Shown here in pieces: positions 1-64,000 of a stretch of 64,000 bases of DNA. The position numbers and the translations under genes were made by a program. The DNA lies in the NCBI GenBank assembly GCA_014730275.1, contig WJIL01000132.1:122026-186025 (forward strand). Direction: 5' to 3'. Numbering within the stretch: position 1 is the first letter of the stretch; every line of letters starts with the position of its first letter. This DNA is from Promethearchaeota archaeon (GTDB lineage Archaea > Asgardarchaeota > Thorarchaeia > Thorarchaeales > Thorarchaeaceae). The notes under the pieces are model-generated. The model did no database searches. It was given only the letters and a program-made list of their open reading frames with translations, and was not told the DNA's origin.

Positions 1-739
1 GCTGTTTTCTGCGCATACCTTCTACCTGTTCAGCCATCTCCCTCATTTTCTTCCGGATATTTTCAGCGCTCTCTTTTAGGTCCGTTGTATCGATATCTAT
101 GTCATAATGTCTGTTAAGGGTCTCTAGGAGCAAAGCCGCGCCTTCAGGATCTGGCACAACGGCGATAGCTGGAGTTAGAAATGCGAACCCAACCATTGGT
201 CTGCAAAGCGTTTCTGATAAGATGGAGCCTGCAATGCCTGTTATAATGCCTTTTTGGAGCATTTCGACGTTATCATCGGCTTCAAGTTCTTGAAGCTTCT
301 CTTCTTCAGTTGCATACAATACTTTCCGCTTCGATGGGATTCCCTGCACAGGAATGCCATCCAGTATTACGGCTTCCCTTACTCCGACGCTCGCAGCCCA
401 ATCCAAAATTGCACTGCTGACTTCATACATCCCTTCCTCGGCAACTGGGAGCTCCGTTGTTAATACAAGTAGATTCTCATTCTTGCTTGCGTATACTCTG
501 AATGGGTGTCTCAGTCTACCATCAAGAAATACGGCTGCTGATGGAAGGTGTCTAGAACGAAGATGGGCAACTTCTTGCATTTCTAGTTGATCCATTATGG
601 TATTTGCAGCTATAGTCCCAACGACTCCTGCTGATGGAAAACCACATACCAGGAGTGGTTCTTCCATATCGAGTTCTTCAGTCTGTACCATTTTTGCACT
701 GGGTGCGCCTAGGGCCTTGGCTTCACATTCCTCACTCAT
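1..739 (-). CDS. PAC2-family proteasome assembly chaperone-like protein (partial; C-terminus runs off the window start)
   Basis: Not in the ORF track because it has no stop inside the window. Reverse-complement translation from the ATG at 739 gives MSEECEAKALGAPSAKMVQTEELDMEEPLLVCGFPSAGVVGTIAANTIMDQLEMQEVAHLRSRHLPSAAVFLDGRLRHPFRVYASK...VGFAFLTPAIAVVPDPEGAALLLETL... The GFPSAGVVG...HLPSAAVF pattern is typical of the PAC2 (COG1938) family. The frame stays open to position 1. Confidence 0.5.
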   Translation of the reverse strand, partial: MSEECEAKALGAPSAKMVQTEELDMEEPLLVCGFPSAGVVGTIAANTIMDQLEMQEVAHLRSRHLPSAAVFLDGRLRHPFRVYASKNENLLVLTTELPVAEEGMYEVSSAILDWAASVGVREAVILDGIPVQGIPSKRKVLYATEEEKLQELEADDNVEMLQKGIITGIAGSILSETLCRPMVGFAFLTPAIAVVPDPEGAALLLETLNRHYDIDIDTTDLKESAENIRKKMREMAEQVEGMRRKQ

Positions 740-825
740 CTTCGCGAACCTCTTTGAACATATGTATGCTCAGCAATATTAACATTGAGTCTGTGCCAAG
801 CAAACATTGAACGAAGACTATTTTT

Positions 826-2229
826 CTATACATCTCTATAATGTTGCCACTCGAAATCGGTCACACTACGGTTCACGTAATTCAGCCACTCATTCCTCTT
901 CAGGGCAATGAATTCTTCAGCAATTTCATCGCCAATTGCCTGCGTAATAACTTCATCCTCTTCCAGATGACCAAGTGCGGATCCCAGCGTCGAAGGTAGA
1001 GAACCGATACCCATTTTCTCTCGCTCTGTGTCAGACATTCTGAATACGTCTTTTGATACGGGTGTGGGTGCTTCCAGTTCCTTTTCTATACCGTCTATAC
1101 CCGCAGCAATGAGCGCTGAGAACAGGAGATACGGATTCGTGGAGGGATCTGGAGATCTGAATTCTATGGCAGCATCATTCTTGTCTCTGAAGAGTGGAAT
1201 TCTGATTAATGCTGTACGATTTCTGTCGCCCCATGAGATATACACGGGTGCTTCTTGATGTGGTACAAGTCGCTTGTACGAATTCACAGTTGGATTTGCA
1301 ATCGCAGTTATTGCTGGGGCATGCTCAAGTAGACCTGCGACAAACATCTTGGCTGTTTCTGAAAGATTCCCTGAATCATCCGATCCAAATAGATTGTCTC
1401 CGCCTTCCCACAGCTGAAGGTGACAATGTAATCCATTTCCTGCCTCCCCTTCAAATGGTTTTGGCATGAAAGTCACATCGATTCCCTGTTCTAGTGCCAC
1501 AGCCCTGGTGAGATTCTTGAAGAGAAGCAGTGTATCCGCCATATGTCTTGCATCGCTGTAGTTGATTTCAATCTCTTGTTGAGCAGAACCAACTTCGTGA
1601 TGAATGACGCGTAAGTCCATGCCCACGAATCTCAGCGCATTAGAAAGACCAAGAAGATACGATTGAGTTGGGCTTTTTGGATAGATATCGGCATATTGTC
1701 CTTCGTCAAAAGGTCGTCCTTCTGGCGTCAATGCGTAGAACTCAGGCTCGGTCTTGACCATGAGTTGCATATTATCCTTCAAACGATTCTCGCAAACTTG
1801 ATGAAGCCGACCGCGGGTATCTTTAGGGTAGTATTTCTCTTCTTTGCCCTGACCCATTTTTTCTCTGACAAAACACATTACTGCTGCGGTACGAGCATCG
1901 GAATAGGGTAGTTCTACAGCTGTAGCAGGCTCTGGCTGCAGGCGTAGATCAGAGGATTCTACCCTTGAAAGCCCTGCAATGGAACTGCCATCTACACTAG
2001 TGCCCTTTTCCATTATTGGATCGTTCAGGAGTTCTTCAACAGATTTTGCTGGTTCACAAGGTACAGTCATACCCTTGAGCTGTCCATATATGTCAGCTAA
2101 GCGGAACTCTACGTATTCAATCCTATCCTGCAAAGTGGTACGCTCCCAGTTGTGTGCTTTGTCGGACTGATGGTTGATATAAAACTGTCTTTCACCAAAT
2201 CTCGTTGTACCACTTCTCAGCTTCGTCAC
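826..2229 (-). CDS. glnA: glutamine synthetase type I
   Basis: Carries the GS signatures GNGLHCHLQLW, NPTVNSYKRL and DRNRTALIRIP and is ~440-470 aa long. The true start may lie a few codons inside the ORF. Confidence 0.9.
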   Translation of the reverse strand: MTKLRSGTTRFGERQFYINHQSDKAHNWERTTLQDRIEYVEFRLADIYGQLKGMTVPCEPAKSVEELLNDPIMEKGTSVDGSSIAGLSRVESSDLRLQPEPATAVELPYSDARTAAVMCFVREKMGQGKEEKYYPKDTRGRLHQVCENRLKDNMQLMVKTEPEFYALTPEGRPFDEGQYADIYPKSPTQSYLLGLSNALRFVGMDLRVIHHEVGSAQQEIEINYSDARHMADTLLLFKNLTRAVALEQGIDVTFMPKPFEGEAGNGLHCHLQLWEGGDNLFGSDDSGNLSETAKMFVAGLLEHAPAITAIANPTVNSYKRLVPHQEAPVYISWGDRNRTALIRIPLFRDKNDAAIEFRSPDPSTNPYLLFSALIAAGIDGIEKELEAPTPVSKDVFRMSDTEREKMGIGSLPSTLGSALGHLEEDEVITQAIGDEIAEEFIALKRNEWLNYVNRSVTDFEWQHYRDV

Positions 2230-2500
2230 CCAGTTCTAGGCGAACTGCTCCACTGACAACGCTTGGTTTATCATCTTCCGTAACTTCGAAGTTCATACCA
2301 CTGATTCTAAGGGCATCCTTCTCAAGATGTGCATTGTTTATGTTTCTGGCATGCAGTCTTACCCTTCGCTTATCGCCTTCCAAAACGAGCATCAGATCCT
2401 CGTATGAGGCATCGCATTTCATTTTGAAGCTGGAATCGCTGAAGTCTCCCTGATGTGTGACAAGATTCTCCAGCTTGACCTTGATATTGGAAGCTTTCAT
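2192..2500 (-). CDS. hypothetical small protein (102 aa) immediately upstream of glnA and overlapping it
   Basis: Intact ORF on the same strand as glnA. Its stop lies 38 nt inside the glnA ORF-track start. I recognise no family. Confidence 0.3.
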   Translation of the reverse strand: MKASNIKVKLENLVTHQGDFSDSSFKMKCDASYEDLMLVLEGDKRRVRLHARNINNAHLEKDALRISGMNFEVTEDDKPSVVSGAVRLELGDEAEKWYNEIW

Positions 2501-2607
2501 TCAAAACCCCTTACATTCCTTCATTGCTAGACGACCTTATGAATTTCGCCTTCAGTGCTGTAACAAGCTCGCTCAAAAGAAAGATTAGGAATCTTTCATG
2601 AATAAGG

Positions 2608-3432
2608 ATGAATGCAATGATTGACGGCCTTCATATTGGAACAAGTGGTTGGTCCTACAAAGATGACTGGAAGGGTATATTCTATCATTCAGGCTCTGCG
2701 CTATTAAGGCAGTATCTTTCCTATTTTGATACTGCAGAAATCAACTCTACATTCTATGCTCTTCCCAAGCCTTCATTCATTCGATACCTTGCAGACGCAA
2801 TCCCGGAGAGCAAGTTTTTCACTGCTAAACTGCCCAGGGATGTAACACACGATCATCGATTGCGGCTCAATGGTGCGGCTGGTGAAGTTCTGCAACGTTT
2901 CTTCAAATTGATGAAACCATTAGGCAACAAGCTGCAGGCATTGCTCATTCAGCTGCCCCCTTGGAAGAAGTCCTCAATGGGCAATTTGGAAGCCTTCTTG
3001 TCCGCACTAGATGAATCCTACCGGTATGCCATAGAATTCCGGCACAGAAGCTGGTTAGAAAAGAAGACTTGGTCATTGCTGGAAGACTACAATATCGCGA
3101 ATGTTGTAGTAGATGAACCAAAACTACCAATCGATCTTCGTACTACCACAGACTTCACGTATATTCGATGGCATGGTCATGGCCAGAATCCTTGGTACGA
3201 TTATCTCTATTCGGTTGAGGAGCTGAAGGATTGGGTTCCTAGACTTCATAATCTCCAAGAAAAAGTGGATTCCGTTTTAGGTTATTTCAACAACCATTTC
3301 GCAGGCAATGCCCCTCTGAATGCTTTTCAGATGCTGAGAATCTTGGGAAGAATCACTGAACGTCAAGAAATGAAACTGGAAAGAATGCTTCAATATACTT
3401 CAGTAGAACAGACATCAATTGACGAGTTCTGA
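2608..3432 (+). CDS. DUF72 (UPF0759) family protein
   Basis: N-terminal IGTSGWSYKDW motif is diagnostic of DUF72. The length (~270 aa) fits. Confidence 0.8.
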   Translation: MNAMIDGLHIGTSGWSYKDDWKGIFYHSGSALLRQYLSYFDTAEINSTFYALPKPSFIRYLADAIPESKFFTAKLPRDVTHDHRLRLNGAAGEVLQRFFKLMKPLGNKLQALLIQLPPWKKSSMGNLEAFLSALDESYRYAIEFRHRSWLEKKTWSLLEDYNIANVVVDEPKLPIDLRTTTDFTYIRWHGHGQNPWYDYLYSVEELKDWVPRLHNLQEKVDSVLGYFNNHFAGNAPLNAFQMLRILGRITERQEMKLERMLQYTSVEQTSIDEF

Positions 3433-3504
3433 GCCTGTTTTCAGTACAATGAAAAGTATAATAGGCAAGTCATCAGTGCCATGACAAATCAGGAGATTTA
3501 GACA

Positions 3505-3711
3505 ATGAGTTTTGATGATAGTACTAGGCCAGTTGTGAAATCCCCGGATTCAAAATCTCTGAGAACAGGTCGGGGATTCAGCCGAAAGGAGATTTCCGAA
3601 GCAGGGCTTACTGTTCATCAAGCCCGCACCATAGGTCTCGTTGTTGATTTAAGGCGTCGCACTCAATACTCTGAGAATGTGGAAAAAATAAAACAATACA
3701 TAGAAGGATAA
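3505..3711 (+). CDS. rpl13e: ribosomal protein eL13 (L13e)
   Basis: 68 aa, basic. RTGRGFSRKEISEAGL...VDLRRRT matches the L13e core GRGFSLxELxxAG. Confidence 0.65.
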   Translation: MSFDDSTRPVVKSPDSKSLRTGRGFSRKEISEAGLTVHQARTIGLVVDLRRRTQYSENVEKIKQYIEG

Positions 3712-3752
3712 AATTAAGGTCATTCAAGCCGCTTTGAATTTGCATTTCGGCG

Positions 3753-4853
3753 GTGATAAGGCTGGAACTTGATTCTTTACTGTACACGCTCTCTCAATCG
3801 TTCGATTTTGGTCGTCCAGTTGTATTGCCCGACTTCTTTGTGGATCACTATGTAGTTTATCCATCATACGATAGATTCGTAGATGGCTTGAACCGCTTAG
3901 CAGCTCAAGGTGGGGGGAATCTCATGGGTACCGATCAGTTCATCCGACGGGGAGGAAATGCGGTTAATACTGCTTCTGCATTATTGGCACTTGGTGTTCC
4001 ACCTTGTCTTATTGTGAAAACAAGTGAGTGGGGAAAGGCACTCATGAAAACTCTTGTTCATCCAGACCTTAAATTAGATCATGTTCATACAGACGGCTCG
4101 CTTTCACACACGGTATCAATAGAAACAACCTATGACAAACGAGATGTCAATCTAATGGTAAGCGATAGTGGGGCAGCAGCTAATTTTCAATTTAGTGACT
4201 TGACGAAGAGTGATTTTGAGTGTATCTACGCGAGCCCCCTTGTGGCGCTCCTCTGTCTGAACCACAATCGGAATGCACCTGTTCTTGCTGAAGACCTCTA
4301 TAGTGCCATTCGCGAACATTCGGATGCACTTACTTTCATGGATATGGGAGATCCCTCTAGCAATCCATCCATTGTTGAACCCCTTGTCAAACGCGTATTA
4401 CTGAAGGGACTCGTAGATATTCTGAGCGCAAATGAGAATGAAATCTGTTATTTTGCGAACAATCTTCCTTCGAATGATGTTGACTGGCTGAAAGCTAGAC
4501 ACGATCCAAACAAATGGCTGAAGGCTGCTGAATTGGTGGCTTCTAGATGTGCTATTCGGGTTGATTTGCACACCCCTTTCTACAGCGCTTCGGTCACATC
4601 CGATTCGGTCACTAGTGTGCCAGCCTTTGAGGTGGAAAGCCGAGTTGTTTGTGGGGCGGGAGATGCTTGGAATGCAGGATCCATTCTTGGAACTCTGTTA
4701 GGTCTTGATGCGAAACAGCGGTTGTTGTTGGCAAATTCAGTTGCAGCTCTTTATGTGAACTCATCCACTACTGAACATCCTTTGCTTCAGGATGTCATTT
4801 CCTTTCTTGAGAATCCTCCACCTATGCAAGAGCCAATCAGAAAAGCTACTTAA
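3753..4853 (+). CDS. PfkB-family carbohydrate/nucleoside kinase (ribokinase-like)
   Basis: N-terminal GGNAVNTASALLALG (GG motif) and C-terminal CGAGDAWNAG (GAGD anion-hole motif) are characteristic of PfkB kinases. Confidence 0.75.
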   Translation: MIRLELDSLLYTLSQSFDFGRPVVLPDFFVDHYVVYPSYDRFVDGLNRLAAQGGGNLMGTDQFIRRGGNAVNTASALLALGVPPCLIVKTSEWGKALMKTLVHPDLKLDHVHTDGSLSHTVSIETTYDKRDVNLMVSDSGAAANFQFSDLTKSDFECIYASPLVALLCLNHNRNAPVLAEDLYSAIREHSDALTFMDMGDPSSNPSIVEPLVKRVLLKGLVDILSANENEICYFANNLPSNDVDWLKARHDPNKWLKAAELVASRCAIRVDLHTPFYSASVTSDSVTSVPAFEVESRVVCGAGDAWNAGSILGTLLGLDAKQRLLLANSVAALYVNSSTTEHPLLQDVISFLENPPPMQEPIRKAT

Positions 4854-4861
4854 ACAAAGAA

Positions 4862-4895
4862 CCGGAATATAGTCAATAGTAGTCTATTCTTCCGG
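4862..4895. promoter_or_regulatory. inverted repeat (CCGGAATATAG ... CTATTCTTCCGG) between PfkB kinase and roadblock module 1
   Basis: Arms of about 10-11 bp flank a 12-bp spacer, ~20 bp upstream of the 4913 start. It is not followed by a T-tract, so it is unlikely to be a terminator. It is a possible operator. Confidence 0.3.
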
Positions 4896-4912
4896 ATGGA
4901 AGTGGAACGACT

Positions 4913-5794
4913 TTGGATTTGGATCACGTCTTTGGGAAGCTGCGATTCGATGAATCGGTCAGTGCATATTCGCTATTTACCAATGATGGTGAGCCATTCC
5001 TGTCATTCTCGATGCCCGAGACCATACTCCCGCAGCTCAAGGGAACTATGAAGGCCCATTCATCATCATTAAGAATGGTGAATGTTCTAACAAGCGCTGG
5101 TACGGTTGTTCTTTCGAGAGTTGACCCAAATTGGGTGCTTGGCGTTCTATTTGTGCCCGAAAATCCCCTCGGTGCATCGCTTCAAAGCACAAGGGATGTA
5201 GTTGAGGATTTACAAGAAACCGATCTTCCGGATCCACCTCAACCTTCTGTAGATTCTACCGAGAAAACCTCGGAGCCGGTGGGTGAAGTCTCGGAATCCG
5301 AGGAACCTCAGGATATTACGGTTCGGCACGGCTGTATTGTTCACAAAGGTGAGCAATATGGTCAAGCTACCATGAGCGATTCTGAACTACGAAAAGCCAT
5401 GACTGACCATTTCGGCAATTTAGCCTTGGATGTTCTTCTCATGGTAGATGAGAAACGGACCATATTCCAGATAGCTGAATTGCTCGACAAGCAAGTTGAC
5501 AGGATTATTCCTTTAGTTGAATGGCTTGTGCCAAGACAGGTCGTCTGGGTACAATGTCCATCAGAACAGGAGACGGGAGCTAGAGAAATTGTAGAATGCC
5601 CTGTTTTCAGCGGCGATTTCGGAAAAGCAAAGCGGGAACATCGAGAGGTTCTTGAGCTTTGTGATGGCAATCATACAGTTCAGGAAATCGCTGAAGAATT
5701 GAACCTGCAGTACTTCCAGGCTTTGCAGGCTATCGTTCCTTATCGTGGCAAGAGCGTGAAGTTCGTCCGTACGAATAGAATACAACAGAAATGA
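4913..5794 (+). CDS. roadblock/LC7 (MglB-like) domain protein with acidic linker and C-terminal winged-helix-like domain (paralog A)
   Basis: The N-terminal ~100 aa follow the roadblock pattern: a beta-strand with DG (SLFTNDGEPFL) and a late hairpin AGTVVLSRVDPNWVLGVLFVPENPLG that resembles MglB ...HALLVLVFDETAPLG. An acidic, P-rich linker follows. The C-terminal domain carries the conserved LELCDGNHTVQEIAEEL. It is a paralog of 7801-8808: both share KLRFDE near the N-terminus and CDGNHT near the C-terminus. Confidence 0.5.
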   Translation: MDLDHVFGKLRFDESVSAYSLFTNDGEPFLSFSMPETILPQLKGTMKAHSSSLRMVNVLTSAGTVVLSRVDPNWVLGVLFVPENPLGASLQSTRDVVEDLQETDLPDPPQPSVDSTEKTSEPVGEVSESEEPQDITVRHGCIVHKGEQYGQATMSDSELRKAMTDHFGNLALDVLLMVDEKRTIFQIAELLDKQVDRIIPLVEWLVPRQVVWVQCPSEQETGAREIVECPVFSGDFGKAKREHREVLELCDGNHTVQEIAEELNLQYFQALQAIVPYRGKSVKFVRTNRIQQK

Positions 5795-6312
5795 ATGAGG
5801 TTGATATTATGGGGTTGAAAGGAAGACTGGCTTGGGCCTTGAAAATTGATAAAGTTGCTAAACCACTGTTCCAATCGGTGTATAGAGAATTGATGAATCA
5901 TCTAATTCAACAATCCGAAAATGTGGATGTAATCAATCACCAATTGAAGGAAATTGGTTTTCGTGTAGGTGAACATTTGCTCATGGACTACGCGGAGAAA
6001 ATACGTGAGCATGCAGGGGAATTTCATGAATTCGCATCGACGCTTAATCTAGCCTACAAGGTTAATTCAGGCCACGATTTCTCCGATATCTGGATTAGCG
6101 ATGACAAGAATACGATTAAATTTACGGACAACAATTGCCCAATCTGTGAAGATGTTGAAATAACTGATATGCCTGGCTTGGAATACTGCAACCTCGTGAG
6201 TGGGGTATTTCAGGCAGTACTTGATCTACGCGGGTTCAAGGGTGAATCATATCAAGAGTCTTGTCAGGCTGTGGGCGATGAAACATGTATTTGGACAATC
6301 AAATCCATTTAA
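5791..6312 (+). CDS. V4R-domain protein (COG1719; TRAPP/Bet3-like fold)
   Basis: C-terminal NNCPICEDV...YCNLVSGVFQAVLDLRGFKGESYQESCQAVGDETCIWTI matches the V4R pattern CxxC ... G.l.G ... E.xC.A.GD..C.F. The start overlaps the upstream stop by 4 nt (ATGA). Confidence 0.7.
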   Translation: MNEVDIMGLKGRLAWALKIDKVAKPLFQSVYRELMNHLIQQSENVDVINHQLKEIGFRVGEHLLMDYAEKIREHAGEFHEFASTLNLAYKVNSGHDFSDIWISDDKNTIKFTDNNCPICEDVEITDMPGLEYCNLVSGVFQAVLDLRGFKGESYQESCQAVGDETCIWTIKSI

Positions 6313-6435
6313 TAAATGGAATTGTCCTTGGTGGATGATTTTCGGTTCTCTTTCATTTTACAAATAAGGCCGTATAGAATAACCCTAAATGTGTAGGTGT
6401 TGGAAGAATCTCTGTAAGCACGGAGGACCTAAATT

Positions 6436-6954
6436 TTGGGACAGAAACTTGGCATCATCATTGGTCTTGTAACAGCTTATGCAATTGTGTTTGCTATTCT
6501 TGCTTTCGGCACCTTCGTACCAGAAGATGTCATCGATTCAGTAGTAGTCACAGATTTCTTGACACGAAATGACCTTGAGCTAAAAATTGCCATTACAAGC
6601 ACCGTTCTTTTTCCAAGTGCTTTAGGCTCAACCAGCTTGGGCTCTTATCTTGGTTTCGGAGCTCAAGGTGCCAGTGTTCTCATGTTTCTGGCATGGGGTA
6701 CTGCAGGATTGGTGGCTGGTCTTGTAGCACGCGGGATTCCAGATGCGGTTATGGCATCAATTTTCGCTGTTGTTGTAGGAGCTGTTCTGAATTGGTTGCT
6801 TGTTTTCTTCATATCTCCAGGTGTTGATTTTGCCGCCATCTTTGGTACAGCTTCTCTAATCATTCTTCAGATCCTCTTAGAAGCAACAATCTACCCGATA
6901 ATTGGAGCAACTATTGGCGGTGTCTTGGGAGGAGCAATCACTCGAAAACGTTAG
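6436..6954 (+). CDS. hypothetical polytopic membrane protein
   Basis: Four or five hydrophobic helices, rich in Gly and Ala. No family recognised. Confidence 0.45.
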   Translation: MGQKLGIIIGLVTAYAIVFAILAFGTFVPEDVIDSVVVTDFLTRNDLELKIAITSTVLFPSALGSTSLGSYLGFGAQGASVLMFLAWGTAGLVAGLVARGIPDAVMASIFAVVVGAVLNWLLVFFISPGVDFAAIFGTASLIILQILLEATIYPIIGATIGGVLGGAITRKR

Positions 6955-7553
6955 GAATGGATTTCTTCTTGTTTTGGTATATCAGTATCTGAACCATGGA
7001 GAACTCGTCCACATTCTGCACACAACATAGGTTTCGATTTGTAGATGGCTCCACACTCGCATACAGTACGGATTTGCTTAGGCGGCTCAGGTTCTTCTTC
7101 AGTTACCAATCTTCCCTTGATATGGACTACAAGTGCAGCAGTTGGAACTGACAGAATTGCCGTGGGCATAGCTTGAATGAACTGAGATAAAAGAAACGAA
7201 TTTCGTTCAAGCATGTCACCAAACCACATTGACGGATTCTGCAAAAATACCGATAAAACTGACAGCACCCCGATAATCCCCCCTATCCACAAAGCGGTCC
7301 TGATAGTATTGCCTTCTGATACAGAAAAAATGCCTGCTATGATTCCAGCGATTAACCAGATGGAAATGTAGGTTATGATTACATTCGAATTCAGGATAAC
7401 CGATATCGCTGAATTGAGTGTAGCTCCTCCAGCAATAAGAAACCCGATTGTATCAAATGGTGACGGATATGCGGGAACACTTACTTGCATGAGTGCGACT
7501 GCCAAATACGATCCTAGCACAACTGAGGTGATCGCCCCCATTAGGTTTCTCAT
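6951..7553 (-). CDS. membrane protein with C-terminal zinc-ribbon
   Basis: N-terminal hydrophobic helices and a C-terminal CECGAIY...CAECGR (Cx1C...CxxC) ribbon. Convergent with 6436-6954 and overlaps it by 4 nt. Confidence 0.45.
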   Translation of the reverse strand: MRNLMGAITSVVLGSYLAVALMQVSVPAYPSPFDTIGFLIAGGATLNSAISVILNSNVIITYISIWLIAGIIAGIFSVSEGNTIRTALWIGGIIGVLSVLSVFLQNPSMWFGDMLERNSFLLSQFIQAMPTAILSVPTAALVVHIKGRLVTEEEPEPPKQIRTVCECGAIYKSKPMLCAECGRVLHGSDTDIPKQEEIHS

Positions 7554-7738
7554 TCTGTGATATCCACCTTCTCTGGTACTACCCGAGTGATTATTGCCCC
7601 CTCTTAATCTTTTGTCAGTATGACATTACCGTTTTACTGATGTTGATATCCGGTATATCACCTTTACATTGATTAGGACCGATTGAAACTGTTATCATGG
7701 CGAGGACTTGACCGCAATGCTTTTCAGATTGCCGCCGA

Positions 7739-7752
7739 TGCATTGCAATGCA
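7739..7752. promoter_or_regulatory. perfect 14-bp palindrome TGCATTGCAATGCA ~50 bp upstream of roadblock module 2
   Basis: The motif is its own reverse complement. It sits in the 247-bp intergenic region upstream of 7801. It is a candidate operator for a dimeric HTH protein. Confidence 0.3.
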
Positions 7753-7800
7753 GATCCGGGTTGATGTCTGTCCTACTGCCCCCGAAGAGGTGCACATAAA

Positions 7801-8808
7801 ATGGCTAGTGATTTAGAGCGAGCTCTATCCAAGCTTAGATTCGACGAACAGGTGCTTGGCTATTCCTTAATGACGAAGGTTGGCAGACCATTTGTTAGCT
7901 TCTCATTTCCTGATGAGCTTTTCCCACGAGTAAAGGACAGTATCGCTCTCTACGAGTCTGATTTGCGTCTCATGACTATTGATACCGAACGAGGGCTTGT
8001 CGTATTATCCCCGGTTGATAGCAACTGGATTCTTACAGTTCTCTATGAACCGGAACTGCAGCTTGGACTTGCAATAGCTAAAACAAAGAATGTGCTTCGG
8101 TTACTAGAAGGCATTGAGCTCCCCCCTCCACCTGATGAATTTGAGGAGTCCGCGGAATCTAATTTGGAGGTTTTGGAGAGTATTGCAATACAGGCAGCTT
8201 CCACGGAAACAGAACCAGCCCCGTCCGAAGCTCAACCTCAACCAGCTCCTCAGGCAGAACCTGTAGAAAAAGAACTCGAAGAAGAAGCTGAACCAGAACC
8301 TGAGCCAGAAGAGGAGCTAAAACCAGGAGATTTCAATGTTAAGCCAGATACTATACCAGAGCGTCACGATAAATACTCTCATGCATTGTCTCTAGACTCG
8401 GACTTGTACAAAGAGATGAAAGAGAAGTATCGTAATTTCGGTTTTGATGTCTTGATGCTTGTTGATGATAGAACCAGTGTCGAGGATATCGCTGATGCTA
8501 TGCTACAACCCCATGAACGAATCATGGAATTGTTGCGTTGGGCTGCCGCAAAGCGGATTGTTGATTTGCCTCGCGCAGAGAGAGCTGAAGGGGGCGAACG
8601 CACAATGGGTCGGTTTGTCAAGTGTCCCCATTACAAAGGCAAGGAATCGAAAGTTGATACAGAAGATCGGAACATAATTAGTCTCTGTGATGGGAATCAT
8701 ACACCAGAACAGATTGCTGAGGCAACTGAAGAGCCTCTCAGCAAGGTTATTCGAGTAATTGCTAAATACCGGAAAGAAGGTCTTGTCATGATTGGCAAGA
8801 CTCTGTAA
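7801..8808 (+). CDS. roadblock/LC7 (MglB-like) domain protein with long PEPEPE acidic linker and C-terminal winged-helix-like domain (paralog B)
   Basis: N-terminal KLRFDEQVLGYSLMTKVGRPFVSF...ERGLVVLSPVDSNWILTVLYEPELQLG follows the roadblock/MglB pattern. A ~90-aa Pro/Glu-rich low-complexity linker follows. The C-terminal LCDGNHTPEQIAEA is shared with 4913-5794. Confidence 0.5.
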   Translation: MASDLERALSKLRFDEQVLGYSLMTKVGRPFVSFSFPDELFPRVKDSIALYESDLRLMTIDTERGLVVLSPVDSNWILTVLYEPELQLGLAIAKTKNVLRLLEGIELPPPPDEFEESAESNLEVLESIAIQAASTETEPAPSEAQPQPAPQAEPVEKELEEEAEPEPEPEEELKPGDFNVKPDTIPERHDKYSHALSLDSDLYKEMKEKYRNFGFDVLMLVDDRTSVEDIADAMLQPHERIMELLRWAAAKRIVDLPRAERAEGGERTMGRFVKCPHYKGKESKVDTEDRNIISLCDGNHTPEQIAEATEEPLSKVIRVIAKYRKEGLVMIGKTL

Positions 8809-8837
8809 TTTACAATTAGGTTTGAGGTAATCCCAAA

Positions 8838-9314
8838 ATGGTTAGAGTCAGAAATCCCTTACTGGTAACTTTGTACTCTCGAATCGTTGACAAGGTCTTG
8901 GCCACGACCGACAGTATTGAAGAAGCTAATGATGAACTCCGAGAAGTAGGCCGAAGCATCTCAACCAATTTATATCTAAATACCGAAGTCGCTCAGAATA
9001 CAAAAGAGACTATCCAGACTAGGGAAGACGTGTCAAAGTTAGTAGAGGTAGTTTTCAGAGAGCTTTATGATAGAAGGCCCGATGAGATTGATATGGATAC
9101 CGCCCGCGGAAGCGTACGAATCACGGACGAAGAATGTGTATGGTGTCAGGATGTTCATCTTGAAGGGATGAGGGGATTTGGGTACGGTGAGATTTTCAGC
9201 GGTATTCTGGAGGCAATCTTGGAGCTCAAGGGCGTCGATGCCAAAGTCTTCCAAGAGATGTCTCGAGCAACGGGCTCTGATCGCTGTACATGGAATGTGC
9301 GTCTCGTCTGGTGA
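8838..9314 (+). CDS. V4R-domain protein (COG1719)
   Basis: ECVWCQDVHLEGMRGFGYGEIFSGILEAILELKG...SRATGSDRCTWNV shows the V4R cysteine pattern. Confidence 0.7.
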   Translation: MVRVRNPLLVTLYSRIVDKVLATTDSIEEANDELREVGRSISTNLYLNTEVAQNTKETIQTREDVSKLVEVVFRELYDRRPDEIDMDTARGSVRITDEECVWCQDVHLEGMRGFGYGEIFSGILEAILELKGVDAKVFQEMSRATGSDRCTWNVRLVW

Positions 9315-9375
9315 TGTCTTAAGTGTGGTAATCACAATAAAGCACATATGAGATGGCAGTATCACTTAGTAAGGA

Positions 9376-9927
9376 GTGCTCCCGATGTCAGATGAAGTCA
9401 TTGAATGGTGGAAAGGTCGACTTGATTCTAATGAACTCATGAAGGCCTTCTTCGCGAAAACTTGGACAAAGCTCGGTGCGAGAATTGAGGTTCTATTCCC
9501 TGATCGCGTCAGGGACCTTTACTATAGCGCTGGAAGGCTAGCAGGCTTGGAGGCACAAAGGGAGTATTTCAAAATAGGAGAACAAACCCCTCCTGGTGAT
9601 TTCAAAGGTATAATTGAATTCATCAAAATGGCCTTAGAACGTCTCATAGTGCCTTTTGGAGAGATTGAGATAGCTAAACTCTACAAGCTATTTCTCGATG
9701 AAGAAGCTATAATCGAAATCAAGGAAAACCCATACGCTTCTGGTATGGATTCAGAGGAACCAGCTTGTTATTACTTACGAGGTTTCATTGAATCAATTAT
9801 GGAATACCTTACGGACTACAATCGAATAGAGTATGAGACACTGGAGATTGAAGAAGAAATGTGTATGGCAATGGGTGATGAAGCCTGCACTTTCCATATT
9901 AAGATGAGCTATCCTCCACGAGGATAG
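9376..9927 (+). CDS. V4R-domain protein (COG1719), third paralog
   Basis: EPACYYLRGFIESIMEYL...MCMAMGDEACTFHI shows the V4R pattern (C..GD..C.F). Confidence 0.65.
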   Translation: MLPMSDEVIEWWKGRLDSNELMKAFFAKTWTKLGARIEVLFPDRVRDLYYSAGRLAGLEAQREYFKIGEQTPPGDFKGIIEFIKMALERLIVPFGEIEIAKLYKLFLDEEAIIEIKENPYASGMDSEEPACYYLRGFIESIMEYLTDYNRIEYETLEIEEEMCMAMGDEACTFHIKMSYPPRG

Positions 9928-9967
9928 GCCTCCATATGTACAGCAATGTAACAAACATATCGCTTAA

Positions 9968-10765
9968 TTGCAGATACTCCTATTGGCTACTTGGTTAAAA
10001 GCAATGAGTGTTGGAACAAGAAATAAAGGACTTCTGGCTGCGACAGTAATGGCTCTCATGATGTCGGGGCTTGCAGTCTTCTTGATTTTTACTGTTCAGA
10101 ATGGATCGACAGCTATTTCAGCTAATGAAATTAGCGAGATTGCGACCATGCAACAGGCAACCGTTGACTGTGATTTCGGTTTCTCATCGATGAAGACGGG
10201 CACATCAGTAATACTAGAAGATACCATAACCAACACTCTTGGTAGCATCATCCCGTCTCTATTGATTATTGGAACTATTTCGGTTGATGCAGGAGAAGAC
10301 AAACATGATACTCTGCGGGCTAGGATTCTCCATGAAATCGAGAATTTCCCCGGTATTCACCTTCGGGAATTGAGGCGCCACCTAGATTGTGCTATGGGTG
10401 CACTTCAATATCATCTTTCTAATTTAGAAGAAGCAGGATTGGTAGTCTCACACAGAATGGGTAACACTCGCCATCTCTTTATTGATGGTTTCACGTCCGA
10501 AGAACGGAATATGGAACTGGCAGCTTTGATTCGCAATGCAACTGTACGTTCTATTATCCAACAGTGTTTGGCTGAATCTGAAATTACACAAGCAGAACTC
10601 AGTCGAGTTCTTTCATTGGACAAGAGTTTGGTTTCATACTATGTGAGTAGTCTCTTGGATGCGGATATCGTTCAGAAGCTCAAGGTATTCGGCAGAGAAA
10701 AGCCCTTGGTTGTTAAGGAATGGGCGGTAAAAGCAATTGCCGATTTGGGCCTTGCTCTGGAGTAG
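9968..10765 (+). CDS. membrane-anchored transcriptional regulator with two winged-helix (ArsR/MarR-like) modules
   Basis: N-terminal TM helix (LLAATVMALMMSGLAVFLIF). Then HLRELRRHLDCAMGALQYHLSNLEEAGLVVSHRMGNTRHLF and ITQAELSRVLSLDKSLVSYYVSSLLDADIV, both HTH-like. Confidence 0.5.
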   Translation: MQILLLATWLKAMSVGTRNKGLLAATVMALMMSGLAVFLIFTVQNGSTAISANEISEIATMQQATVDCDFGFSSMKTGTSVILEDTITNTLGSIIPSLLIIGTISVDAGEDKHDTLRARILHEIENFPGIHLRELRRHLDCAMGALQYHLSNLEEAGLVVSHRMGNTRHLFIDGFTSEERNMELAALIRNATVRSIIQQCLAESEITQAELSRVLSLDKSLVSYYVSSLLDADIVQKLKVFGREKPLVVKEWAVKAIADLGLALE

Positions 10766-10835
10766 TATTGAGTTATATCCAATAATGACACATAGATGAT
10801 TTCAGTTAAACCACAGACGGTGGAGACGGAAGAGC

Positions 10836-11585
10836 ATGGATGAAGACACTATACTAGGAAGCGATGAAGCGGATACTGAGCTTGACTTGGATGACTTAGA
10901 GGGTGCCAATTATGCTATTAGGCTAGATAATGTATCCAGGATTTACGACCTCGATGGGCACGAGATTCAAGCAGTACAGGATGTGACCATGGAAGTTACT
11001 CCGGGTGAATTCGTTGCAATTAGCGGACCTTCAGGCTCGGGGAAAACAACCTTACTCAACATCATAGGCTGCATCGACTGTGTCTCCTCTGGCAGAGTAT
11101 ACGTGATGGATGTGCCAATAGGCGATTATGATGAGGCCTTCAGAGCCACCTTCAGGCTGACTTATACTGGCTTCATTTTCCAAAGCTACAACTTGATTTC
11201 AACGCTAACTGCACTCGAAAATGTGATGTTTCCTATGCAGTTGTCTGAGCGAAAACTCAGCACCATACGCTCTGAAGCCTCCAATCTTCTCAAGCGAGTA
11301 GGACTGTCTGAGCGCGAAGACCACCTTCCTTGGCAGATGAGCTCAGGAGAACAGCAGAGAGTAGCTATAGCTCGGGCAATGGCTAATGATCCACCTGTGA
11401 TTCTTGCGGATGAACCTACCGCGAACCTTGATGCGGAAAGTGCAACGATGGTAAGAGACTTGCTAACCGCCTTGAATCATGAAGGTAAGACAGTAGTTAC
11501 GATGACTCATGACCATCGGCTATTGTCTCTTCCTGACGCTCGTAGATATGAAATGAAAAATGGGGCGCTGAGACCGCATGAGTAG
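10836..11585 (+). CDS. ABC transporter ATP-binding protein (MacB/LolD-like)
   Basis: Walker A GPSGSGKTTLLN, signature [13 protein letters not shown] and Walker B ILADEPT. Confidence 0.9.
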   Translation: MDEDTILGSDEADTELDLDDLEGANYAIRLDNVSRIYDLDGHEIQAVQDVTMEVTPGEFVAISGPSGSGKTTLLNIIGCIDCVSSGRVYVMDVPIGDYDEAFRATFRLTYTGFIFQSYNLISTLTALENVMFPMQLSERKLSTIRSEASNLLKRVGLSEREDHLPWQMSSGEQQRVAIARAMANDPPVILADEPTANLDAESATMVRDLLTALNHEGKTVVTMTHDHRLLSLPDARRYEMKNGALRPHE

Positions 11586-13452
11586 GCAGGACTATGCATC
11601 ACAGGATCTGAAGCGGAGGCCTCTCCGTACCGCTCTTGTCATGGCAACCATGACCACGGTTGTCGCAGCCACCGTCTTCTTGTTCCTGTTTGGTAATGTG
11701 TTGCTAGATATCACCTTTTTGATAACTTCCGAAGCCTCAACCTCTTCTCTAACCGTGTTTTTTGAAGGATTCATATGGGCCTCATTGATACTTGTCCTTC
11801 TTCTTGGTGCTGTTGTAGTGACCAGTACCGTTTCACTAGAAATGAGCAGTAGACGGAAAGATATTGGATTAATGAAGTCAATTGGAACCCTAATGGATAC
11901 TGTTTTCGATCATTTCATGGCTCAGGCAATGATTCTGATAGTTAGTAGTCTTGTACTCGGATTTTCCCTTGGTACCATTTTCTACTTGGCTGGAATGATA
12001 TGGCTTGGCAGTGTCGTACCTAGTATTCAGTTTACTTTCAACTTCCCTTGGCTTCAGTTGCTGATCTTGGCACTGATTTACATTGGTGCTGGCTACTTTG
12101 CTGCCCAGAAACCAATCTATGATGCTGTACATGAGTCGCCTATTTCTGCGATGAATCCCAACGCAGCTACAACCGTTCACAACAGAGGCTTCTTTGATTC
12201 CTTTGGTTTATCTTTCAGAGTAGCAACACGAGGTGTTGGTCGAAAAATTGCAGGATCAAAGAAAACATTGGTTGCTGTTGGCTTGAGTATTGCGCTTGCA
12301 TCATTGCTCTGGGTTGGCGGCGGTGTTGTACAAACAACTACAGATGCCTATGTATCAAGAGCAATGGGGACTAATGTTGTTGCAATAGGAAATCAAGAGC
12401 TGCTAGATAGGTATTATTCTGCATATTCCTTTTCTGGTAGTACGCTGAACGATTCTTTCAGTTATTTGGATGAAGCCGATTTGATACCGAATGAATTGGT
12501 GACTGAACTTGAGAATATGAGCGGAGTTATCCAATCAGAGTCTCGGCTTGTTGATTATACTAGTGTCTCCGAGGGGTCAGCTTACATTTGGAACCCTCAA
12601 ACGAACGAGTATGAACTTATTGGCGAAGATAGAACTGGTTCTGCACTAATAATGGGCGTGGATTGGCAAAGCAGCATATCTGACTGGTACTTCGAGGGTG
12701 AAGAGGAACAGCTTTCTCTTGACGAATTCGCTGGAACTAGGAAAACTGCAATCGGTGGGAGAATGGCGAATACTCTATTTGAAGATCCTATGATTCAGAG
12801 TTTAGGTGTTGCAGGCGCATCATTCGATGTGGGGGCTATTGCCTTTGACATACTGAATGGGGGCATGGCAGCGATGATTTCTTTTTCGGAGATGCAGGAC
12901 ATTTGGGACGTGTCTGGTCCCAACCTCTTTTTGATGCAGCTTGATGAATATGATTCATCAATTCTCTCTCAAATCGAGGACATCGCTTCTGATTATGGAT
13001 TCGCTGTTCATCACCAACAAGAAACACTTGAAGATAATATCGATTATGTTGCTGGTCTTTGGAGTCTTCTACAACCCTTAGCAATAATGGCCCTAGCAAG
13101 CGCGTTCTTGAGTCTGGTGAACTACTTGCTTGTGTCTGTATTTGGCAGATTGAGAGATTATATCATCATGCGGTCTATTGGTGCAAAACCAAGTTTCATT
13201 GCTCGCACGATGATTGCCGAAGGATTGGAAATTGGCATGAAAGCAGGAATTCCTGCCATATTTGGAGCAATTCTCTTCAGCATCTACCTTCTTGTCCCAG
13301 AAGCTGCAGTTCCAACGATTCTATATGTTCCTACCTCTGTTGCAGTAATGTTACTGGCGGTGGGTCTAGTTGTAGTTCTGGCTGCTATTCCAGTATATCT
13401 CCTATTTACTTCTGAATCCCGAAATCTGAGAGTATCCGAATTTTCTATTTAG
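11578..13452 (+). CDS. ABC transporter permease, FtsX/MacB-like with large extracytoplasmic domain
   Basis: 624 aa. Two FtsX-type 4-TM blocks with large loops. Its start overlaps the ATPase gene, so the two form an operon. Confidence 0.75.
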   Translation: MSRQDYASQDLKRRPLRTALVMATMTTVVAATVFLFLFGNVLLDITFLITSEASTSSLTVFFEGFIWASLILVLLLGAVVVTSTVSLEMSSRRKDIGLMKSIGTLMDTVFDHFMAQAMILIVSSLVLGFSLGTIFYLAGMIWLGSVVPSIQFTFNFPWLQLLILALIYIGAGYFAAQKPIYDAVHESPISAMNPNAATTVHNRGFFDSFGLSFRVATRGVGRKIAGSKKTLVAVGLSIALASLLWVGGGVVQTTTDAYVSRAMGTNVVAIGNQELLDRYYSAYSFSGSTLNDSFSYLDEADLIPNELVTELENMSGVIQSESRLVDYTSVSEGSAYIWNPQTNEYELIGEDRTGSALIMGVDWQSSISDWYFEGEEEQLSLDEFAGTRKTAIGGRMANTLFEDPMIQSLGVAGASFDVGAIAFDILNGGMAAMISFSEMQDIWDVSGPNLFLMQLDEYDSSILSQIEDIASDYGFAVHHQQETLEDNIDYVAGLWSLLQPLAIMALASAFLSLVNYLLVSVFGRLRDYIIMRSIGAKPSFIARTMIAEGLEIGMKAGIPAIFGAILFSIYLLVPEAAVPTILYVPTSVAVMLLAVGLVVVLAAIPVYLLFTSESRNLRVSEFSI

Positions 13453-13497
13453 GAACGTATTTAGGCGAATCTTAAAGCCCGAACATGAGGATGAAGA

Positions 13498-15171
13498 ATG
13501 CCCCCGCAAGCCGAAGAAGAATTCTCGATTCACTGGATTGATGACGTTGTTTCAGAAGTGTTAGAACGTGATACTGATGAGTACCTAGTCTCTACGGGCA
13601 AGAGTCCAAGCGGTAGCATTCATATTGGTTTCATGCGGGAATTGGTCATCGCTAATGTGATTACGCGAAGACTTCAAGATTTGGGTAAAAACGCAAGGAT
13701 GATGTTTGTTGTTGATGACTATGATCCCATCCGCTCTTTTCCTGATGGGGTTTCCCTTCCGATAGATGAATGGTCCGGTATTCCATATTCACAGATCCCT
13801 GATGAATTTGGGTGCTGCGAAAGCTTTGGTGCCCATTATGCCAATGAACTGATAGAGTCTTTCTCCGATTTTGGGGTGGACCCAGATGTTGTTTGGACAA
13901 GCAGAATCTACGAAACTGAGGAAATGCTGGCTGCTGTTAGAACATGTCTTCGTCATACTGACACTATCCGGGAAATAATGGTTGAATATGTAGCCAGTGA
14001 CTTTGACGAAGAACAGCGAGCGGAATATCTGGAAGCTATGAAATCATGGTATCCTGCTTCGGTCGTGTGTCCCAAATGTGGACATCTTCAGTCCGGCACA
14101 AAGGGTGCAATCGAACCCAATAGAATAACAGATTATGATGAAGAGCAGGATCTTGTGAGCTTCGAGTGTCAGGAATGCGGCTATTCAGATACACTGCCTC
14201 TTGATGAAGTCAAAGTCAAACTGACATGGAGGGTTGATTGGCCAGCCAAATGGCATATCTACGATGTCACATGTGAGCCGGCTGGAAAAGACCATTCGGT
14301 AAAAGGTGGTTCATATGATACAGGCCTAGAGGTCTCACATAGGGTCTTTCGTGAGCAGGGTCCCGTGAAGGTCGCTTATGAATGGGTCAGAATTGGCGGT
14401 CGCGATATGGCCACTTCTGAAGGTATTGTTTTCACTCCCAAAGCATGGTCTGAAATCGCTCCCCCAGAGGTCTACAGATATCTTATGCTCAAGACCGATT
14501 TAAGGCGTGCAATAAACATAGAACCTGAGAGATTGCCTGACCTCATTGATGAATACGATAGATTTGAACGTCTGTACTACGGGCTTGAAGAGGGGACTGA
14601 AGAAGAAATGGAGGTAGCTCAATTGGTGTATCCTCTAACGCAAGTTCATCCTGTACGGGATAGCTATTGCCCCAAACTTCCGTTCAAGTTTGCAAAGGAA
14701 GTCTCTCAACTCGAAGAGTTCCTAGGTCCTGAGGTTGTTATAAGCCGATGTAAAGAAGCTATCAAAAAGCAATACGATATCGACCGTGTGTCTGAAAAAG
14801 CTATCTCGCAAATACAAATCCGGCTACAACGAGCAAAGAATTGGGTAAATCAATTTGGTTCAGATCGTGATAAGCTGAAAATCCGAGAAACTGTACCAGA
14901 CGAATTCAGCGCGAAGCTATCTTCAGAAGAAAGAAAGTTCTTGGAGGAAATGCTGGATTTGCTTCAGAGAGGCCCCCTGGAAGATGAAGAAATTCAGAGT
15001 GCAGTTTTTGAGAATGCACGAGATATCGGTCTCAAAGTTGGTAAAGCATTTGGTGTGTTCTATAAACTCCTGATTTCACGTAGACATGGACCTAGGCTGG
15101 GCCCGTTCATAAATCTCCTGGGCCGAGAGTGGGTAGTTGAACGACTAGAGGAGGTTTTGAAGGGAAACTAA
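13498..15171 (+). CDS. lysK: lysine--tRNA ligase, class I
   Basis: N-terminal KSPSGSIHIGF is the class-I HIGH-type motif. WPAKWHIYDVTCEPAGKDH matches the LysRS-I DxEPxGKDH block. Internal Zn-binding CPKCGH...CQECGY. Confidence 0.7.
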   Translation: MPPQAEEEFSIHWIDDVVSEVLERDTDEYLVSTGKSPSGSIHIGFMRELVIANVITRRLQDLGKNARMMFVVDDYDPIRSFPDGVSLPIDEWSGIPYSQIPDEFGCCESFGAHYANELIESFSDFGVDPDVVWTSRIYETEEMLAAVRTCLRHTDTIREIMVEYVASDFDEEQRAEYLEAMKSWYPASVVCPKCGHLQSGTKGAIEPNRITDYDEEQDLVSFECQECGYSDTLPLDEVKVKLTWRVDWPAKWHIYDVTCEPAGKDHSVKGGSYDTGLEVSHRVFREQGPVKVAYEWVRIGGRDMATSEGIVFTPKAWSEIAPPEVYRYLMLKTDLRRAINIEPERLPDLIDEYDRFERLYYGLEEGTEEEMEVAQLVYPLTQVHPVRDSYCPKLPFKFAKEVSQLEEFLGPEVVISRCKEAIKKQYDIDRVSEKAISQIQIRLQRAKNWVNQFGSDRDKLKIRETVPDEFSAKLSSEERKFLEEMLDLLQRGPLEDEEIQSAVFENARDIGLKVGKAFGVFYKLLISRRHGPRLGPFINLLGREWVVERLEEVLKGN

Positions 15172-15239
15172 TACCCCTCCGTAAGATGTATATTGCTTAT
15201 TCAAATGGCGCCGCATACGATAGAGGACAGGAATAACAA

Positions 15240-15935
15240 ATGGTACTAGGAAAACTTCGGGAACAGTATAAGCGAGCTATGACGCCAGTAGGAAGAGCCC
15301 TTGCAAGAACTGGTATCACGCCAAACATGATTACCGGGTTGACTGTTCTTGTGGCCCTGATTAGTACATATTTCTTCTATCTGGGATCACTGCTCATTGG
15401 TTTGGCAATTATGATTTTCGCGGTCGTGCTTGACATGTTTGATGGTGCCGTTGCTAGGGCTGCTGATTTGGCTACTCCCTTTGGAGCTACCTTTGATCAT
15501 ACATTGGATAGATATGCAGAGTTTCTTTTCATTCTGGGTCTTATGTTGGGTCCAGTGGGTTCAGCAGAAAAGTACGTTCCTTGGTTCTGGGGATTTTTCA
15601 CATTATTCGGTATGATAATGGCAAGCTTTTCCCGTGCTAAAGCAGAATCCGTTGGTGGCATGGACGATTGTGCTGTTGGGCTTGCAGAGCGCCAAGAGAA
15701 GCTCATCCTAGTAATGCTTGGAATAGTCCTATTAGCTATACCCGAAACCAATCTCTGGGTGCAACTCATGACATTTTTCCCCTCGTCCATTGCTGATTTC
15801 GTAATCCTAACGTTAGATATTCCAAACATCTTGGCATTGTTCGTTGTCGTAGCTGGGCTTCTCTCTCATATCACTGTCGGACAGAGACTGAGCTATGCAA
15901 AGAAGCAAATCGAAGCACGCATTGCGGCTTCGTAA
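15240..15935 (+). CDS. CDP-alcohol phosphatidyltransferase family protein (candidate archaetidylinositol-phosphate synthase)
   Basis: DMFDGAVARAADLATPFGATFDHTLDRY fits D-x2-DG-x2-AR-x8-G-x3-D-x3-D. Multi-TM protein. Confidence 0.8.
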   Translation: MVLGKLREQYKRAMTPVGRALARTGITPNMITGLTVLVALISTYFFYLGSLLIGLAIMIFAVVLDMFDGAVARAADLATPFGATFDHTLDRYAEFLFILGLMLGPVGSAEKYVPWFWGFFTLFGMIMASFSRAKAESVGGMDDCAVGLAERQEKLILVMLGIVLLAIPETNLWVQLMTFFPSSIADFVILTLDIPNILALFVVVAGLLSHITVGQRLSYAKKQIEARIAAS

Positions 15936-16010
15936 ATCCGGGCTTGGTGGATTAGAAACAGTGTAGATAGATTCTGAGTAGCACTACATGGCAGAATGTG
16001 TGTATGTAGT

Positions 16011-16355
16011 CTACTCTTCATCCAAGGATGTCATATCAAAAACAGTGTCAAGAGTCGTTTGAAAGAATCTCTTAGCTTCTTTCATGGCCTTACTACCCCT
16101 GTTGGTAATTCCATAGTATTTCCGCGTGCTTTCGTTTCCTTCTTGCTCCTCAATTAGTCCATCTCTTTTGAGTCGGTAGATAATCGCGTATCCACTTACG
16201 GTAGCAGGAGAGAATCCGAATCTCTCCGTTACAAGCTCCTTTATCTCATATCCGTAATGTGGTCTTTCTTGCAATAGACGAAGTATATAGATCCAAAGCA
16301 TTCCTTTCGTATTTGAATCTACGAGCCTATCAATTGCTTTTGGTGAATCTTTCAT
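16011..16355 (-). CDS. PadR-family transcriptional regulator
   Basis: LWIYILRLLQERPHYGYEIKELVTERFGFSPATVSGYAIIYRLKRDGLIEE is a PadR winged helix. The likely start is the internal Met (MKDSPKAI), which avoids overlap with trmY. Confidence 0.7.
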   Translation of the reverse strand: MKDSPKAIDRLVDSNTKGMLWIYILRLLQERPHYGYEIKELVTERFGFSPATVSGYAIIYRLKRDGLIEEQEGNESTRKYYGITNRGSKAMKEAKRFFQTTLDTVFDMTSLDEE

Positions 16356-16371
16356 TTCTATAAGTTCTTCG

Positions 16372-16962
16372 TCAGACACTATTCTTCCTCCTTTCTGCTT
16401 CTGCGATAACCGTAGCAATACAATGGCTACCCAGATACGGTAGCGGCCCGATTGAAAGGTCGGGAATACCACACTCTCTTATTATTTTGAGTGAGTGTGA
16501 GTCAAAACCTTTGTGGTCACCTAAGATGAAGCTGTTCTGCAGAGCAGGATTCCAGGTTTTGGTGCTGTTCTCACTTTTCTCATGAAGAAGCCATACATTT
16601 GTTGACGAATCATTGACCAGCTGCTGTATATTCTGTTCGAAGTCCAAATCATCAATGGAGATGTACTCTGGTTGATTGCCATTGAGACTTTCTCTGATGT
16701 CTTTCGCCCAATCAGTTTCTGCCATATCTTCTGCTCTTTCAGGCCTGTGAAACTGCAAAGTCAGCTCATCTGAAAGAACTGCACGAAGTTCTATTTCATT
16801 GGATGGGATTATTGTTGGTGCCCATCCAAAACAAGCAGAAAGACACCTACAGAGCACATCCACTCGATTGCCTGAACCCGGAAGGTCCCGAAGCAGGAAA
16901 TCTCCTTTGGTCGGCATGTTCGGAAAATATAGGAGAAACCTGAGGAACACAGCATTCAACAT
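16372..16962 (-). CDS. trmY: tRNA (pseudouridine54-N1)-methyltransferase TrmY-like SPOUT protein (COG1901)
   Basis: N-terminus LRDLPGSGNRVDVLCRC and C-terminus LSIGPLPYLGSHCIATV resemble MJ1640-type TrmY. Confidence 0.55.
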   Translation of the reverse strand: MLNAVFLRFLLYFPNMPTKGDFLLRDLPGSGNRVDVLCRCLSACFGWAPTIIPSNEIELRAVLSDELTLQFHRPERAEDMAETDWAKDIRESLNGNQPEYISIDDLDFEQNIQQLVNDSSTNVWLLHEKSENSTKTWNPALQNSFILGDHKGFDSHSLKIIRECGIPDLSIGPLPYLGSHCIATVIAEAERRKNSV

Positions 16963-17040
16963 ACGGCATACCCACTATCAATGGGGGGCATTATATGTTT
17001 AAAGCTGGTTCAGACGCAAATAGCATTGTGGATTTGAAAT

Positions 17041-17337
17041 CTATCGCCTGTGGTATCTATCGTTCAGATCTCTTCGATCCTCTTCAGAGCGGATATTCAC
17101 CTTGCCATAATGAACAGCACAACTAACACAATAATATTCTGTTCTTCTGCTTGTCCGTATGTATGCTCCCTGTTTACGCAGCTCACGAGCGAGCTGAGGA
17201 TCTACAGGAGATACCGTTCTTGTATACTTCTTCGCTTTATCAGCAGGAACAACTGCTCCACATTTTGAACATTGAACTGTTCCTGTTCTGCCCGACTTGT
17301 TCTTACTTCTTCCGCCGGATCGTCTTTTCTTTGCCAC
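17041..17337 (-). CDS. rps26e: ribosomal protein eS26 (S26e)
   Basis: Basic N-terminus, CSKCG Zn knuckle and YCVSCAVH, the eS26 signature. Confidence 0.85.
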   Translation of the reverse strand: MAKKRRSGGRSKNKSGRTGTVQCSKCGAVVPADKAKKYTRTVSPVDPQLARELRKQGAYIRTSRRTEYYCVSCAVHYGKVNIRSEEDRRDLNDRYHRR

Positions 17338-17425
17338 TATTACGTTCCTCTGTTACGTTGTTCTGCGGTTGCCCTCTTAAAATCTTTGACTTTCAGCTAA
17401 GTTAGTGTGATAATTGAAAGGCTAG

Positions 17426-18508
17426 TTACCGGTGTAATTCAACTGTCTCTTGGACAATATCTATGATGTCCCTGTTTCGTTTGATTGCATCTTGATTTGC
17501 AGTCCTTTCTATCTGGTCTCGACGGACCGGCATTTTTTCTCCCTTGAGACCACGTAAACTCGCCTCAACGGAGAGGCCAAGAACAAGCGGGTTATAACCT
17601 CCTTCTAGGACCCAGAACGAGCCCAATGCACTAGTCTCTTCAACAAGGTAATCCACCTTTTTTCCAAATCGCCAAAAGGTGCTTGAATCGACATTCATGT
17701 TACCGACAGGATCTGCATAGTGAGAATCATAGCCTGCTGAAACCGCAATTAGCGATGGCTCAAATCTCTCGATGGATGGTATGACAATTCTTTCAATAGC
17801 TTCTTCGTATGAAACATCCGGGGATCCATCGACCAGCGGGATGTTTACATTCGTCCCTACGGCTTCACCATGTCCTACTTCATTGTAGTGGCCCGTCCCG
17901 CACATATCATAGTCATATTCATGCAAGGAGATGTACTGTACTTTGTCTTCGGAATAGAATATCTCCGAAGTTCCATTACCATGATGATTATCAAAATCAA
18001 GTATAGAAACCCTATCTATCTCCTCGTGGTGGAAGGCCTGCTCGACGGCAATAGATGCGTTATTGAAGAAACAGAGTCCCATCGGCGATGATGTTGAAGC
18101 GTGGTGACCTGGTGGCCTTATGAGTGCAAATGCATGATTCGTCTCTCTCTGAGTTACCCTCTCCATTGCTCCAATAGCACCTCCTACTGCACCAAGCGCA
18201 CTTCTCAACAGCCCCGGACTTGCATATGCTGATTCTCCTAGTACGCCGCTACCAAGGTCACTCATGACTGCGACGCTGTCCAGAACATAGGATGTATGAA
18301 CTTCAAGCACATCTCGAGGTGACGCACGGGGTACTTCTACGATGTCTGAAGCGGTAATGAAACCACTCTTGAGTAAGTAGTCCTCGATAACATCTATCCT
18401 CAGCGGTGTTTCGAATGCCTCCAGATGTGGCTTTGGGAACGGTGCTTGGTGAAGGCTGATGTCTCTGTTGGTTACTATTCTCAAATCTTTTCCAGTCAAT
18501 TTGGTCAC
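17426..18508 (-). CDS. histone deacetylase-family (HDAC/AcuC-like) deacetylase
   Basis: ILDFDNHHGNGTSEIFY and the GYDSH region are classic HDAC motifs. Confidence 0.85.
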   Translation of the reverse strand: MTKLTGKDLRIVTNRDISLHQAPFPKPHLEAFETPLRIDVIEDYLLKSGFITASDIVEVPRASPRDVLEVHTSYVLDSVAVMSDLGSGVLGESAYASPGLLRSALGAVGGAIGAMERVTQRETNHAFALIRPPGHHASTSSPMGLCFFNNASIAVEQAFHHEEIDRVSILDFDNHHGNGTSEIFYSEDKVQYISLHEYDYDMCGTGHYNEVGHGEAVGTNVNIPLVDGSPDVSYEEAIERIVIPSIERFEPSLIAVSAGYDSHYADPVGNMNVDSSTFWRFGKKVDYLVEETSALGSFWVLEGGYNPLVLGLSVEASLRGLKGEKMPVRRDQIERTANQDAIKRNRDIIDIVQETVELHR

Positions 18509-19953
18509 CTCTCTTCTACTGGGAAATCCTCTACCTTCATGACGTACTGATAAAGCGTATTCAAAACTCTATCCGATACAGTAGATTGCTGCACCGGTCT
18601 CAATCCCTCTATGTTTTCTTCTTTAATGACGTGATTCAAGAATGCATCTGCTGATTGGAACTCTCTTCTTTCCTTGGACCACAAGTGGCCATGTTGCTCG
18701 AAAACGTTAGCGTTTGCCTTGGAGAATTCCCTGCAAGCTTCTTCCATCTCTATTGGTGGTCCTCTTCGATCATATTCTGGCGAGATACTGGCTCTTTCAA
18801 CAAGGAAGCCAAGGGCATACCTATCTTCCTCGAAATACACTTCTCCTATTGTTTTTCCGAATCTTTTCTCACCCGTCCTTTCTTTTTCCATTCGGTCAAC
18901 AATCTTTTTTGTTAGCTTATACAGCTTGTCTCTTAAAATCGTGTAGTGGGCAATTTGTTGAGACTGAAACTCGACAGCGATTGCGTGTGGCTTGAACCAA
19001 TCTGGCAATGGGTCCGTAGGAATATCGTCTTCAAGCAGGAATTGTATTAGTTCCTTATCTTTCTGCTTTTCTACAGCATTGATTAGGTTTCTAGAGCGAA
19101 GCCTAAGCCACTTGTAACCTCTCGAATCGAAACTTGAGGCTACATTTCTATCAAGATCAGTTGGATCGATGATGAATATGTGGTCATCACGGAATTCCTG
19201 TTTCTTTTTCAATTCATCGAGTGACCTATTTGCTGGGTCAACAGGATTTCTCTCCAGAGTTATTATCCGATCTAGTGCCCCTTCGAAATCGCCAAAATTT
19301 GTGACCAGGAGCTCAAGTGCATATCCTGTGAAACCCATTCTTCCGACAGCGCATTTGTCTCCGTAAACATGCGCGGCTCTAACGAACGATTTGAGTATCC
19401 GAATATCTGAACGCATTGTCCCTTTCAAATGCTTGAGCACATACTCTGTATGATGAAGTGTTCTATCTACTGCTGTAATCGGTCCTTTGGAGGCAATCTC
19501 ATCTTTTGATAGTTTGAAACAGCAGACAACATCAATTTCCTGCTCCTCCAACTGGAGCGAAAGATACGGATGCTCCGAATAGCTTTTCTGAATTCTTGTT
19601 GGCTCGAGTTCTTGTAATGCAGGATAAAACCATTTCTCAACAAATCCATCTAATACTTCAGAAAGCTTTCTGTCTCTCTTATCCTCGGGCAGGGAAATGA
19701 TTTTGCGGTAGTCTTTCGGATTCAATGTTACGAACAAATCAATGTCTGATGAACCCTTAAGCTGTGTTTGTTTCTTTCCAGTGGAACCATGGGCTTCTAT
19801 TGATTCGTAGTTGATTTCCAATCTTTTGCCATACGTTTTGAGTTGCGTTGATAGCTTGGCTATCATCTTCTTCTGATTACGAATTTCTTCTTCTGTGGGT
19901 GTGATTTCTTCTAGAATTCTTTGCCTGATGTCTTTGTCCAGTAGATTACCCAC
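18505..19953 (-). CDS. cca: CCA-adding tRNA nucleotidyltransferase (archaeal class I)
   Basis: N-terminal GSTGKKQTQLKGSSDIDLFV matches the archaeal CCA GS...LxGSDIDIFV nucleotidyltransferase motif. The stop overlaps the HDAC start by 4 nt. Confidence 0.7.
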   Translation of the reverse strand: MGNLLDKDIRQRILEEITPTEEEIRNQKKMIAKLSTQLKTYGKRLEINYESIEAHGSTGKKQTQLKGSSDIDLFVTLNPKDYRKIISLPEDKRDRKLSEVLDGFVEKWFYPALQELEPTRIQKSYSEHPYLSLQLEEQEIDVVCCFKLSKDEIASKGPITAVDRTLHHTEYVLKHLKGTMRSDIRILKSFVRAAHVYGDKCAVGRMGFTGYALELLVTNFGDFEGALDRIITLERNPVDPANRSLDELKKKQEFRDDHIFIIDPTDLDRNVASSFDSRGYKWLRLRSRNLINAVEKQKDKELIQFLLEDDIPTDPLPDWFKPHAIAVEFQSQQIAHYTILRDKLYKLTKKIVDRMEKERTGEKRFGKTIGEVYFEEDRYALGFLVERASISPEYDRRGPPIEMEEACREFSKANANVFEQHGHLWSKERREFQSADAFLNHVIKEENIEGLRPVQQSTVSDRVLNTLYQYVMKVEDFPVEER

Positions 19954-20108
19954 TATTGCGACCCAGCAAAAAGAAGACAGTCAATGCGCTTTGAATCTTA
20001 GCTTTATGCTTTCTAGTACTTGTTAGGTGAAAAACCATTTACGTTTAAATCACAGTCCACTCCTTCTAAGTAGTCGAATTCATATGGTTACATAGGAGAA
20101 GATGAAAG

Positions 20109-20597
20109 GTGCCTCTCATTACTCCCATTGCTATTACGATTCTGAAATGCGATGCGTCGTATATCTTTATCAAACGAAACAAGGCTCCGTATGAAAATCT
20201 GTTCAGCTTTGTTGGTGGCAAAATCGAACCTGGTGAACATATCAGGAAAGCGGCAATTAGAGAGGTAAAAGAAGAGACAAAGGCTACATCTGTAGAAAAA
20301 TACGAATACCGTGGAGTCGTTTCTGAACGCCTTGTTGATTCAGCGGGAACTCTCCTACAGCATTTTTTGATTTTCGTTGGCAGTGCAGTGATTCACGATT
20401 TTGAAGAAGACCATCGTGAAGGAACGATGGTTCTCTTTAGTGTGGATGATATTAGGGCGAAAAAAGATGAATTCTTGCCTAGTGATTGGCAAATGTTCAT
20501 GGCATTTGAATTAGATAATTCATTGACTCGAACATACGAGGCTGAGCTTGTGAACCTAGAACCTGGCTATGTACTGGAGTATTTTCGGAAGGTATAG
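20109..20597 (+). CDS. NUDIX hydrolase
   Basis: NUDIX box GGKIEPGEHIRKAAIREVKEETK. Confidence 0.8.
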   Translation: MPLITPIAITILKCDASYIFIKRNKAPYENLFSFVGGKIEPGEHIRKAAIREVKEETKATSVEKYEYRGVVSERLVDSAGTLLQHFLIFVGSAVIHDFEEDHREGTMVLFSVDDIRAKKDEFLPSDWQMFMAFELDNSLTRTYEAELVNLEPGYVLEYFRKV

Positions 20598-20599
20598 TT

Positions 20600-21580
20600 T
20601 TGATAATAGGAGATATCAAAATTCATCCGGTAGCGGCCGAGAGCATGGGTGTACGATCGCTGTGCACCCATATTACAACTCCTGATGTTAGTATTCTATT
20701 TGACCCGTCAGCTGGTTTGGCAATGCGTTTTGGTTTAGAGCCACACCCTCTAGAATATGAAGCATTAGAAAAATCTCTTGCAGACATAGTCTCATTGGCA
20801 AGAGAGTCTGATGTGCTTTCAATATCACACTATCATTACGACCATGTTCGACCAACATATACAAACTACCGCTATAATTTCAGCTCGCGAGAAGAAACGA
20901 TTCGCATGTTTGAGGATAAGCGAGTTCTAATTAAGGATCATCGTGACCATATTAACCCCTCCCAACGCAAAAGAGCCTACTATTTCAGGAAACATGTGGC
21001 TGATACTGCCGAGGAACTGGTCTGGACAGATGGCAAAGAATTCGATTTTGGTGATACCACTGTGGTATACACTGAGCCGCTGCCTCATGGACCTGATGAA
21101 ACTCCGTTAGGCTATGTGGTTGCTACCTGTGTTGAGTATGACAACGTGAGGGTCGTATTTGCTCCGGATATCCAGGGACCATCGAACAAGAAAAGCTTGC
21201 CCCATCTGTTGTCTCTTGAACCTGATGCAATGTTAGTTGGTGGTCCACCGATTTACTTGCCAAAGCATTTGTTTGGTGATGATGCCCGAAGCACCGCTCT
21301 CTTCTGTTTAGTTGCGCTTGCGAATAATTCGCGAAAGCTTGTTGTGGATCATCATCTTATGCGGTCGCTCACCTGGAATCATTGGCTAAAGCCCGTAAAG
21401 AATGCAGCAGACGAAGTGGGACATGATGTTCTTTCTATGGCTGAGCTCGCGGGAAAGAATGTCAATTGCCTCGAAGCACACAGAAGGCAGTTGTACGAAG
21501 AGAAGCCGCCAAGCCAAGACTTTCTTAACTGGACGAACGCAACCGACGAGTACAAGCGTCTTAACAAACCACCCCTCTAG
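20600..21580 (+). CDS. metallo-beta-lactamase-fold protein
   Basis: SHYHYDH (HxHxDH) motif. Immediately follows the NUDIX gene. Confidence 0.5.
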   Translation: MIIGDIKIHPVAAESMGVRSLCTHITTPDVSILFDPSAGLAMRFGLEPHPLEYEALEKSLADIVSLARESDVLSISHYHYDHVRPTYTNYRYNFSSREETIRMFEDKRVLIKDHRDHINPSQRKRAYYFRKHVADTAEELVWTDGKEFDFGDTTVVYTEPLPHGPDETPLGYVVATCVEYDNVRVVFAPDIQGPSNKKSLPHLLSLEPDAMLVGGPPIYLPKHLFGDDARSTALFCLVALANNSRKLVVDHHLMRSLTWNHWLKPVKNAADEVGHDVLSMAELAGKNVNCLEAHRRQLYEEKPPSQDFLNWTNATDEYKRLNKPPL

Positions 21581-21911
21581 GTATTATTCCTACAACATAG
21601 TTACGTATTGCCCGTAGATTTTCTGAAGGCGTCGATAGACCAGAGTCGACCATTGACTTATTTGGACTCGCTTTATGTGGAGGATTCCTTAGATTAAACA
21701 ATTGGTTGAAAAGCAGGGATAAGCATATTCAATTTATTAAGGTTGAATAGAATTGTATTTGTATACATCGAGAACCTGAGCTCGTTAGTGCGCAATTGCT
21801 TGATTACAGGAATGTCGCTGTTGGTACAATGAAACCCATTGAACGGAGTGACATTGGCTATGGATGTAGAGAATTTGATTTACGAAAGGGTGGGCAAGGA
21901 GTGTGCTATAA

Positions 21912-22325
21912 ATGAAGGAGCTTACGAAAGGCATCCTGACTACGGTACTGGATGGCAAAATCGACCTCGGGGAGCTACAAAATGATGTGGGAATCAATGA
22001 AGGCGAGAGTATCCTACTGATTGGAACACGAAGCAAATTTATTCGATTGATTCCTATTGAAGATCCTGAGATTGCTTTACTCCGTGTATGTATCGCAATA
22101 GATTCATTTGAGGACGCCTCCCATCTTCTACTCAAACGGATGCGTAATCTCAAGCTGAAACTCATACACTCAACAGGATTCTGTCCCCTCAGTGATAGAT
22201 GTATCTGGGAAGGTTACTTCTCTGGATTTCCAGAGGATAAAATGAACGAATTTCGAACTTGGTTGGACACGCTCGATATGGTCTTGGAGACCGAGCTTCA
22301 TCACCTTCACCAACAGCGGCAGTAG
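21912..22325 (+). CDS. hypothetical protein, possible AbrB/SpoVT-like N-terminal domain
   Basis: LDGKIDLGELQNDVGINEGESILLIGTRSKFIRLIPIE resembles a swapped-hairpin AbrB-type DNA-binding domain. This is weak. Confidence 0.35.
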   Translation: MKELTKGILTTVLDGKIDLGELQNDVGINEGESILLIGTRSKFIRLIPIEDPEIALLRVCIAIDSFEDASHLLLKRMRNLKLKLIHSTGFCPLSDRCIWEGYFSGFPEDKMNEFRTWLDTLDMVLETELHHLHQQRQ

Positions 22326-22339
22326 TGCGAGTGACCAAG

Positions 22340-22882
22340 ATGGAATACACAGAAGGTAAGCCAACAAAGGAGGTCATCCAGCGGTTCAAGAATGCCTCTG
22401 AAGAAGCTGCAAGCTATCTGGCGAGCCAAGAATATCAACAGGCGATGGCTCTTTACTTCGATGCCAGTCAGTCTGCTGATGCCATGACACAACGTTTTCT
22501 CGATTTAGTAGTAAAAACAGCTCCAAGCAATGCACATCGCACTTTACTCATTGAAGCTTTAAGCTGGCGTTTACGATACCTAACCTCACAATATGACTAT
22601 CATCTTGCTGTGGCACAAACCCTTGACGGTCTTCCGAGGGAGGAATGGCTGGCAAGAGTTGAAACCATATTGGCTCTGTCTCAAAGTCTGGTCGACAAGT
22701 TTCTGCCGATTATTGAGAAACTTGAGGACCATTCGCTTCGGGCTAGAGTCAATAATGTGCTTCGAGACTGGCTTAGTGGGATTCGAAAACTGGTGTCTAA
22801 TTTGCGGGGATGGAGACTATCCAGCTCTCAAGCTCAACAAGTTCTTGAATGGGCTTTGGATAACGGTCTTGACAAAATTTAG
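22340..22882 (+). CDS. hypothetical alpha-helical protein
   Basis: ORF with its start reset to the ATG at 22340, just after the upstream stop. No family recognised. Confidence 0.4.
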   Translation: MEYTEGKPTKEVIQRFKNASEEAASYLASQEYQQAMALYFDASQSADAMTQRFLDLVVKTAPSNAHRTLLIEALSWRLRYLTSQYDYHLAVAQTLDGLPREEWLARVETILALSQSLVDKFLPIIEKLEDHSLRARVNNVLRDWLSGIRKLVSNLRGWRLSSSQAQQVLEWALDNGLDKI

Positions 22883-22941
22883 CTATCTGATTCTTGCATA
22901 TTGATCTAAGAATACGCTACAAAGGAGGAAACGATATTCAG

Positions 22942-23166
22942 CTATTCCTCTTCGCCTTTCCCTTCGATAAAAGCTACCGCAACTTCGGTATCTGCTAGTT
23001 GATAATGACTATCAACGTAAATGATCAGGCAATGATCGTCGTGCTTGATTACTATCGGTGCTGGAAAGCGCTCGACCTCTTTTAGGGCTTTACTTGGTAA
23101 CTTCCAGTATATTGTTTTCTTGCAAACTGGACATCGAAGCCACTTTGCACCGGAATCACTAGGCAT
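22942..23166 (-). CDS. small zinc-ribbon protein (74 aa)
   Basis: CPVCKK...HDDHC pattern. Confidence 0.35.
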   Translation of the reverse strand: MPSDSGAKWLRCPVCKKTIYWKLPSKALKEVERFPAPIVIKHDDHCLIIYVDSHYQLADTEVAVAFIEGKGEEE

Positions 23167-23335
23167 TATTTATATCACCAGACGAGTTATTGCGCAATTC
23201 TACATCCATACTAAAAACGTTATTGCATGTTTGCCATTTGCAGTCTTAACGGGTTTAGGCACAGTAAAAATCTTTCTAGTTTTCATACTCTAACAAGACC
23301 AAAAAGCGCAGAAAAACAGGCATTTTCTCGAAAAA

Positions 23336-24163
23336 TCACTCTAAATCCATGTCCCATGCTCCTGGGTCCTCTAGTTCACGGCTTTGAATTGGCCCCTTTC
23401 TTCTTCTTAACCTCGATAAATCAAATCGGTCCGTATCAACAATGAGCTCAAGGGTTTCCTCATCAAGAAATGCAGGAATGTGTCCATTTCTCGTGCCTCT
23501 CCTTACTAGTGATTCCACCTTATCCTTTGATAATCCCGTGCTTTCTGAAAGGCTAGCAACAGTAACAGCTGCTTCGGATTCCAAAGAGGTTCGTACAAAA
23601 CCCTCGAAAGTTAGTGTAAAGATTTGTTGGATTTCTTCAACTCCGCCCCTATCAAGTACTCTTGTTAAGGCAGATTGGATATATCTATGGGCATCTCCAA
23701 ATTGATATTCGAGAAGCATCAAGGCAAGGTTAGTTTTCTCCTTTGCAGTCCCCTTCAATGTCTCTACTGATGCATGAATGAGCTCTTTAGCGAGATCTAT
23801 GTCTCCTCCAACTATAGCACAGAACGCTCCATCAATGAAATGATGTGGATTCTTGTCCTTTTCCGCAGCCATAATATGTCCCTCTGCAGCTATTTGATAA
23901 TCAAGCTCAAATTTCTCATATTCGCCTTGCCGGATCCATGCCATTGCTCCCTTCAACAGATAGTCAATTGCGGCATTGCAATCATGGCAGAGCATACCGT
24001 GCTCATATGCCCTTTCGTACGCTTTAGCAGCTTTAACGAATGATTCCCAGCGGTTCCAACATTCAGCAGCTCTATAGAACAATTCCATAGCTAGCTCATT
24101 GTTGCCTTCGTTTGCTTTTGCTTCTGCAATAGATTGAGCCTTCTTACAATCCTCAATAGCCAT
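23336..24163 (-). CDS. TPR-like helical repeat protein with C-terminal winged-helix (PCI-like architecture?)
   Basis: Repeated A/Y/W-rich helical hairpins. The C-terminal [29 protein letters not shown] looks like a winged helix. Confidence 0.4.
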
Positions 24164-24259
24164 GGATTTCTACACACTCTTCTTTCTTAGAGGAACTCTC
24201 TTTGCTGCTCTAAAGTATTGGCTATTACGAAGCATCAGCTGTTTTCTACATGTGCTTCT

Positions 24260-24946
24260 CTACTTGTCAGAAGTAATTACGCCATCTTTCATATGGAGAA
24301 TCCTCTCGGCGAATTTTGCCAAGCTTCTATCATGTGTAACTAGAATCACCGTCATTTCCTTTTCCTTGTTTAGCTTGGCAATAATCTTCATGATATTCTC
24401 GCCACTTTCTGAGTCGAGATTACCTGTTGGTTCATCACAGAAGAGAATCGGTGGATTATTGACAAGTGCACGAGCTATGGCTACTCGTTGCTGTTCACCA
24501 CCGCTCAGTTGGCGTGGGAAATGATCTTTGCGTTCCAACATATCTACTTCTCGTAAGACTCGAAGCGCCTTGGATTCTTGGTTTTTCTTATTCATTTCCT
24601 CATCAGGCCAGAGAACTGATTGTACGTTTTCAAAGGAGGTTAAATCTTCGATGAGGAGAAATGATTGAAAGACAAAACCAATCTTTTGGGCTCTTAGGCG
24701 TGGAAGATCCCTTTCACTGACCAATGTGACATCGACGCCATCAATGAGAATACGTCCTGAAGTTGGTTGCTCTAAACCGGCCATGACATGCAATAGGGTG
24801 GATTTACCACATCCTGATGGTCCATGCACAGCCACAAATTCACCAGGCGTCACTTCAATATTCACATTTTTCAATGCGGCCACTGTCTTTTTGCCTGACC
24901 CATACTCTTTGTTTACTTCTTCCGCTCTCAAGATTGGATTCGTCAT
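24260..24946 (-). CDS. ABC transporter ATP-binding protein
   Basis: [35 protein letters not shown]. Confidence 0.9.
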
Positions 24947-24949
24947 TTT

Positions 24950-25480
24950 CTATTCCTCCCTCAATGCTTGCATGGGTGGTATCTTCATCATTCGATAGTG
25001 TGCAAGACCGACACCTGGCAGCTGAAGTACAACAATGTAGATGAGAGTAACTACCATTGGCCACCATTCAACAGCAATGAGGTCCACCAACATTTGTAGA
25101 AGCCCCGTATCCAACCCCTCGAAGTAGGCAACAAGTCCGAGAACTTCAACGCTGGCTTGGAAAACAAGAAAGAAGGCAGCTATTGAAACAACAACTACTT
25201 CGCCAACAACCAAGAGCATAACATCATGATTTGTCCAACCGACACATTTCAGAATGCTTACGTCTCGTTTACGAAACTGCGAGATTAGTATGGCATAGAC
25301 CGTTGCAACGACTAGTGCGGTGAGGGGCCACAAGAACATTTCAAGAAGGGTCCCAGCTGAGCTTTGGATCCCTTTGGCTACAAGCACAAATAGGATTGCA
25401 TAAATCACAATGAATGAGAAGACTCGCTTCTTCGACCGAAAGGCCAGTTTCATGCTCTTCACAAGAATTCCTAGATTCAT
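24950..25480 (-). CDS. minimal FtsX-like ABC permease (4-TM core only, 176 aa)
   Basis: Four TM helices. RKRDVSILKCVGWT matches the FtsX RxxEIGILKAxG motif. No extracytoplasmic domain. Immediately downstream of the ATPase. Confidence 0.6.
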   Translation of the reverse strand: MNLGILVKSMKLAFRSKKRVFSFIVIYAILFVLVAKGIQSSAGTLLEMFLWPLTALVVATVYAILISQFRKRDVSILKCVGWTNHDVMLLVVGEVVVVSIAAFFLVFQASVEVLGLVAYFEGLDTGLLQMLVDLIAVEWWPMVVTLIYIVVLQLPGVGLAHYRMMKIPPMQALREE

Positions 25481-25556
25481 TATTCTCTTGCCCCGTTTCC
25501 TGTCTATGTATCATATTGATTAAAGTATATTGTGTTGACTGTTTCAGATGGAAATC

Positions 25557-25745
25557 CTATTCAGATGCTTCAGCCCGTAGCTCTCGTTTTGCTGGCATTC
25601 CTTCTTCAGGCCATAGCTCTTTCTGCAACAAATCTCGAATCGCAACTCGTATAGCCTCACTACGTGAGGGATACATTCCCATTTCTACGAGTTTGTCCAG
25701 CGATTTGATGTAAAGTTGGTTCATCTTTACTGTAATTATGTCCAT
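25557..25745 (-). CDS. ribbon-helix-helix (CopG/NikR-like) DNA-binding protein
   Basis: VKMNQLYIKSLDKLVEMGMYPSRSEAIRVAIRDLL is a canonical RHH. The start is taken at the internal MDII. Confidence 0.6.
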   Translation of the reverse strand: MDIITVKMNQLYIKSLDKLVEMGMYPSRSEAIRVAIRDLLQKELWPEEGMPAKRELRAEASE

Positions 25746-25914
25746 CTTTGCGGTCCTCCCGGCGTGACTTTTCACCTTCACGCGCGAATATAATATCTTC
25801 TGGTTTGAATGAGACCCGCGCCATTCTGAATGATTTATGACAGTCTGACCCGAAAAAGGCTATATGTGTTGTACCAGAAGAAAACCAAAAACGTTTCCCT
25901 TAGACTAGTACGCA

Positions 25915-26505
25915 TTGTCCAAGACGGAACCTAATGGGACGATTGAAATGGGGTACTCCTTAGTGTCAAGTTCAGCCAAGGATTTCCACTACGTACGGAA
26001 AGTTGTGATGATTGGAGCTGGAGGTAGCGGAAAAACCGCTTTAGTCAACCGCTTTCTAACGAACCGATTTACCGACCAATATATAGTTACAATCGGAAGC
26101 CAATTTGCGGTCAAAGTTGTACCAGTAAATGACTCAAATGGCAATGAGAGAAGAGTGAAACTACTCATATGGGATCTGGCTGGTCAGAAGCGATTTGATT
26201 TTATCAGGCACAGTTACTATAGGGGAGCAAAAGGAGCGTTGCTCGTATTCGATACTACTCGGCAAAGTACGTTTCGAGTACTTGACAACTGGATTGCAGA
26301 AACCAAGAAAGCTTTGAACACCTCTATTCCTATTATTGTCTTAGCCAACAAAATTGACCTGGAGGATCAACGAGTTGTTGGAACTCATGAAGGCCGTGAG
26401 TATGTTGCTGAAAAAGGACTGGCTGGATATCTTGAGACTAGTGCCCTCTCCGGAGAGAATGTTGAGAGAGCTTTCGAAATGCTTGCTGAAAATGTGATAC
26501 CTTGA
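25915..26505 (+). CDS. Ras-superfamily small GTPase, Rab-like
   Basis: G1 GAGGSGKT, switch TIGSQF, G3 WDLAGQKRF, G4 LANKIDL, G5 ETSAL. Confidence 0.8.
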   Translation: MSKTEPNGTIEMGYSLVSSSAKDFHYVRKVVMIGAGGSGKTALVNRFLTNRFTDQYIVTIGSQFAVKVVPVNDSNGNERRVKLLIWDLAGQKRFDFIRHSYYRGAKGALLVFDTTRQSTFRVLDNWIAETKKALNTSIPIIVLANKIDLEDQRVVGTHEGREYVAEKGLAGYLETSALSGENVERAFEMLAENVIP

Positions 26506-26605
26506 TTACTTGCTCATCTGAACTGTGATTCTCTGTTTGGTGCTGCCGATAAGCATAATTATCGTGAGTTTGTGCGTCATATTACACGAAGGATGAAGCT
26601 GAACA

Positions 26606-27730
26606 ATGGACTTGGATATAGACTTTCTAGAGAAGCTTTGTAATGCTTTTGGACCTAGCGGATTTGAACAAGAAGCCCAACGGATTGCTAGGGATTATGG
26701 TCAAGAATTTGCGGACGAGGTCATGTATGACAGGATGGGATCTGTCATTTTCAAACGCGGGAATTCTGGACCCAAAATCATGCTTGCCGGACATGTAGAT
26801 GAGATAGGATTCGTTGTTACCGAGATAAAGAAGAACGGGTTCTTGAAATTCCATAGCTTAGGTGGTTGGTGGGACCAGACTCTCCTCACTCAAGAGGTTG
26901 TCATCAAACCGTCTGAAGGTGATGAAAAGATCATCGGTGTTATTGGGGCACCTCCACCGCATGTACTTGACGCCGAGACGCGAAAGAAGCCAGTTAAACT
27001 AAAGGACATGTATATGGATATTGGCTGCAGTTCCAAGGAGGAAGTGGAAGAATTAGGAGTTAGAGTAGGTGATCCCGCTGTCCCTCATGCAAGGTTTCGC
27101 ACAATGGAACGAACCAGGAAGGAGAAGGATGAGGATGGTGAGGAAGAAAGAACCCATGAAACTACCGTTGGGGTCGCTAAGGCTTTTGATGATCGGATTG
27201 GTGTTTTCATTGTACTGGAGGTCTTGCGTCGTCTTAGCACTAATGACCTAAGTCATCCTAATACCATCTATGCTGTATCAACCGCGCAGGAAGAAGTGGG
27301 TCTTCGGGGGGCTAGAACTGCTGCACAGATGATAAAGCCTGATTTAGGATTCGCCCTTGATGTTGACATTTCTGGTGATGTTCCTGGTGCAAAGGATCTT
27401 GTACAGAAAATGGGGAATGGTGTCTCTATTTCAGCAGGCGATGGTTCAATGATACCCAATCCTCGATTCAGGAAGTTTGTGTTAGACATCGCTGAGGAAA
27501 TTGGGGTTAAACATCAGCCAGCGTTTTTGAGAAGTGGCGGTACAGATGCCGGTATAATCCACATAACTGGAATGGGTGCACCTTCTCTGTTTATTGGTAT
27601 CCCGACCAGGCATATTCACTCACATCATGGTATGCTTGACTTCAATGATGTGGAAAATGCTGTCACGCTACTTGTTGAAGTTATTCAACGACTTGATGAA
27701 AAAACGGCGAAAAGCTTCACCGAGCTATAA
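26606..27730 (+). CDS. M42-family (TET/FrvX-like) aminopeptidase
   Basis: GHVDEIGFVVTEI and DDRIGVFIVLEVLRRL are M42 hallmarks. Confidence 0.85.
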   Translation: MDLDIDFLEKLCNAFGPSGFEQEAQRIARDYGQEFADEVMYDRMGSVIFKRGNSGPKIMLAGHVDEIGFVVTEIKKNGFLKFHSLGGWWDQTLLTQEVVIKPSEGDEKIIGVIGAPPPHVLDAETRKKPVKLKDMYMDIGCSSKEEVEELGVRVGDPAVPHARFRTMERTRKEKDEDGEEERTHETTVGVAKAFDDRIGVFIVLEVLRRLSTNDLSHPNTIYAVSTAQEEVGLRGARTAAQMIKPDLGFALDVDISGDVPGAKDLVQKMGNGVSISAGDGSMIPNPRFRKFVLDIAEEIGVKHQPAFLRSGGTDAGIIHITGMGAPSLFIGIPTRHIHSHHGMLDFNDVENAVTLLVEVIQRLDEKTAKSFTEL

Positions 27731-27771
27731 CTAGTGATAGAAAAAAATGGCTGGGGTACGATTTGCGTACC

Positions 27772-28869
27772 CTAGCGCTCTCTTTCTCCAGCTATAAACT
27801 CATCTACTCTTTTCCGTGCTTCGAAATCATCTATTTGATAGCGCGGATGCTTGAATGAATATGAGCTGATGCTGGAAAGCTCGCCACCAATGCCTCGGTC
27901 AAGTGCGATTTTGATAGCCCTTGCCACATCGATGATAACTCCGGCGCTGTTGGGCGAATCCTGGACTGACAACTTCAAATCCACATCAACTGGTAGGTCT
28001 CCGAAAGAATTCGCTCTCATCGAAATGTAGCATACTTTATTATCGTCAAGAAATGGGACATAATCACTAGGACCAATCTTGGTTGGCAGGTGATACTTAA
28101 CGCAGCTTGTTACTGCTTCTGTCTTACTGACCCTTTTCGAGCTGAGCCGTTCCTCAACCTGCATATTCTCAAAGTCGGTATTCCCTCCGATATTTAGCTG
28201 ATATGTATTGTTGACAATCAGACCACGCTTATCGAATAGTTGTGCCAACACTCTGTGAAGAATAGTAGCACCTAGCTGGCTTTTGATATCATCACCAGCA
28301 CAAGGAATATCCCGTTCTCTGAACTTCTTGGTGATTGGATCCTCTGGATCAGAAACGATGAATTCGGGAATTGCATTGACGAATCCCACACCAGCCTCGA
28401 GAGCAGCCTTTGCATATATCCGGGAACCATCAGCGCTTCCGACAGGCAGGTAGTTGATTAGCATATCAGCTTCTGCTTCTCTGAGTTCTTCAGCCACATC
28501 GACGGGTTCAACATCATCGTCATATGCGAAGAATGAGTCCATCATATGGTCCGCAACACCGTCGGAAATGGGACCCGGTAACACTTCAACACCTGTCTTG
28601 GGTAGATCGGGTGCGAATTTCGCACAGCAATTAGGCTCCTCCCAAATAGCCTCGGAGATATCCTTGCCTATCTTTCGCTCATTTGCTTCAAAGGCAGCTA
28701 CAAATTTCAAATCCTTAGGGAAGTAACCGCCAAAATCAACATGCATCAAACCTGGAATCTCTTCATCCGCCTTGGCATCTTTGTAGTAATGTACACCCTG
28801 AATGAGTGCAGAGGCACAATTGCCCAATCCAGCTATAGCAATTCTAACATCATCGCCCATGTTCATCAT
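27772..28869 (-). CDS. myo-inositol-1-phosphate synthase (archaeal type)
   Basis: N-terminal VRIAIAGLGNCASALIQG Rossmann motif, ~360 aa, typical of archaeal IPS. Confidence 0.7.
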   Translation of the reverse strand: MMNMGDDVRIAIAGLGNCASALIQGVHYYKDAKADEEIPGLMHVDFGGYFPKDLKFVAAFEANERKIGKDISEAIWEEPNCCAKFAPDLPKTGVEVLPGPISDGVADHMMDSFFAYDDDVEPVDVAEELREAEADMLINYLPVGSADGSRIYAKAALEAGVGFVNAIPEFIVSDPEDPITKKFRERDIPCAGDDIKSQLGATILHRVLAQLFDKRGLIVNNTYQLNIGGNTDFENMQVEERLSSKRVSKTEAVTSCVKYHLPTKIGPSDYVPFLDDNKVCYISMRANSFGDLPVDVDLKLSVQDSPNSAGVIIDVARAIKIALDRGIGGELSSISSYSFKHPRYQIDDFEARKRVDEFIAGERER

Positions 28870-28921
28870 CCTTGATTTGCAACTATTCTTTGGTCATAAA
28901 ATAGTTGGCATTTATTAAATG

Positions 28922-29743
28922 CTACGGCTTGTCATTATTATCAGGTTCGTAGTTGGAAAAGAGCATTTTACGTACCCCCTCCACGGTTTTCGGCCCTATT
29001 CCGTGAACTTCCTGCCATTCGTCCGTACGAGTAACGACTTCAAATGGGCTTCCAAATTCCTCTAACAGGCTTCTAGCTCTAACGGCATTGATATTGGGAA
29101 AGCCAGCCACAAAGAACTCTTGCTCATCGCTCATGGAATCGAGACCTTTTCGAGTTCTGATTACTGGTAGCCTAGTACTTTCCCTATCATCGTTTTCTTC
29201 ACCCTTAAGAATCCCAAAAAGAAGACCCGCTGAATGCAGTGCATTGAAACCCTCTAGAATCTCAATTCCGCGATCACGAATGCTATCAATTAACCCATCC
29301 AGTGAGTTTGGATGTATGAAACTAGCTCGTTCCATTGTAACATAATATCCATGTTTCTTCTTAGTTTTCTTCGAGGAAAACGGAACGTAAATACATCCTT
29401 TCAAAGGGTCACGACGAATGGCGAGTAAATTCTCGATGAGCAGATACGGTTGTTCATACTCGAGAAGGGCATCCATCTGTTTCTTTAGGCGCGGTACACC
29501 CGATTTACTTCCAGTTAGTGTATGAACAAGATCAGTCACGGTTTTGCGCTCTATGGCAATTCCTTCAGTACCCAGAACGTCACCAATGGGTATTTTCTCT
29601 ACCGTGTAGTTGATTTCCTCCTCTTCAAGCATTGAAATCAAGTGTTTCACAGAGTTCTGTCGCTTACTTTTGGTTTCATGAACGTCAATAACGACGTCCG
29701 GTACGTTCCCATAAATGTCAGATTGCATACTACTCTTCACCAA
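28922..29743 (-). CDS. ERCC4-type (XPF/Mus81-like) nuclease, short form with C-terminal (HhH)2
   Basis: IAIERKTVTDL matches the ERCC4 ERKxxxD catalytic motif. C-terminal GFPNINAVRARSLLEEFGS...VHGIGPKTVEGV is a paired helix-hairpin-helix. Confidence 0.65.
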   Translation of the reverse strand: MVKSSMQSDIYGNVPDVVIDVHETKSKRQNSVKHLISMLEEEEINYTVEKIPIGDVLGTEGIAIERKTVTDLVHTLTGSKSGVPRLKKQMDALLEYEQPYLLIENLLAIRRDPLKGCIYVPFSSKKTKKKHGYYVTMERASFIHPNSLDGLIDSIRDRGIEILEGFNALHSAGLLFGILKGEENDDRESTRLPVIRTRKGLDSMSDEQEFFVAGFPNINAVRARSLLEEFGSPFEVVTRTDEWQEVHGIGPKTVEGVRKMLFSNYEPDNNDKP

Positions 29744-30368
29744 TCAGTGTCATAGCAGCAGCCATCGCGACTTCTCTAGCCAGTCCGGTATTGTCTGCTG
29801 AACCGATAACGACTACATCCTTGTCCTTAGGTCGGAGGCTGTCCATAATAAGGAGGGTTTCATCTTCATATCTGAGAAGGGGGTTAAAATCATCTGGAGG
29901 CATTAGTAATAGCCCGTTTCTACAGACTAGGGTTGTTGCCCCTGCTTCACCATAACCTCCTTTGATTATGGCCTCATCTCGTTGTCTGATGCCATCTGTA
30001 ACTTCATTTGCTTTTCCTTTCACCAAGTTGCAGTAGGATTTCGAATGTGTTGTGAGCTCTTCGAGGTCAAGATAGAGGCCCCTAGGAATATCATTTGATA
30101 TTGCATCAAAGAGCTCCTGACCAACATCGGTTAGTTTCTGTCCCTGCCTACCCTCTGCGGTGATGTAGTCTCCTTCTCCAAGACGTTTCAGTAGAGTTCT
30201 TGTGCTTCCTTCACCAATTGACATACTGTCGCACAGTTCGTATCGGCCGAGGGGCTGTCTTCGTCCAATCATTACGATTGCAACCGCAACATGGTGGGGC
30301 TCGAAAGACGGTGACACCCGTCCCTCAGCTGGTTTTACCAAGTTTCTAACCTGTTTCTTCCAATGCAC
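29730..30368 (-). CDS. hypothetical protein with N-terminal winged-helix-like segment
   Basis: GRYELCDSMSIGEGSTRTLLKRLGEGDYI is HTH-like. The rest is unassigned. Confidence 0.4.
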   Translation of the reverse strand: MHWKKQVRNLVKPAEGRVSPSFEPHHVAVAIVMIGRRQPLGRYELCDSMSIGEGSTRTLLKRLGEGDYITAEGRQGQKLTDVGQELFDAISNDIPRGLYLDLEELTTHSKSYCNLVKGKANEVTDGIRQRDEAIIKGGYGEAGATTLVCRNGLLLMPPDDFNPLLRYEDETLLIMDSLRPKDKDVVVIGSADNTGLAREVAMAAAMTLIGEE

Positions 30369-30387
30369 GAATTCATCTCCTCCTATA

Positions 30388-31008
30388 TCAAACGCATTCT
30401 TCTACCGTTCCTGAACTATTCACACGGTCTTTGTTAGTAACGGGTTCCCATATATCATTACCAAATTCCCTTCTTATTATTGACTCAAGAAGAGGGACTG
30501 CAAATCCGAAGATGAGAGTATTGGATATGACGTGTATTATCATGAAGGGAAGTCCCACTATAAACGCCGTGCTATAGGGAATTCCTGTTGCCAATGAATA
30601 ACCCAGATTGGTCATGGCATCAAAATAGATTGTTAAGACAGCACCGAGGGAGAAAAATACTCCGCCGTTGTATCTGGACTCTTCTGTTTTCGGGCTTTGA
30701 TGTCCGATAAAGCTCCCGACAATCACAACTACCAACCAACCGAGCACTTGACTGAGCCATATCTGTGGAATAAGGCCACCCCATGGATTGAAGGATCCAT
30801 AGAGAATTGCGGTTGTCAACATACAACCCAGTCCCATTTCAAGGCCGAATAGCAGCGCAGTAACGAAGAGAATGGCTGTTCCAAGTTCCACATTGGGAAT
30901 GCCTACAAGAGCATACATTCCTATCAGAGCCAATGCAGTCATTATTGCGGCAATAGATACATACCGCGTGCGCCGAATACGATACCGGGTTTCCCCTTCC
31001 TGTTTCAT
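30388..31008 (-). CDS. polytopic membrane protein (start reset to internal Met)
   Basis: Six hydrophobic helices. Taking the Met at 31008 avoids a 157-nt overlap with the upstream gene. Confidence 0.45.
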   Translation of the reverse strand: MKQEGETRYRIRRTRYVSIAAIMTALALIGMYALVGIPNVELGTAILFVTALLFGLEMGLGCMLTTAILYGSFNPWGGLIPQIWLSQVLGWLVVVIVGSFIGHQSPKTEESRYNGGVFFSLGAVLTIYFDAMTNLGYSLATGIPYSTAFIVGLPFMIIHVISNTLIFGFAVPLLESIIRREFGNDIWEPVTNKDRVNSSGTVEECV

Positions 31009-31016
31009 GTCTGAAC

Positions 31017-31754
31017 TCACTTTCGCACTTTGATTATCACGATTAGAGAAATGACTGAGACTACTGCAATACCTATCAGCGCAAGAACCGAATTCGGAGA
31101 TGGCGGCGTTATCATTTCTAGGGAAAGACACAGATTGTAAGGCGTACCGAATGAGTAGCTGGTGTTTGCCCATACAAGAACTCCTGTCTCTAAATCGTAT
31201 GCTAGGTGCGTAATTTGTGGCTCACCATAGTCAGTAGGGTCTTGTTGATAGTCATAAGTGACACAATCGTACTCCGAGCCACGAGATTCAATAGTCTTCT
31301 TGGATAAATTCATTGTTCCGTTCATGTAATTTCCAGACACTCTTTCAGCAGATTCTCTGGCGGTCTCATTGAGATTCTCCATATTCGCATCCCCGATTGG
31401 CACAACCAATCCTGGGAAGAATGGCGTCACGCCCCAAACCCCTATTACTAGTTCTCTAGCAATAGTGGTATCGTTCGTATCTACTGAGAGATTCCCAATA
31501 TGCAATGTTCCTTCGATGACATCACTGATGTTGTCGATGCTGAATGTCATTGAAGAACCTTCTTCTGCGATCCAGGCTCCTTCTCCAGTCCAACCCCACT
31601 CAAATGGTACATCTGGGCTCTCTTCAATATTCCATGAAATAGTGGTCTTACCGTCAGGTGTGGGTTCAAGACTCGTATGGTATTCTGCGCTTGCCATCAG
31701 AGGTGAGAATACCAAGCTTGTTATCACTAGTGCAATTATTGTCTTATTGATCAT
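31017..31754 (-). CDS. secreted/surface protein with signal peptide and C-terminal TM anchor
   Basis: N-terminal IIALVITSLVFSPLMASA and C-terminal LALIGIAVVSVISLIVIIKVRK. Confidence 0.5.
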   Translation of the reverse strand: MINKTIIALVITSLVFSPLMASAEYHTSLEPTPDGKTTISWNIEESPDVPFEWGWTGEGAWIAEEGSSMTFSIDNISDVIEGTLHIGNLSVDTNDTTIARELVIGVWGVTPFFPGLVVPIGDANMENLNETARESAERVSGNYMNGTMNLSKKTIESRGSEYDCVTYDYQQDPTDYGEPQITHLAYDLETGVLVWANTSYSFGTPYNLCLSLEMITPPSPNSVLALIGIAVVSVISLIVIIKVRK

Positions 31755-32248
31755 TTTCTCTTTCTCCTGAGATAAAATATGGATATCAGAAGTATTCCGA
31801 TAACTGGTAGAATTGCCAACGCGATTAGGGTCGACGGGTCGTTACTACTCTGCGTTGGGGTCGAAAATGCAGGTGGAATTCGGTGCCAGACGACCGTATC
31901 GTTGTCATTGAGCTGGTGTCTGTTTGCAGCCACAGATCCCAACTCACTGTTAACCCAATATTGCCACCATAACCCTGATTCTGCATCGTTAGTCACACCT
32001 GCTATCGACGTTACAAAGGCTTGATTCCCGTACCAGTCGACATCGACGGATGTTACGTTTTCAGTTGCTTCGAGCACAGTTTGTCCTTCTACTTCAGAAT
32101 ACGATTGTTCTGTTCCGTTTCCAAACTCGATGGTCACTGTTATTCCACTGGCAGCCGGCACGTGATTAGATGCACTGCCATCCGCTGTAGTTGAAGGGGG
32201 AGTTACTATCACTAGGACTAAACAAATGACAAGTACCATCCGTTTCAT
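31751..32248 (-). CDS. secreted/surface protein with signal peptide and C-terminal TM anchor
   Basis: N-terminal MVLVICLVLVIV and C-terminal LIALAILPVIGILLISIFYLRRKRK. ATGA-type overlap with the downstream gene. Confidence 0.5.
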   Translation of the reverse strand: MKRMVLVICLVLVIVTPPSTTADGSASNHVPAASGITVTIEFGNGTEQSYSEVEGQTVLEATENVTSVDVDWYGNQAFVTSIAGVTNDAESGLWWQYWVNSELGSVAANRHQLNDNDTVVWHRIPPAFSTPTQSSNDPSTLIALAILPVIGILLISIFYLRRKRK

Positions 32249-32673
32249 GATAGCAATTCACCAAATTATAGGATATGTTATCCTACAACGATATTGACCA
32301 AAATATAAGACTTGCCATATTTCATATTTCAAATCAGGAATCCATTAGAGGGAATTGTGAATATCGGATTTACAATCAAGAACGAGCATAACATAGAACT
32401 GCCCGCTCTACTCTGAAAAATCAGGAACTTACTTGTTGATATGAACAACTTTTTCCATTATTCGTATAGTAGAGCCGCTCTATTTGCAACAGAAGGGCTT
32501 TGATTGTCTGGTGTTATTAGATATGACAATGGATTCCAAGAGATTGAGATAATGCGAAGTGATTATCGACAACCTTTTTATCGTAGCTCACGTTCGATAG
32601 CAACGTAGTTGACGTTTGGTACTAACGTAGGTTTAAACAGGCCAGCCGTTCGTACGTCCGAAGAGGGAAGAAA

Positions 32674-33813
32674 ATGCCTGTCGCCATGCTGTTGATTGAT
32701 TGGGATAGCAAAATAGGAGCAGTTCTCAAGGCCAAGGTGCCGGAGGATTTTGCGGAATACTATCAAGAAGATCTTAACACTGAAGCCATGCGAATTTTCA
32801 CGTCTCACGCAATGGGAGAAGCTACAGCTGGATTCTCTACGCTGACAGTTCGTATTGGCGGAGAAGAATACAATGTCGCTTCGTATTATACGGGTATTGT
32901 TCGTGAGGAAGAACAATACTGTATCTCGCTGTTACTTGGCCCTTCGGAAGATCCAAAGGTATACGAGGCAGCAATCACTTCGGTAGTATCTCCGTTGATG
33001 AATGCAGTTGTTTCAATGACTGATGCGGAACTGCAAGAAGAGCTTGAGAACACCTACCGCCGGATTATTCGCCTCGCAGGAATGGCTGATGAGTCAAGAT
33101 TGGCTCGTCTTTTTGCTGACGAGGTCTCACGGGCTGTATTCCCCAAACTCTGGAAGGGCGGCATCTCAAAGGAAGACCTTGAAGAATGGCTCAAGATGGT
33201 AACAGGCCTCCCAAGTGTAAGTGTCGATTCAATCCTTGCCCCGTTTGAGGAGCTAGGAATAGCCAAAGTCGAATGGGTTGATGAGATTGGCAGAACCTGT
33301 GTTTTCATGATTAAAGACTTAGAAGTTTTCCGGGCACCACCTCTACTGGCTATGGAAACTGCGTCTGAAGTACTCGATCCCGAACTTGCAGCTGAATACA
33401 AGACTGAAGTGCTTGAGTTTCTCACGGAATGGCAAAAGACGCCTGAAGACACAGTCGCTATAGCCGAAATCCTGTCGGATCCTGACTGTTATGACATATT
33501 GAGCATTCTACGGCAGCGACCGGTGAACATTCCGGAGCTTGAAGCAACCTTGGGAATCCCACCGAAGGAACTACGTCAAGCCATACAGACCCTGAAGAAG
33601 TACAGAGTCGTGTCCGAAAAGCGCCGCAAGGAACCGTCTGGAGAATATGATCGTTGGTTATTCCTACTCAACGATATCCGTGTACGACTATTCTTCCCAG
33701 AATATTTCCTGCAGACTCTAGTACAGGAATTGGAAAAAGATCCAGATGATACCCGGCAAATGGAACTTGTAGAGCAGCATTTGCGGCTACTCAGGGACAA
33801 TTTCCCCCGGTAA
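32674..33813 (+). CDS. hypothetical protein; N-terminal longin/roadblock-like pattern, C-terminal winged helix
   Basis: N-terminus LLIDWDSKIGAVLKAKVPEDF...NVASYYTGIVREEEQYCISLLLG has longin-like beta-alpha patterning. C-terminus PVNIPELEATLGIPPKELRQAIQTLKKYRVV. Confidence 0.35.
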   Translation: MPVAMLLIDWDSKIGAVLKAKVPEDFAEYYQEDLNTEAMRIFTSHAMGEATAGFSTLTVRIGGEEYNVASYYTGIVREEEQYCISLLLGPSEDPKVYEAAITSVVSPLMNAVVSMTDAELQEELENTYRRIIRLAGMADESRLARLFADEVSRAVFPKLWKGGISKEDLEEWLKMVTGLPSVSVDSILAPFEELGIAKVEWVDEIGRTCVFMIKDLEVFRAPPLLAMETASEVLDPELAAEYKTEVLEFLTEWQKTPEDTVAIAEILSDPDCYDILSILRQRPVNIPELEATLGIPPKELRQAIQTLKKYRVVSEKRRKEPSGEYDRWLFLLNDIRVRLFFPEYFLQTLVQELEKDPDDTRQMELVEQHLRLLRDNFPR

Positions 33814-34089
33814 TTTTTCTGTAGCCTCTCCACCGACCAGTAAAGTTCTTATTGACCCATGTGAAACTGTAGCTGTCTGAGGTACGTGGCTTTCCCCGTA
33901 CGAAGAAACCTGTTGCGAAACACGCACGGTCCCAAAATTTGCACAGGTTTTCTTGCATTGGTCCCCTTGCACAGTTGGGATATTACTCTCAGCTGCAACA
34001 TACCACACGTATCTTAGAAAATGGTCGCTCCACGATGGAAAAGGCCTGCGGGTACGAGACGGCTGTTTTCTGGTCGCTTGTACCCGGTT

Positions 34090-35004
34090 CTATTTATCGA
34101 TTTCAAAATAAATGCGTCTGTATTTCTCTTCATATTTGAATTTCTTCTTATAGAAGTTGATTGCAGGATCATTATTCACCTCAACAAAGAGGTTTGATTT
34201 CGACATCCCTTGTTTCTTGGCTTCGTGTAAAACCTTGGTAAGCAACACCGTTCCGTAGCCTTGGTTATGATACCCTTCAAGAAGTCCTATTCCAAAAATG
34301 AAAAAATTGTTTGGATTTGTTTCCCAGCCTGCACAATATCCAATAGGCTCGCCATTCTGGTATGTAAGAAGACCAATGAAGCCAGATTTCTGCTGGAATG
34401 CGTATAGTGTATCTCTAGACATTGGCTCGTAGGTCGGGGAATCTGCGAATATCGAATCCTGCAACTTCTTCCAGAGGTCTAAATGGTTTTCAGATTTCAT
34501 TTCGGTAATCTGTATTCTTGTGTCTTCTTTGTTCTCAAGAAGATCATCAGAGATTTCAGTTTCCATTCTTATTTTCGTGTCCACTCTCTCGAATCCTTTT
34601 TCCTTTGCCAGAGATATGATATATGGGCGATAGCTGGAAACTATTGTTTTGATTTTTGCATACTCTCGAGACATTGCTTCTTTCAGTATTTCATCAAAAA
34701 GTCTGGAGCCGATTCCTACGGCTCTACGACTAGGTCGCACATTGACCGAGATACCGATGGCCGATGCATCCATTTGATATATTCGAGCCATTCCGTCGAG
34801 ATGACCTTCAGGATTCCATGCAAGAACAAGATCTTTTTCTAAATCGAGAGGCGCGTACAGCTTTTCAAAGAATGCTGCATCTTTAGGTTGAAAGTCAGGG
34901 TTGTCATGCCCTTCGACTGCATTATAGAGATTTGCCATCTCTTCAGCGATTAGATTAAGGGATTTGTCTACGGGCCTTTGAATCATAAATCCGTCAGCAA
35001 CCAT
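34090..35004 (-). CDS. tandem GNAT N-acetyltransferase
   Basis: Two acetyl-CoA binding blocks (RRAVGIGSRLF; HNQGYGTVLLT). Confidence 0.8.
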   Translation of the reverse strand: MVADGFMIQRPVDKSLNLIAEEMANLYNAVEGHDNPDFQPKDAAFFEKLYAPLDLEKDLVLAWNPEGHLDGMARIYQMDASAIGISVNVRPSRRAVGIGSRLFDEILKEAMSREYAKIKTIVSSYRPYIISLAKEKGFERVDTKIRMETEISDDLLENKEDTRIQITEMKSENHLDLWKKLQDSIFADSPTYEPMSRDTLYAFQQKSGFIGLLTYQNGEPIGYCAGWETNPNNFFIFGIGLLEGYHNQGYGTVLLTKVLHEAKKQGMSKSNLFVEVNNDPAINFYKKKFKYEEKYRRIYFEIDK

Positions 35005-35148
35005 GGTGATTACCTCTGCCTATAATCTTACATAGGCAATATTAGCACCACCGAATAAGTTTACGATGGACAACGAAGATTTAATTTGGCCTTCAGAAAG
35101 ATGATATTGATGTCATGCAAAGGCAACTCTCTCAAGCGGTGATTAGGC

Positions 35149-36963
35149 TTGATTCATAACACCTATCTCGTAAAGAATCCGTCTGGCGAAATTATCGCCC
35201 ATTCTAGCTATTGGCCAGTAGAAGTGAGAGAGGAACAGGTAGACGAATTCATCGAGACTCGAGAAGAGATTCGCGAACAGTCTGGGAATGAACTAACTCC
35301 AGAACTGCCACTCAGTATTGGTAATGACAAATTTATGGCTACTGAAATAGAATCAGATTTGCTTCTCATATTTGCAACTGACGAATCAGAAGACGAAAGC
35401 AATATTCGCGATCGCTTGAATGAAGCCAAAAAGGTCCTTAGCGATAACTTGGAAAAAGGCATTGATTACATTGTCGAGAACTACCAAGATCTGATTGAGG
35501 ACGCAGTCACGACGCGACTCAAAATAGCTCTGGTGGGTGAAGGAGGTGTTGGAAAGACCACGACGCTCCACCTATTATTGGGTGATTCACCTCCGCTTCA
35601 ATATGTCCCAACAATCGCTCTTAATTTGGAGACGGTTGAGAACATTCGCTTCGGCAACTACAGCCTTGTTTTGTGGGACTTTGCCGGACAGGAGAGATTC
35701 AGGAAGCTATGGAAGTTCTATTTCCACGGTGCCGATGTAATCTTCCTTGTTTGTGATTCTACACTACGGAACGTAATCATCAGCAAGGATATCCTGAAGA
35801 TGATCCGTCGTGATGCTCCTAAGGTTCCTGTATTTGCTATAGCCAATAAACAGGACAAACCCAAGGCGATGAAACCTGAAGTTGTTCAGAAAATACTTGG
35901 TGTGCCTACATATCCAATGGTTGCAATAGACAAAGATCGCCGCGAGGAAATGCTGAGGCTTCTCATGAATGCTGCGGCCCAATACGTGGGTGTATCTGTG
36001 CCTGATTTACCACCCTCAGAAGTTCTTACCTTCGTAGATGCAGAACCCAGTGAAGTAATCAAAGAACAAGAAGAAGAAAAGACTAAGGCCGAAGAAGAAG
36101 AGGTTGAGGTGGTAGAGACGGTTCTTGTTGATGAGGAGGGACGAATCATTGATGAGGCTGAGGGAGATTACGAAGTTATCGAAGAGGTCGTCGAGGTTGT
36201 AGAGGACGAAGAACCGGCAGAAGAACCTGTCCCAGAAGTGTCCGCGGAATCTGAAGCAATTTCTGGAATCGAAGTTTCTGAGATGGGGGATGAAACCGTT
36301 GATGACCAAGAAGCTGTTTCGGTGCAAGATGGGCATTCCAGAACCGAGGAGCCCATTGCTTTCTCCTTGGAAACAACACAGGAAGTGGTTGATTCCGAAG
36401 ATTCGGAAACTGGTCATGTCGACATATCATGGAAATCTACGAGTGAAATAGTTGAAGCTGAAGAAACTGGAGAAACCTCCATTGTAGAAAAAGCCGAGTG
36501 GGACACTAGAGCAGTCGATTATCACCAGAAGACAAAGAAAGAAGCCATCGAGAACGGTCGTGAAATGGCAAAAGAGATTATTTCAGAAGCTCTGGATGCG
36601 GACGATCTTGTCGCCTCCGATTTAGAAAAAGCAAGCGGTGAGGAACTAGATGCGGCTCTCGAGGCCTTTTCCAGCGATGAAACATTGCCCACCGAAGAGG
36701 AAGAAGAAAAGACCACTGCCGAGCTTGAAGAAAACACGAAAGAAGAACTTGAAGAAATACTCGGAGACATTGAATGCGTTGTCAGATCTCCTAAATGTGA
36801 AAAGGAATCTGATAGCTCGAGTGAACCCGATAAAGAAGCCATCCGCGAGATGGAACAAATCTTGGGCGAGATGGATTCAAAGAAGAAATTACAGCATGAT
36901 ATTAATTCTGTAAGAAAACGATCCGATTCAGGCGATGATCATAGATCTGTAGAAGAGTCATAA
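35149..36963 (+). CDS. small GTPase fused to an N-terminal roadblock/longin-like domain and a ~330-aa poly-acidic C-terminal tail
   Basis: GTPase core: KIALVGEGGVGKTT, WDFAGQERF, IANKQD. The preceding ~130 aa have a roadblock-like pattern. The tail is Glu-rich low complexity. Confidence 0.75.
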   Translation: MIHNTYLVKNPSGEIIAHSSYWPVEVREEQVDEFIETREEIREQSGNELTPELPLSIGNDKFMATEIESDLLLIFATDESEDESNIRDRLNEAKKVLSDNLEKGIDYIVENYQDLIEDAVTTRLKIALVGEGGVGKTTTLHLLLGDSPPLQYVPTIALNLETVENIRFGNYSLVLWDFAGQERFRKLWKFYFHGADVIFLVCDSTLRNVIISKDILKMIRRDAPKVPVFAIANKQDKPKAMKPEVVQKILGVPTYPMVAIDKDRREEMLRLLMNAAAQYVGVSVPDLPPSEVLTFVDAEPSEVIKEQEEEKTKAEEEEVEVVETVLVDEEGRIIDEAEGDYEVIEEVVEVVEDEEPAEEPVPEVSAESEAISGIEVSEMGDETVDDQEAVSVQDGHSRTEEPIAFSLETTQEVVDSEDSETGHVDISWKSTSEIVEAEETGETSIVEKAEWDTRAVDYHQKTKKEAIENGREMAKEIISEALDADDLVASDLEKASGEELDAALEAFSSDETLPTEEEEEKTTAELEENTKEELEEILGDIECVVRSPKCEKESDSSSEPDKEAIREMEQILGEMDSKKKLQHDINSVRKRSDSGDDHRSVEES

Positions 36964-37072
36964 TTTGAAACTTTGAATTAGTTTGACGCATTTCTACTAA
37001 TTATTTTTATTCAAAAGTACGTTTATGTGCCTCTCGTAAGACTGATTTAGGAACCTCTCTGAATAAAGACAA

Positions 37073-37435
37073 GTGATTCCATTGAAAGTTGAGGACGTCG
37101 AACCCGATAGCGGCATACCTGAATTGACCGTCCGTGTTGTATCCGTAGCACCGGCTCGTATCATTAGAACTCGGAGCGGAAGGAAGACACAATTGACGGA
37201 GGTACTCGTGGGTGATGAAACTGGAACGGCTGTTTTCACACTATGGGGATTTGGAGCGGGTTCTGATGTCAAAGCTGGCCAAGTGCTTCGAATTACAGAC
37301 GGGTGGGCAAAGGAGTACAAAGGAAAGATTCAGCTCTCGCTGGGTAGGTCTGGAGAGTTCCAGACGTTGGAAGGCGATGCAGGCTTGCCAGAGCTTTCTG
37401 AAATCCTGAATAATACCAAGAACAATGAGAGTTGA
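37073..37435 (+). CDS. ssb: single-OB-fold ssDNA-binding protein (crenarchaeal SSB type)
   Basis: LTVRVVSVAPARIIRTRSGRKTQLTEVLVGDETGTAVFTLWG closely parallels Saccharolobus SSB ...VGDETGRVKLTLWG. Flexible acidic tail. Confidence 0.7.
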   Translation: MIPLKVEDVEPDSGIPELTVRVVSVAPARIIRTRSGRKTQLTEVLVGDETGTAVFTLWGFGAGSDVKAGQVLRITDGWAKEYKGKIQLSLGRSGEFQTLEGDAGLPELSEILNNTKNNES

Positions 37436-37955
37436 TTGGAAAACTAACCTGGAAATGAGCGAAATGACTCTATGCTATCTATCAGGTCCAATTATCCACA
37501 AAGAAAATCGAAAAGACAATTTCTACCAATATATTGTCGATTTTCTACGTGATGAAGGGATAGACGTCTTTGCTCCACAGTTTCTTGGTCCTTCTGAACC
37601 TATTGAGATTTTTCAAAGAGATACTCAAAAAGTGCGGGCGGCGGATTTTGTAATTGCTGAGGTTTCTAACGCATCTCACGGAGTCGGTATGGAACTCATG
37701 CTGTCGATAGAATTTGGAAAGCCTCTCCTACTATTCCGCCATGCCGAGGCTCAGCGGCTTTCGTACATGGTGTCTGGTGCTAGTGGCAAAGCTCTGTTCG
37801 AGTATGGAGATTTGGATGATATTACCCGTGTTTTGGAGAGACTGAATCTGCATAATCTCATAATCAAGCAGTGTAGCTCGTGCCCTTCTGACGTCGCAAG
37901 CACTAGAAACAATAAGATTCACTGTGTCCAATGTGGTGCAGATTTGTCCGAGTAG
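37425..37955 (+). CDS. nucleoside 2-deoxyribosyltransferase-like (Rossmann) protein with C-terminal zinc ribbon
   Basis: SNASHGVGMELMLSIEFGKPLL matches the NDT-like family core. C-terminal CSSCPSD...CVQCG. The true start is probably MSEMT/MTLCY, ~30-40 nt inside the ORF. Confidence 0.5.
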   Translation: MRVDWKTNLEMSEMTLCYLSGPIIHKENRKDNFYQYIVDFLRDEGIDVFAPQFLGPSEPIEIFQRDTQKVRAADFVIAEVSNASHGVGMELMLSIEFGKPLLLFRHAEAQRLSYMVSGASGKALFEYGDLDDITRVLERLNLHNLIIKQCSSCPSDVASTRNNKIHCVQCGADLSE

Positions 37956-37967
37956 GGTTGTGAGTGT

Positions 37968-38882
37968 TTGAAGGAAGAAGGTGATGTTGCACAAATTGTC
38001 CTTCTTCTAGTGTTATCTGTTTCCATGGTGTCAAGTGCTAGTATCCTCATTAGGTTCAGCGCTTCCCCCCCTCTCGCTATTGTTTTCTGGCGAACACTCT
38101 ACGGATCTATTCTCATGGCTGGTTTAGCTGCTTTGAAAGGTGAGACTGCTCGATATCAGAGTCCTCACATGAAGAAAAACTGGAAATGGCTCATTCTCAT
38201 CGGTATCGTATTGAGCCTGCATTTCTCCACTTGGTTTACTTCACTGTTCCTTACTACCGTTGCTGCCAGTGTTGTTCTTGTTGACTCGTCCCCTATTTTC
38301 ACAGCTGTGCTTTCTACCTCTGTTCTCGGCGAGAAGCTTGGGAAAAAATCCTGGATTGGCATAGTCATAGCTGTAGTCGGTGCAATCATGTTGACGTGGA
38401 ACGACCTCGAACTAATAGGCGGGGTGGCGCTTGTTGGCGATCTTTTAGCTTTGCTAGGTGCTGTTTTTCTCGCTCTTTATTTCATAGGCGGACGGAAATA
38501 TGCCAAAGGATTACCTGTTTCTGTCTATACTTCAGTGGTGTATTTCACAGCAGCTATTGCGACTCTTGGTTTCTGCCTTCTCACAGGTGTGAATGTCATG
38601 ATATTGGAACCGACAGAAGTAATCATCTTCTTGGCCCTTGCTATTTTCCCAACGGCTCTTGGCCATTCTGTAAATAACTATCTACTGACACTTGTTCCGG
38701 CCTACGTTGTATCAGCTGCAGTACTTGGTGAACCCATTGGGGCTACCATCCTTGCTATGATATTTTTGAATGAAATTCCCCATCCTACCACTGCCCTATG
38801 GTTCTGTACCATTCTCATTGGTGTTGCACTGGTTCTCTTCGAAGTTGCTACCAAGGGAAGCTCAGCAAAGGCAGAACTCTAG
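37968..38882 (+). CDS. EamA/DMT-family transporter
   Basis: Ten TM helices in two EamA repeats. Confidence 0.8.
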   Translation: MKEEGDVAQIVLLLVLSVSMVSSASILIRFSASPPLAIVFWRTLYGSILMAGLAALKGETARYQSPHMKKNWKWLILIGIVLSLHFSTWFTSLFLTTVAASVVLVDSSPIFTAVLSTSVLGEKLGKKSWIGIVIAVVGAIMLTWNDLELIGGVALVGDLLALLGAVFLALYFIGGRKYAKGLPVSVYTSVVYFTAAIATLGFCLLTGVNVMILEPTEVIIFLALAIFPTALGHSVNNYLLTLVPAYVVSAAVLGEPIGATILAMIFLNEIPHPTTALWFCTILIGVALVLFEVATKGSSAKAEL

Positions 38883-40333
38883 CCCTTGATGACGCCCATC
38901 GGGGTGAGTCTTAGAACCTTGGTTGCTATACCCAACTCGTCTGAGACCCGCACAACCTCATCTACATCCTTATATGCGCCCGGCGCTTCCTCTGCTATTA
39001 CCGCCCCTTTCTGAGCTTTAACAACGACACCTTCTCCGCCGAGTCTACGCTGCACATCTCTGCCATAGAAGTCGCGTTTCGCCTGGGTTCTGCTCATAAT
39101 CCGTCCTGCGCCGTGGGCTGTTGAACCGAAGCTGAGTTCCATACCTCGATGATCTCCTACGAGGACATAGGATGCAGTACCCATGGTTCCTGGAATGAGC
39201 ACTGGTTGACCGATTTCCTTGTATGCGGTCGGTGTCTCTGAATGATGCGGTGGAAATGCCCGAGTTGCACCTTTTCTGTGTACGACTACCTTGCGATTCT
39301 TACCGTCGATTTCATGCTCTTCGATTTTTGCCATGTTGTGTGCAACGTCATATATGAGCTGCATATCCATATCTTCAGGGGCTTCACCTAGGACTTTGGA
39401 GAAAGCTTCTCGAGTCCAATGCATCATTGCTTGTCTATTCGCCCAAGCATAGTTGGCCGCTGCAGCCATCGCGCCCAGATAGGCCTGTCCTTCTGGTGAG
39501 GTTACTGGTGCGCTGCAAAGTTGTCTATCTGGAACATCGATGTTGTATTTCTTCATGGCCCTGGTCATGTTCTTTATGTAGTCACTACAGACTTGGTGGC
39601 CGAATCCTCTTGAACCACTGTGGATCATGACGGTTACTTGCCCTTCTCGGGTTATACCCATAGCTTTAGCTGCTTTTTCATTGTAGATTTGGTCGACTTT
39701 TTGTATTTCGAGAAAGTGGTTGCCTGAACCGAGTGTTCCAACCTGGGGCTTGCCTCTGCCTTTCGCGTGATCTGAAACTTTGCTGGCATCAGCCATTTCG
39801 AGATTGCCATTAGCTTCTGTATGTTCAAGGTCACTTTCCCAACCAAAGCCATTTTCTACCGCCCACTTCGAACCACCTTCAAGAACATTGTCGATTTCCC
39901 TATCTGTATCTAAGCGGATCTTTCCTTTTCGGCCAACACCAGTGGGAACATCAGAATAGAGCCGATTGATGAGTGCATTGATTTTCGGACGAACGTCTTT
40001 TTCGTCCATATTTGTTCTCAGAACGCGGACACCACAGTTGATGTCATATCCAACGCCTCCTGGGGATACAACACCTTCCTCATAGTCAACTGCTGCCACT
40101 CCGCCAATGGGAAATCCATACCCTTGATGTCCGTCAGGTAACACCGTACTCTGCTTGTAGATTCCAGGGAGACAGGCAACATTTGTGGCTTGGTTAAGTG
40201 TTTTATCTCTACGAATCTGTTGGATTAGCTTGCTCGATGCGTAGATTCGTACTGGAACCCGCATGCAGTCTTGTGTACCCTTGGAAATTTCATAGGTGAG
40301 ATTACCGACTTTCTCCGCATTCAATGTGACCAA
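38879..40333 (-). CDS. rtcB: RNA-splicing ligase RtcB
   Basis: HQGYGFPIGGVAA, GSGNHFLEIQ, HGAGR. Confidence 0.9.
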   Translation of the reverse strand: MVTLNAEKVGNLTYEISKGTQDCMRVPVRIYASSKLIQQIRRDKTLNQATNVACLPGIYKQSTVLPDGHQGYGFPIGGVAAVDYEEGVVSPGGVGYDINCGVRVLRTNMDEKDVRPKINALINRLYSDVPTGVGRKGKIRLDTDREIDNVLEGGSKWAVENGFGWESDLEHTEANGNLEMADASKVSDHAKGRGKPQVGTLGSGNHFLEIQKVDQIYNEKAAKAMGITREGQVTVMIHSGSRGFGHQVCSDYIKNMTRAMKKYNIDVPDRQLCSAPVTSPEGQAYLGAMAAAANYAWANRQAMMHWTREAFSKVLGEAPEDMDMQLIYDVAHNMAKIEEHEIDGKNRKVVVHRKGATRAFPPHHSETPTAYKEIGQPVLIPGTMGTASYVLVGDHRGMELSFGSTAHGAGRIMSRTQAKRDFYGRDVQRRLGGEGVVVKAQKGAVIAEEAPGAYKDVDEVVRVSDELGIATKVLRLTPMGVIKG

Positions 40334-40565
40334 AACCTATTCAATCTAAAGCTCAGGTAAATCATGCTATAAGGCTTATGAAGCGTCATTTTTCGAGATA
40401 AAGCTCGTATACTTCTCAATGCCTTTTTTGCATTAAAAATTGAGGGTTCGGTTTAAATAATTCACCACGATAACTATGAAACAATATCTATCGGTTCATG
40501 TGATACCGCGTTTCTGGTTATCACTCAGTTTCTGAAGCGGCGGAATATATTAACTGAAATCAAAT

Positions 40566-40733
40566 CACTCTAGAAGATGGTTGAGCTTGTCGAAGAGCTC
40601 ATCGATACCTTCAAGTGCTTCAGTATCGACCTGAGGTGGAATGAATTTCCGCAACTCTAGGATTTCTGCAACTTCGGCATCATGAAACAGCCAGAATTCG
40701 TGCTTCAGGTTTTTCTTAACTTGCGCCATTCAG
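40566..40733 (-). CDS. unannotated small ORF (55 aa) MAQVKKNLKHEFWLFHDAEVAEILELRKFIPPQVDTEALEGIDELFDKLNHLLE
   Basis: Below the ORF-track size cut-off. Intact ATG..TGA in the 650-bp intergenic region between rtcB and the GTPase gene. Acidic, helical. Confidence 0.2.
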
Positions 40734-40979
40734 ATTTTCACTCCAAATGATATTCTATGTAAAAATACGTGTTTTGACGATATAACTGCTTTGTTAGTAG
40801 GTATGACGATTATCGAAATTGCCTTCGACAGAGCATTCATTTCCCCGGGATTTTTCGTCTTCGTATTAAGTAAGCGACGGCAAATCATTTAATATGTGAA
40901 ATCCGTTCCACTCAACTAACGGTGAACATCGTTCCATCTAACTTGGAACGAAATTTGCTTCACATATAGGTGCAAACTC

Positions 40980-41678
40980 ATGAAAATTGTCGTCACTGGA
41001 AGCCATTCCGCGGGGAAGAGCGAGATTATTCACAGTCTGACCAATGGTGCTTGCATCAACATTGAGCGTAAAGGTACCACGATAGCCATGGATCATGGAG
41101 TAGCCGAGCTTCCTGAATTAAACGTCTTCCTCTTTGGAACACCTGGTCTGCTACGGTTTCGGACAATGAGGAAGATTCTGAGTTCCGGAGCAGACGGAAT
41201 AATATTTGTGGTGGACAGCGTTGACCCAGAGGCTGATGCTCGAGCGAAGCTTTTCTTCAGAGAGATTGCTTTCTTTCTTCCTGGTGTTCCCTGTGTTGTA
41301 GCTGCGAATAAGCAGGACCTAGAAGAAGCTAGAAGAGTGGATGAGCTTCGAGAAAGCATGAAATTCTTGGCTGGACTTCCTGTTATTCCTTGTTCTGCCA
41401 AGACAGGTAAGAATGTCGAAAACACTCTGAGGACTTTGCTTTATTTGGCTATGATGCAATGGAGTGAGGTTTTCGCAAAATTCGCGGAGTATAGCGGTGC
41501 TGATGACGGACTACAAGGTCTCATGTCTGATTTGAATATTTCTCGTGAGCAAGCAGTTGGTCACCTTCGCAGATTCGAGCTCAGGAAGTTGCTAGAAGTA
41601 GATGTTGGTGACAGGCGGTTCTTTGTGAAGGATGCTGTTATGCCGTTGTTAGAGAACCCTGTACTTGTAATGGCTTAG
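40980..41678 (+). CDS. small GTPase, MglA/Arf-like
   Basis: KIVVTGSHSAGKSEIIHSL (P-loop), FGTPGLLRF, AANKQDL, CSAKTG. C-terminal ~60-aa extension. Confidence 0.75.
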   Translation: MKIVVTGSHSAGKSEIIHSLTNGACINIERKGTTIAMDHGVAELPELNVFLFGTPGLLRFRTMRKILSSGADGIIFVVDSVDPEADARAKLFFREIAFFLPGVPCVVAANKQDLEEARRVDELRESMKFLAGLPVIPCSAKTGKNVENTLRTLLYLAMMQWSEVFAKFAEYSGADDGLQGLMSDLNISREQAVGHLRRFELRKLLEVDVGDRRFFVKDAVMPLLENPVLVMA

Positions 41679-41721
41679 TTACAAGCAGAAAGAGTCAAAA
41701 GAAGATAGAATCTGAAATTCA

Positions 41722-42588
41722 ATGGTGAGCCTCATGAGCGAAGAAGAAATGGACTTCGACCCGGTACAACTGATGGAACGGGCGAGAGCGGCTAAAGATG
41801 CCGGAGAAGAAGAAATGGCTGCTCGTGCTTTCAATACTGCCGGTAACTACTACATGAGTATTGGCGAATTTGATGAGGCTCTCAAAAGCTTCGGAGAGGC
41901 TCTCGAACTATTCAAGAGTTTAGGAGATACAGAAGGTCGAGGCGATGCCTTGTACAATCTTGGCGTAGCTCAGATGAACAATGAAGAACTGGAAGAAGCC
42001 GAGCAGACCCTCCAGTCTGCGATTGATATGTTCGAACAGGCTTCAGATGACAGCGGAACTGCAGATGCAATGTATGCACTTGCACTCACGAAGCTCGGGC
42101 TTGATGAGTTTGATGAAGCTATTAGCCTATTTAGACGAGCCAAGCGAATATACAAAGACTTGGACAATATGCAGGGTATGGCAAGCATACGCATGGATAT
42201 TGGCAACGCTCAGGCAGAACAAGAGGAATGGGACAAAGCCGAGCGAGAGTTCAAGAAAGCTCTGAAGATTTACGAGGACATCGATGACAAAGCTGGCATT
42301 GGTGATGCCCTGTCGTTGTTAGGCGATATTTCCGAGCTGCAAAATGATCAGAAGAAGGCAGCCGAGTACTTCGCAGAAGCTGCAGAGAACTACTTCGACG
42401 CAGAGTTATTCGAGATTACTCGAGAAGTCATCGAGCGGGCCGAGAGCAAGTATTGGGATATTCCAAAAGCCACTCGTCGTCGACTTAGAAAGATAACTGA
42501 TGCAATCTATGATCAGCTTCCTGAGGAAGAGGAAGATGACGATGAGGATTACGATGATGACGATTTTGGTGATATTCCCGGCATCTAA
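41722..42588 (+). CDS. TPR-repeat protein with poly-D/E C-terminal tail
   Basis: Repeating A...Y..G...A/L 34-mer units. Tail EEEDDDEDYDDDD. Confidence 0.7.
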   Translation: MVSLMSEEEMDFDPVQLMERARAAKDAGEEEMAARAFNTAGNYYMSIGEFDEALKSFGEALELFKSLGDTEGRGDALYNLGVAQMNNEELEEAEQTLQSAIDMFEQASDDSGTADAMYALALTKLGLDEFDEAISLFRRAKRIYKDLDNMQGMASIRMDIGNAQAEQEEWDKAEREFKKALKIYEDIDDKAGIGDALSLLGDISELQNDQKKAAEYFAEAAENYFDAELFEITREVIERAESKYWDIPKATRRRLRKITDAIYDQLPEEEEDDDEDYDDDDFGDIPGI

Positions 42589-42691
42589 GATTTGAGAGAT
42601 TTTCAACAAGAAACAGTAGATTGTTTCACCTAGCCTTTCGTCTTCCCCCGGCCGGTCCGGGAAAAGGCTATTTGTACTCAGGCAAATCTGA

Positions 42692-45600
42692 TTGCTTGAA
42701 GACAGGAGAATCCCCAGATTGCTCGATCGACAAAAGGCACCTCATTCATTGATTGCGATGATTCTTCTTTTGGGTACCCTTTTTCTTCCTTCGGCTTTTT
42801 CTCCTCAAACCTTGCCCGTAAGAGAGTCCAGGAATCCTGTTCAGTTCAAAATGGCGAACGGACAAGAACAGAATTACACAGCAATGCGTCGCTCCGTGTT
42901 CGTGTCCCCTGATTCAACTTCATACATTGACGAATTTTCTTACATGGCAGCCGTACCGACTAGTGTGTTCAGTCATGATGGAACGAAGTATGTATCCCCG
43001 GTGGTTCTTTCATCGAGTTCAGATTCAGAAGATTGGTTCATAGATGACTGGAAAGAGTATCTGTCTGTTGATGGTGGCCTAGAACAACTGGTGACAATCG
43101 GGGATTTTTCGATTCAGGAAAGCATGGCTTTTCGAGAGTCCTTTGGAACGGAGGTGTTTCCCCATATAGAAGGTGATTCATCAGCTGAAGTTGCGGCGCA
43201 ACTTGCGATATCAGACTGGGCTTCTTCAGATACAGTCGTCATTGGGATGGCAAATGATGATTTATCCACTCTCAACACAACATCTGGAAATTCAATTCAT
43301 TCATTGGATGGCTCAAGTCCTGCTTCCTACAACACATCTACAACAGTTCAACCCAGTAGTGGTGCATCCATCCCATTTACTCCACCAACCAATGCCGGGT
43401 GGCTATACGGTTCTTTCGATTGGAGTGGAACAAATTACTTCACGCATAAATTGATTGATCCAAATGGCAATACAGTCGATTATTCTCTTGCGCGTCAAAC
43501 TCGATATCAACGGAATCCAAGTTTCGTTGATGAATTAGTCCCACTGCATTTCTGGTTGCCTAAGACGCTAGAAGGCGAATATACGATGCAGGTTGAGATT
43601 GGATCCCCCATTTCTGCGCCTGTTTCCATGGATTGTGATATTACATACTATCCTGGGTTCTCGCAAGAAATCAATGTTCCAGAGAACGCTAAATGGCTCA
43701 ATTTGACGGCTAATTGGGACAATGCAGGGACTAACATCAACCTAGCTTTGATTGACCCTTCGGGAAAAATGGTTCAATGGGCACCTGCTGGGAGCTTGCT
43801 TTCGGGTGCTGGTCGCGATTCCATTGAAGTTCCTTATCCTAGTCCTGGTTCGTGGAAAGCGGTTGGGGCCTGGATGGATCCAAATGGCGAAACGAACAAT
43901 GTCGAATTGAGCTGGCAAATACAGCGAATGGAAACCAATCCGGACTCATATTTCGAGAGCAGTGCCAACGCTGCGGTACTGGCATCTCTTATGAATGCGC
44001 CGCTACTGTATACTGGCGAAAGAACTGTACCGACAGTTACACTGGATGCTGCTAATCGGTTAGGAGCTGAGGTAGTCATTCTTGTCGACCCTCATAACAT
44101 ACACTCAACTGAAGTAGAGTCCCAACTGGAAACCACAGGCATCCTGAGCGTTTTGGATAACTATCCTATGGTTACTGACTGGATTAAGACCCTCTCAGGA
44201 CAGAATGATGTTATTGCTACGGTACCTCAGGTTTCCAGCAATGAATTCTATCCCGCTGCTGCACTTTCCGGAGCGTTTCATGGAGCCCCAATCTTCTCAC
44301 TTTGCGGAGATGATAACCAAGTTACCACAATGGCCGAAAGCACATGGGCTCCATACAAAATAGGTCCTGAAATCGAAATCTATGTGACCAGTCGTTATTC
44401 TACAAGAACTGAGAATGGTTGGTATGACGACCGTATACCGAATATGTACACAATGCGCAAAAGTGTAGATACTTTCGAGAGTTTCCTAGATACGCGAGGT
44501 GCCTACAACTCATCAGCGGGCCAATCGACGGTATTACTGTCTCCAATCGATCTCATAAAACCGAGTTTTGACAGATCATTGCAAACCCATTTCTCACCCG
44601 GGAGAATTCCCGCAAGAAATGCTGAACTGGCTTCTGTTATGATTTCAAAAGCTATTCTCCACCGTTTCTTGTTCCGTACAGCAGAATCCTCAGATGATAC
44701 CCTGCTTTCGCTCTATGCATATACGGACGGAGCCAGCTATTTCGACAATTTCGGTAATGTTCGCAACATCTACCAAATTGAAGATACTCGTGACCCATTG
44801 CAGGACATGGGATTCAATACATTGATGCATGTTGGTGTAAACGAGGTCTTCAACAGCCTAGACACTCAGGTATCTCTATGGGCATTCAGTACCCATGGAA
44901 CTCTCACGAGATATCCCGCTGATCCTCCAGCCCGACCCAATGGTGTCGGATATTTCTCATTCCGCGATGTTGATAGTCCTTACGGATTTGAGGAAAGTGT
45001 ATCAAATCGGGAGAGTAGTGAAGATGCGGACCAACTTGTCAACCCTGTGGCCTTCACCGCAGAAAATGCTCACCACGTCATAAGAACTACCAACGATTTG
45101 TCAGGTGCAGTTGATAATATTGGATCACCTATTGTCTTTTTGACCGCTTGTTTGTTAGGCGGTTCCCAATTACCAATTCAACTGATGGAACACGGTGCTG
45201 TGGGTGTTATGGGTTCGCCGAGAACTGTCTATTTTCGAGCAGCGGGTCTGTTATCAACACTTGTCATAGAATCACTAGCAAATGGCACCGCTACTGGAGA
45301 AGCCCTTACATCTGCTCTTGATACCGTTTCTATGGACTATTCTGATCCGCTTGGATATGAGCCTGTAGACTATGCCAATCAATACATCTTGTTTGGAGAT
45401 CCCGAAATTAATCTCTATGAGCCAGATTCAACGCCTCGGATTACCTCCAGCGATCCTACTTCTAACACCTATGGAACTCATACGCCGGCTCGTGGTGTCG
45501 CTTCTATTGCGGCTCTAGGCAGTACAGATTACTTGCCCAGCAGCCTCGAAACTGCTGATATTGGGTACGATTTCTACTCTGATTCTAATAGCTCCGATTT

Positions 45601-46552
45601 CATGTGGTTGCTCAATCTACGCCGAGCTGTTCTGATAGAGCCTGCTTCTTTGTCGTTATTCAATGATTGGATGACCCAGTATGCTCAAGACTTCCAGGAA
45701 TATGTACAAGATGGCGGTTCACTAATCATCATGGGCATAAATACAAATGCAACTTGGCTACCGTGGACTTTCTCATTTTCTGATGGTTTTGCTAGCTCGC
45801 AGTTCTCCATCACTGAGGAACAGCATCCCCTGATAACCACACCTAACTCTATTGACGAGAACATCACCTGCCTAGGTGCTTTTACGAGCTACGGATCGAA
45901 TTTTACTCCACTTGCTGGTGTAGATGGTGCCCCTATCCTCCTTGCTGGCATATCCGGGTTCGGGAAAGTGGCTCTTACGACATTAGATCCTACTGGAAAC
46001 TCCAAAGATGCATTCATCGAAAATTCTGCGCTGTGGTATCGCGAACCGTCGTTGATGCTAACAGAAATAGCCCTATCTCAGGAAATCATTTGGGGCGGTG
46101 ACCGGGTCGACATCTCAATTTCTATTACTGATAGGAAAGGTAACCCTATTTCAGATGCTGATATTCAAGCTAGGATTGATTCTACCACCGTAGATGTAGG
46201 ACATGTAGGAGATGGACTTTACGAAATAACGCTAGGTGAAGAATGGACTCGTAATAGAACCGGCTACTATGATTTAGTCTTGACCGCTCGGAAACTTGGT
46301 TATGATACTCTTAGCCTTCATTTCGACGACTACCTCTACATTCGTCCTTCCCCTTGGCTACCAATCACCATTGTTGGAATCGCTGTTCTTGTGATATTGG
46401 CTGTTTGGTCTTACCGGAAACGTCGAAAGGGAGAAAAAATTGTTGATTTCGGTGGGAGTACCTATTCTCCGCCAAAAAATCATAAAACTAAGAAAGAAAA
46501 GGAAGAAGAGGACGAGGAATTTGACCCCAAGGAGTTCTTTGGGGTTGAGTAA
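42692..46552 (+). CDS. giant cell-surface protein (1286 aa) with signal peptide, C-terminal TM anchor and possible clan-CD cysteine peptidase domain
   Basis: N-terminal hydrophobic leader. C-terminal LPITIVGIAVLVILAVW then KRRKGEK and an acidic cytoplasmic tail. Internal LWAFSTHGT ... IVFLTACLLGG resembles the His/Cys dyad context of caspase-like (C11/C25) peptidases. Confidence 0.55.
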   Translation: MLEDRRIPRLLDRQKAPHSLIAMILLLGTLFLPSAFSPQTLPVRESRNPVQFKMANGQEQNYTAMRRSVFVSPDSTSYIDEFSYMAAVPTSVFSHDGTKYVSPVVLSSSSDSEDWFIDDWKEYLSVDGGLEQLVTIGDFSIQESMAFRESFGTEVFPHIEGDSSAEVAAQLAISDWASSDTVVIGMANDDLSTLNTTSGNSIHSLDGSSPASYNTSTTVQPSSGASIPFTPPTNAGWLYGSFDWSGTNYFTHKLIDPNGNTVDYSLARQTRYQRNPSFVDELVPLHFWLPKTLEGEYTMQVEIGSPISAPVSMDCDITYYPGFSQEINVPENAKWLNLTANWDNAGTNINLALIDPSGKMVQWAPAGSLLSGAGRDSIEVPYPSPGSWKAVGAWMDPNGETNNVELSWQIQRMETNPDSYFESSANAAVLASLMNAPLLYTGERTVPTVTLDAANRLGAEVVILVDPHNIHSTEVESQLETTGILSVLDNYPMVTDWIKTLSGQNDVIATVPQVSSNEFYPAAALSGAFHGAPIFSLCGDDNQVTTMAESTWAPYKIGPEIEIYVTSRYSTRTENGWYDDRIPNMYTMRKSVDTFESFLDTRGAYNSSAGQSTVLLSPIDLIKPSFDRSLQTHFSPGRIPARNAELASVMISKAILHRFLFRTAESSDDTLLSLYAYTDGASYFDNFGNVRNIYQIEDTRDPLQDMGFNTLMHVGVNEVFNSLDTQVSLWAFSTHGTLTRYPADPPARPNGVGYFSFRDVDSPYGFEESVSNRESSEDADQLVNPVAFTAENAHHVIRTTNDLSGAVDNIGSPIVFLTACLLGGSQLPIQLMEHGAVGVMGSPRTVYFRAAGLLSTLVIESLANGTATGEALTSALDTVSMDYSDPLGYEPVDYANQYILFGDPEINLYEPDSTPRITSSDPTSNTYGTHTPARGVASIAALGSTDYLPSSLETADIGYDFYSDSNSSDFMWLLNLRRAVLIEPASLSLFNDWMTQYAQDFQEYVQDGGSLIIMGINTNATWLPWTFSFSDGFASSQFSITEEQHPLITTPNSIDENITCLGAFTSYGSNFTPLAGVDGAPILLAGISGFGKVALTTLDPTGNSKDAFIENSALWYREPSLMLTEIALSQEIIWGGDRVDISISITDRKGNPISDADIQARIDSTTVDVGHVGDGLYEITLGEEWTRNRTGYYDLVLTARKLGYDTLSLHFDDYLYIRPSPWLPITIVGIAVLVILAVWSYRKRRKGEKIVDFGGSTYSPPKNHKTKKEKEEEDEEFDPKEFFGVE

Positions 46553-46648
46553 CGTGCTAAATATGACCCCTCTTTAATCATAGCAAGATTTTATAGACCG
46601 TGGAATCTTCTATTCTTAGCGCTGATATATAACAGAGGTAAGCCAACA

Positions 46649-47011
46649 TTGTCAAGCCGCGTTGATAGAATCAATAACGCCATAAAGGATTTCGAGACTA
46701 CGCCAGGAATTCAAGGAGCTGCCCTTGTATCACTTGATGGTCTCATGATATCAGCTGCACTTCCCGAGAGTGAACAGGAACGAGTTGCGGCGATAAGTGC
46801 TGCCATGCTTTCCCTAGGTGAAAAAGCCACACGGGAACTAGATCGTGGAAATCTGATGGAGATTTATGTGAAAGGTGACAAAGGTTACACTTTGATGACG
46901 TCAGTGGGCGATAGTGCTCTATTACTTGTTCTAGCTAAGGCTGATGCCCAACTTGGACTCATCTTTGTAGATATGCAACGAATGGCTGAAAGCCTTGCTG
47001 ACGTGCTGTAG
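46649..47011 (+). CDS. roadblock/LC7 (MglB-like) domain protein, stand-alone
   Basis: IQGAALVSLDGLMISAALPESEQERVAAISAAMLSLG...GDSALLLVLAKADAQLGLIFVDM is a canonical roadblock. TTG start. Confidence 0.8.
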   Translation: MSSRVDRINNAIKDFETTPGIQGAALVSLDGLMISAALPESEQERVAAISAAMLSLGEKATRELDRGNLMEIYVKGDKGYTLMTSVGDSALLLVLAKADAQLGLIFVDMQRMAESLADVL

Positions 47012-47053
47012 TTGCATATATGAGCACATGAACTGAATACGGTCTTGGGTGTA

Positions 47054-48292
47054 CTACTCAAGCCTTTTGATTACTTCATCAATGATGATTCGAGCGATGT
47101 CTCTTTTGCTCTTCTTGGGGGTTTTCTGAGTAAAACCGTTTTCTCCAACCAGCATGACTTGATTCGTGTCTGTTCCAAAGGCAACACCTTTCTTAGCGGC
47201 ATCATTTGCAACCATGAGATTGCAGGTGCCAGCCTTAATCTTCTCCCGGGCGCTTTCTTCTAGTTTTTCCTCCTCAAGACCAACCTCAACCTTGAATCCC
47301 ACAATGAATAGATTGCTATGTGCCTTCCGGACCTCCTCAATTATCTTTGGAGTAGCAACAAGTTTGACTTCCCGTTGCTTCTTTTCGGATTTTAGTTTCC
47401 CCTCCGTCTTATGTTTAGGTTGATAATCTAAAACAGCAGCAGCAGAGATGAACACATCCGTGTCTTCAGATGAAAGCGATTCCATAACTTCGTCCAGCAT
47501 TTCCTCGGGTGTCTCAACTGATACTACGTTAGCAAGCGACGGCGTTGGTTCATCCGTGGGTCCGATAATCAAATCAACTTCTGCTCCTCGTGAGCACACT
47601 TCTTCTGCCAAAGCAATTCCCATTTTCCCTGTTGAGGGATTTGTGAGAAAACGGACACTATCAATCCAAGCTCTTGTGGGACCGGCAGTTATGACAAACT
47701 TGCGGTCGCCAATATCATTTGGAGTGGCCAGTTGAATTGCATGCTCTAGTATCGTTCTAGTGGTGGGGATTTTTGCCTTGCCCTCTTCGATTCTTGGCGA
47801 TAACACCCTAATTCCCATTTTCCTCAGTGTTCCTATGTTCTCTACTACAGCTGGATGATCATACATCGACTGATGCATTGCGGGAATTATTAATGTCGGT
47901 ATGCTTGCTCCAATTGCAGAAGAAACAGTTGTGGTTACTGGTGTATCGTCAATACCGTTGGCTACCTTGCCGATGGTGTTTGCAGTAGACGGAGAGATGA
48001 TTACCAAGTCTACCTTATCTGGGTGCTTGCCTGCTAGCGTGACATGTTCTATTTGTCCTGTCAGATGGGCAACTACCTCGTTGCCGGTAGCCCACTCCAG
48101 CAAATATGGGTGAACAATTTCTCTGGATGCATCGGTCATGACACAGTAGACGTCTGCTCCATGACGCATTAGTAGTCGAGCTAGAGAAGTAGTCGTAACT
48201 GCTGCAACACTACCTGTTACACAGAGAGCTATTTTCTTACCTGCAAGGGCATTGCTATAGCTACCTGTAATCATTTTGGAAGTGTGTTTCAT
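47054..48292 (-). CDS. coaBC: bifunctional phosphopantothenoylcysteine decarboxylase / phosphopantothenate-cysteine ligase
   Basis: N-terminal flavoprotein GKKIALCVTGSVAAV, CTP-binding ITAGPTRAWIDSVRFLTNPSTGKMG. The start is placed at the internal Met. Confidence 0.85.
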   Translation of the reverse strand: MKHTSKMITGSYSNALAGKKIALCVTGSVAAVTTTSLARLLMRHGADVYCVMTDASREIVHPYLLEWATGNEVVAHLTGQIEHVTLAGKHPDKVDLVIISPSTANTIGKVANGIDDTPVTTTVSSAIGASIPTLIIPAMHQSMYDHPAVVENIGTLRKMGIRVLSPRIEEGKAKIPTTRTILEHAIQLATPNDIGDRKFVITAGPTRAWIDSVRFLTNPSTGKMGIALAEEVCSRGAEVDLIIGPTDEPTPSLANVVSVETPEEMLDEVMESLSSEDTDVFISAAAVLDYQPKHKTEGKLKSEKKQREVKLVATPKIIEEVRKAHSNLFIVGFKVEVGLEEEKLEESAREKIKAGTCNLMVANDAAKKGVAFGTDTNQVMLVGENGFTQKTPKKSKRDIARIIIDEVIKRLE

Positions 48293-48587
48293 GGTCAGCA
48301 ACCGTGTACTTCCATGAATTACATACTGATAAACTGAGCGACACATCCGAGTGACAAAGATGAATCACGTTAGAATTAGAAAGCGGGGCTATCACCCATT
48401 CATTCTCCCAAGGAAGATATATGGAGAGGATTGTCTTATATTTCATGCAAATACATTTGACTAGAAATCAGTGAGGATTTGATTGAATTGGGGGATTGCG
48501 GCAGAGAGCACAATGTGTCCTAGTTCGTCTAATTGACTTCTTACTGGTGGGTGCTGACCACGTGCTGACTTGCTTTCCTACTAAGGG

Positions 48588-48720
48588 GGGACAGGCTTAG
48601 TGACTGAACAAATGGACAAGGAAACCCGCTACAAAGCATTCGCCCAAGCGGTATCAGACTTGGGTCATTCAACTCAGTCTCTTTTCATAACTCAGTCTCT
48701 TTTCATACTGCTGATTAGAC
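48588..48720 (+). pseudogene. decayed tandem duplicate of the 5' UTR and first ~25 codons of the gene at 48951
   Basis: KETRYKAFAQAVSDLGHSTQSLF versus KRARYQAYEKTVSAFGSPSQSLF (~50% identity). The upstream nucleotides are also similar (GGTGGGTGCTGACCACGTGCTGACTTGC vs GGCTGGTAGGTGCTAAAGACTTGCTGGACTCGC). The copy ends in an 18-nt direct repeat ACTCAGTCTCTTTTCATA x2 and then stops. Confidence 0.4.
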
Positions 48721-48950
48721 TGGGAGGTGAAGCTTGCCCCTCCCAAGGCAAAGAATATATGAGGCGGACTGAATCACCACGTTATCGCTGGTGCAAGATA
48801 TATCTGATTTAGAGTTGCCTGTGAGTGAATCGCACAAATCGATTGATTGCAGCAGCAATATTGCAATGTTGCTTGCCCGATGTGATGTGTGGCTGGTAGG
48901 TGCTAAAGACTTGCTGGACTCGCTTTTGATATTCCGGAGGTGTACTCTCA

Positions 48951-49751
48951 TTGGCTGAACCACCAGAGAAGAGAGCTCGCTATCAGGCATATGAGAAGAC
49001 AGTTTCGGCTTTTGGCAGTCCTAGTCAGAGTCTCTTTGTAGTTGACGATGACGATGAAGTTGATACTTTTCAGCGTGATTTCAACAAATGGCTTGTCTCA
49101 CAAGATATGATGGACGAGAACGGAGAAGAGCCCTATCATTTGGTGAGAATCGGTTATGATGGCGATATGCTAGATGATATGTTCAGACTCACAGTATCTG
49201 ATGAGGCTGGCCATTTTGAGCCAGCTGATCTAGATCCCAGTATGCTCTACTCTAAGCAATCCATTTTTCAGCATCTCTATCAGACTATTACTCAGGACAA
49301 GTTTCTAGTCTTTCACATCACTGAGTTTCCGTTAGCGTACTATTTCGAGACTACCGTGGTAGTTGATGTGGACGATTTATCTGATGTGATCGATCCCGAC
49401 GTCCATGATGAGACCATCTCTCGATATTTGGATGACCTCCGTAGACGAGGTAGTGATGAGCATCGGCGAATTTACAGTTTCTTCTATCGTATAAGCACCA
49501 GTCTTCTCATGGAATTGTCAAATGTCTTCCTTGTTGTTCCTACGACGAATATGCATAACCATCTTGTTGTAAGTAGCTGGCGCACCCAAACTCTACTTCT
49601 CGGTTTTAGTCCACTAACATGGTCTTCTGGCAGCTTCGATGTGTATGACTTGAGTGGCCGGGATATAGATGCGAGATGGGCTTACCCTGCAGAACCTTCT
49701 GATGACCCACGTGTCAAGAAGTACACCAGCTTGGTTCCGTTTGAAAGCTGA
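48951..49751 (+). CDS. hypothetical acidic protein embedded in the CoA-biosynthesis cluster
   Basis: 266 aa. No motif recognised. Sits between coaBC and the pantoate kinase. Confidence 0.45.
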   Translation: MAEPPEKRARYQAYEKTVSAFGSPSQSLFVVDDDDEVDTFQRDFNKWLVSQDMMDENGEEPYHLVRIGYDGDMLDDMFRLTVSDEAGHFEPADLDPSMLYSKQSIFQHLYQTITQDKFLVFHITEFPLAYYFETTVVVDVDDLSDVIDPDVHDETISRYLDDLRRRGSDEHRRIYSFFYRISTSLLMELSNVFLVVPTTNMHNHLVVSSWRTQTLLLGFSPLTWSSGSFDVYDLSGRDIDARWAYPAEPSDDPRVKKYTSLVPFES

Positions 49752-49822
49752 TGGATATATACATTATATACAGATACCATAATTGTATGGTCATTTATAT
49801 AACGGTATACTCGTACGATGCA

Positions 49823-50758
49823 ATGAAAGCGAAATTGACACAAGGACAATCGAACCCAAACATGGCCTCAGCTTTTGTTCCTGGGCATGTAACGGGGTTC
49901 TTTACCATACACGACGATGCTAGTGATCCGCTCCAGTGTGGTTCTTTAGGTGCTGGATTCTCTGTGGAATCTGGGACTCTCACTACCGTATCCATTCTGA
50001 AGTCAACGGATTCGCGTGTGCGTGTCAAATACAATGGAAATACAATCAATGGAATCGTTTCGAAGGAAGTGGTAATGTCTATGCTGGCGGATAAAGGTGG
50101 CAAATATAGAGTCAATGTGACTCATCAATCGCCTTTAGCAGTTGGTGCTGGCTTTGGAGCTTCAGGCGCTGGTGCTTTGGGTACAGCCATGGCTCTCCAG
50201 AAAATCCTTTTCGGATCTGAAGAACGGATTTCGGCAGCGAGATACGCTCATATGGCAGAAGTCCGAAATCACACTGGTCTTGGAGATGTAATCGCCCAGA
50301 CAGTCGGTGGCTTCGAAATCAGAACCAGACCGGGTGCTCCCGGTATTGGTCAGACTGCTTCTATCGGATATCCTGAAGATATACATGTTCTTCTTGCAGG
50401 ATCTCCCGGTCTTGAAACAGAGAAGATACTTACTGACTCAACGCATCGAAAGAGAATCAATGCAATAGGACAGCGCCTAGTGGAGGAAATAATGTCTAAT
50501 CCCACAGTGGATGTGTTTGTGTCTTGCTCAGAACGGTTCTCTGATGCTATTGGTCTTGCAACTTCTCGTGTGAAGTCTGCCTTATCAGACCTAAAGGCAC
50601 AGGGCTTTACTTGGAGCGGCATGGTCATGCTTGGAGATTCTGTATTCTGTCTCTGTAAAGGAAACTGGAAAACGGCCAGACATATTCTCCGCCAATATTG
50701 GAAGAAGGAGGAGATAGTCGTCACTTCAATTTCAGCAGAAGGAGGAAATCTACAATGA
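49823..50758 (+). CDS. pantoate kinase (GHMP-kinase family, archaeal CoA pathway)
   Basis: GHMP motif PLAVGAGFGASGAGALGTAMAL. Immediately upstream of the phosphopantothenate synthetase with an ATGA overlap. The start is reset from the AT-rich, low-complexity beginning of the ORF to MKAKL. Confidence 0.6.
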   Translation: MKAKLTQGQSNPNMASAFVPGHVTGFFTIHDDASDPLQCGSLGAGFSVESGTLTTVSILKSTDSRVRVKYNGNTINGIVSKEVVMSMLADKGGKYRVNVTHQSPLAVGAGFGASGAGALGTAMALQKILFGSEERISAARYAHMAEVRNHTGLGDVIAQTVGGFEIRTRPGAPGIGQTASIGYPEDIHVLLAGSPGLETEKILTDSTHRKRINAIGQRLVEEIMSNPTVDVFVSCSERFSDAIGLATSRVKSALSDLKAQGFTWSGMVMLGDSVFCLCKGNWKTARHILRQYWKKEEIVVTSISAEGGNLQ

Positions 50759-51567
50759 ACACAGACAAGGTAGTGCCAGATGACCATCCCAGGAAAGAAT
50801 CGCTTGATATCAGAGAACGGATTATTGAAGGTCATGATGATAACATTGTGGCAACTGCCGGACTGTTAGCGCATGGTCGTGGAGAGGCTTTCGACTATCT
50901 AATTGGCGAAAGAACCACTCCTTCAGCTAGACAAGCGGCAAAAGCTGCGGTTGCAGCTCTTCACCTAGCGGAGAAGCCTGTCATAAGTGTGAATGGAAAT
51001 GTGTGTGCGCTGGTACCTGTGGAGCTTGTTGAACTCTCCGAAATCACAGGCGCGCCTCTTGAAATCAACCTGTTTTACTACCGGAGAGAACGAGAAGAAG
51101 CTATGTTGAAGATGTTGAAAAAGGCAGGTGCACAGCAAGTACTGGGAACACATGACCGCCCCTCTGAGAAGATTCCTGAATTAAGTAGCAATCGCCGAAA
51201 AGTTGATTCTGAGGGCATTGCTGTTGCGGATACCGTCCTTGTTCCACTTGAGGATGGTGACCGGACCGAAGCGCTTAGAAGGCTTGGAAAGCGCGTTATT
51301 ACGATAGACCTGAATCCCATGAGTAGGACTGCCATTAACTCCAACATCACTGTTGTTGATAATATCATCCGGGCGATGCCTGTCATGGTTGATTTGGCTA
51401 GAGATCTCAAGTCCTATACAAGTGAAAAGCTTACAAAAGCCCTTGATAGCTTTGATAACAAGAAGAACTTGAGAATCGCGATTCAAGACATAATGAATCA
51501 TCTTAGGGAAATGGCGGACGCCGGGATTATGAAAGACGTTACTGCTGAAAAGGAGGCCTCGACATGA
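50755..51567 (+). CDS. 4-phosphopantoate--beta-alanine ligase (phosphopantothenate synthetase, archaeal)
   Basis: LAHGRGEAFDYLIGERTT and VISVNGNVCALVP resemble COG1701. Gene order matches the archaeal pantoate-kinase/synthetase pair. Confidence 0.65.
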   Translation: MNTDKVVPDDHPRKESLDIRERIIEGHDDNIVATAGLLAHGRGEAFDYLIGERTTPSARQAAKAAVAALHLAEKPVISVNGNVCALVPVELVELSEITGAPLEINLFYYRREREEAMLKMLKKAGAQQVLGTHDRPSEKIPELSSNRRKVDSEGIAVADTVLVPLEDGDRTEALRRLGKRVITIDLNPMSRTAINSNITVVDNIIRAMPVMVDLARDLKSYTSEKLTKALDSFDNKKNLRIAIQDIMNHLREMADAGIMKDVTAEKEAST

Positions 51568-52565
51568 AGAAGACCGTCGATGTTGTAATTATGGGATCGG
51601 GAGCGCTTGGCTCTCTCTATGGCGGTCTTATCCAGCTTACAAACCGAGCCTCAGTTACCCTTGTTGCTCGCCCTAGGCATGTTAATGCAATCAAAGAGCG
51701 CGGTCTTCAAATACGGGGCGTGCTTGGGGAGTATTCCATTGACATAGAGGCAGTACCCGACCCAAAGGAGATTCAACATGCAGACTTGGTTTTCATAACC
51801 ACGAAGTCGTACGATACTAGGAAAGCAGCCCGAGAATTGAAACACCTTGTTAGTGAAGATACATACTTTGTCTGTCTCCAGAACGGAATTGGAACTGAAG
51901 AACTGGTTTCGCGGGAATTGAACACTAAGAACGTGTTACGCGCTACTTCTTGTATGGGCGCCATGACTACTGGAAATGGTGAAGTAAAGGTTACGGGCAC
52001 TGGCATTACCGAAGTTGGTACGCACTACGAAGAAAACTCTGAAGTGGTGGATTACGTAGTCAATCTGCTTCAGGATGCCTCTTTCGAAGCTTCTGGTTCT
52101 GAAGATATAGAGGCTGTTGTCTGGACGAAGACAATCGTCAATTGCGGAATCAATCCTGTTGGTGCGCTAACTGGACTAACTAATGGCGAAGTGTACAAGG
52201 ACAGAGACCTCCGGGCACTGGTAGTCAATTTGGTTGAAGAAGCGGCCGAAGTAGCAGAGGCGCTCGATATCAATCTCAATACTGATGATCCTGTAAGGTA
52301 TACCCTTGGTACAGCTAAAGCGACTTCCGAAAACATCAACTCGATGCTACAGGACATAGTGAAGGGGAAACGTACCGAAATCGACTTCATCACTGGTGAA
52401 ATCGTTCGAAAAGCAGAGAAATTGGGGCTTGAAGCCCCCTTCAGCAAGAGCATGCTAGCCTTAGTTCGGGCGCTAGAAAGAAAGCGGCAAGCAAATGGGG
52501 ATGGCAAGGAGAGTCTCCCGATGCTTCATTCCGAACAGCTCGTGGATCTTGCTTCACGAAACTAG
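51564..52565 (+). CDS. panE: 2-dehydropantoate 2-reductase (ketopantoate reductase)
   Basis: N-terminal VIMGSGALGSLYGG Rossmann motif. LQNG and the conserved Lys/Glu region of the ApbA family. Confidence 0.75.
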   Translation: MKKTVDVVIMGSGALGSLYGGLIQLTNRASVTLVARPRHVNAIKERGLQIRGVLGEYSIDIEAVPDPKEIQHADLVFITTKSYDTRKAARELKHLVSEDTYFVCLQNGIGTEELVSRELNTKNVLRATSCMGAMTTGNGEVKVTGTGITEVGTHYEENSEVVDYVVNLLQDASFEASGSEDIEAVVWTKTIVNCGINPVGALTGLTNGEVYKDRDLRALVVNLVEEAAEVAEALDINLNTDDPVRYTLGTAKATSENINSMLQDIVKGKRTEIDFITGEIVRKAEKLGLEAPFSKSMLALVRALERKRQANGDGKESLPMLHSEQLVDLASRN

Positions 52566-53242
52566 AATCCAAATGTGCGTTTAGCCATACGGTATGATTG
52601 TTCAGCTGCATTGTTGGCATTATGAGTAACAGCTTGCATATGACCTGGCAAGGCAACTTCGAATTTCATTTCACTGAGTTTCTTAAGTGACTTCACTAGC
52701 TTCTTAGGGTCTCCAGTAGGAAAGTCAACTCGACCAAAACTACCTCCGGCGAACATTGTATCTCCAGTAATCATGATGCTTTCACCTAGGACTTCCAGGC
52801 AAACGCATCCGGAGGAATGCCCTGGCGTATGATGTACCTTGAGACTGATATTGCCGAGATCAATTATGTCTTTGTCATCGAATAGTCCGTCTACCTTGAA
52901 CTGCGGAAGGGTCACGCCAAAGGTATCACTTAGTGTTAATTCCATGTTTCCGGAGTTGATTCGGTTTCCTTCGGAGCGATGCAAGTGGATTTGGGGACTA
53001 TTTTCCGAAAGAAACGGAACAACACCTCCAATATGATCAATATGACTGTGGGTGAGAATAATATCCGTGATATCCTGCTGGGATGAACCAATTTTTTCAA
53101 GGTCTTTCACCAGACCCTCATGATACATCCCAGTACCAGTATCAACCAAGGCTTGTCGTTCGTTCCCACCTATCCAGATAATATTGCTATCAAACGAGCT
53201 GCTTCTCCGAAATTTGATGCTATTTGTTATTTCTTCAAACAT
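52562..53242 (-). CDS. MBL-fold metallo-hydrolase (glyoxalase II-like)
   Basis: THSHIDHIGG, HTPGHSSG. Confidence 0.8.
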   Translation of the reverse strand: MFEEITNSIKFRRSSSFDSNIIWIGGNERQALVDTGTGMYHEGLVKDLEKIGSSQQDITDIILTHSHIDHIGGVVPFLSENSPQIHLHRSEGNRINSGNMELTLSDTFGVTLPQFKVDGLFDDKDIIDLGNISLKVHHTPGHSSGCVCLEVLGESIMITGDTMFAGGSFGRVDFPTGDPKKLVKSLKKLSEMKFEVALPGHMQAVTHNANNAAEQSYRMAKRTFGF

Positions 53243-54374
53243 GGTTTCTCACAACATACTCCATTAGCGTATCGATGTCTTTTTCGTTATTATAGAAATG
53301 AGGCGAGACTCTGAGCCGACCATTTCTGACCGAACAGTATATCCGGTGCTTATTCAGTTTCTCATTCAGGACTTCTGGTTCTTCCGGTGTGCATGACACA
53401 ATTGCTGATTTGTTTTCTTTCCTGAAATCGTAATAATCGATTCCCTCCTCGGTGAGCCTTTTCCTAAGATAGTCTGCACAATTCATTGCAGCTTCTTCTC
53501 GAGTCTCTGCTTCAATTTCCAACAAGACATCAAGAGACTCTCGGAATCCCACATATGCCATCATTGCAGAAGAGCCACCTTGAAACCGACGTGCGTCGGG
53601 CAGGAGTTTTCGGCTATGATAACTGAAATCTACCAAATCTTTGACTCCCCACCACCCCGTTGTGATAGGATGTACATCATCCACTGCGGACTCAGAAGCA
53701 TAGACATATCCAGCTCCGATTGGTCCTATGAGCCATTTAGCACTCTGTCCCGCGGCAAAATCAACACCTGACTCTGCAAGATTAAAATCAACACAACCTG
53801 CTGCTTGGATTACATCGACTACTAGATATCCCCCAACATCATGAACGAGTTTTGCAAGTGCCTTCAAATCTGACTTGTAACCTGTGCCAAACTGAATGAG
53901 GCTAACCGCTAGGACTTTCGTGTTTTCGTCTACTGCTTCTGCTAAACGCTCTGGCGGAATTGCTCCTTCAACAGATTCAACTACGCGCAGTTCTGCACCA
54001 TGTGCATGTTCTACATTTTGCCATGGGATGTAATTGGCGGGGAACTCCAAGTCACATACGACCACATTTGATTGGTCTGGATAGTCAATACTGTGTGCTA
54101 TGGCGTTCAATCCTGCGCTGGTACTTGGGACGAGCCCGTAGTTGTTTCGGTCCCCTCCAAGCATTTCTGCAAGTTTGTTCCGGATATCCTTGAATAGTGC
54201 CAATGTGTCCTCAAAATCCCTACACACCGCTGCCCTATCCTCCAAATAGTCACGAACTGCAGCGGCCATTCTGGCTGGAGGGATGCCTGTGGAGGCGTTG
54301 TTAAGATACGTCATATTCTTGAGTGTAGGGAATTCTTTACTGACGAAGTCTGGATCAATTGCATCTGGCATCAT
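53235..54374 (-). CDS. class-V aminotransferase (cysteine desulfurase/SufS-like)
   Basis: PLP fold-type I. VVDVIQAAG, SAKWLIGPIGAGYVY (the PLP-binding Lys region). Confidence 0.75.
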   Translation of the reverse strand: MMPDAIDPDFVSKEFPTLKNMTYLNNASTGIPPARMAAAVRDYLEDRAAVCRDFEDTLALFKDIRNKLAEMLGGDRNNYGLVPSTSAGLNAIAHSIDYPDQSNVVVCDLEFPANYIPWQNVEHAHGAELRVVESVEGAIPPERLAEAVDENTKVLAVSLIQFGTGYKSDLKALAKLVHDVGGYLVVDVIQAAGCVDFNLAESGVDFAAGQSAKWLIGPIGAGYVYASESAVDDVHPITTGWWGVKDLVDFSYHSRKLLPDARRFQGGSSAMMAYVGFRESLDVLLEIEAETREEAAMNCADYLRKRLTEEGIDYYDFRKENKSAIVSCTPEEPEVLNEKLNKHRIYCSVRNGRLRVSPHFYNNEKDIDTLMEYVVRNHV

Positions 54375-54535
54375 TCTTCAAGAGGCGGAGAATCATACTT
54401 CTCTGATAAATTTGCGCACCTAAAGCTTAAGTTGAGGTGACCCACCTAAAGTTTAAGTCTAGCCGATTTACCTTATTGTCTGTACATCTACGGATGATGG
54501 AGTAAGCTGGCAAAGCTAGAGGAGGTTGCCAACAA

Positions 54536-55390
54536 TTGTCTCTGTTTCGGAGGATAGTGGACCGCCTTAAAAGAGCGGTAGGAAAAGAGAGCAAAACAGA
54601 GGACACTGTTGCGCGAAAAGACGAACATGAAGACCTTCCCTCGAAAGAGAAAGCTGCAAGCAGCTCGGAACGCCCCCTCTCAGCTATAGACCTTCCTGTT
54701 TCACCCACAGGAACAGTTTCTGCACAGACGTCGACAATACCTCTAGATACGGAACGAACAGAGAGTCTTGCGAAAGAGGCCAAAATCAAACCTCGTACCC
54801 CTGAAGAGATTGTTCCAGGCAAGCTGTTGAAGAGAGATGAAGAGGGGAGAATCCATATCAAAATCGTATTCTACGGCCCATCCCTTTCTGGTAAAACAAC
54901 TGCGTTGAGATGGCTTTTTGCAAACATCCCATCGTTGAGCCAACGCAAGATGGTCGAAATCAGTGATGAATTGGGTAGAACAACATTCTTTGATTTTCTA
55001 CCCGTAGCTGCACGCGGGAGCAATATTGTATTTGATGTATTCACAGTAGCGGGTCAGCGAAGACATGCTCGAAGCCGAATCAGTGTCCTAAAGGATGCTG
55101 ATGGAATAATTTTCATGGCAGATTCTAGACCAGAGTCTATGAACGAGAATCTTGCTTCCATTGAGGAATTGCGAATTGCACTAGGAACTGACCGGGTGGC
55201 AACGATGCCAATCATTGTCTCCCTCAACAAACGTGATCTTCCCAATGCTCTACCCCCTGATTATATGATACAGATGCTTGATTTGGAGGGCTTTCCGGTC
55301 TTTGAGACCATAGCCACAGAAGGCAAGAATCTCGTGCGTATGTTCCAGCGGGTATTGCGTGATGCACTTGTATTCAAAATCGGTATGTAG
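54536..55390 (+). CDS. MglA-like small GTPase with ~100-aa N-terminal low-complexity extension
   Basis: KIVFYGPSLSGKTTALRWL (cf. MglA KIVYYGPGLSGKTT), TVAGQ, ADGIIFMADS, LNKRDL. Confidence 0.7.
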   Translation: MSLFRRIVDRLKRAVGKESKTEDTVARKDEHEDLPSKEKAASSSERPLSAIDLPVSPTGTVSAQTSTIPLDTERTESLAKEAKIKPRTPEEIVPGKLLKRDEEGRIHIKIVFYGPSLSGKTTALRWLFANIPSLSQRKMVEISDELGRTTFFDFLPVAARGSNIVFDVFTVAGQRRHARSRISVLKDADGIIFMADSRPESMNENLASIEELRIALGTDRVATMPIIVSLNKRDLPNALPPDYMIQMLDLEGFPVFETIATEGKNLVRMFQRVLRDALVFKIGM

Positions 55391-55392
55391 AT

Positions 55393-56169
55393 TCAGGTTC
55401 TTTCAACGGGAAGCTTGCCTTGTTCAAGTTTTCCTATTAGCTCGATGAGCTCTTGTTCAGCCGCTTCAAGTATTCTCTTACCTTTTTCAGGCGTTGCCTT
55501 CTCGGGCTCACCATACATGCCGTTGGGAAGAAGCTCATCTCTATGGATGGCTGACACAATTCTGAATCTTGATTTCACCCGTGCAGAAACCGCTGGCTCC
55601 ATATCTACCAGCTCTGGAGAAACTGCCATAACTTCAGATGTTTCATCTTCTCCCGCATGCCCCATTTCTGTCTCAAGTACTTCTTTGCGTGCATCTTCGC
55701 CCAGGTCCCGCCACCAATTGACAATGATGACGGAGCGTTCTCCCTCCTCTGTGGCCTTTTTGGCTGCCTGTTGAAGTGACGAATAGTTGCCGCCATGTCC
55801 GTTTAGGGCAATAATGAATCTGAATCCTGTGTTGAATACTGATGACATTACATCGGCATAGAATCTTGCCAGATTCTCTGGTTGGATTGAAATTGTTCCT
55901 TTGAACGGCAAGAAGGACCAGCTATCACCAAATGGCATACATGGAAGAACGAGTGCATTGGTTTTCTCTGCAATCCTTTGTCCAAGATGTGACGGTAGGA
56001 TACAGTCGGTTCCCAATGGAAGATGATTTCCATGTGTTTCAACAGCTCCAGTAATGACAACAGCAACTTCGGTCTTCTTGCTTGCGTTCATGAATTCTTT
56101 GTATGTGAGATCACTCCATAGCGGCATTGCTATTCGATTTGGGCACTCGTAAACGGATTTATGAGTCAT
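55393..56169 (-). CDS. creatininase-family amidohydrolase
   Basis: ETHGNHLPLGTD and the metal-binding His/Glu pattern of the creatininase fold. Confidence 0.75.
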   Translation of the reverse strand: MTHKSVYECPNRIAMPLWSDLTYKEFMNASKKTEVAVVITGAVETHGNHLPLGTDCILPSHLGQRIAEKTNALVLPCMPFGDSWSFLPFKGTISIQPENLARFYADVMSSVFNTGFRFIIALNGHGGNYSSLQQAAKKATEEGERSVIIVNWWRDLGEDARKEVLETEMGHAGEDETSEVMAVSPELVDMEPAVSARVKSRFRIVSAIHRDELLPNGMYGEPEKATPEKGKRILEAAEQELIELIGKLEQGKLPVERT

Positions 56170-56312
56170 CCGTTAGATACCTTCAATACCTGTAGAGACC
56201 CCCTGTCCCAGACTCGGCGATTCCAGCTTCACCTAAACGAAAAGGTAATATTGGCTCTGATGATGCCTCCGTATTGAACAGTATTTCGACTGTTTCAAAA
56301 CACGCAATACAC

Positions 56313-56388
56313 AGCCCCGTGGTGTAGCGGTCAAGCATGGCGGGTTCTGGTCCCGCTGACCTAGGTTCGAATCCTGGCGGGGCTACCA
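56313..56388 (+). tRNA. tRNA-Gln (anticodon CUG), CCA encoded
   Basis: Hand-folded. Acceptor AGCCCCG/CGGGGCU has the A1:U72 pair typical of archaeal tRNA-Gln. D-stem GUGU/GCAU, anticodon stem GCGGG/CCCGC with loop UUCUGGU, T-arm CUAGG-UUCGAAU-CCUGG. Discriminator A then CCA. Confidence 0.8.
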
Positions 56389-56399
56389 CTTTTTTCTCC
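56389..56399 (+). terminator. oligo-T tract (CTTTTTTCTCC) immediately after the tRNA
   Basis: Archaeal intrinsic terminators are T-stretches, and this one is placed right after the 3' CCA. Confidence 0.4.
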
Positions 56400-56717
56400 T
56401 GAGCATAGTACATTTCCCCCAACCTTCCAATAAATCGAATAACTGTCTTATTTATATATACATGGGTAAGAGTTAGAATATTAAGGATTTTTAGAATATT
56501 TCTATCAATTTAGCGAAAATCTATAGATTTATAGGCACTCTTGCCCAAATAAACTGTGGAGAAACGATCCCGCACATCGAGGCTAATTACTACGTCTCCT
56601 GCTGGTATGTCTACGTCCCTCCCGGCGAAGATCTGCAGGTGCGGGGGATCTCCACCACGTTGTACTTCTTTTGGATGAAAAGCTTCATATCATTCTCGCG
56701 GACAGAATTCAGAGTGG

Positions 56718-57506
56718 TTGACCCTTATGAAACAAGAAGAACTTGGCTGGGATCAATTCTGGGCTGAGATATTCCGTGTAAAGCATAGAAACTGCATTCA
56801 AGGTATTGAGAAATACGATGAGATGTTAGCTGAGTTCTGCTTTGAAGTACTGGATTTGGATGAAGAAGACCGAGTCTTGGATATAGCCTGTGGTGCTGGA
56901 GATCACGCTATCGAGTTCGCAAAAATGAATTTGGATGTGTCAGCTTTCGACCTTTCTGAGACTCTGATATCTGTAGCTGAGGAGAGAGCGGAGGAGGAAG
57001 GTGTCGAAGTTGATTTCCATGTTGGCGATATGCGTGAAATGGACTTCGAGCTTGAGTTTGATGCTGCAGTTCTATTGAGTCATAGTTTCGGTTTTTTCGA
57101 CCATGCTGAGAATAAACGTGTGCTAAAAGGATCATTCGATGCTCTAGTTGAAGATGGGCGACTACTTCTTGACTTGTTGAATCCCTACAACTTACCAGAT
57201 TTTCAACAAACATGGACAGAACTGGAAGGCGGATTCCTCCTTAGCCGTGCACATGTTCTTGATGCGGCTTCGAGCGTCTTGAGGGGACGTCCGGCAACTT
57301 TTATCGATATTGAAGGGAATCGTCTAGTATCAATGAATCAGGATGCTTTGGCTAACAACGATGTCCGGATATACACGGCACTGGAAATAGAAGGTATGCT
57401 GAAAGACATCGGATTCAAGAAGGTGGAACTTTACGGATCCAATAAACTGCCCAAGATGCCTTATAGCGCAAATTCGGAGCGCATGGTAGTTGTTGCCTGT
57501 AAATAA
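56718..57506 (+). CDS. class-I SAM-dependent methyltransferase
   Basis: Motif I VLDIACGAGDHAIEFA, acidic motif II FDLSE. Confidence 0.8.
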   Translation: MTLMKQEELGWDQFWAEIFRVKHRNCIQGIEKYDEMLAEFCFEVLDLDEEDRVLDIACGAGDHAIEFAKMNLDVSAFDLSETLISVAEERAEEEGVEVDFHVGDMREMDFELEFDAAVLLSHSFGFFDHAENKRVLKGSFDALVEDGRLLLDLLNPYNLPDFQQTWTELEGGFLLSRAHVLDAASSVLRGRPATFIDIEGNRLVSMNQDALANNDVRIYTALEIEGMLKDIGFKKVELYGSNKLPKMPYSANSERMVVVACK

Positions 57507-57543
57507 CAGCTGCCTTCGATAATCTTTTAAGACCAACAACGTC

Positions 57544-59865
57544 GTGACCACTCGTGCTACCGGTGACACCGCCGGCGGCCTCCCAACCGAGTTTTCTCGT
57601 AAGGATAAACTTCGGCAGTTGGGAAAATGCTATCAGAATTTACGGGTGATTATATTGGTCAAAATCAAGGAGCCAGATGCGATTAGAAGGCTCATCAAAT
57701 CAGAGGACTACAAACATAAGCGGATTATTTCGATAAGTGCACACATAGATCACGGAAAAACAACGACGACGGATTATCTCATGCGTCGAGCAGGTCTTAT
57801 GAGCGACGCTGCTGCCGGCGAAGCGTTGATGACCGATAGCGACGAGGAAGAGCAAGAACGTGGTATTACCATCTTTACTTCTGTCGTGCTACTCAACTTC
57901 GAGGTGGAGGGTGAGGAGTATCTTGTTCAGCTATCAGATACCCCAGGCCATCTCTCGTTCACTGGTGAAGTATCACGTGCTCTACGTGCTAGCGATGGTG
58001 TAGTCATTTTGGTTGATGCTCTAGAAGGTGTAATGACACAAACAGAGACGAACATTCGTCTTGCAGTTGGAGGCGAAGGATGTAAACCTGTTTTGTATGT
58101 TAACAAGGTTGACCGATTAATCAACGAGCTGAAACTACCTCCAAAGAAGGTCTATGAACGAATAGACATCATTGTGGCGAAGGTCAATGAACTCATCAAG
58201 AAATATGCGCCTCCAGAGTTTGACTGGCGAGTTGCTTTCGAGGATGGCAGTGTTGCCATTGGAAGTGCCAAGACTGGATGGGCATTTACCATGGAGACTC
58301 TCCAGCGCCAAGGAGTCAAACCCGATATTGTCTTTGAGAAGTATCAGGAAGGAGATGACCGCTGGCTGAGAGAGAACCTTCCGCTTGATGATGCGCTTCT
58401 TGAAATGATGGTGAAACATCTTCCGAATCCAAAGGAAGCTCAGAAATTCAAAATACCGAGAATCTGGAAAGGAGATCCAGAAAGCCCCGAGGGCAAGGCA
58501 CTACTTGAATGCGATCGAGATGGTCCTCTATTGGGTATGATTACGAAAATCTACGTCGATCCTAAGAGCAAGCGACCAACCCTTATTGGACGTGTCTTCT
58601 CGGGCACTCTTACGGCTGGACAGGAAATCAAGCTAATCAACATGAAGAAGCGAGCCAGAGTTAAACGCCTGGGTGTTCAAGAGATTACAGATATCCTGCC
58701 TATGGAAGAGATACCGGCAGGGAATCTTTTCTCGATATTTGGTTTCATCTGTCCGTCAGGTGAGAGCTTCGTAGATGCGGGTTCAGATATGAAGGGCTTC
58801 GAGGCAATCGAATATGTGAGCGAACCTGTTGTGAGCCGAAGTATTAGACCGAAGGATCCTCAGGATATTGCCAAGCTCGGTGATGTTGTGAAAAAATGGA
58901 TTATGGCCGACCCAACCGCGAGGTTCTTCCATGATAAGGAATCTGGTGAGTATCGGCTTGATGGAATCGATCCCCTTCAAATCGAGATTCTCACACGTCG
59001 TATCAATGAACAGGTGCCGATTATCGTCTCAGAACCAATAATTGTGTATCGTGAGAAGATGACAGAGCGTGGAGACGAGTTCTTCACAAAGTCTCCGAAC
59101 GGACACAACCGCCTAGAAATGCACCTTGAGCCTTTGAATGACGAAACTGTGGAAATGATTCGTAAGAAGAAAATAACTGCGGACATGGACGAGAAAGAGC
59201 GTGCCAGAATGCTCCGTGATGAAGCTGATTGGGATCCAAAGGTTGCTAGGAACATTATTGACATCTATGAGAACTGCATGCTTGTTGACGACATGAAAGG
59301 CGTACAACGATTCGATCGAATTGAACCCTATGTGAAAGGTGCTTTCCGCGAATTTGTCGATTCTGGTCCCCTTGCTCATGAACCCGTCATGGGAGCAAAG
59401 GTCGTGCTGACTGATGCTACTGTCCACACAGACCCAGCGCACACGGGCTACAATGAGATAGCTACAATGACACGTGCTGGTCTCAACATGGGCTTCTTGA
59501 CTGGTCGACCTGGTTTGTACGAACCTGTTCTTAATGTTGACATCAAGACACCTCCCGAGACACAGGGCGGTGTTATCAAGGTCCTTACCTCCCATAGAGG
59601 ACAGATTGTCACAATAGAAGGCGAAGAAGACGCGGTTACAGTGAAGGGCACCTTGCCTACTGCTGAGACAATTGGCATTGCTGACGAGTTCCGCAGCGCT
59701 ACCGCTGGTAAAAGCTTCTTTGGTTACGAGTTCAAAGATTTCGAGCCATTGCCAAGTAACATGCAAGAAGAGAAGATTCTGGAGATTCGTGAGCGAAAAG
59801 CCATGCCAAAGGAATTGCCCAACTTGAACGCTTGGAGCAGGTATATCTACAAGCGAACAGGCTAA
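57544..59865 (+). CDS. translation elongation factor 2 (aEF-2) homologue with divergent domain-IV loop
   Basis: G1 AHIDHGKTT, G3 DTPGH, G4 NKVD. The full length of five domains aligns by eye with EF-2. The track ORF starts at the GTG at 57544. A GTG at 57646 or a TTG at 57655 would give a conventional ~740-aa protein. The diphthamide-loop region reads VHTDPAHTGYNE, not the canonical HEDAIHRGxxQ. Confidence 0.85.
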   Translation: MTTRATGDTAGGLPTEFSRKDKLRQLGKCYQNLRVIILVKIKEPDAIRRLIKSEDYKHKRIISISAHIDHGKTTTTDYLMRRAGLMSDAAAGEALMTDSDEEEQERGITIFTSVVLLNFEVEGEEYLVQLSDTPGHLSFTGEVSRALRASDGVVILVDALEGVMTQTETNIRLAVGGEGCKPVLYVNKVDRLINELKLPPKKVYERIDIIVAKVNELIKKYAPPEFDWRVAFEDGSVAIGSAKTGWAFTMETLQRQGVKPDIVFEKYQEGDDRWLRENLPLDDALLEMMVKHLPNPKEAQKFKIPRIWKGDPESPEGKALLECDRDGPLLGMITKIYVDPKSKRPTLIGRVFSGTLTAGQEIKLINMKKRARVKRLGVQEITDILPMEEIPAGNLFSIFGFICPSGESFVDAGSDMKGFEAIEYVSEPVVSRSIRPKDPQDIAKLGDVVKKWIMADPTARFFHDKESGEYRLDGIDPLQIEILTRRINEQVPIIVSEPIIVYREKMTERGDEFFTKSPNGHNRLEMHLEPLNDETVEMIRKKKITADMDEKERARMLRDEADWDPKVARNIIDIYENCMLVDDMKGVQRFDRIEPYVKGAFREFVDSGPLAHEPVMGAKVVLTDATVHTDPAHTGYNEIATMTRAGLNMGFLTGRPGLYEPVLNVDIKTPPETQGGVIKVLTSHRGQIVTIEGEEDAVTVKGTLPTAETIGIADEFRSATAGKSFFGYEFKDFEPLPSNMQEEKILEIRERKAMPKELPNLNAWSRYIYKRTG

Positions 59866-59958
59866 AGCTTTCAATATCAACGAAGGAGTGTGGTCAATCC
59901 GCACTCCAACTAATTCTTTTTTTGTATCTTGGAATAACTATTTCACTCACCATTTCCA

Positions 59959-61293
59959 TTGGTGCCAAGATTGCTTATGGGTCTAGATACGCTTTCTGTG
60001 CTTGAGACACTTGTTGAGACCAATACCGTTTCGGACAGAGACAAAGGAAAAAGGGCTTCATCAGAGTGTCCAAAATACATTACGAAGACCATAGAGGATT
60101 TCGGATTTACAACTGATATTCTGGAGTCAGAAGGATATTGGAGTGCATTCGGGAGAAAGGGAGATGGCGACAAGAAGATTCTGTTTCTTGCTCATTTTGA
60201 TACTGTTCCCCCCGGGAAGGGTTGGAAGACCGATCCTTTCGAGCTTGTAGTCGAGGGTAACCGCGCCTACGGCCGGGGAACTTGCGACGACAAGGGAAAC
60301 ATCGTTTCCATGCTCCTCCTAGCCGAAAAGCTGCAAACAACTAATCCGTCGATGACTGTCATGCTGGCAGCTACTGGTGATGAAGAAATAGGTGGGGCTC
60401 ATGGCGCTGGGAATCTTAGAAACTATCTTGATGAAAATGGTCTTATGCCCGATTATGTTGTAGTGGCAGATGGAATCGGTCAAGTGATAATCCATCGAAG
60501 ACGAAACGCTTTGCCGACCCACGTAAAAGTAAAGAAACACCTCTCTCAGATGAAGGGAGAAATCGAGACCAAACAATTCCAGACTGATCTTTTTGGCAGT
60601 GATACAAGACATTCAGCCTACCAACGACCTGGCGTAGATCGGCATGCCCTCTTGGCTGCCTCGAAATACCTTGATTTGCATCCATTTGCTGGAGTAACCA
60701 AGGTTGAAGGGGCTTTCGTAAAATCAAATGTGATTCCCGACTGGATTGAGCTTGAGATAGTGCATCCAGATGAATCTGGTGCGACGGTTGACTATGATCA
60801 GGGCCTTACTGACTTGTTACGAGCAGCTCTTCCAATGGCTCAAGCTGCATTTCCAACCGAGCATTCCGATATGGGGAAGGTTGTCTCTCCCAACTTACTC
60901 GAGCTAAAGGACGGTGTATGGGATCTCTATCTAGATGTTCGAGCCATGACAAATGATTCGGAAAGTGCAAAAAAAGCGTTCCAAGAATCACTGCGAGGAA
61001 AAGCCGAAGTTACATCTCTTACGGTTGGTGCAGGGCAAGGTTACGTTGATTCCGATCCCAATTCACAGCTAATCAAAGCGGCACGAAAAGCTCTTGATCG
61101 TATAGGAATCAAAACCCGATTGATTGAAGGTGGTGGCGCCTCTGATTCGCGTTATTTCGCGGGTGAGAATACCCAAGTCTTTGATTTTGGCCCAATTGGA
61201 GACAATCTACACGGAGCTAACGAATGGGTACTTGTGCCATCTATCGAGGAGAATGCCGAGTTCTTCTACGAACTCATCAACATTCTCTCATAG
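59959..61293 (+). CDS. M20-family metallopeptidase (ArgE/DapE-like)
   Basis: LAHFDTVPPGKGWKTDPF...GRGTCDDKGN, and the C-terminal dimerisation domain. Confidence 0.8.
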   Translation: MVPRLLMGLDTLSVLETLVETNTVSDRDKGKRASSECPKYITKTIEDFGFTTDILESEGYWSAFGRKGDGDKKILFLAHFDTVPPGKGWKTDPFELVVEGNRAYGRGTCDDKGNIVSMLLLAEKLQTTNPSMTVMLAATGDEEIGGAHGAGNLRNYLDENGLMPDYVVVADGIGQVIIHRRRNALPTHVKVKKHLSQMKGEIETKQFQTDLFGSDTRHSAYQRPGVDRHALLAASKYLDLHPFAGVTKVEGAFVKSNVIPDWIELEIVHPDESGATVDYDQGLTDLLRAALPMAQAAFPTEHSDMGKVVSPNLLELKDGVWDLYLDVRAMTNDSESAKKAFQESLRGKAEVTSLTVGAGQGYVDSDPNSQLIKAARKALDRIGIKTRLIEGGGASDSRYFAGENTQVFDFGPIGDNLHGANEWVLVPSIEENAEFFYELINILS

Positions 61294-61313
61294 TGTATTT
61301 CGGCAATAAGCCA

Positions 61314-64000
61314 CTACTTCGGTGTCATACCGACTTTCAGCTTCAAGTCGTCTATCTCCCAGTCTTTGACATACTCAAAACTGTCCCAGTCCACAGTCTC
61401 ATCTGGGCCAAAGAGCTGCATGGATTCCGCACGTGTTTCTGTTGCCAGATAGTCTGAAAACATGTCGGTCAGTTCTACGGATTCTTCATCTGAGAATTTC
61501 AGAACAAGCTCAAGCATCTCTTCCACATCAAGATCCATCTCTTTTCTCATGACCTGCACTCTACGCGTTACATCGCGGACCAATCCTTCGGCCTCGAGCT
61601 CTCGCGTACGGGTATTATCTACATAGACTGTTCCGAATCTGCTGTCCGAACGACTGAGTTCTCCTACTAGCTGCTCACTGAAACTGACATCATCGGGTTC
61701 TAGTTCCACCTCTTTCCCGTTGACATCTAACCTCGCCAAACCCTCTTCCAGCTCTTCCTTCAACCTTTTTGCATCAACATTTTCAAGGGCAGAAACTACT
61801 GCATCAGTATCGCCCTTGAACCTAGGGCCAAGATTCTCATAGTTGGGGTAGGTCTCGAGTTCGATGAACTGGGATGCCCGTTCCGAATCAATAACCTCGA
61901 ATTCTCTTGTATTTAGGTCTTCCAAGAGTATATCGTGAAGGTTGTTTGCCCGCTCAGCTGCATCACCGGAAGCCGGGACAAACATGATTTTCTTCACAGG
62001 ATGTCTCAGCTTTATTCCGCTCTTGTTTCGGGCATGGCTTGCTGCTGATCTAAGCTCCTCCAAGACATCAAAGGTTGCTTCGAGTTCCTCATCCAGATAA
62101 GAATCATTGACATCTGGCATATATGCCATGTTTATCGTTTCTGGTTGATCATCAGAGAACCTCATCAGAAAGTCTTGATGCAGTTTCTCGCCGAAGTACG
62201 GTGTGAATATATTCATGCAGCGGAGAGAGGTCTGCAGAGTGTAGAATAGCACATCATATGTCATCAATTTCTCGGGATTATCACTTTCTAACCAGACTCT
62301 TCGCTTCACAAGTGGGAGGTAGATTCTACTCAAGTCCTCAGTTATGAAATCAAGGAGGACCCTTGAAGCGTGATGATAGAGATACTCGTCCATATACCCA
62401 TGGAACTCTTCCAGGACACTCTGGACTCGCGATACGAGCCATTTTTCTTCCAGTTTGGCATCTGAGAGACCCGAAAACATCCGGTCCTTGTCAAATACAA
62501 ACTCGTCAAGCTCCATGTAAGTTTCAGCGAAGAGAAAAACGTTCCAGAAAATATCAAGTCGCTTTGTTATATGGTTCACTTCTTTGTTGCTGTAGTTGAG
62601 CCTTGTCCACGGTGCTGATCTGCTTAGCATGAACAATCGGAATGGGTCTGCGCCAACTTCATCAAAGGCATCTTCTGCCCACACTACATTTCCTTTTGAC
62701 TTGCTCATTTTTCCTCCGTGTTCATCAAGAACATGTCCTTGGCTTACACAAGCTTTGAATGGTGCTTCTCCATGCATTACTACCCCTGTGTAGAGGAGGC
62801 TATAGAACCATCCTCGGGACTGATCCACTGCTTCAGTGATGAAGTCATATGGGAAAAGCTGTGGGAACAAGCTCTCATCACCAAGATAATCCACACTGGC
62901 GGTATGGGCCATACCTGAATCAAGCCAGCAGTCAGTAACAAAGCTCTCTCGATGCATCATTCCTTCACATTCCGGGCATTCAAGTACAACCTTGTCAACC
63001 CATGGTCGATGCAATTCGAACTCGTCCGGAAATTCAACTGCTTTCTCTTTCAGTTCTTTGCGTGAACCTATGACTACCTCGTGTTGACAATCATCACACA
63101 CCCATACTGGCAGTGGGGAGCCCCATACTCTGGACCTGGATATGCACCAGTCATCAGCATTGGCCACCCAATCACCGAAACGGCCCGAACCTGCCCATTC
63201 GGGGGTCCAGTCGATTTGTTGGTTCTTCTCAACCAGTTTCTCTCGGACACCTTTCATTTTGAGAAACCATTGAGTACTATCTGCGACATAGATTAACGGT
63301 GTATCACAACGCCAACAGTGTGGATATTCGTGATCCACGGTCTCATCATGAAGGAGTAAGCCTTTTTCATCCAGTTGTTTGGGAACAATTTCGTTTGTAT
63401 CAAAAACATACTCCCCTTCGAACATGGGAACTTCTTCAGTAAATCGTCCCTGCTTCGTAACTGGGCAGAAGACAGGCACGCCAAATTCTTTACCTATGTC
63501 AAAGTCATCAGGTCCGAAACCTGGGGCTGTATGAACTAATCCTGTACCTTCATCTACTGTAACATGCCTTCCTGTGACCACTGCATGCATGTATTCTTCA
63601 TCGTGTTCTTGGTGCCATTCGACTTCGTCTCTGAATGGATGTTCGTATTTCCATCCGATCATTTCGTTGCCGCCTATTTTCTCAACTACTTCATAGTCTT
63701 CAACACCTGCTTTGTCCAAGACTGTTTCCATCAAATCCTCAACGAGCCACCAATATTCATCATCTACTTTCACTTTGACGTACTTGTAGTCGGGATGAAC
63801 AGATACCATCTCGTTTGATATGATGGTGAACGGAGTGGTCGTCCATATCACTAGATACTCGTTTTCTACCCCTTTTCTCTTGAATTTGACATATATAGAC
63901 GGGTCTGTTTTTGTTTCATAACCCTGGGATACTTCGTGACCTGAGAGCGCGGTTACACATCTGGGACAGATTGGATTTACTCTATAGCCCCTTCCCAGTA
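61314..64000 (-). CDS. ileS: isoleucine--tRNA ligase (partial; N-terminus beyond window end)
   Basis: KMSKSKGNVV and WCISRSRVWGSPLPVW. The reading frame continues open upstream of the track's GTG to the window edge, reading ...NPICPRCVTALSGHEVSQGYETKTDPSIYVKF..., which is the IleRS CP1 Zn-knuckle region. Confidence 0.8.
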   Translation of the reverse strand, partial: LGRGYRVNPICPRCVTALSGHEVSQGYETKTDPSIYVKFKRKGVENEYLVIWTTTPFTIISNEMVSVHPDYKYVKVKVDDEYWWLVEDLMETVLDKAGVEDYEVVEKIGGNEMIGWKYEHPFRDEVEWHQEHDEEYMHAVVTGRHVTVDEGTGLVHTAPGFGPDDFDIGKEFGVPVFCPVTKQGRFTEEVPMFEGEYVFDTNEIVPKQLDEKGLLLHDETVDHEYPHCWRCDTPLIYVADSTQWFLKMKGVREKLVEKNQQIDWTPEWAGSGRFGDWVANADDWCISRSRVWGSPLPVWVCDDCQHEVVIGSRKELKEKAVEFPDEFELHRPWVDKVVLECPECEGMMHRESFVTDCWLDSGMAHTASVDYLGDESLFPQLFPYDFITEAVDQSRGWFYSLLYTGVVMHGEAPFKACVSQGHVLDEHGGKMSKSKGNVVWAEDAFDEVGADPFRLFMLSRSAPWTRLNYSNKEVNHITKRLDIFWNVFLFAETYMELDEFVFDKDRMFSGLSDAKLEEKWLVSRVQSVLEEFHGYMDEYLYHHASRVLLDFITEDLSRIYLPLVKRRVWLESDNPEKLMTYDVLFYTLQTSLRCMNIFTPYFGEKLHQDFLMRFSDDQPETINMAYMPDVNDSYLDEELEATFDVLEELRSAASHARNKSGIKLRHPVKKIMFVPASGDAAERANNLHDILLEDLNTREFEVIDSERASQFIELETYPNYENLGPRFKGDTDAVVSALENVDAKRLKEELEEGLARLDVNGKEVELEPDDVSFSEQLVGELSRSDSRFGTVYVDNTRTRELEAEGLVRDVTRRVQVMRKEMDLDVEEMLELVLKFSDEESVELTDMFSDYLATETRAESMQLFGPDETVDWDSFEYVKDWEIDDLKLKVGMTPK

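Follow-up and report, generated by a model that had tools for sequence, protein, structure and literature searches.

The window, that is, the whole 64-kb stretch of DNA analysed here, carries on its forward strand a confirmed 773-aa ORF (57544..59865, opening with GTG) that contains an aEF-2 gene of a Thorarchaeote. The gene is preceded by a promoter-like box and a leader and, further upstream on the same strand, by a gene for a class-I SAM methyltransferase (56718-57506). The features discussed below are as follows.

57524..57532, + strand: TATA-like box CTTTTAAGA, 131 nt before the start codon; predicted promoter
57544..57654, + strand: spurious N-terminal extension of the raw ORF, predicted to be a 5' untranslated leader, with in-frame stops in relatives
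57554..57634, + strand: structured leader motif with helices P1, P2 and P3 (covariance model R1, 60.7 bits, E 2e-16)
57644..57650, + strand: Shine-Dalgarno-like GGGTGAT, 4 nt before TTG 57655 and containing the alternative GTG 57646
57655..59865, + strand: aEF-2 coding sequence as re-called from homologue alignment and domain matches; TTG start, 736 aa plus stop
57739..57765, + strand: G1 / P-loop AHIDHGKTT (motif match)
57859-57870, + strand: G2 RGIT (motif match)
57937-57951, + strand: G3 DTPGH (motif match)
58102-58113, + strand: G4 NKVD (motif match)
58261-58269, + strand: G5 GSA (motif match)
59092..59109, + strand: second domain-IV loop SPNGHN, aligned to SPNKHN / SPNRHN of solved EF-2
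59317..59319, + strand: Arg555, which corresponds to E660 (Drosophila numbering) and precedes the diphthamide-site His by 41 residues
59422..59457, + strand: diphthamide loop V-H-T-D-P-A-H-T-G-Y-N-E, placed by HMMER alignment to solved EF-2s and by homologues

The protein is composed of the five domains G, II, III, IV and V, which are matched by the Pfam families GTP_EFTU (146.8 bits), D2 (24.9), EFG_III (45.6), EFG_IV (59.1) and EFG_C (76.7), and all of the GTPase motifs G1-G5 are intact. This agrees with the earlier note on this DNA, which had ascribed to the product the GTPase motifs and domain organisation of EF-2. The closest solved structures are archaeal EF-2s, aligned end to end at 578 and 568 bits, and the top NCBIfam match is aEF-2 (TIGR00490), the alignment covering profile positions 7-718 of 720. 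This full-length match scores 654.7 bits and does not reach the TIGR00490 equivalog cut-off of 738.45 bits, a value that is an annotation threshold and not a biological property; the shortfall does place the protein outside the canonical range of aEF-2 sequences. The same shortfall is probably the reason why many of the orthologues are named just 'GTP-binding protein' at NCBI.

The 120 nearest proteins are all Thorarchaeota EF-2s, and the closest genome, at 95% identity, is the Thorarchaeota MAG BLK6-1.bin.124. Thorarchaeota OWC2 and SMTZ1-45 carry syntenic EF-2 genes with 80-82% identity to this one. Relatives have in common the gene order methyltransferase, aEF-2, M20 peptidase and IleRS, and the 20-kb neighbourhood as a whole is syntenic across the class.

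The start of the coding sequence had been judged in the earlier note to lie downstream of the raw ORF start at 57544, either at GTG 57646 or at TTG 57655. Both the general placement and the choice of candidates hold, and the alignment of relatives narrows them to TTG 57655. The TIGR00490 alignment begins only at residue 45 of the 773-aa ORF, and about 100 of the 120 homologues begin with an MVK[IV]K N-terminus, which corresponds to TTG 57655 in this genome. The start column of 27 related loci is occupied by ATG (23 loci), TTG (three) or GTG (one), and in most relatives in-frame stops are found 15-75 nt upstream of it, including one at 27 nt in the closest relative (locus L005, 95% identical). 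The related loci also carry GGAG or GGTG-type motifs at the same distance from the start as the GGGTGAT found here. Translation is predicted to begin at TTG 57655, 111 nt downstream of the raw ORF start, and in this organism and its nearest relative GTG 57646 may serve instead. A genuine N-terminal extension was considered, as the residues 'EFSR' recur in one homologue (P0031), and rejected: the amino-acid conservation arises because the underlying nucleotide motif is conserved, and most relatives have in-frame stops.

Within the TATA-like box, CTTTTAA is invariant in 26 of 26 Thorarchaeota loci, where it lies 119-152 nt upstream of the start; its predicted role is that of a promoter. Between the box and the coding sequence, the covariance model recovers the leader motif upstream of aEF-2 in all 43 of its instances, in an alignment with 96.5% of cells paired and four covarying pairs. 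RNAalifold applied to the raw MAFFT leader alignment gave a weak consensus (-6.2 kcal/mol), the folding of single leader sequences is unremarkable (z = -1.2 and -0.4), and 65 of 82 metagenome matches to a 19-mer of the leader were unconfirmed by the covariance model, a number as expected by chance. A search of Rfam returned no family matching the leader, and no report of an EF-2 leader of this kind was found in the literature searched. The leader is conserved, specific to Thorarchaeota and partly covarying, and it looks new. An upstream ORF within it was considered and rejected, its ATG not being conserved and the indels not being multiples of three. A hairpin, CGCG-AGGT-CGCG, is also seen upstream of P1; it is not conserved and probably precedes the transcription start, which is predicted to lie near 57553. 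That the element of ~80 nt at 57554-57634 is a Thorarchaeota-specific structured 5'-UTR RNA controlling aEF-2 synthesis is a tentative proposal, which we place somewhat below an even chance. Candidate modes of such control would be feedback binding of EF-2 itself or of a ribosomal component, or the balancing of aEF-2 against its paralog.

At the tip of domain IV, the canonical H-E-D-x-x-H-R-G-P-A-Q reads H-T-D-P-A-H-T-G-Y-N-E here, with the HxDxxH frame and the diphthamide-site His (His596, codon 59440-59442) kept and with Thr597 in place of R702. HMMER aligns the loop without gaps to VHEDPAHRGPAQ (PDB 8hl1) and to VHEDNVHRGPAQ (PDB 5h7j), so the altered loop is not a misalignment made by eye, and its placement in the earlier note withstands comparison with the solved EF-2s. 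That note was also right that the loop is altered around a retained His; it overstated the change in having the whole R-G-G/P-x-Q replaced, as the Gly that follows the Arg position remains (H-T-G), the substitutions being confined to R, P/G, A/G and Q. The form D-A-T-[VI]-H-x-D-P-A-H-T-G-Y-[NST]-E is present in 116 of the 120 nearest homologues (77-95% identity). Two further sites are changed along with the loop. In the second loop, canonical SPN[K/R]HN is replaced by SPNGHN, Gly483 taking the position of the tRNA-contacting Lys (K584), and KSPNGHN is found in all 120 nearest homologues. Arg555 aligns to a Glu in the solved archaeal EF-2s and in canonical representatives. A Baldrarchaeum and one Loki-type relative share both H-T and Arg with the Thorarchaeote EF-2.

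In the earlier note this tip was explained in two ways: the gene might be an EF-2 paralog, or it might encode an EF-2 that is independent of diphthamide. Most Asgard archaea are reported to carry EF-2 paralogs, with two EF-2 family genes per genome, and the present gene could be one of them, the divergent aEF-2p. Its product would then be a GTPase that associates with the ribosome but has given up translocation, and the true EF-2 would be encoded at another place in the genome; the departure of the loop from the canonical motif and a score below the aEF-2 equivalog cut-off would fit such an assignment. However, the published aEF-2p, as described by Narrowe et al. 2018 (Genome Biol Evol 10:2380, PMC6143161), have lost H701 and both domain-IV loops, whereas the HxDxxH frame with its His, the Gly and the SPNxHN frame are all retained here, so that the protein is not of the aEF-2p type. 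Paralog-like representatives, which are His-less at the site and labelled Odin, Hel, Loki, Heimdall and Korarchaeota, are 33-36% identical to it, as against 38-41% for canonical aEF-2 representatives. A neighbour-joining tree (688 columns, crude and without support values) groups it with Thorarchaeota aEF-2 and then with P0121 (H-T-S) and P0287 (H-T-G), and this Asgard aEF-2 group adjoins canonical EF-2, apart from the paralog clades. Of eight paralog loci inspected, six have no EFG_IV domain or only a faint one; here the domain scores 59 bits. No second EF-2-like ORF was found in the window (phmmer) and no second EF-2 in the 27 related loci (tblastn), and no other EF-2 type occurs among the Thorarchaeota-labelled homologues within the 120 nearest. 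That the gene is aEF-2p is thus highly improbable, whereas the retained His, R702T, E660R and the loss of K584 favour the other half of the suggestion, a diphthamide-independent EF-2.

Searches for a paralog belonging to Thorarchaeota gave little. A profile of 28 His-less representatives matched canonical Bathyarchaeota EF-2 instead, and cluster names carried the labels Odin, Hel, Loki, Heimdall, Korarchaeota and Bathyarchaeota, with no Thorarchaeota among them. One candidate (P0141) was shown by a search to be a Bathyarchaeia paralog, and six others (P0154, P0180, P0232, P0414, P0198 and P0146) were rejected for the non-Thor composition of their contigs (tetranucleotide r 0.38-0.62). One contig, L120 (P0275), has a composition near Thor-like (tetranucleotide r = 0.76), which is suggestive of a Thorarchaeota paralog contig and not proof of one.

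Two other explanations concern the state of His596. The protein could be a normal diphthamide-bearing EF-2, whose His596 is still modified by the products of dph genes elsewhere in the genome in spite of its changed neighbours; the target His is strictly conserved, as is the HxDxxH frame, and the inspected part of the genome is the 64-kb window only. Against this, dph1/2, dph5 and dph6 are reported missing from nearly all Asgard archaea and were not found in Thorarchaeota, the absence in the OWC bins having been checked against whole metagenome assemblies, and a 2023 survey places dph genes, among Asgard archaea, in Hodarchaeales only. No Dph-type Pfam domain was detected among the ORFs of the window, and according to Narrowe et al. 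2018 (PMC6143161) the swap of R702T with E660R is restricted to dph-lacking lineages. A modified His of this kind is therefore improbable. Alternatively, some other putative modification of His596, perhaps made by the upstream class-I SAM methyltransferase, might functionally replace diphthamide. The His is conserved in spite of the missing dph genes, and almost every Thorarchaeota locus with sufficient flanking sequence has the methyltransferase gene upstream of aEF-2 in the same orientation; the Baldr and Loki-type loci lack it. Its adjacency carries little weight, however, because the 20-kb neighbourhood is syntenic class-wide; moreover, between 150 and 3800 nt separate the methyltransferase gene from aEF-2, some genomes have other genes in between, and aEF-2 has its own promoter-like box and leader. 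We regard such a substitute as no likelier than diphthamide itself. The gene very probably encodes aEF-2, the one functional translocase for the ribosomes of this Thorarchaeote. What the analysis itself shows is the set of sequence features and how well they are conserved, the orthology with aEF-2 of Thorarchaeota and, from the comparison of relatives, where the gene starts. Its translocase activity is deduced from the literature; likewise, it is from published work that we infer that the dph genes have been lost, that the His is unmodified and that the genome holds a paralog at another site.

For a translocase of this kind, GTP binding and hydrolysis by domain I would push domain IV into the decoding centre, as in any EF-2, and its entry would move the tRNA and mRNA by one codon. 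The remodelling of the domain-IV tip would have taken place in a lineage whose ability to make diphthamide has been lost. Its target His is kept, presumably unmodified, with the adjacent Arg changed to Thr; Glu, the former salt-bridge partner of Arg702, has become Arg in a correlated swap. In the neighbouring loop the tRNA-contacting Lys has given way to Gly, and P-A-Q, after the position of H-T-G, to Y-N-E. Synthesis of the protein would rely on the GGGTGAT ribosome-binding site and the TTG 57655 start, the preceding 111 nt forming a 5' leader and no part of the protein.

The altered loop of dph-lacking lineages is already known, having been described in 2018 by Narrowe et al. (PMC6143161), and as given the finding matters little: it adds one more Thorarchaeote with a remodelled EF-2 tip, tied to the loss of diphthamide in most Asgard archaea. 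For annotation, such genes should be named EF-2 and not 'GTP-binding protein', with the start set at the MVKIK position (TTG here). The strictly conserved H-T-G-Y-[NST]-E tip, coupled with the E660R swap, may offer a handle on translocation fidelity without diphthamide. Should the leader prove to be a genuine RNA element, it would join the very small number of cis-regulatory RNAs that have been proposed in Asgard archaea, and would represent a new archaeal class of such RNAs on the gene of a diphthamide-less translocase.

Among known systems, the leader resembles the leaders of translation genes, such as the ribosomal-protein leader candidates of Eckert and Weinberg 2020 (PMC7247131), in being a conserved and partly covarying 5'-UTR structure confined to one lineage; it differs in that Rfam holds no family that matches it. 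The protein shares with canonical archaeal EF-2 (PDB 8hl1-8hl4 and 5h7j; TIGR00490) the five domains, an end-to-end alignment, G1-G5 and the HxDxxH and SPNxHN frames, but departs from it in HRGPAQ to HTGYNE, SPN[K/R]HN to SPNGHN, the Glu 41 residues before the His to Arg, and its score below the equivalog cut-off. [quoted passage not shown] The eEF2 of parabasalids, eukaryotes that lack dph genes, functions without the genes for diphthamide synthesis and likewise has a changed residue beside the conserved His (PMC6143161); there, however, the change is G703N, as against R702T and Y-N-E here, and the loss is independent with no paralog involved.

[quoted passage not shown] The sections consulted of Narrowe et al. 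2018 (PMC6143161) contain no discussion of the Y-[NST]-E after H-T-G. The marks that the paper gives for the class are H701 kept, R702 changed to Thr, E660 changed to Arg/Lys, K584 not conserved and GTPase motifs intact. All of these marks are present here, as His596, Thr597, Arg555, SPNGHN and the intact G1-G5. The start codon is TTG and not ATG, a feature common to the closest relative; otherwise there is no difference of substance between this protein and that class, from which it diverges in sequence by 5-20%.

The raw open reading frame at 57544..59865 (+), 773 aa, was confirmed in the window, and it has the EF-2 domain organisation and GTPase motifs that the earlier note, a reading of the sequence alone, had claimed for it: five EF-2/EF-G domains (GTP_EFTU, D2, EFG_III, EFG_IV and EFG_C) were found, and AHIDHGKTT, RGIT, DTPGH, NKVD and GSA are all intact. 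The top curated family is archaeal EF-2, TIGR00490, whose 720-position profile is matched from position 7 to position 718 with a score of 654.7 bits, short of its equivalog cut-off of 738.45, and the top solved relatives, the archaeal EF-2s 8hl1 (578 bits) and 5h7j (568 bits), align end to end. Many Thorarchaeota orthologues are labelled merely 'GTP-binding protein' by NCBI, probably because they too score under that cut-off, and these labels point to a systematic under-annotation of Asgard EF-2.

In the diphthamide loop of domain IV, HMMER aligns the window segment D-A-T-V-H-T-D-P-A-H-T-G-Y-N-E-I-A without gaps to D-A-V-V-H-E-D-P-A-H-R-G-P-A-Q-L-Y of 8hl1 and D-A-Q-V-H-E-D-N-V-H-R-G-P-A-Q-I-Y of 5h7j, and the first alignment of this loop, made by eye, was therefore correct. 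The diphthamide-site His is retained (His596 when counted from the revised start, codon 59440-59442); after it, Arg is changed to Thr and P-A-Q to Y-N-E, as had been proposed, but the Gly between them, also listed as replaced, is still present. The second domain-IV loop reads SPNGHN, compared with SPN[K/R]HN in canonical proteins, and Arg555, 41 positions ahead of His596, takes the place of the Glu of canonical archaeal and eukaryotic EF-2; both are located in the parts of the domain that support the diphthamide loop. Judged by sequence comparison, these alterations are not single-sequence drift, since, of the 120 closest proteins in the database, which are 77-95% identical, 116 have D-A-T-[VI]-H-x-D-P-A-H-T-G-Y-[NST]-E and all 120 have KSPNGHN.

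The gene had been proposed to encode either an EF-2 paralog or a diphthamide-independent EF-2. According to Narrowe et al. 2018 (PMC6143161), dph1/2, dph5 and dph6 are missing from nearly all Asgard archaea, a binning artefact having been excluded for Thorarchaeota by inspection of each whole-assembly dph hit, and most such genomes carry two EF-2 family genes. As described there, the bona fide aEF-2 retains H701, universally has Thr in place of R702, has Arg or Lys in place of E660 in 21 of 22 cases and has lost K584, whilst the divergent paralog, aEF-2p, has lost H701 and both loop motifs. All four residue features so described for bona fide aEF-2 are found in the window protein (His596, Thr597, Arg555 and the Gly of SPNGHN), and the losses that mark aEF-2p are not. 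The paralog reading is wrong on these residues and also on tree placement: in a neighbour-joining tree (no support values) the protein groups with Thorarchaeota and other Asgard aEF-2, beside canonical EF-2, and the paralog groups lie apart. When 1.84 billion cluster representatives were searched and key positions were read off a joint alignment, the nearest were of the H-T-S type (58% identical) and of an H-T-G type whose 660 position is Arg, followed by canonical H-R-G-P-A-Q proteins with Glu there (38-41% identical); farther off (33-36% identical) were representatives that lack the diphthamide-site His and keep intact G motifs, with source labels of Odin-, Hel-, Loki-, Heimdall- and Korarchaeota, and these are the paralogs. 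The second proposal, that the window gene is a diphthamide-independent EF-2, is right.

Within the window, 64 kb of a genome of ~3 Mb, neither a protein with a Dph-type Pfam domain nor a second EF-2-like ORF was found, and the related loci fetched held no second EF-2 copy; for this genome, the absence of dph genes and the existence of a paralog have their basis in the literature. No Thorarchaeota aEF-2p was retrieved: a search for one with a profile of the His-less representatives matched canonical Bathyarchaeota EF-2 instead. Among candidate Thorarchaeota paralogs, P0141 turned out to be Bathyarchaeial, and six other contigs were of non-Thorarchaeota composition. The contig L120, which encodes P0275, has a tetranucleotide r of 0.76, against 0.79-0.91 for known Thorarchaeota loci and 0.24-0.53 for others, a closeness that is only suggestive; it may hold a Thorarchaeota paralog or a transferred block. 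The order purP, paralog, OGG glycosylase is common to the JGI contigs L120 and L030 (P0141), and both proteins are Bathyarchaeia-type EF-2 paralogs, despite the Thorarchaeota-like tetranucleotide signature of L120.

The features around the gene are as follows.

56718-57506 (+): class-I SAM methyltransferase, upstream of aEF-2 on the same strand
57524-57530 (+): TATA-like box CTTTTAA, invariant in 26 of 26 Thorarchaeota loci
57554-57634 (+): conserved leader block of ~75 nt, starting ~23-30 nt downstream of CTTTTAA
57644-57650 (+): GGGTGAT, a GGTG-type motif four bases ahead of TTG 57655
59959-61293 (+): M20 peptidase, downstream of aEF-2 on the same strand

All 120 nearest proteins carry Thorarchaeota labels. 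When one genome of each species was scanned, the best match was the Thorarchaeota MAG BLK6-1.bin.124 (95% identity), with ~20 further Thorarchaeota MAGs, including OWC2 and SMTZ1-45, at 79-85%; Baldrarchaeum reached 62% and a Loki-type Promethearchaeota MAG 56%. The order methyltransferase, EF-2, M20 peptidase and, on the opposite strand, IleRS is matched in the closed 3.16-Mb Thorarchaeota genome CP070761.1 and in JGI contigs; the methyltransferase and peptidase flank aEF-2 in nearly every Thorarchaeota locus that extends far enough to either side, and in neither the Baldrarchaeum nor the Loki-type locus. A functional tie of these neighbours to EF-2, for example through methylation, is pure speculation.

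The start at 57544 is an open-frame artefact, too far upstream as first suspected: in the 773-aa frame the match to the profile starts only at residue 45, and ~100 of the 120 homologues begin M-V-K-[IV]-K. Of the two starts then put forward, TTG 57655, giving 736 aa, is very probably the true one. Across 27 related loci that include the 5' end of the gene, its column reads ATG 23 times, GTG once and TTG three times; the closest relative is one of the three TTG loci, and TTG is also the codon in the window. Most relatives have in-frame stops 15-75 nt upstream of the start (27 nt in the closest) and a GGAG or GGTG-type motif a few nucleotides before it, matching the spacing of GGGTGAT here. The other proposed start, GTG 57646, falls within that motif and would lack its own ribosome-binding site, although one database entry (P0001) uses its equivalent.

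The upstream stretch seems conserved as protein (E-F-S-R) because the underlying nucleotide motif is conserved. CTTTTAA lies 119-152 nt ahead of the start across the 26 loci, and the leader block can form three helices, P1 (CACCGG...CCGGUG), P2 (CCCCGAC...GUUGGGG), which surrounds P3, and P3 (GAG-UUCU-CUC). Each Thorarchaeota locus has exactly one match to a covariance model of the block, in every case on the mRNA strand and upstream of aEF-2, and the model matches nothing in Baldr or Loki-type loci or elsewhere in 563 kb. Of 82 loci obtained by scanning metagenomes for the core 19-mer, the model confirmed 17, each of them 44-52 nt ahead of the start of a Thor-type aEF-2; overall, 43 of 43 instances precede aEF-2. 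In the model-fitted alignment of these 43, standard pairs fill 96.5% of pair cells, against 37-52% with partners slid, and four pairs, three of them in P1, show compensatory changes; the helices also include G-U pairs, which would be C-A on the opposite strand. Covariation is modest because sequence conservation is high, single-sequence folding energies are unremarkable, and Rfam gave no match to the leader. The block is a candidate lineage-specific 5'-UTR element of Thorarchaeota.

The remaining window is typically Asgard, with a dense complement of genes of eukaryote-signature type, ribosomal protein S26e and the following.

5791-6312, 8838-9314 (+): two TRAPP-domain proteins
25915-26505, 35149-36963, 40980-41678, 54536-55390 (+): four small GTPases of the Ras/Arf/Roc family, including one of 604 aa that has additional domains
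46649-47011 (+): Roadblock/LC7 protein, adjoining a protein of 1286 aa that matches Peptidase_C25 weakly
56313-56388 (+): tRNA-Gln(CTG); ARAGORN and Rfam detected no other RNA gene in the window

The main finding is not new, as the phenomenon was reported for this very lineage in 2018, and the leader motif is the sole item that is possibly new. Among Asgard archaea, dph genes with a single canonical EF-2 occur only in Hodarchaeales (Eme et al. 2023, PMC10307638). Two low-GC ENA metagenome contigs that are not Thorarchaeota, L117 (4188-9611) and L118 (6483-10598), carry a canonical EF-2 (HRGPAQ, SPNKHN) and a His-less paralog in an L7Ae-S28e-L24e-EF-2-paralog operon, the two genes being directly adjacent in L118 and separated by one opposite-strand gene in L117; in L117, EF-1alpha and S10 come immediately afterwards, and in L118 they lie ~7 kb downstream. 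Here the paralog stands alongside an unaltered diphthamide loop, which differs from the Asgard pattern.
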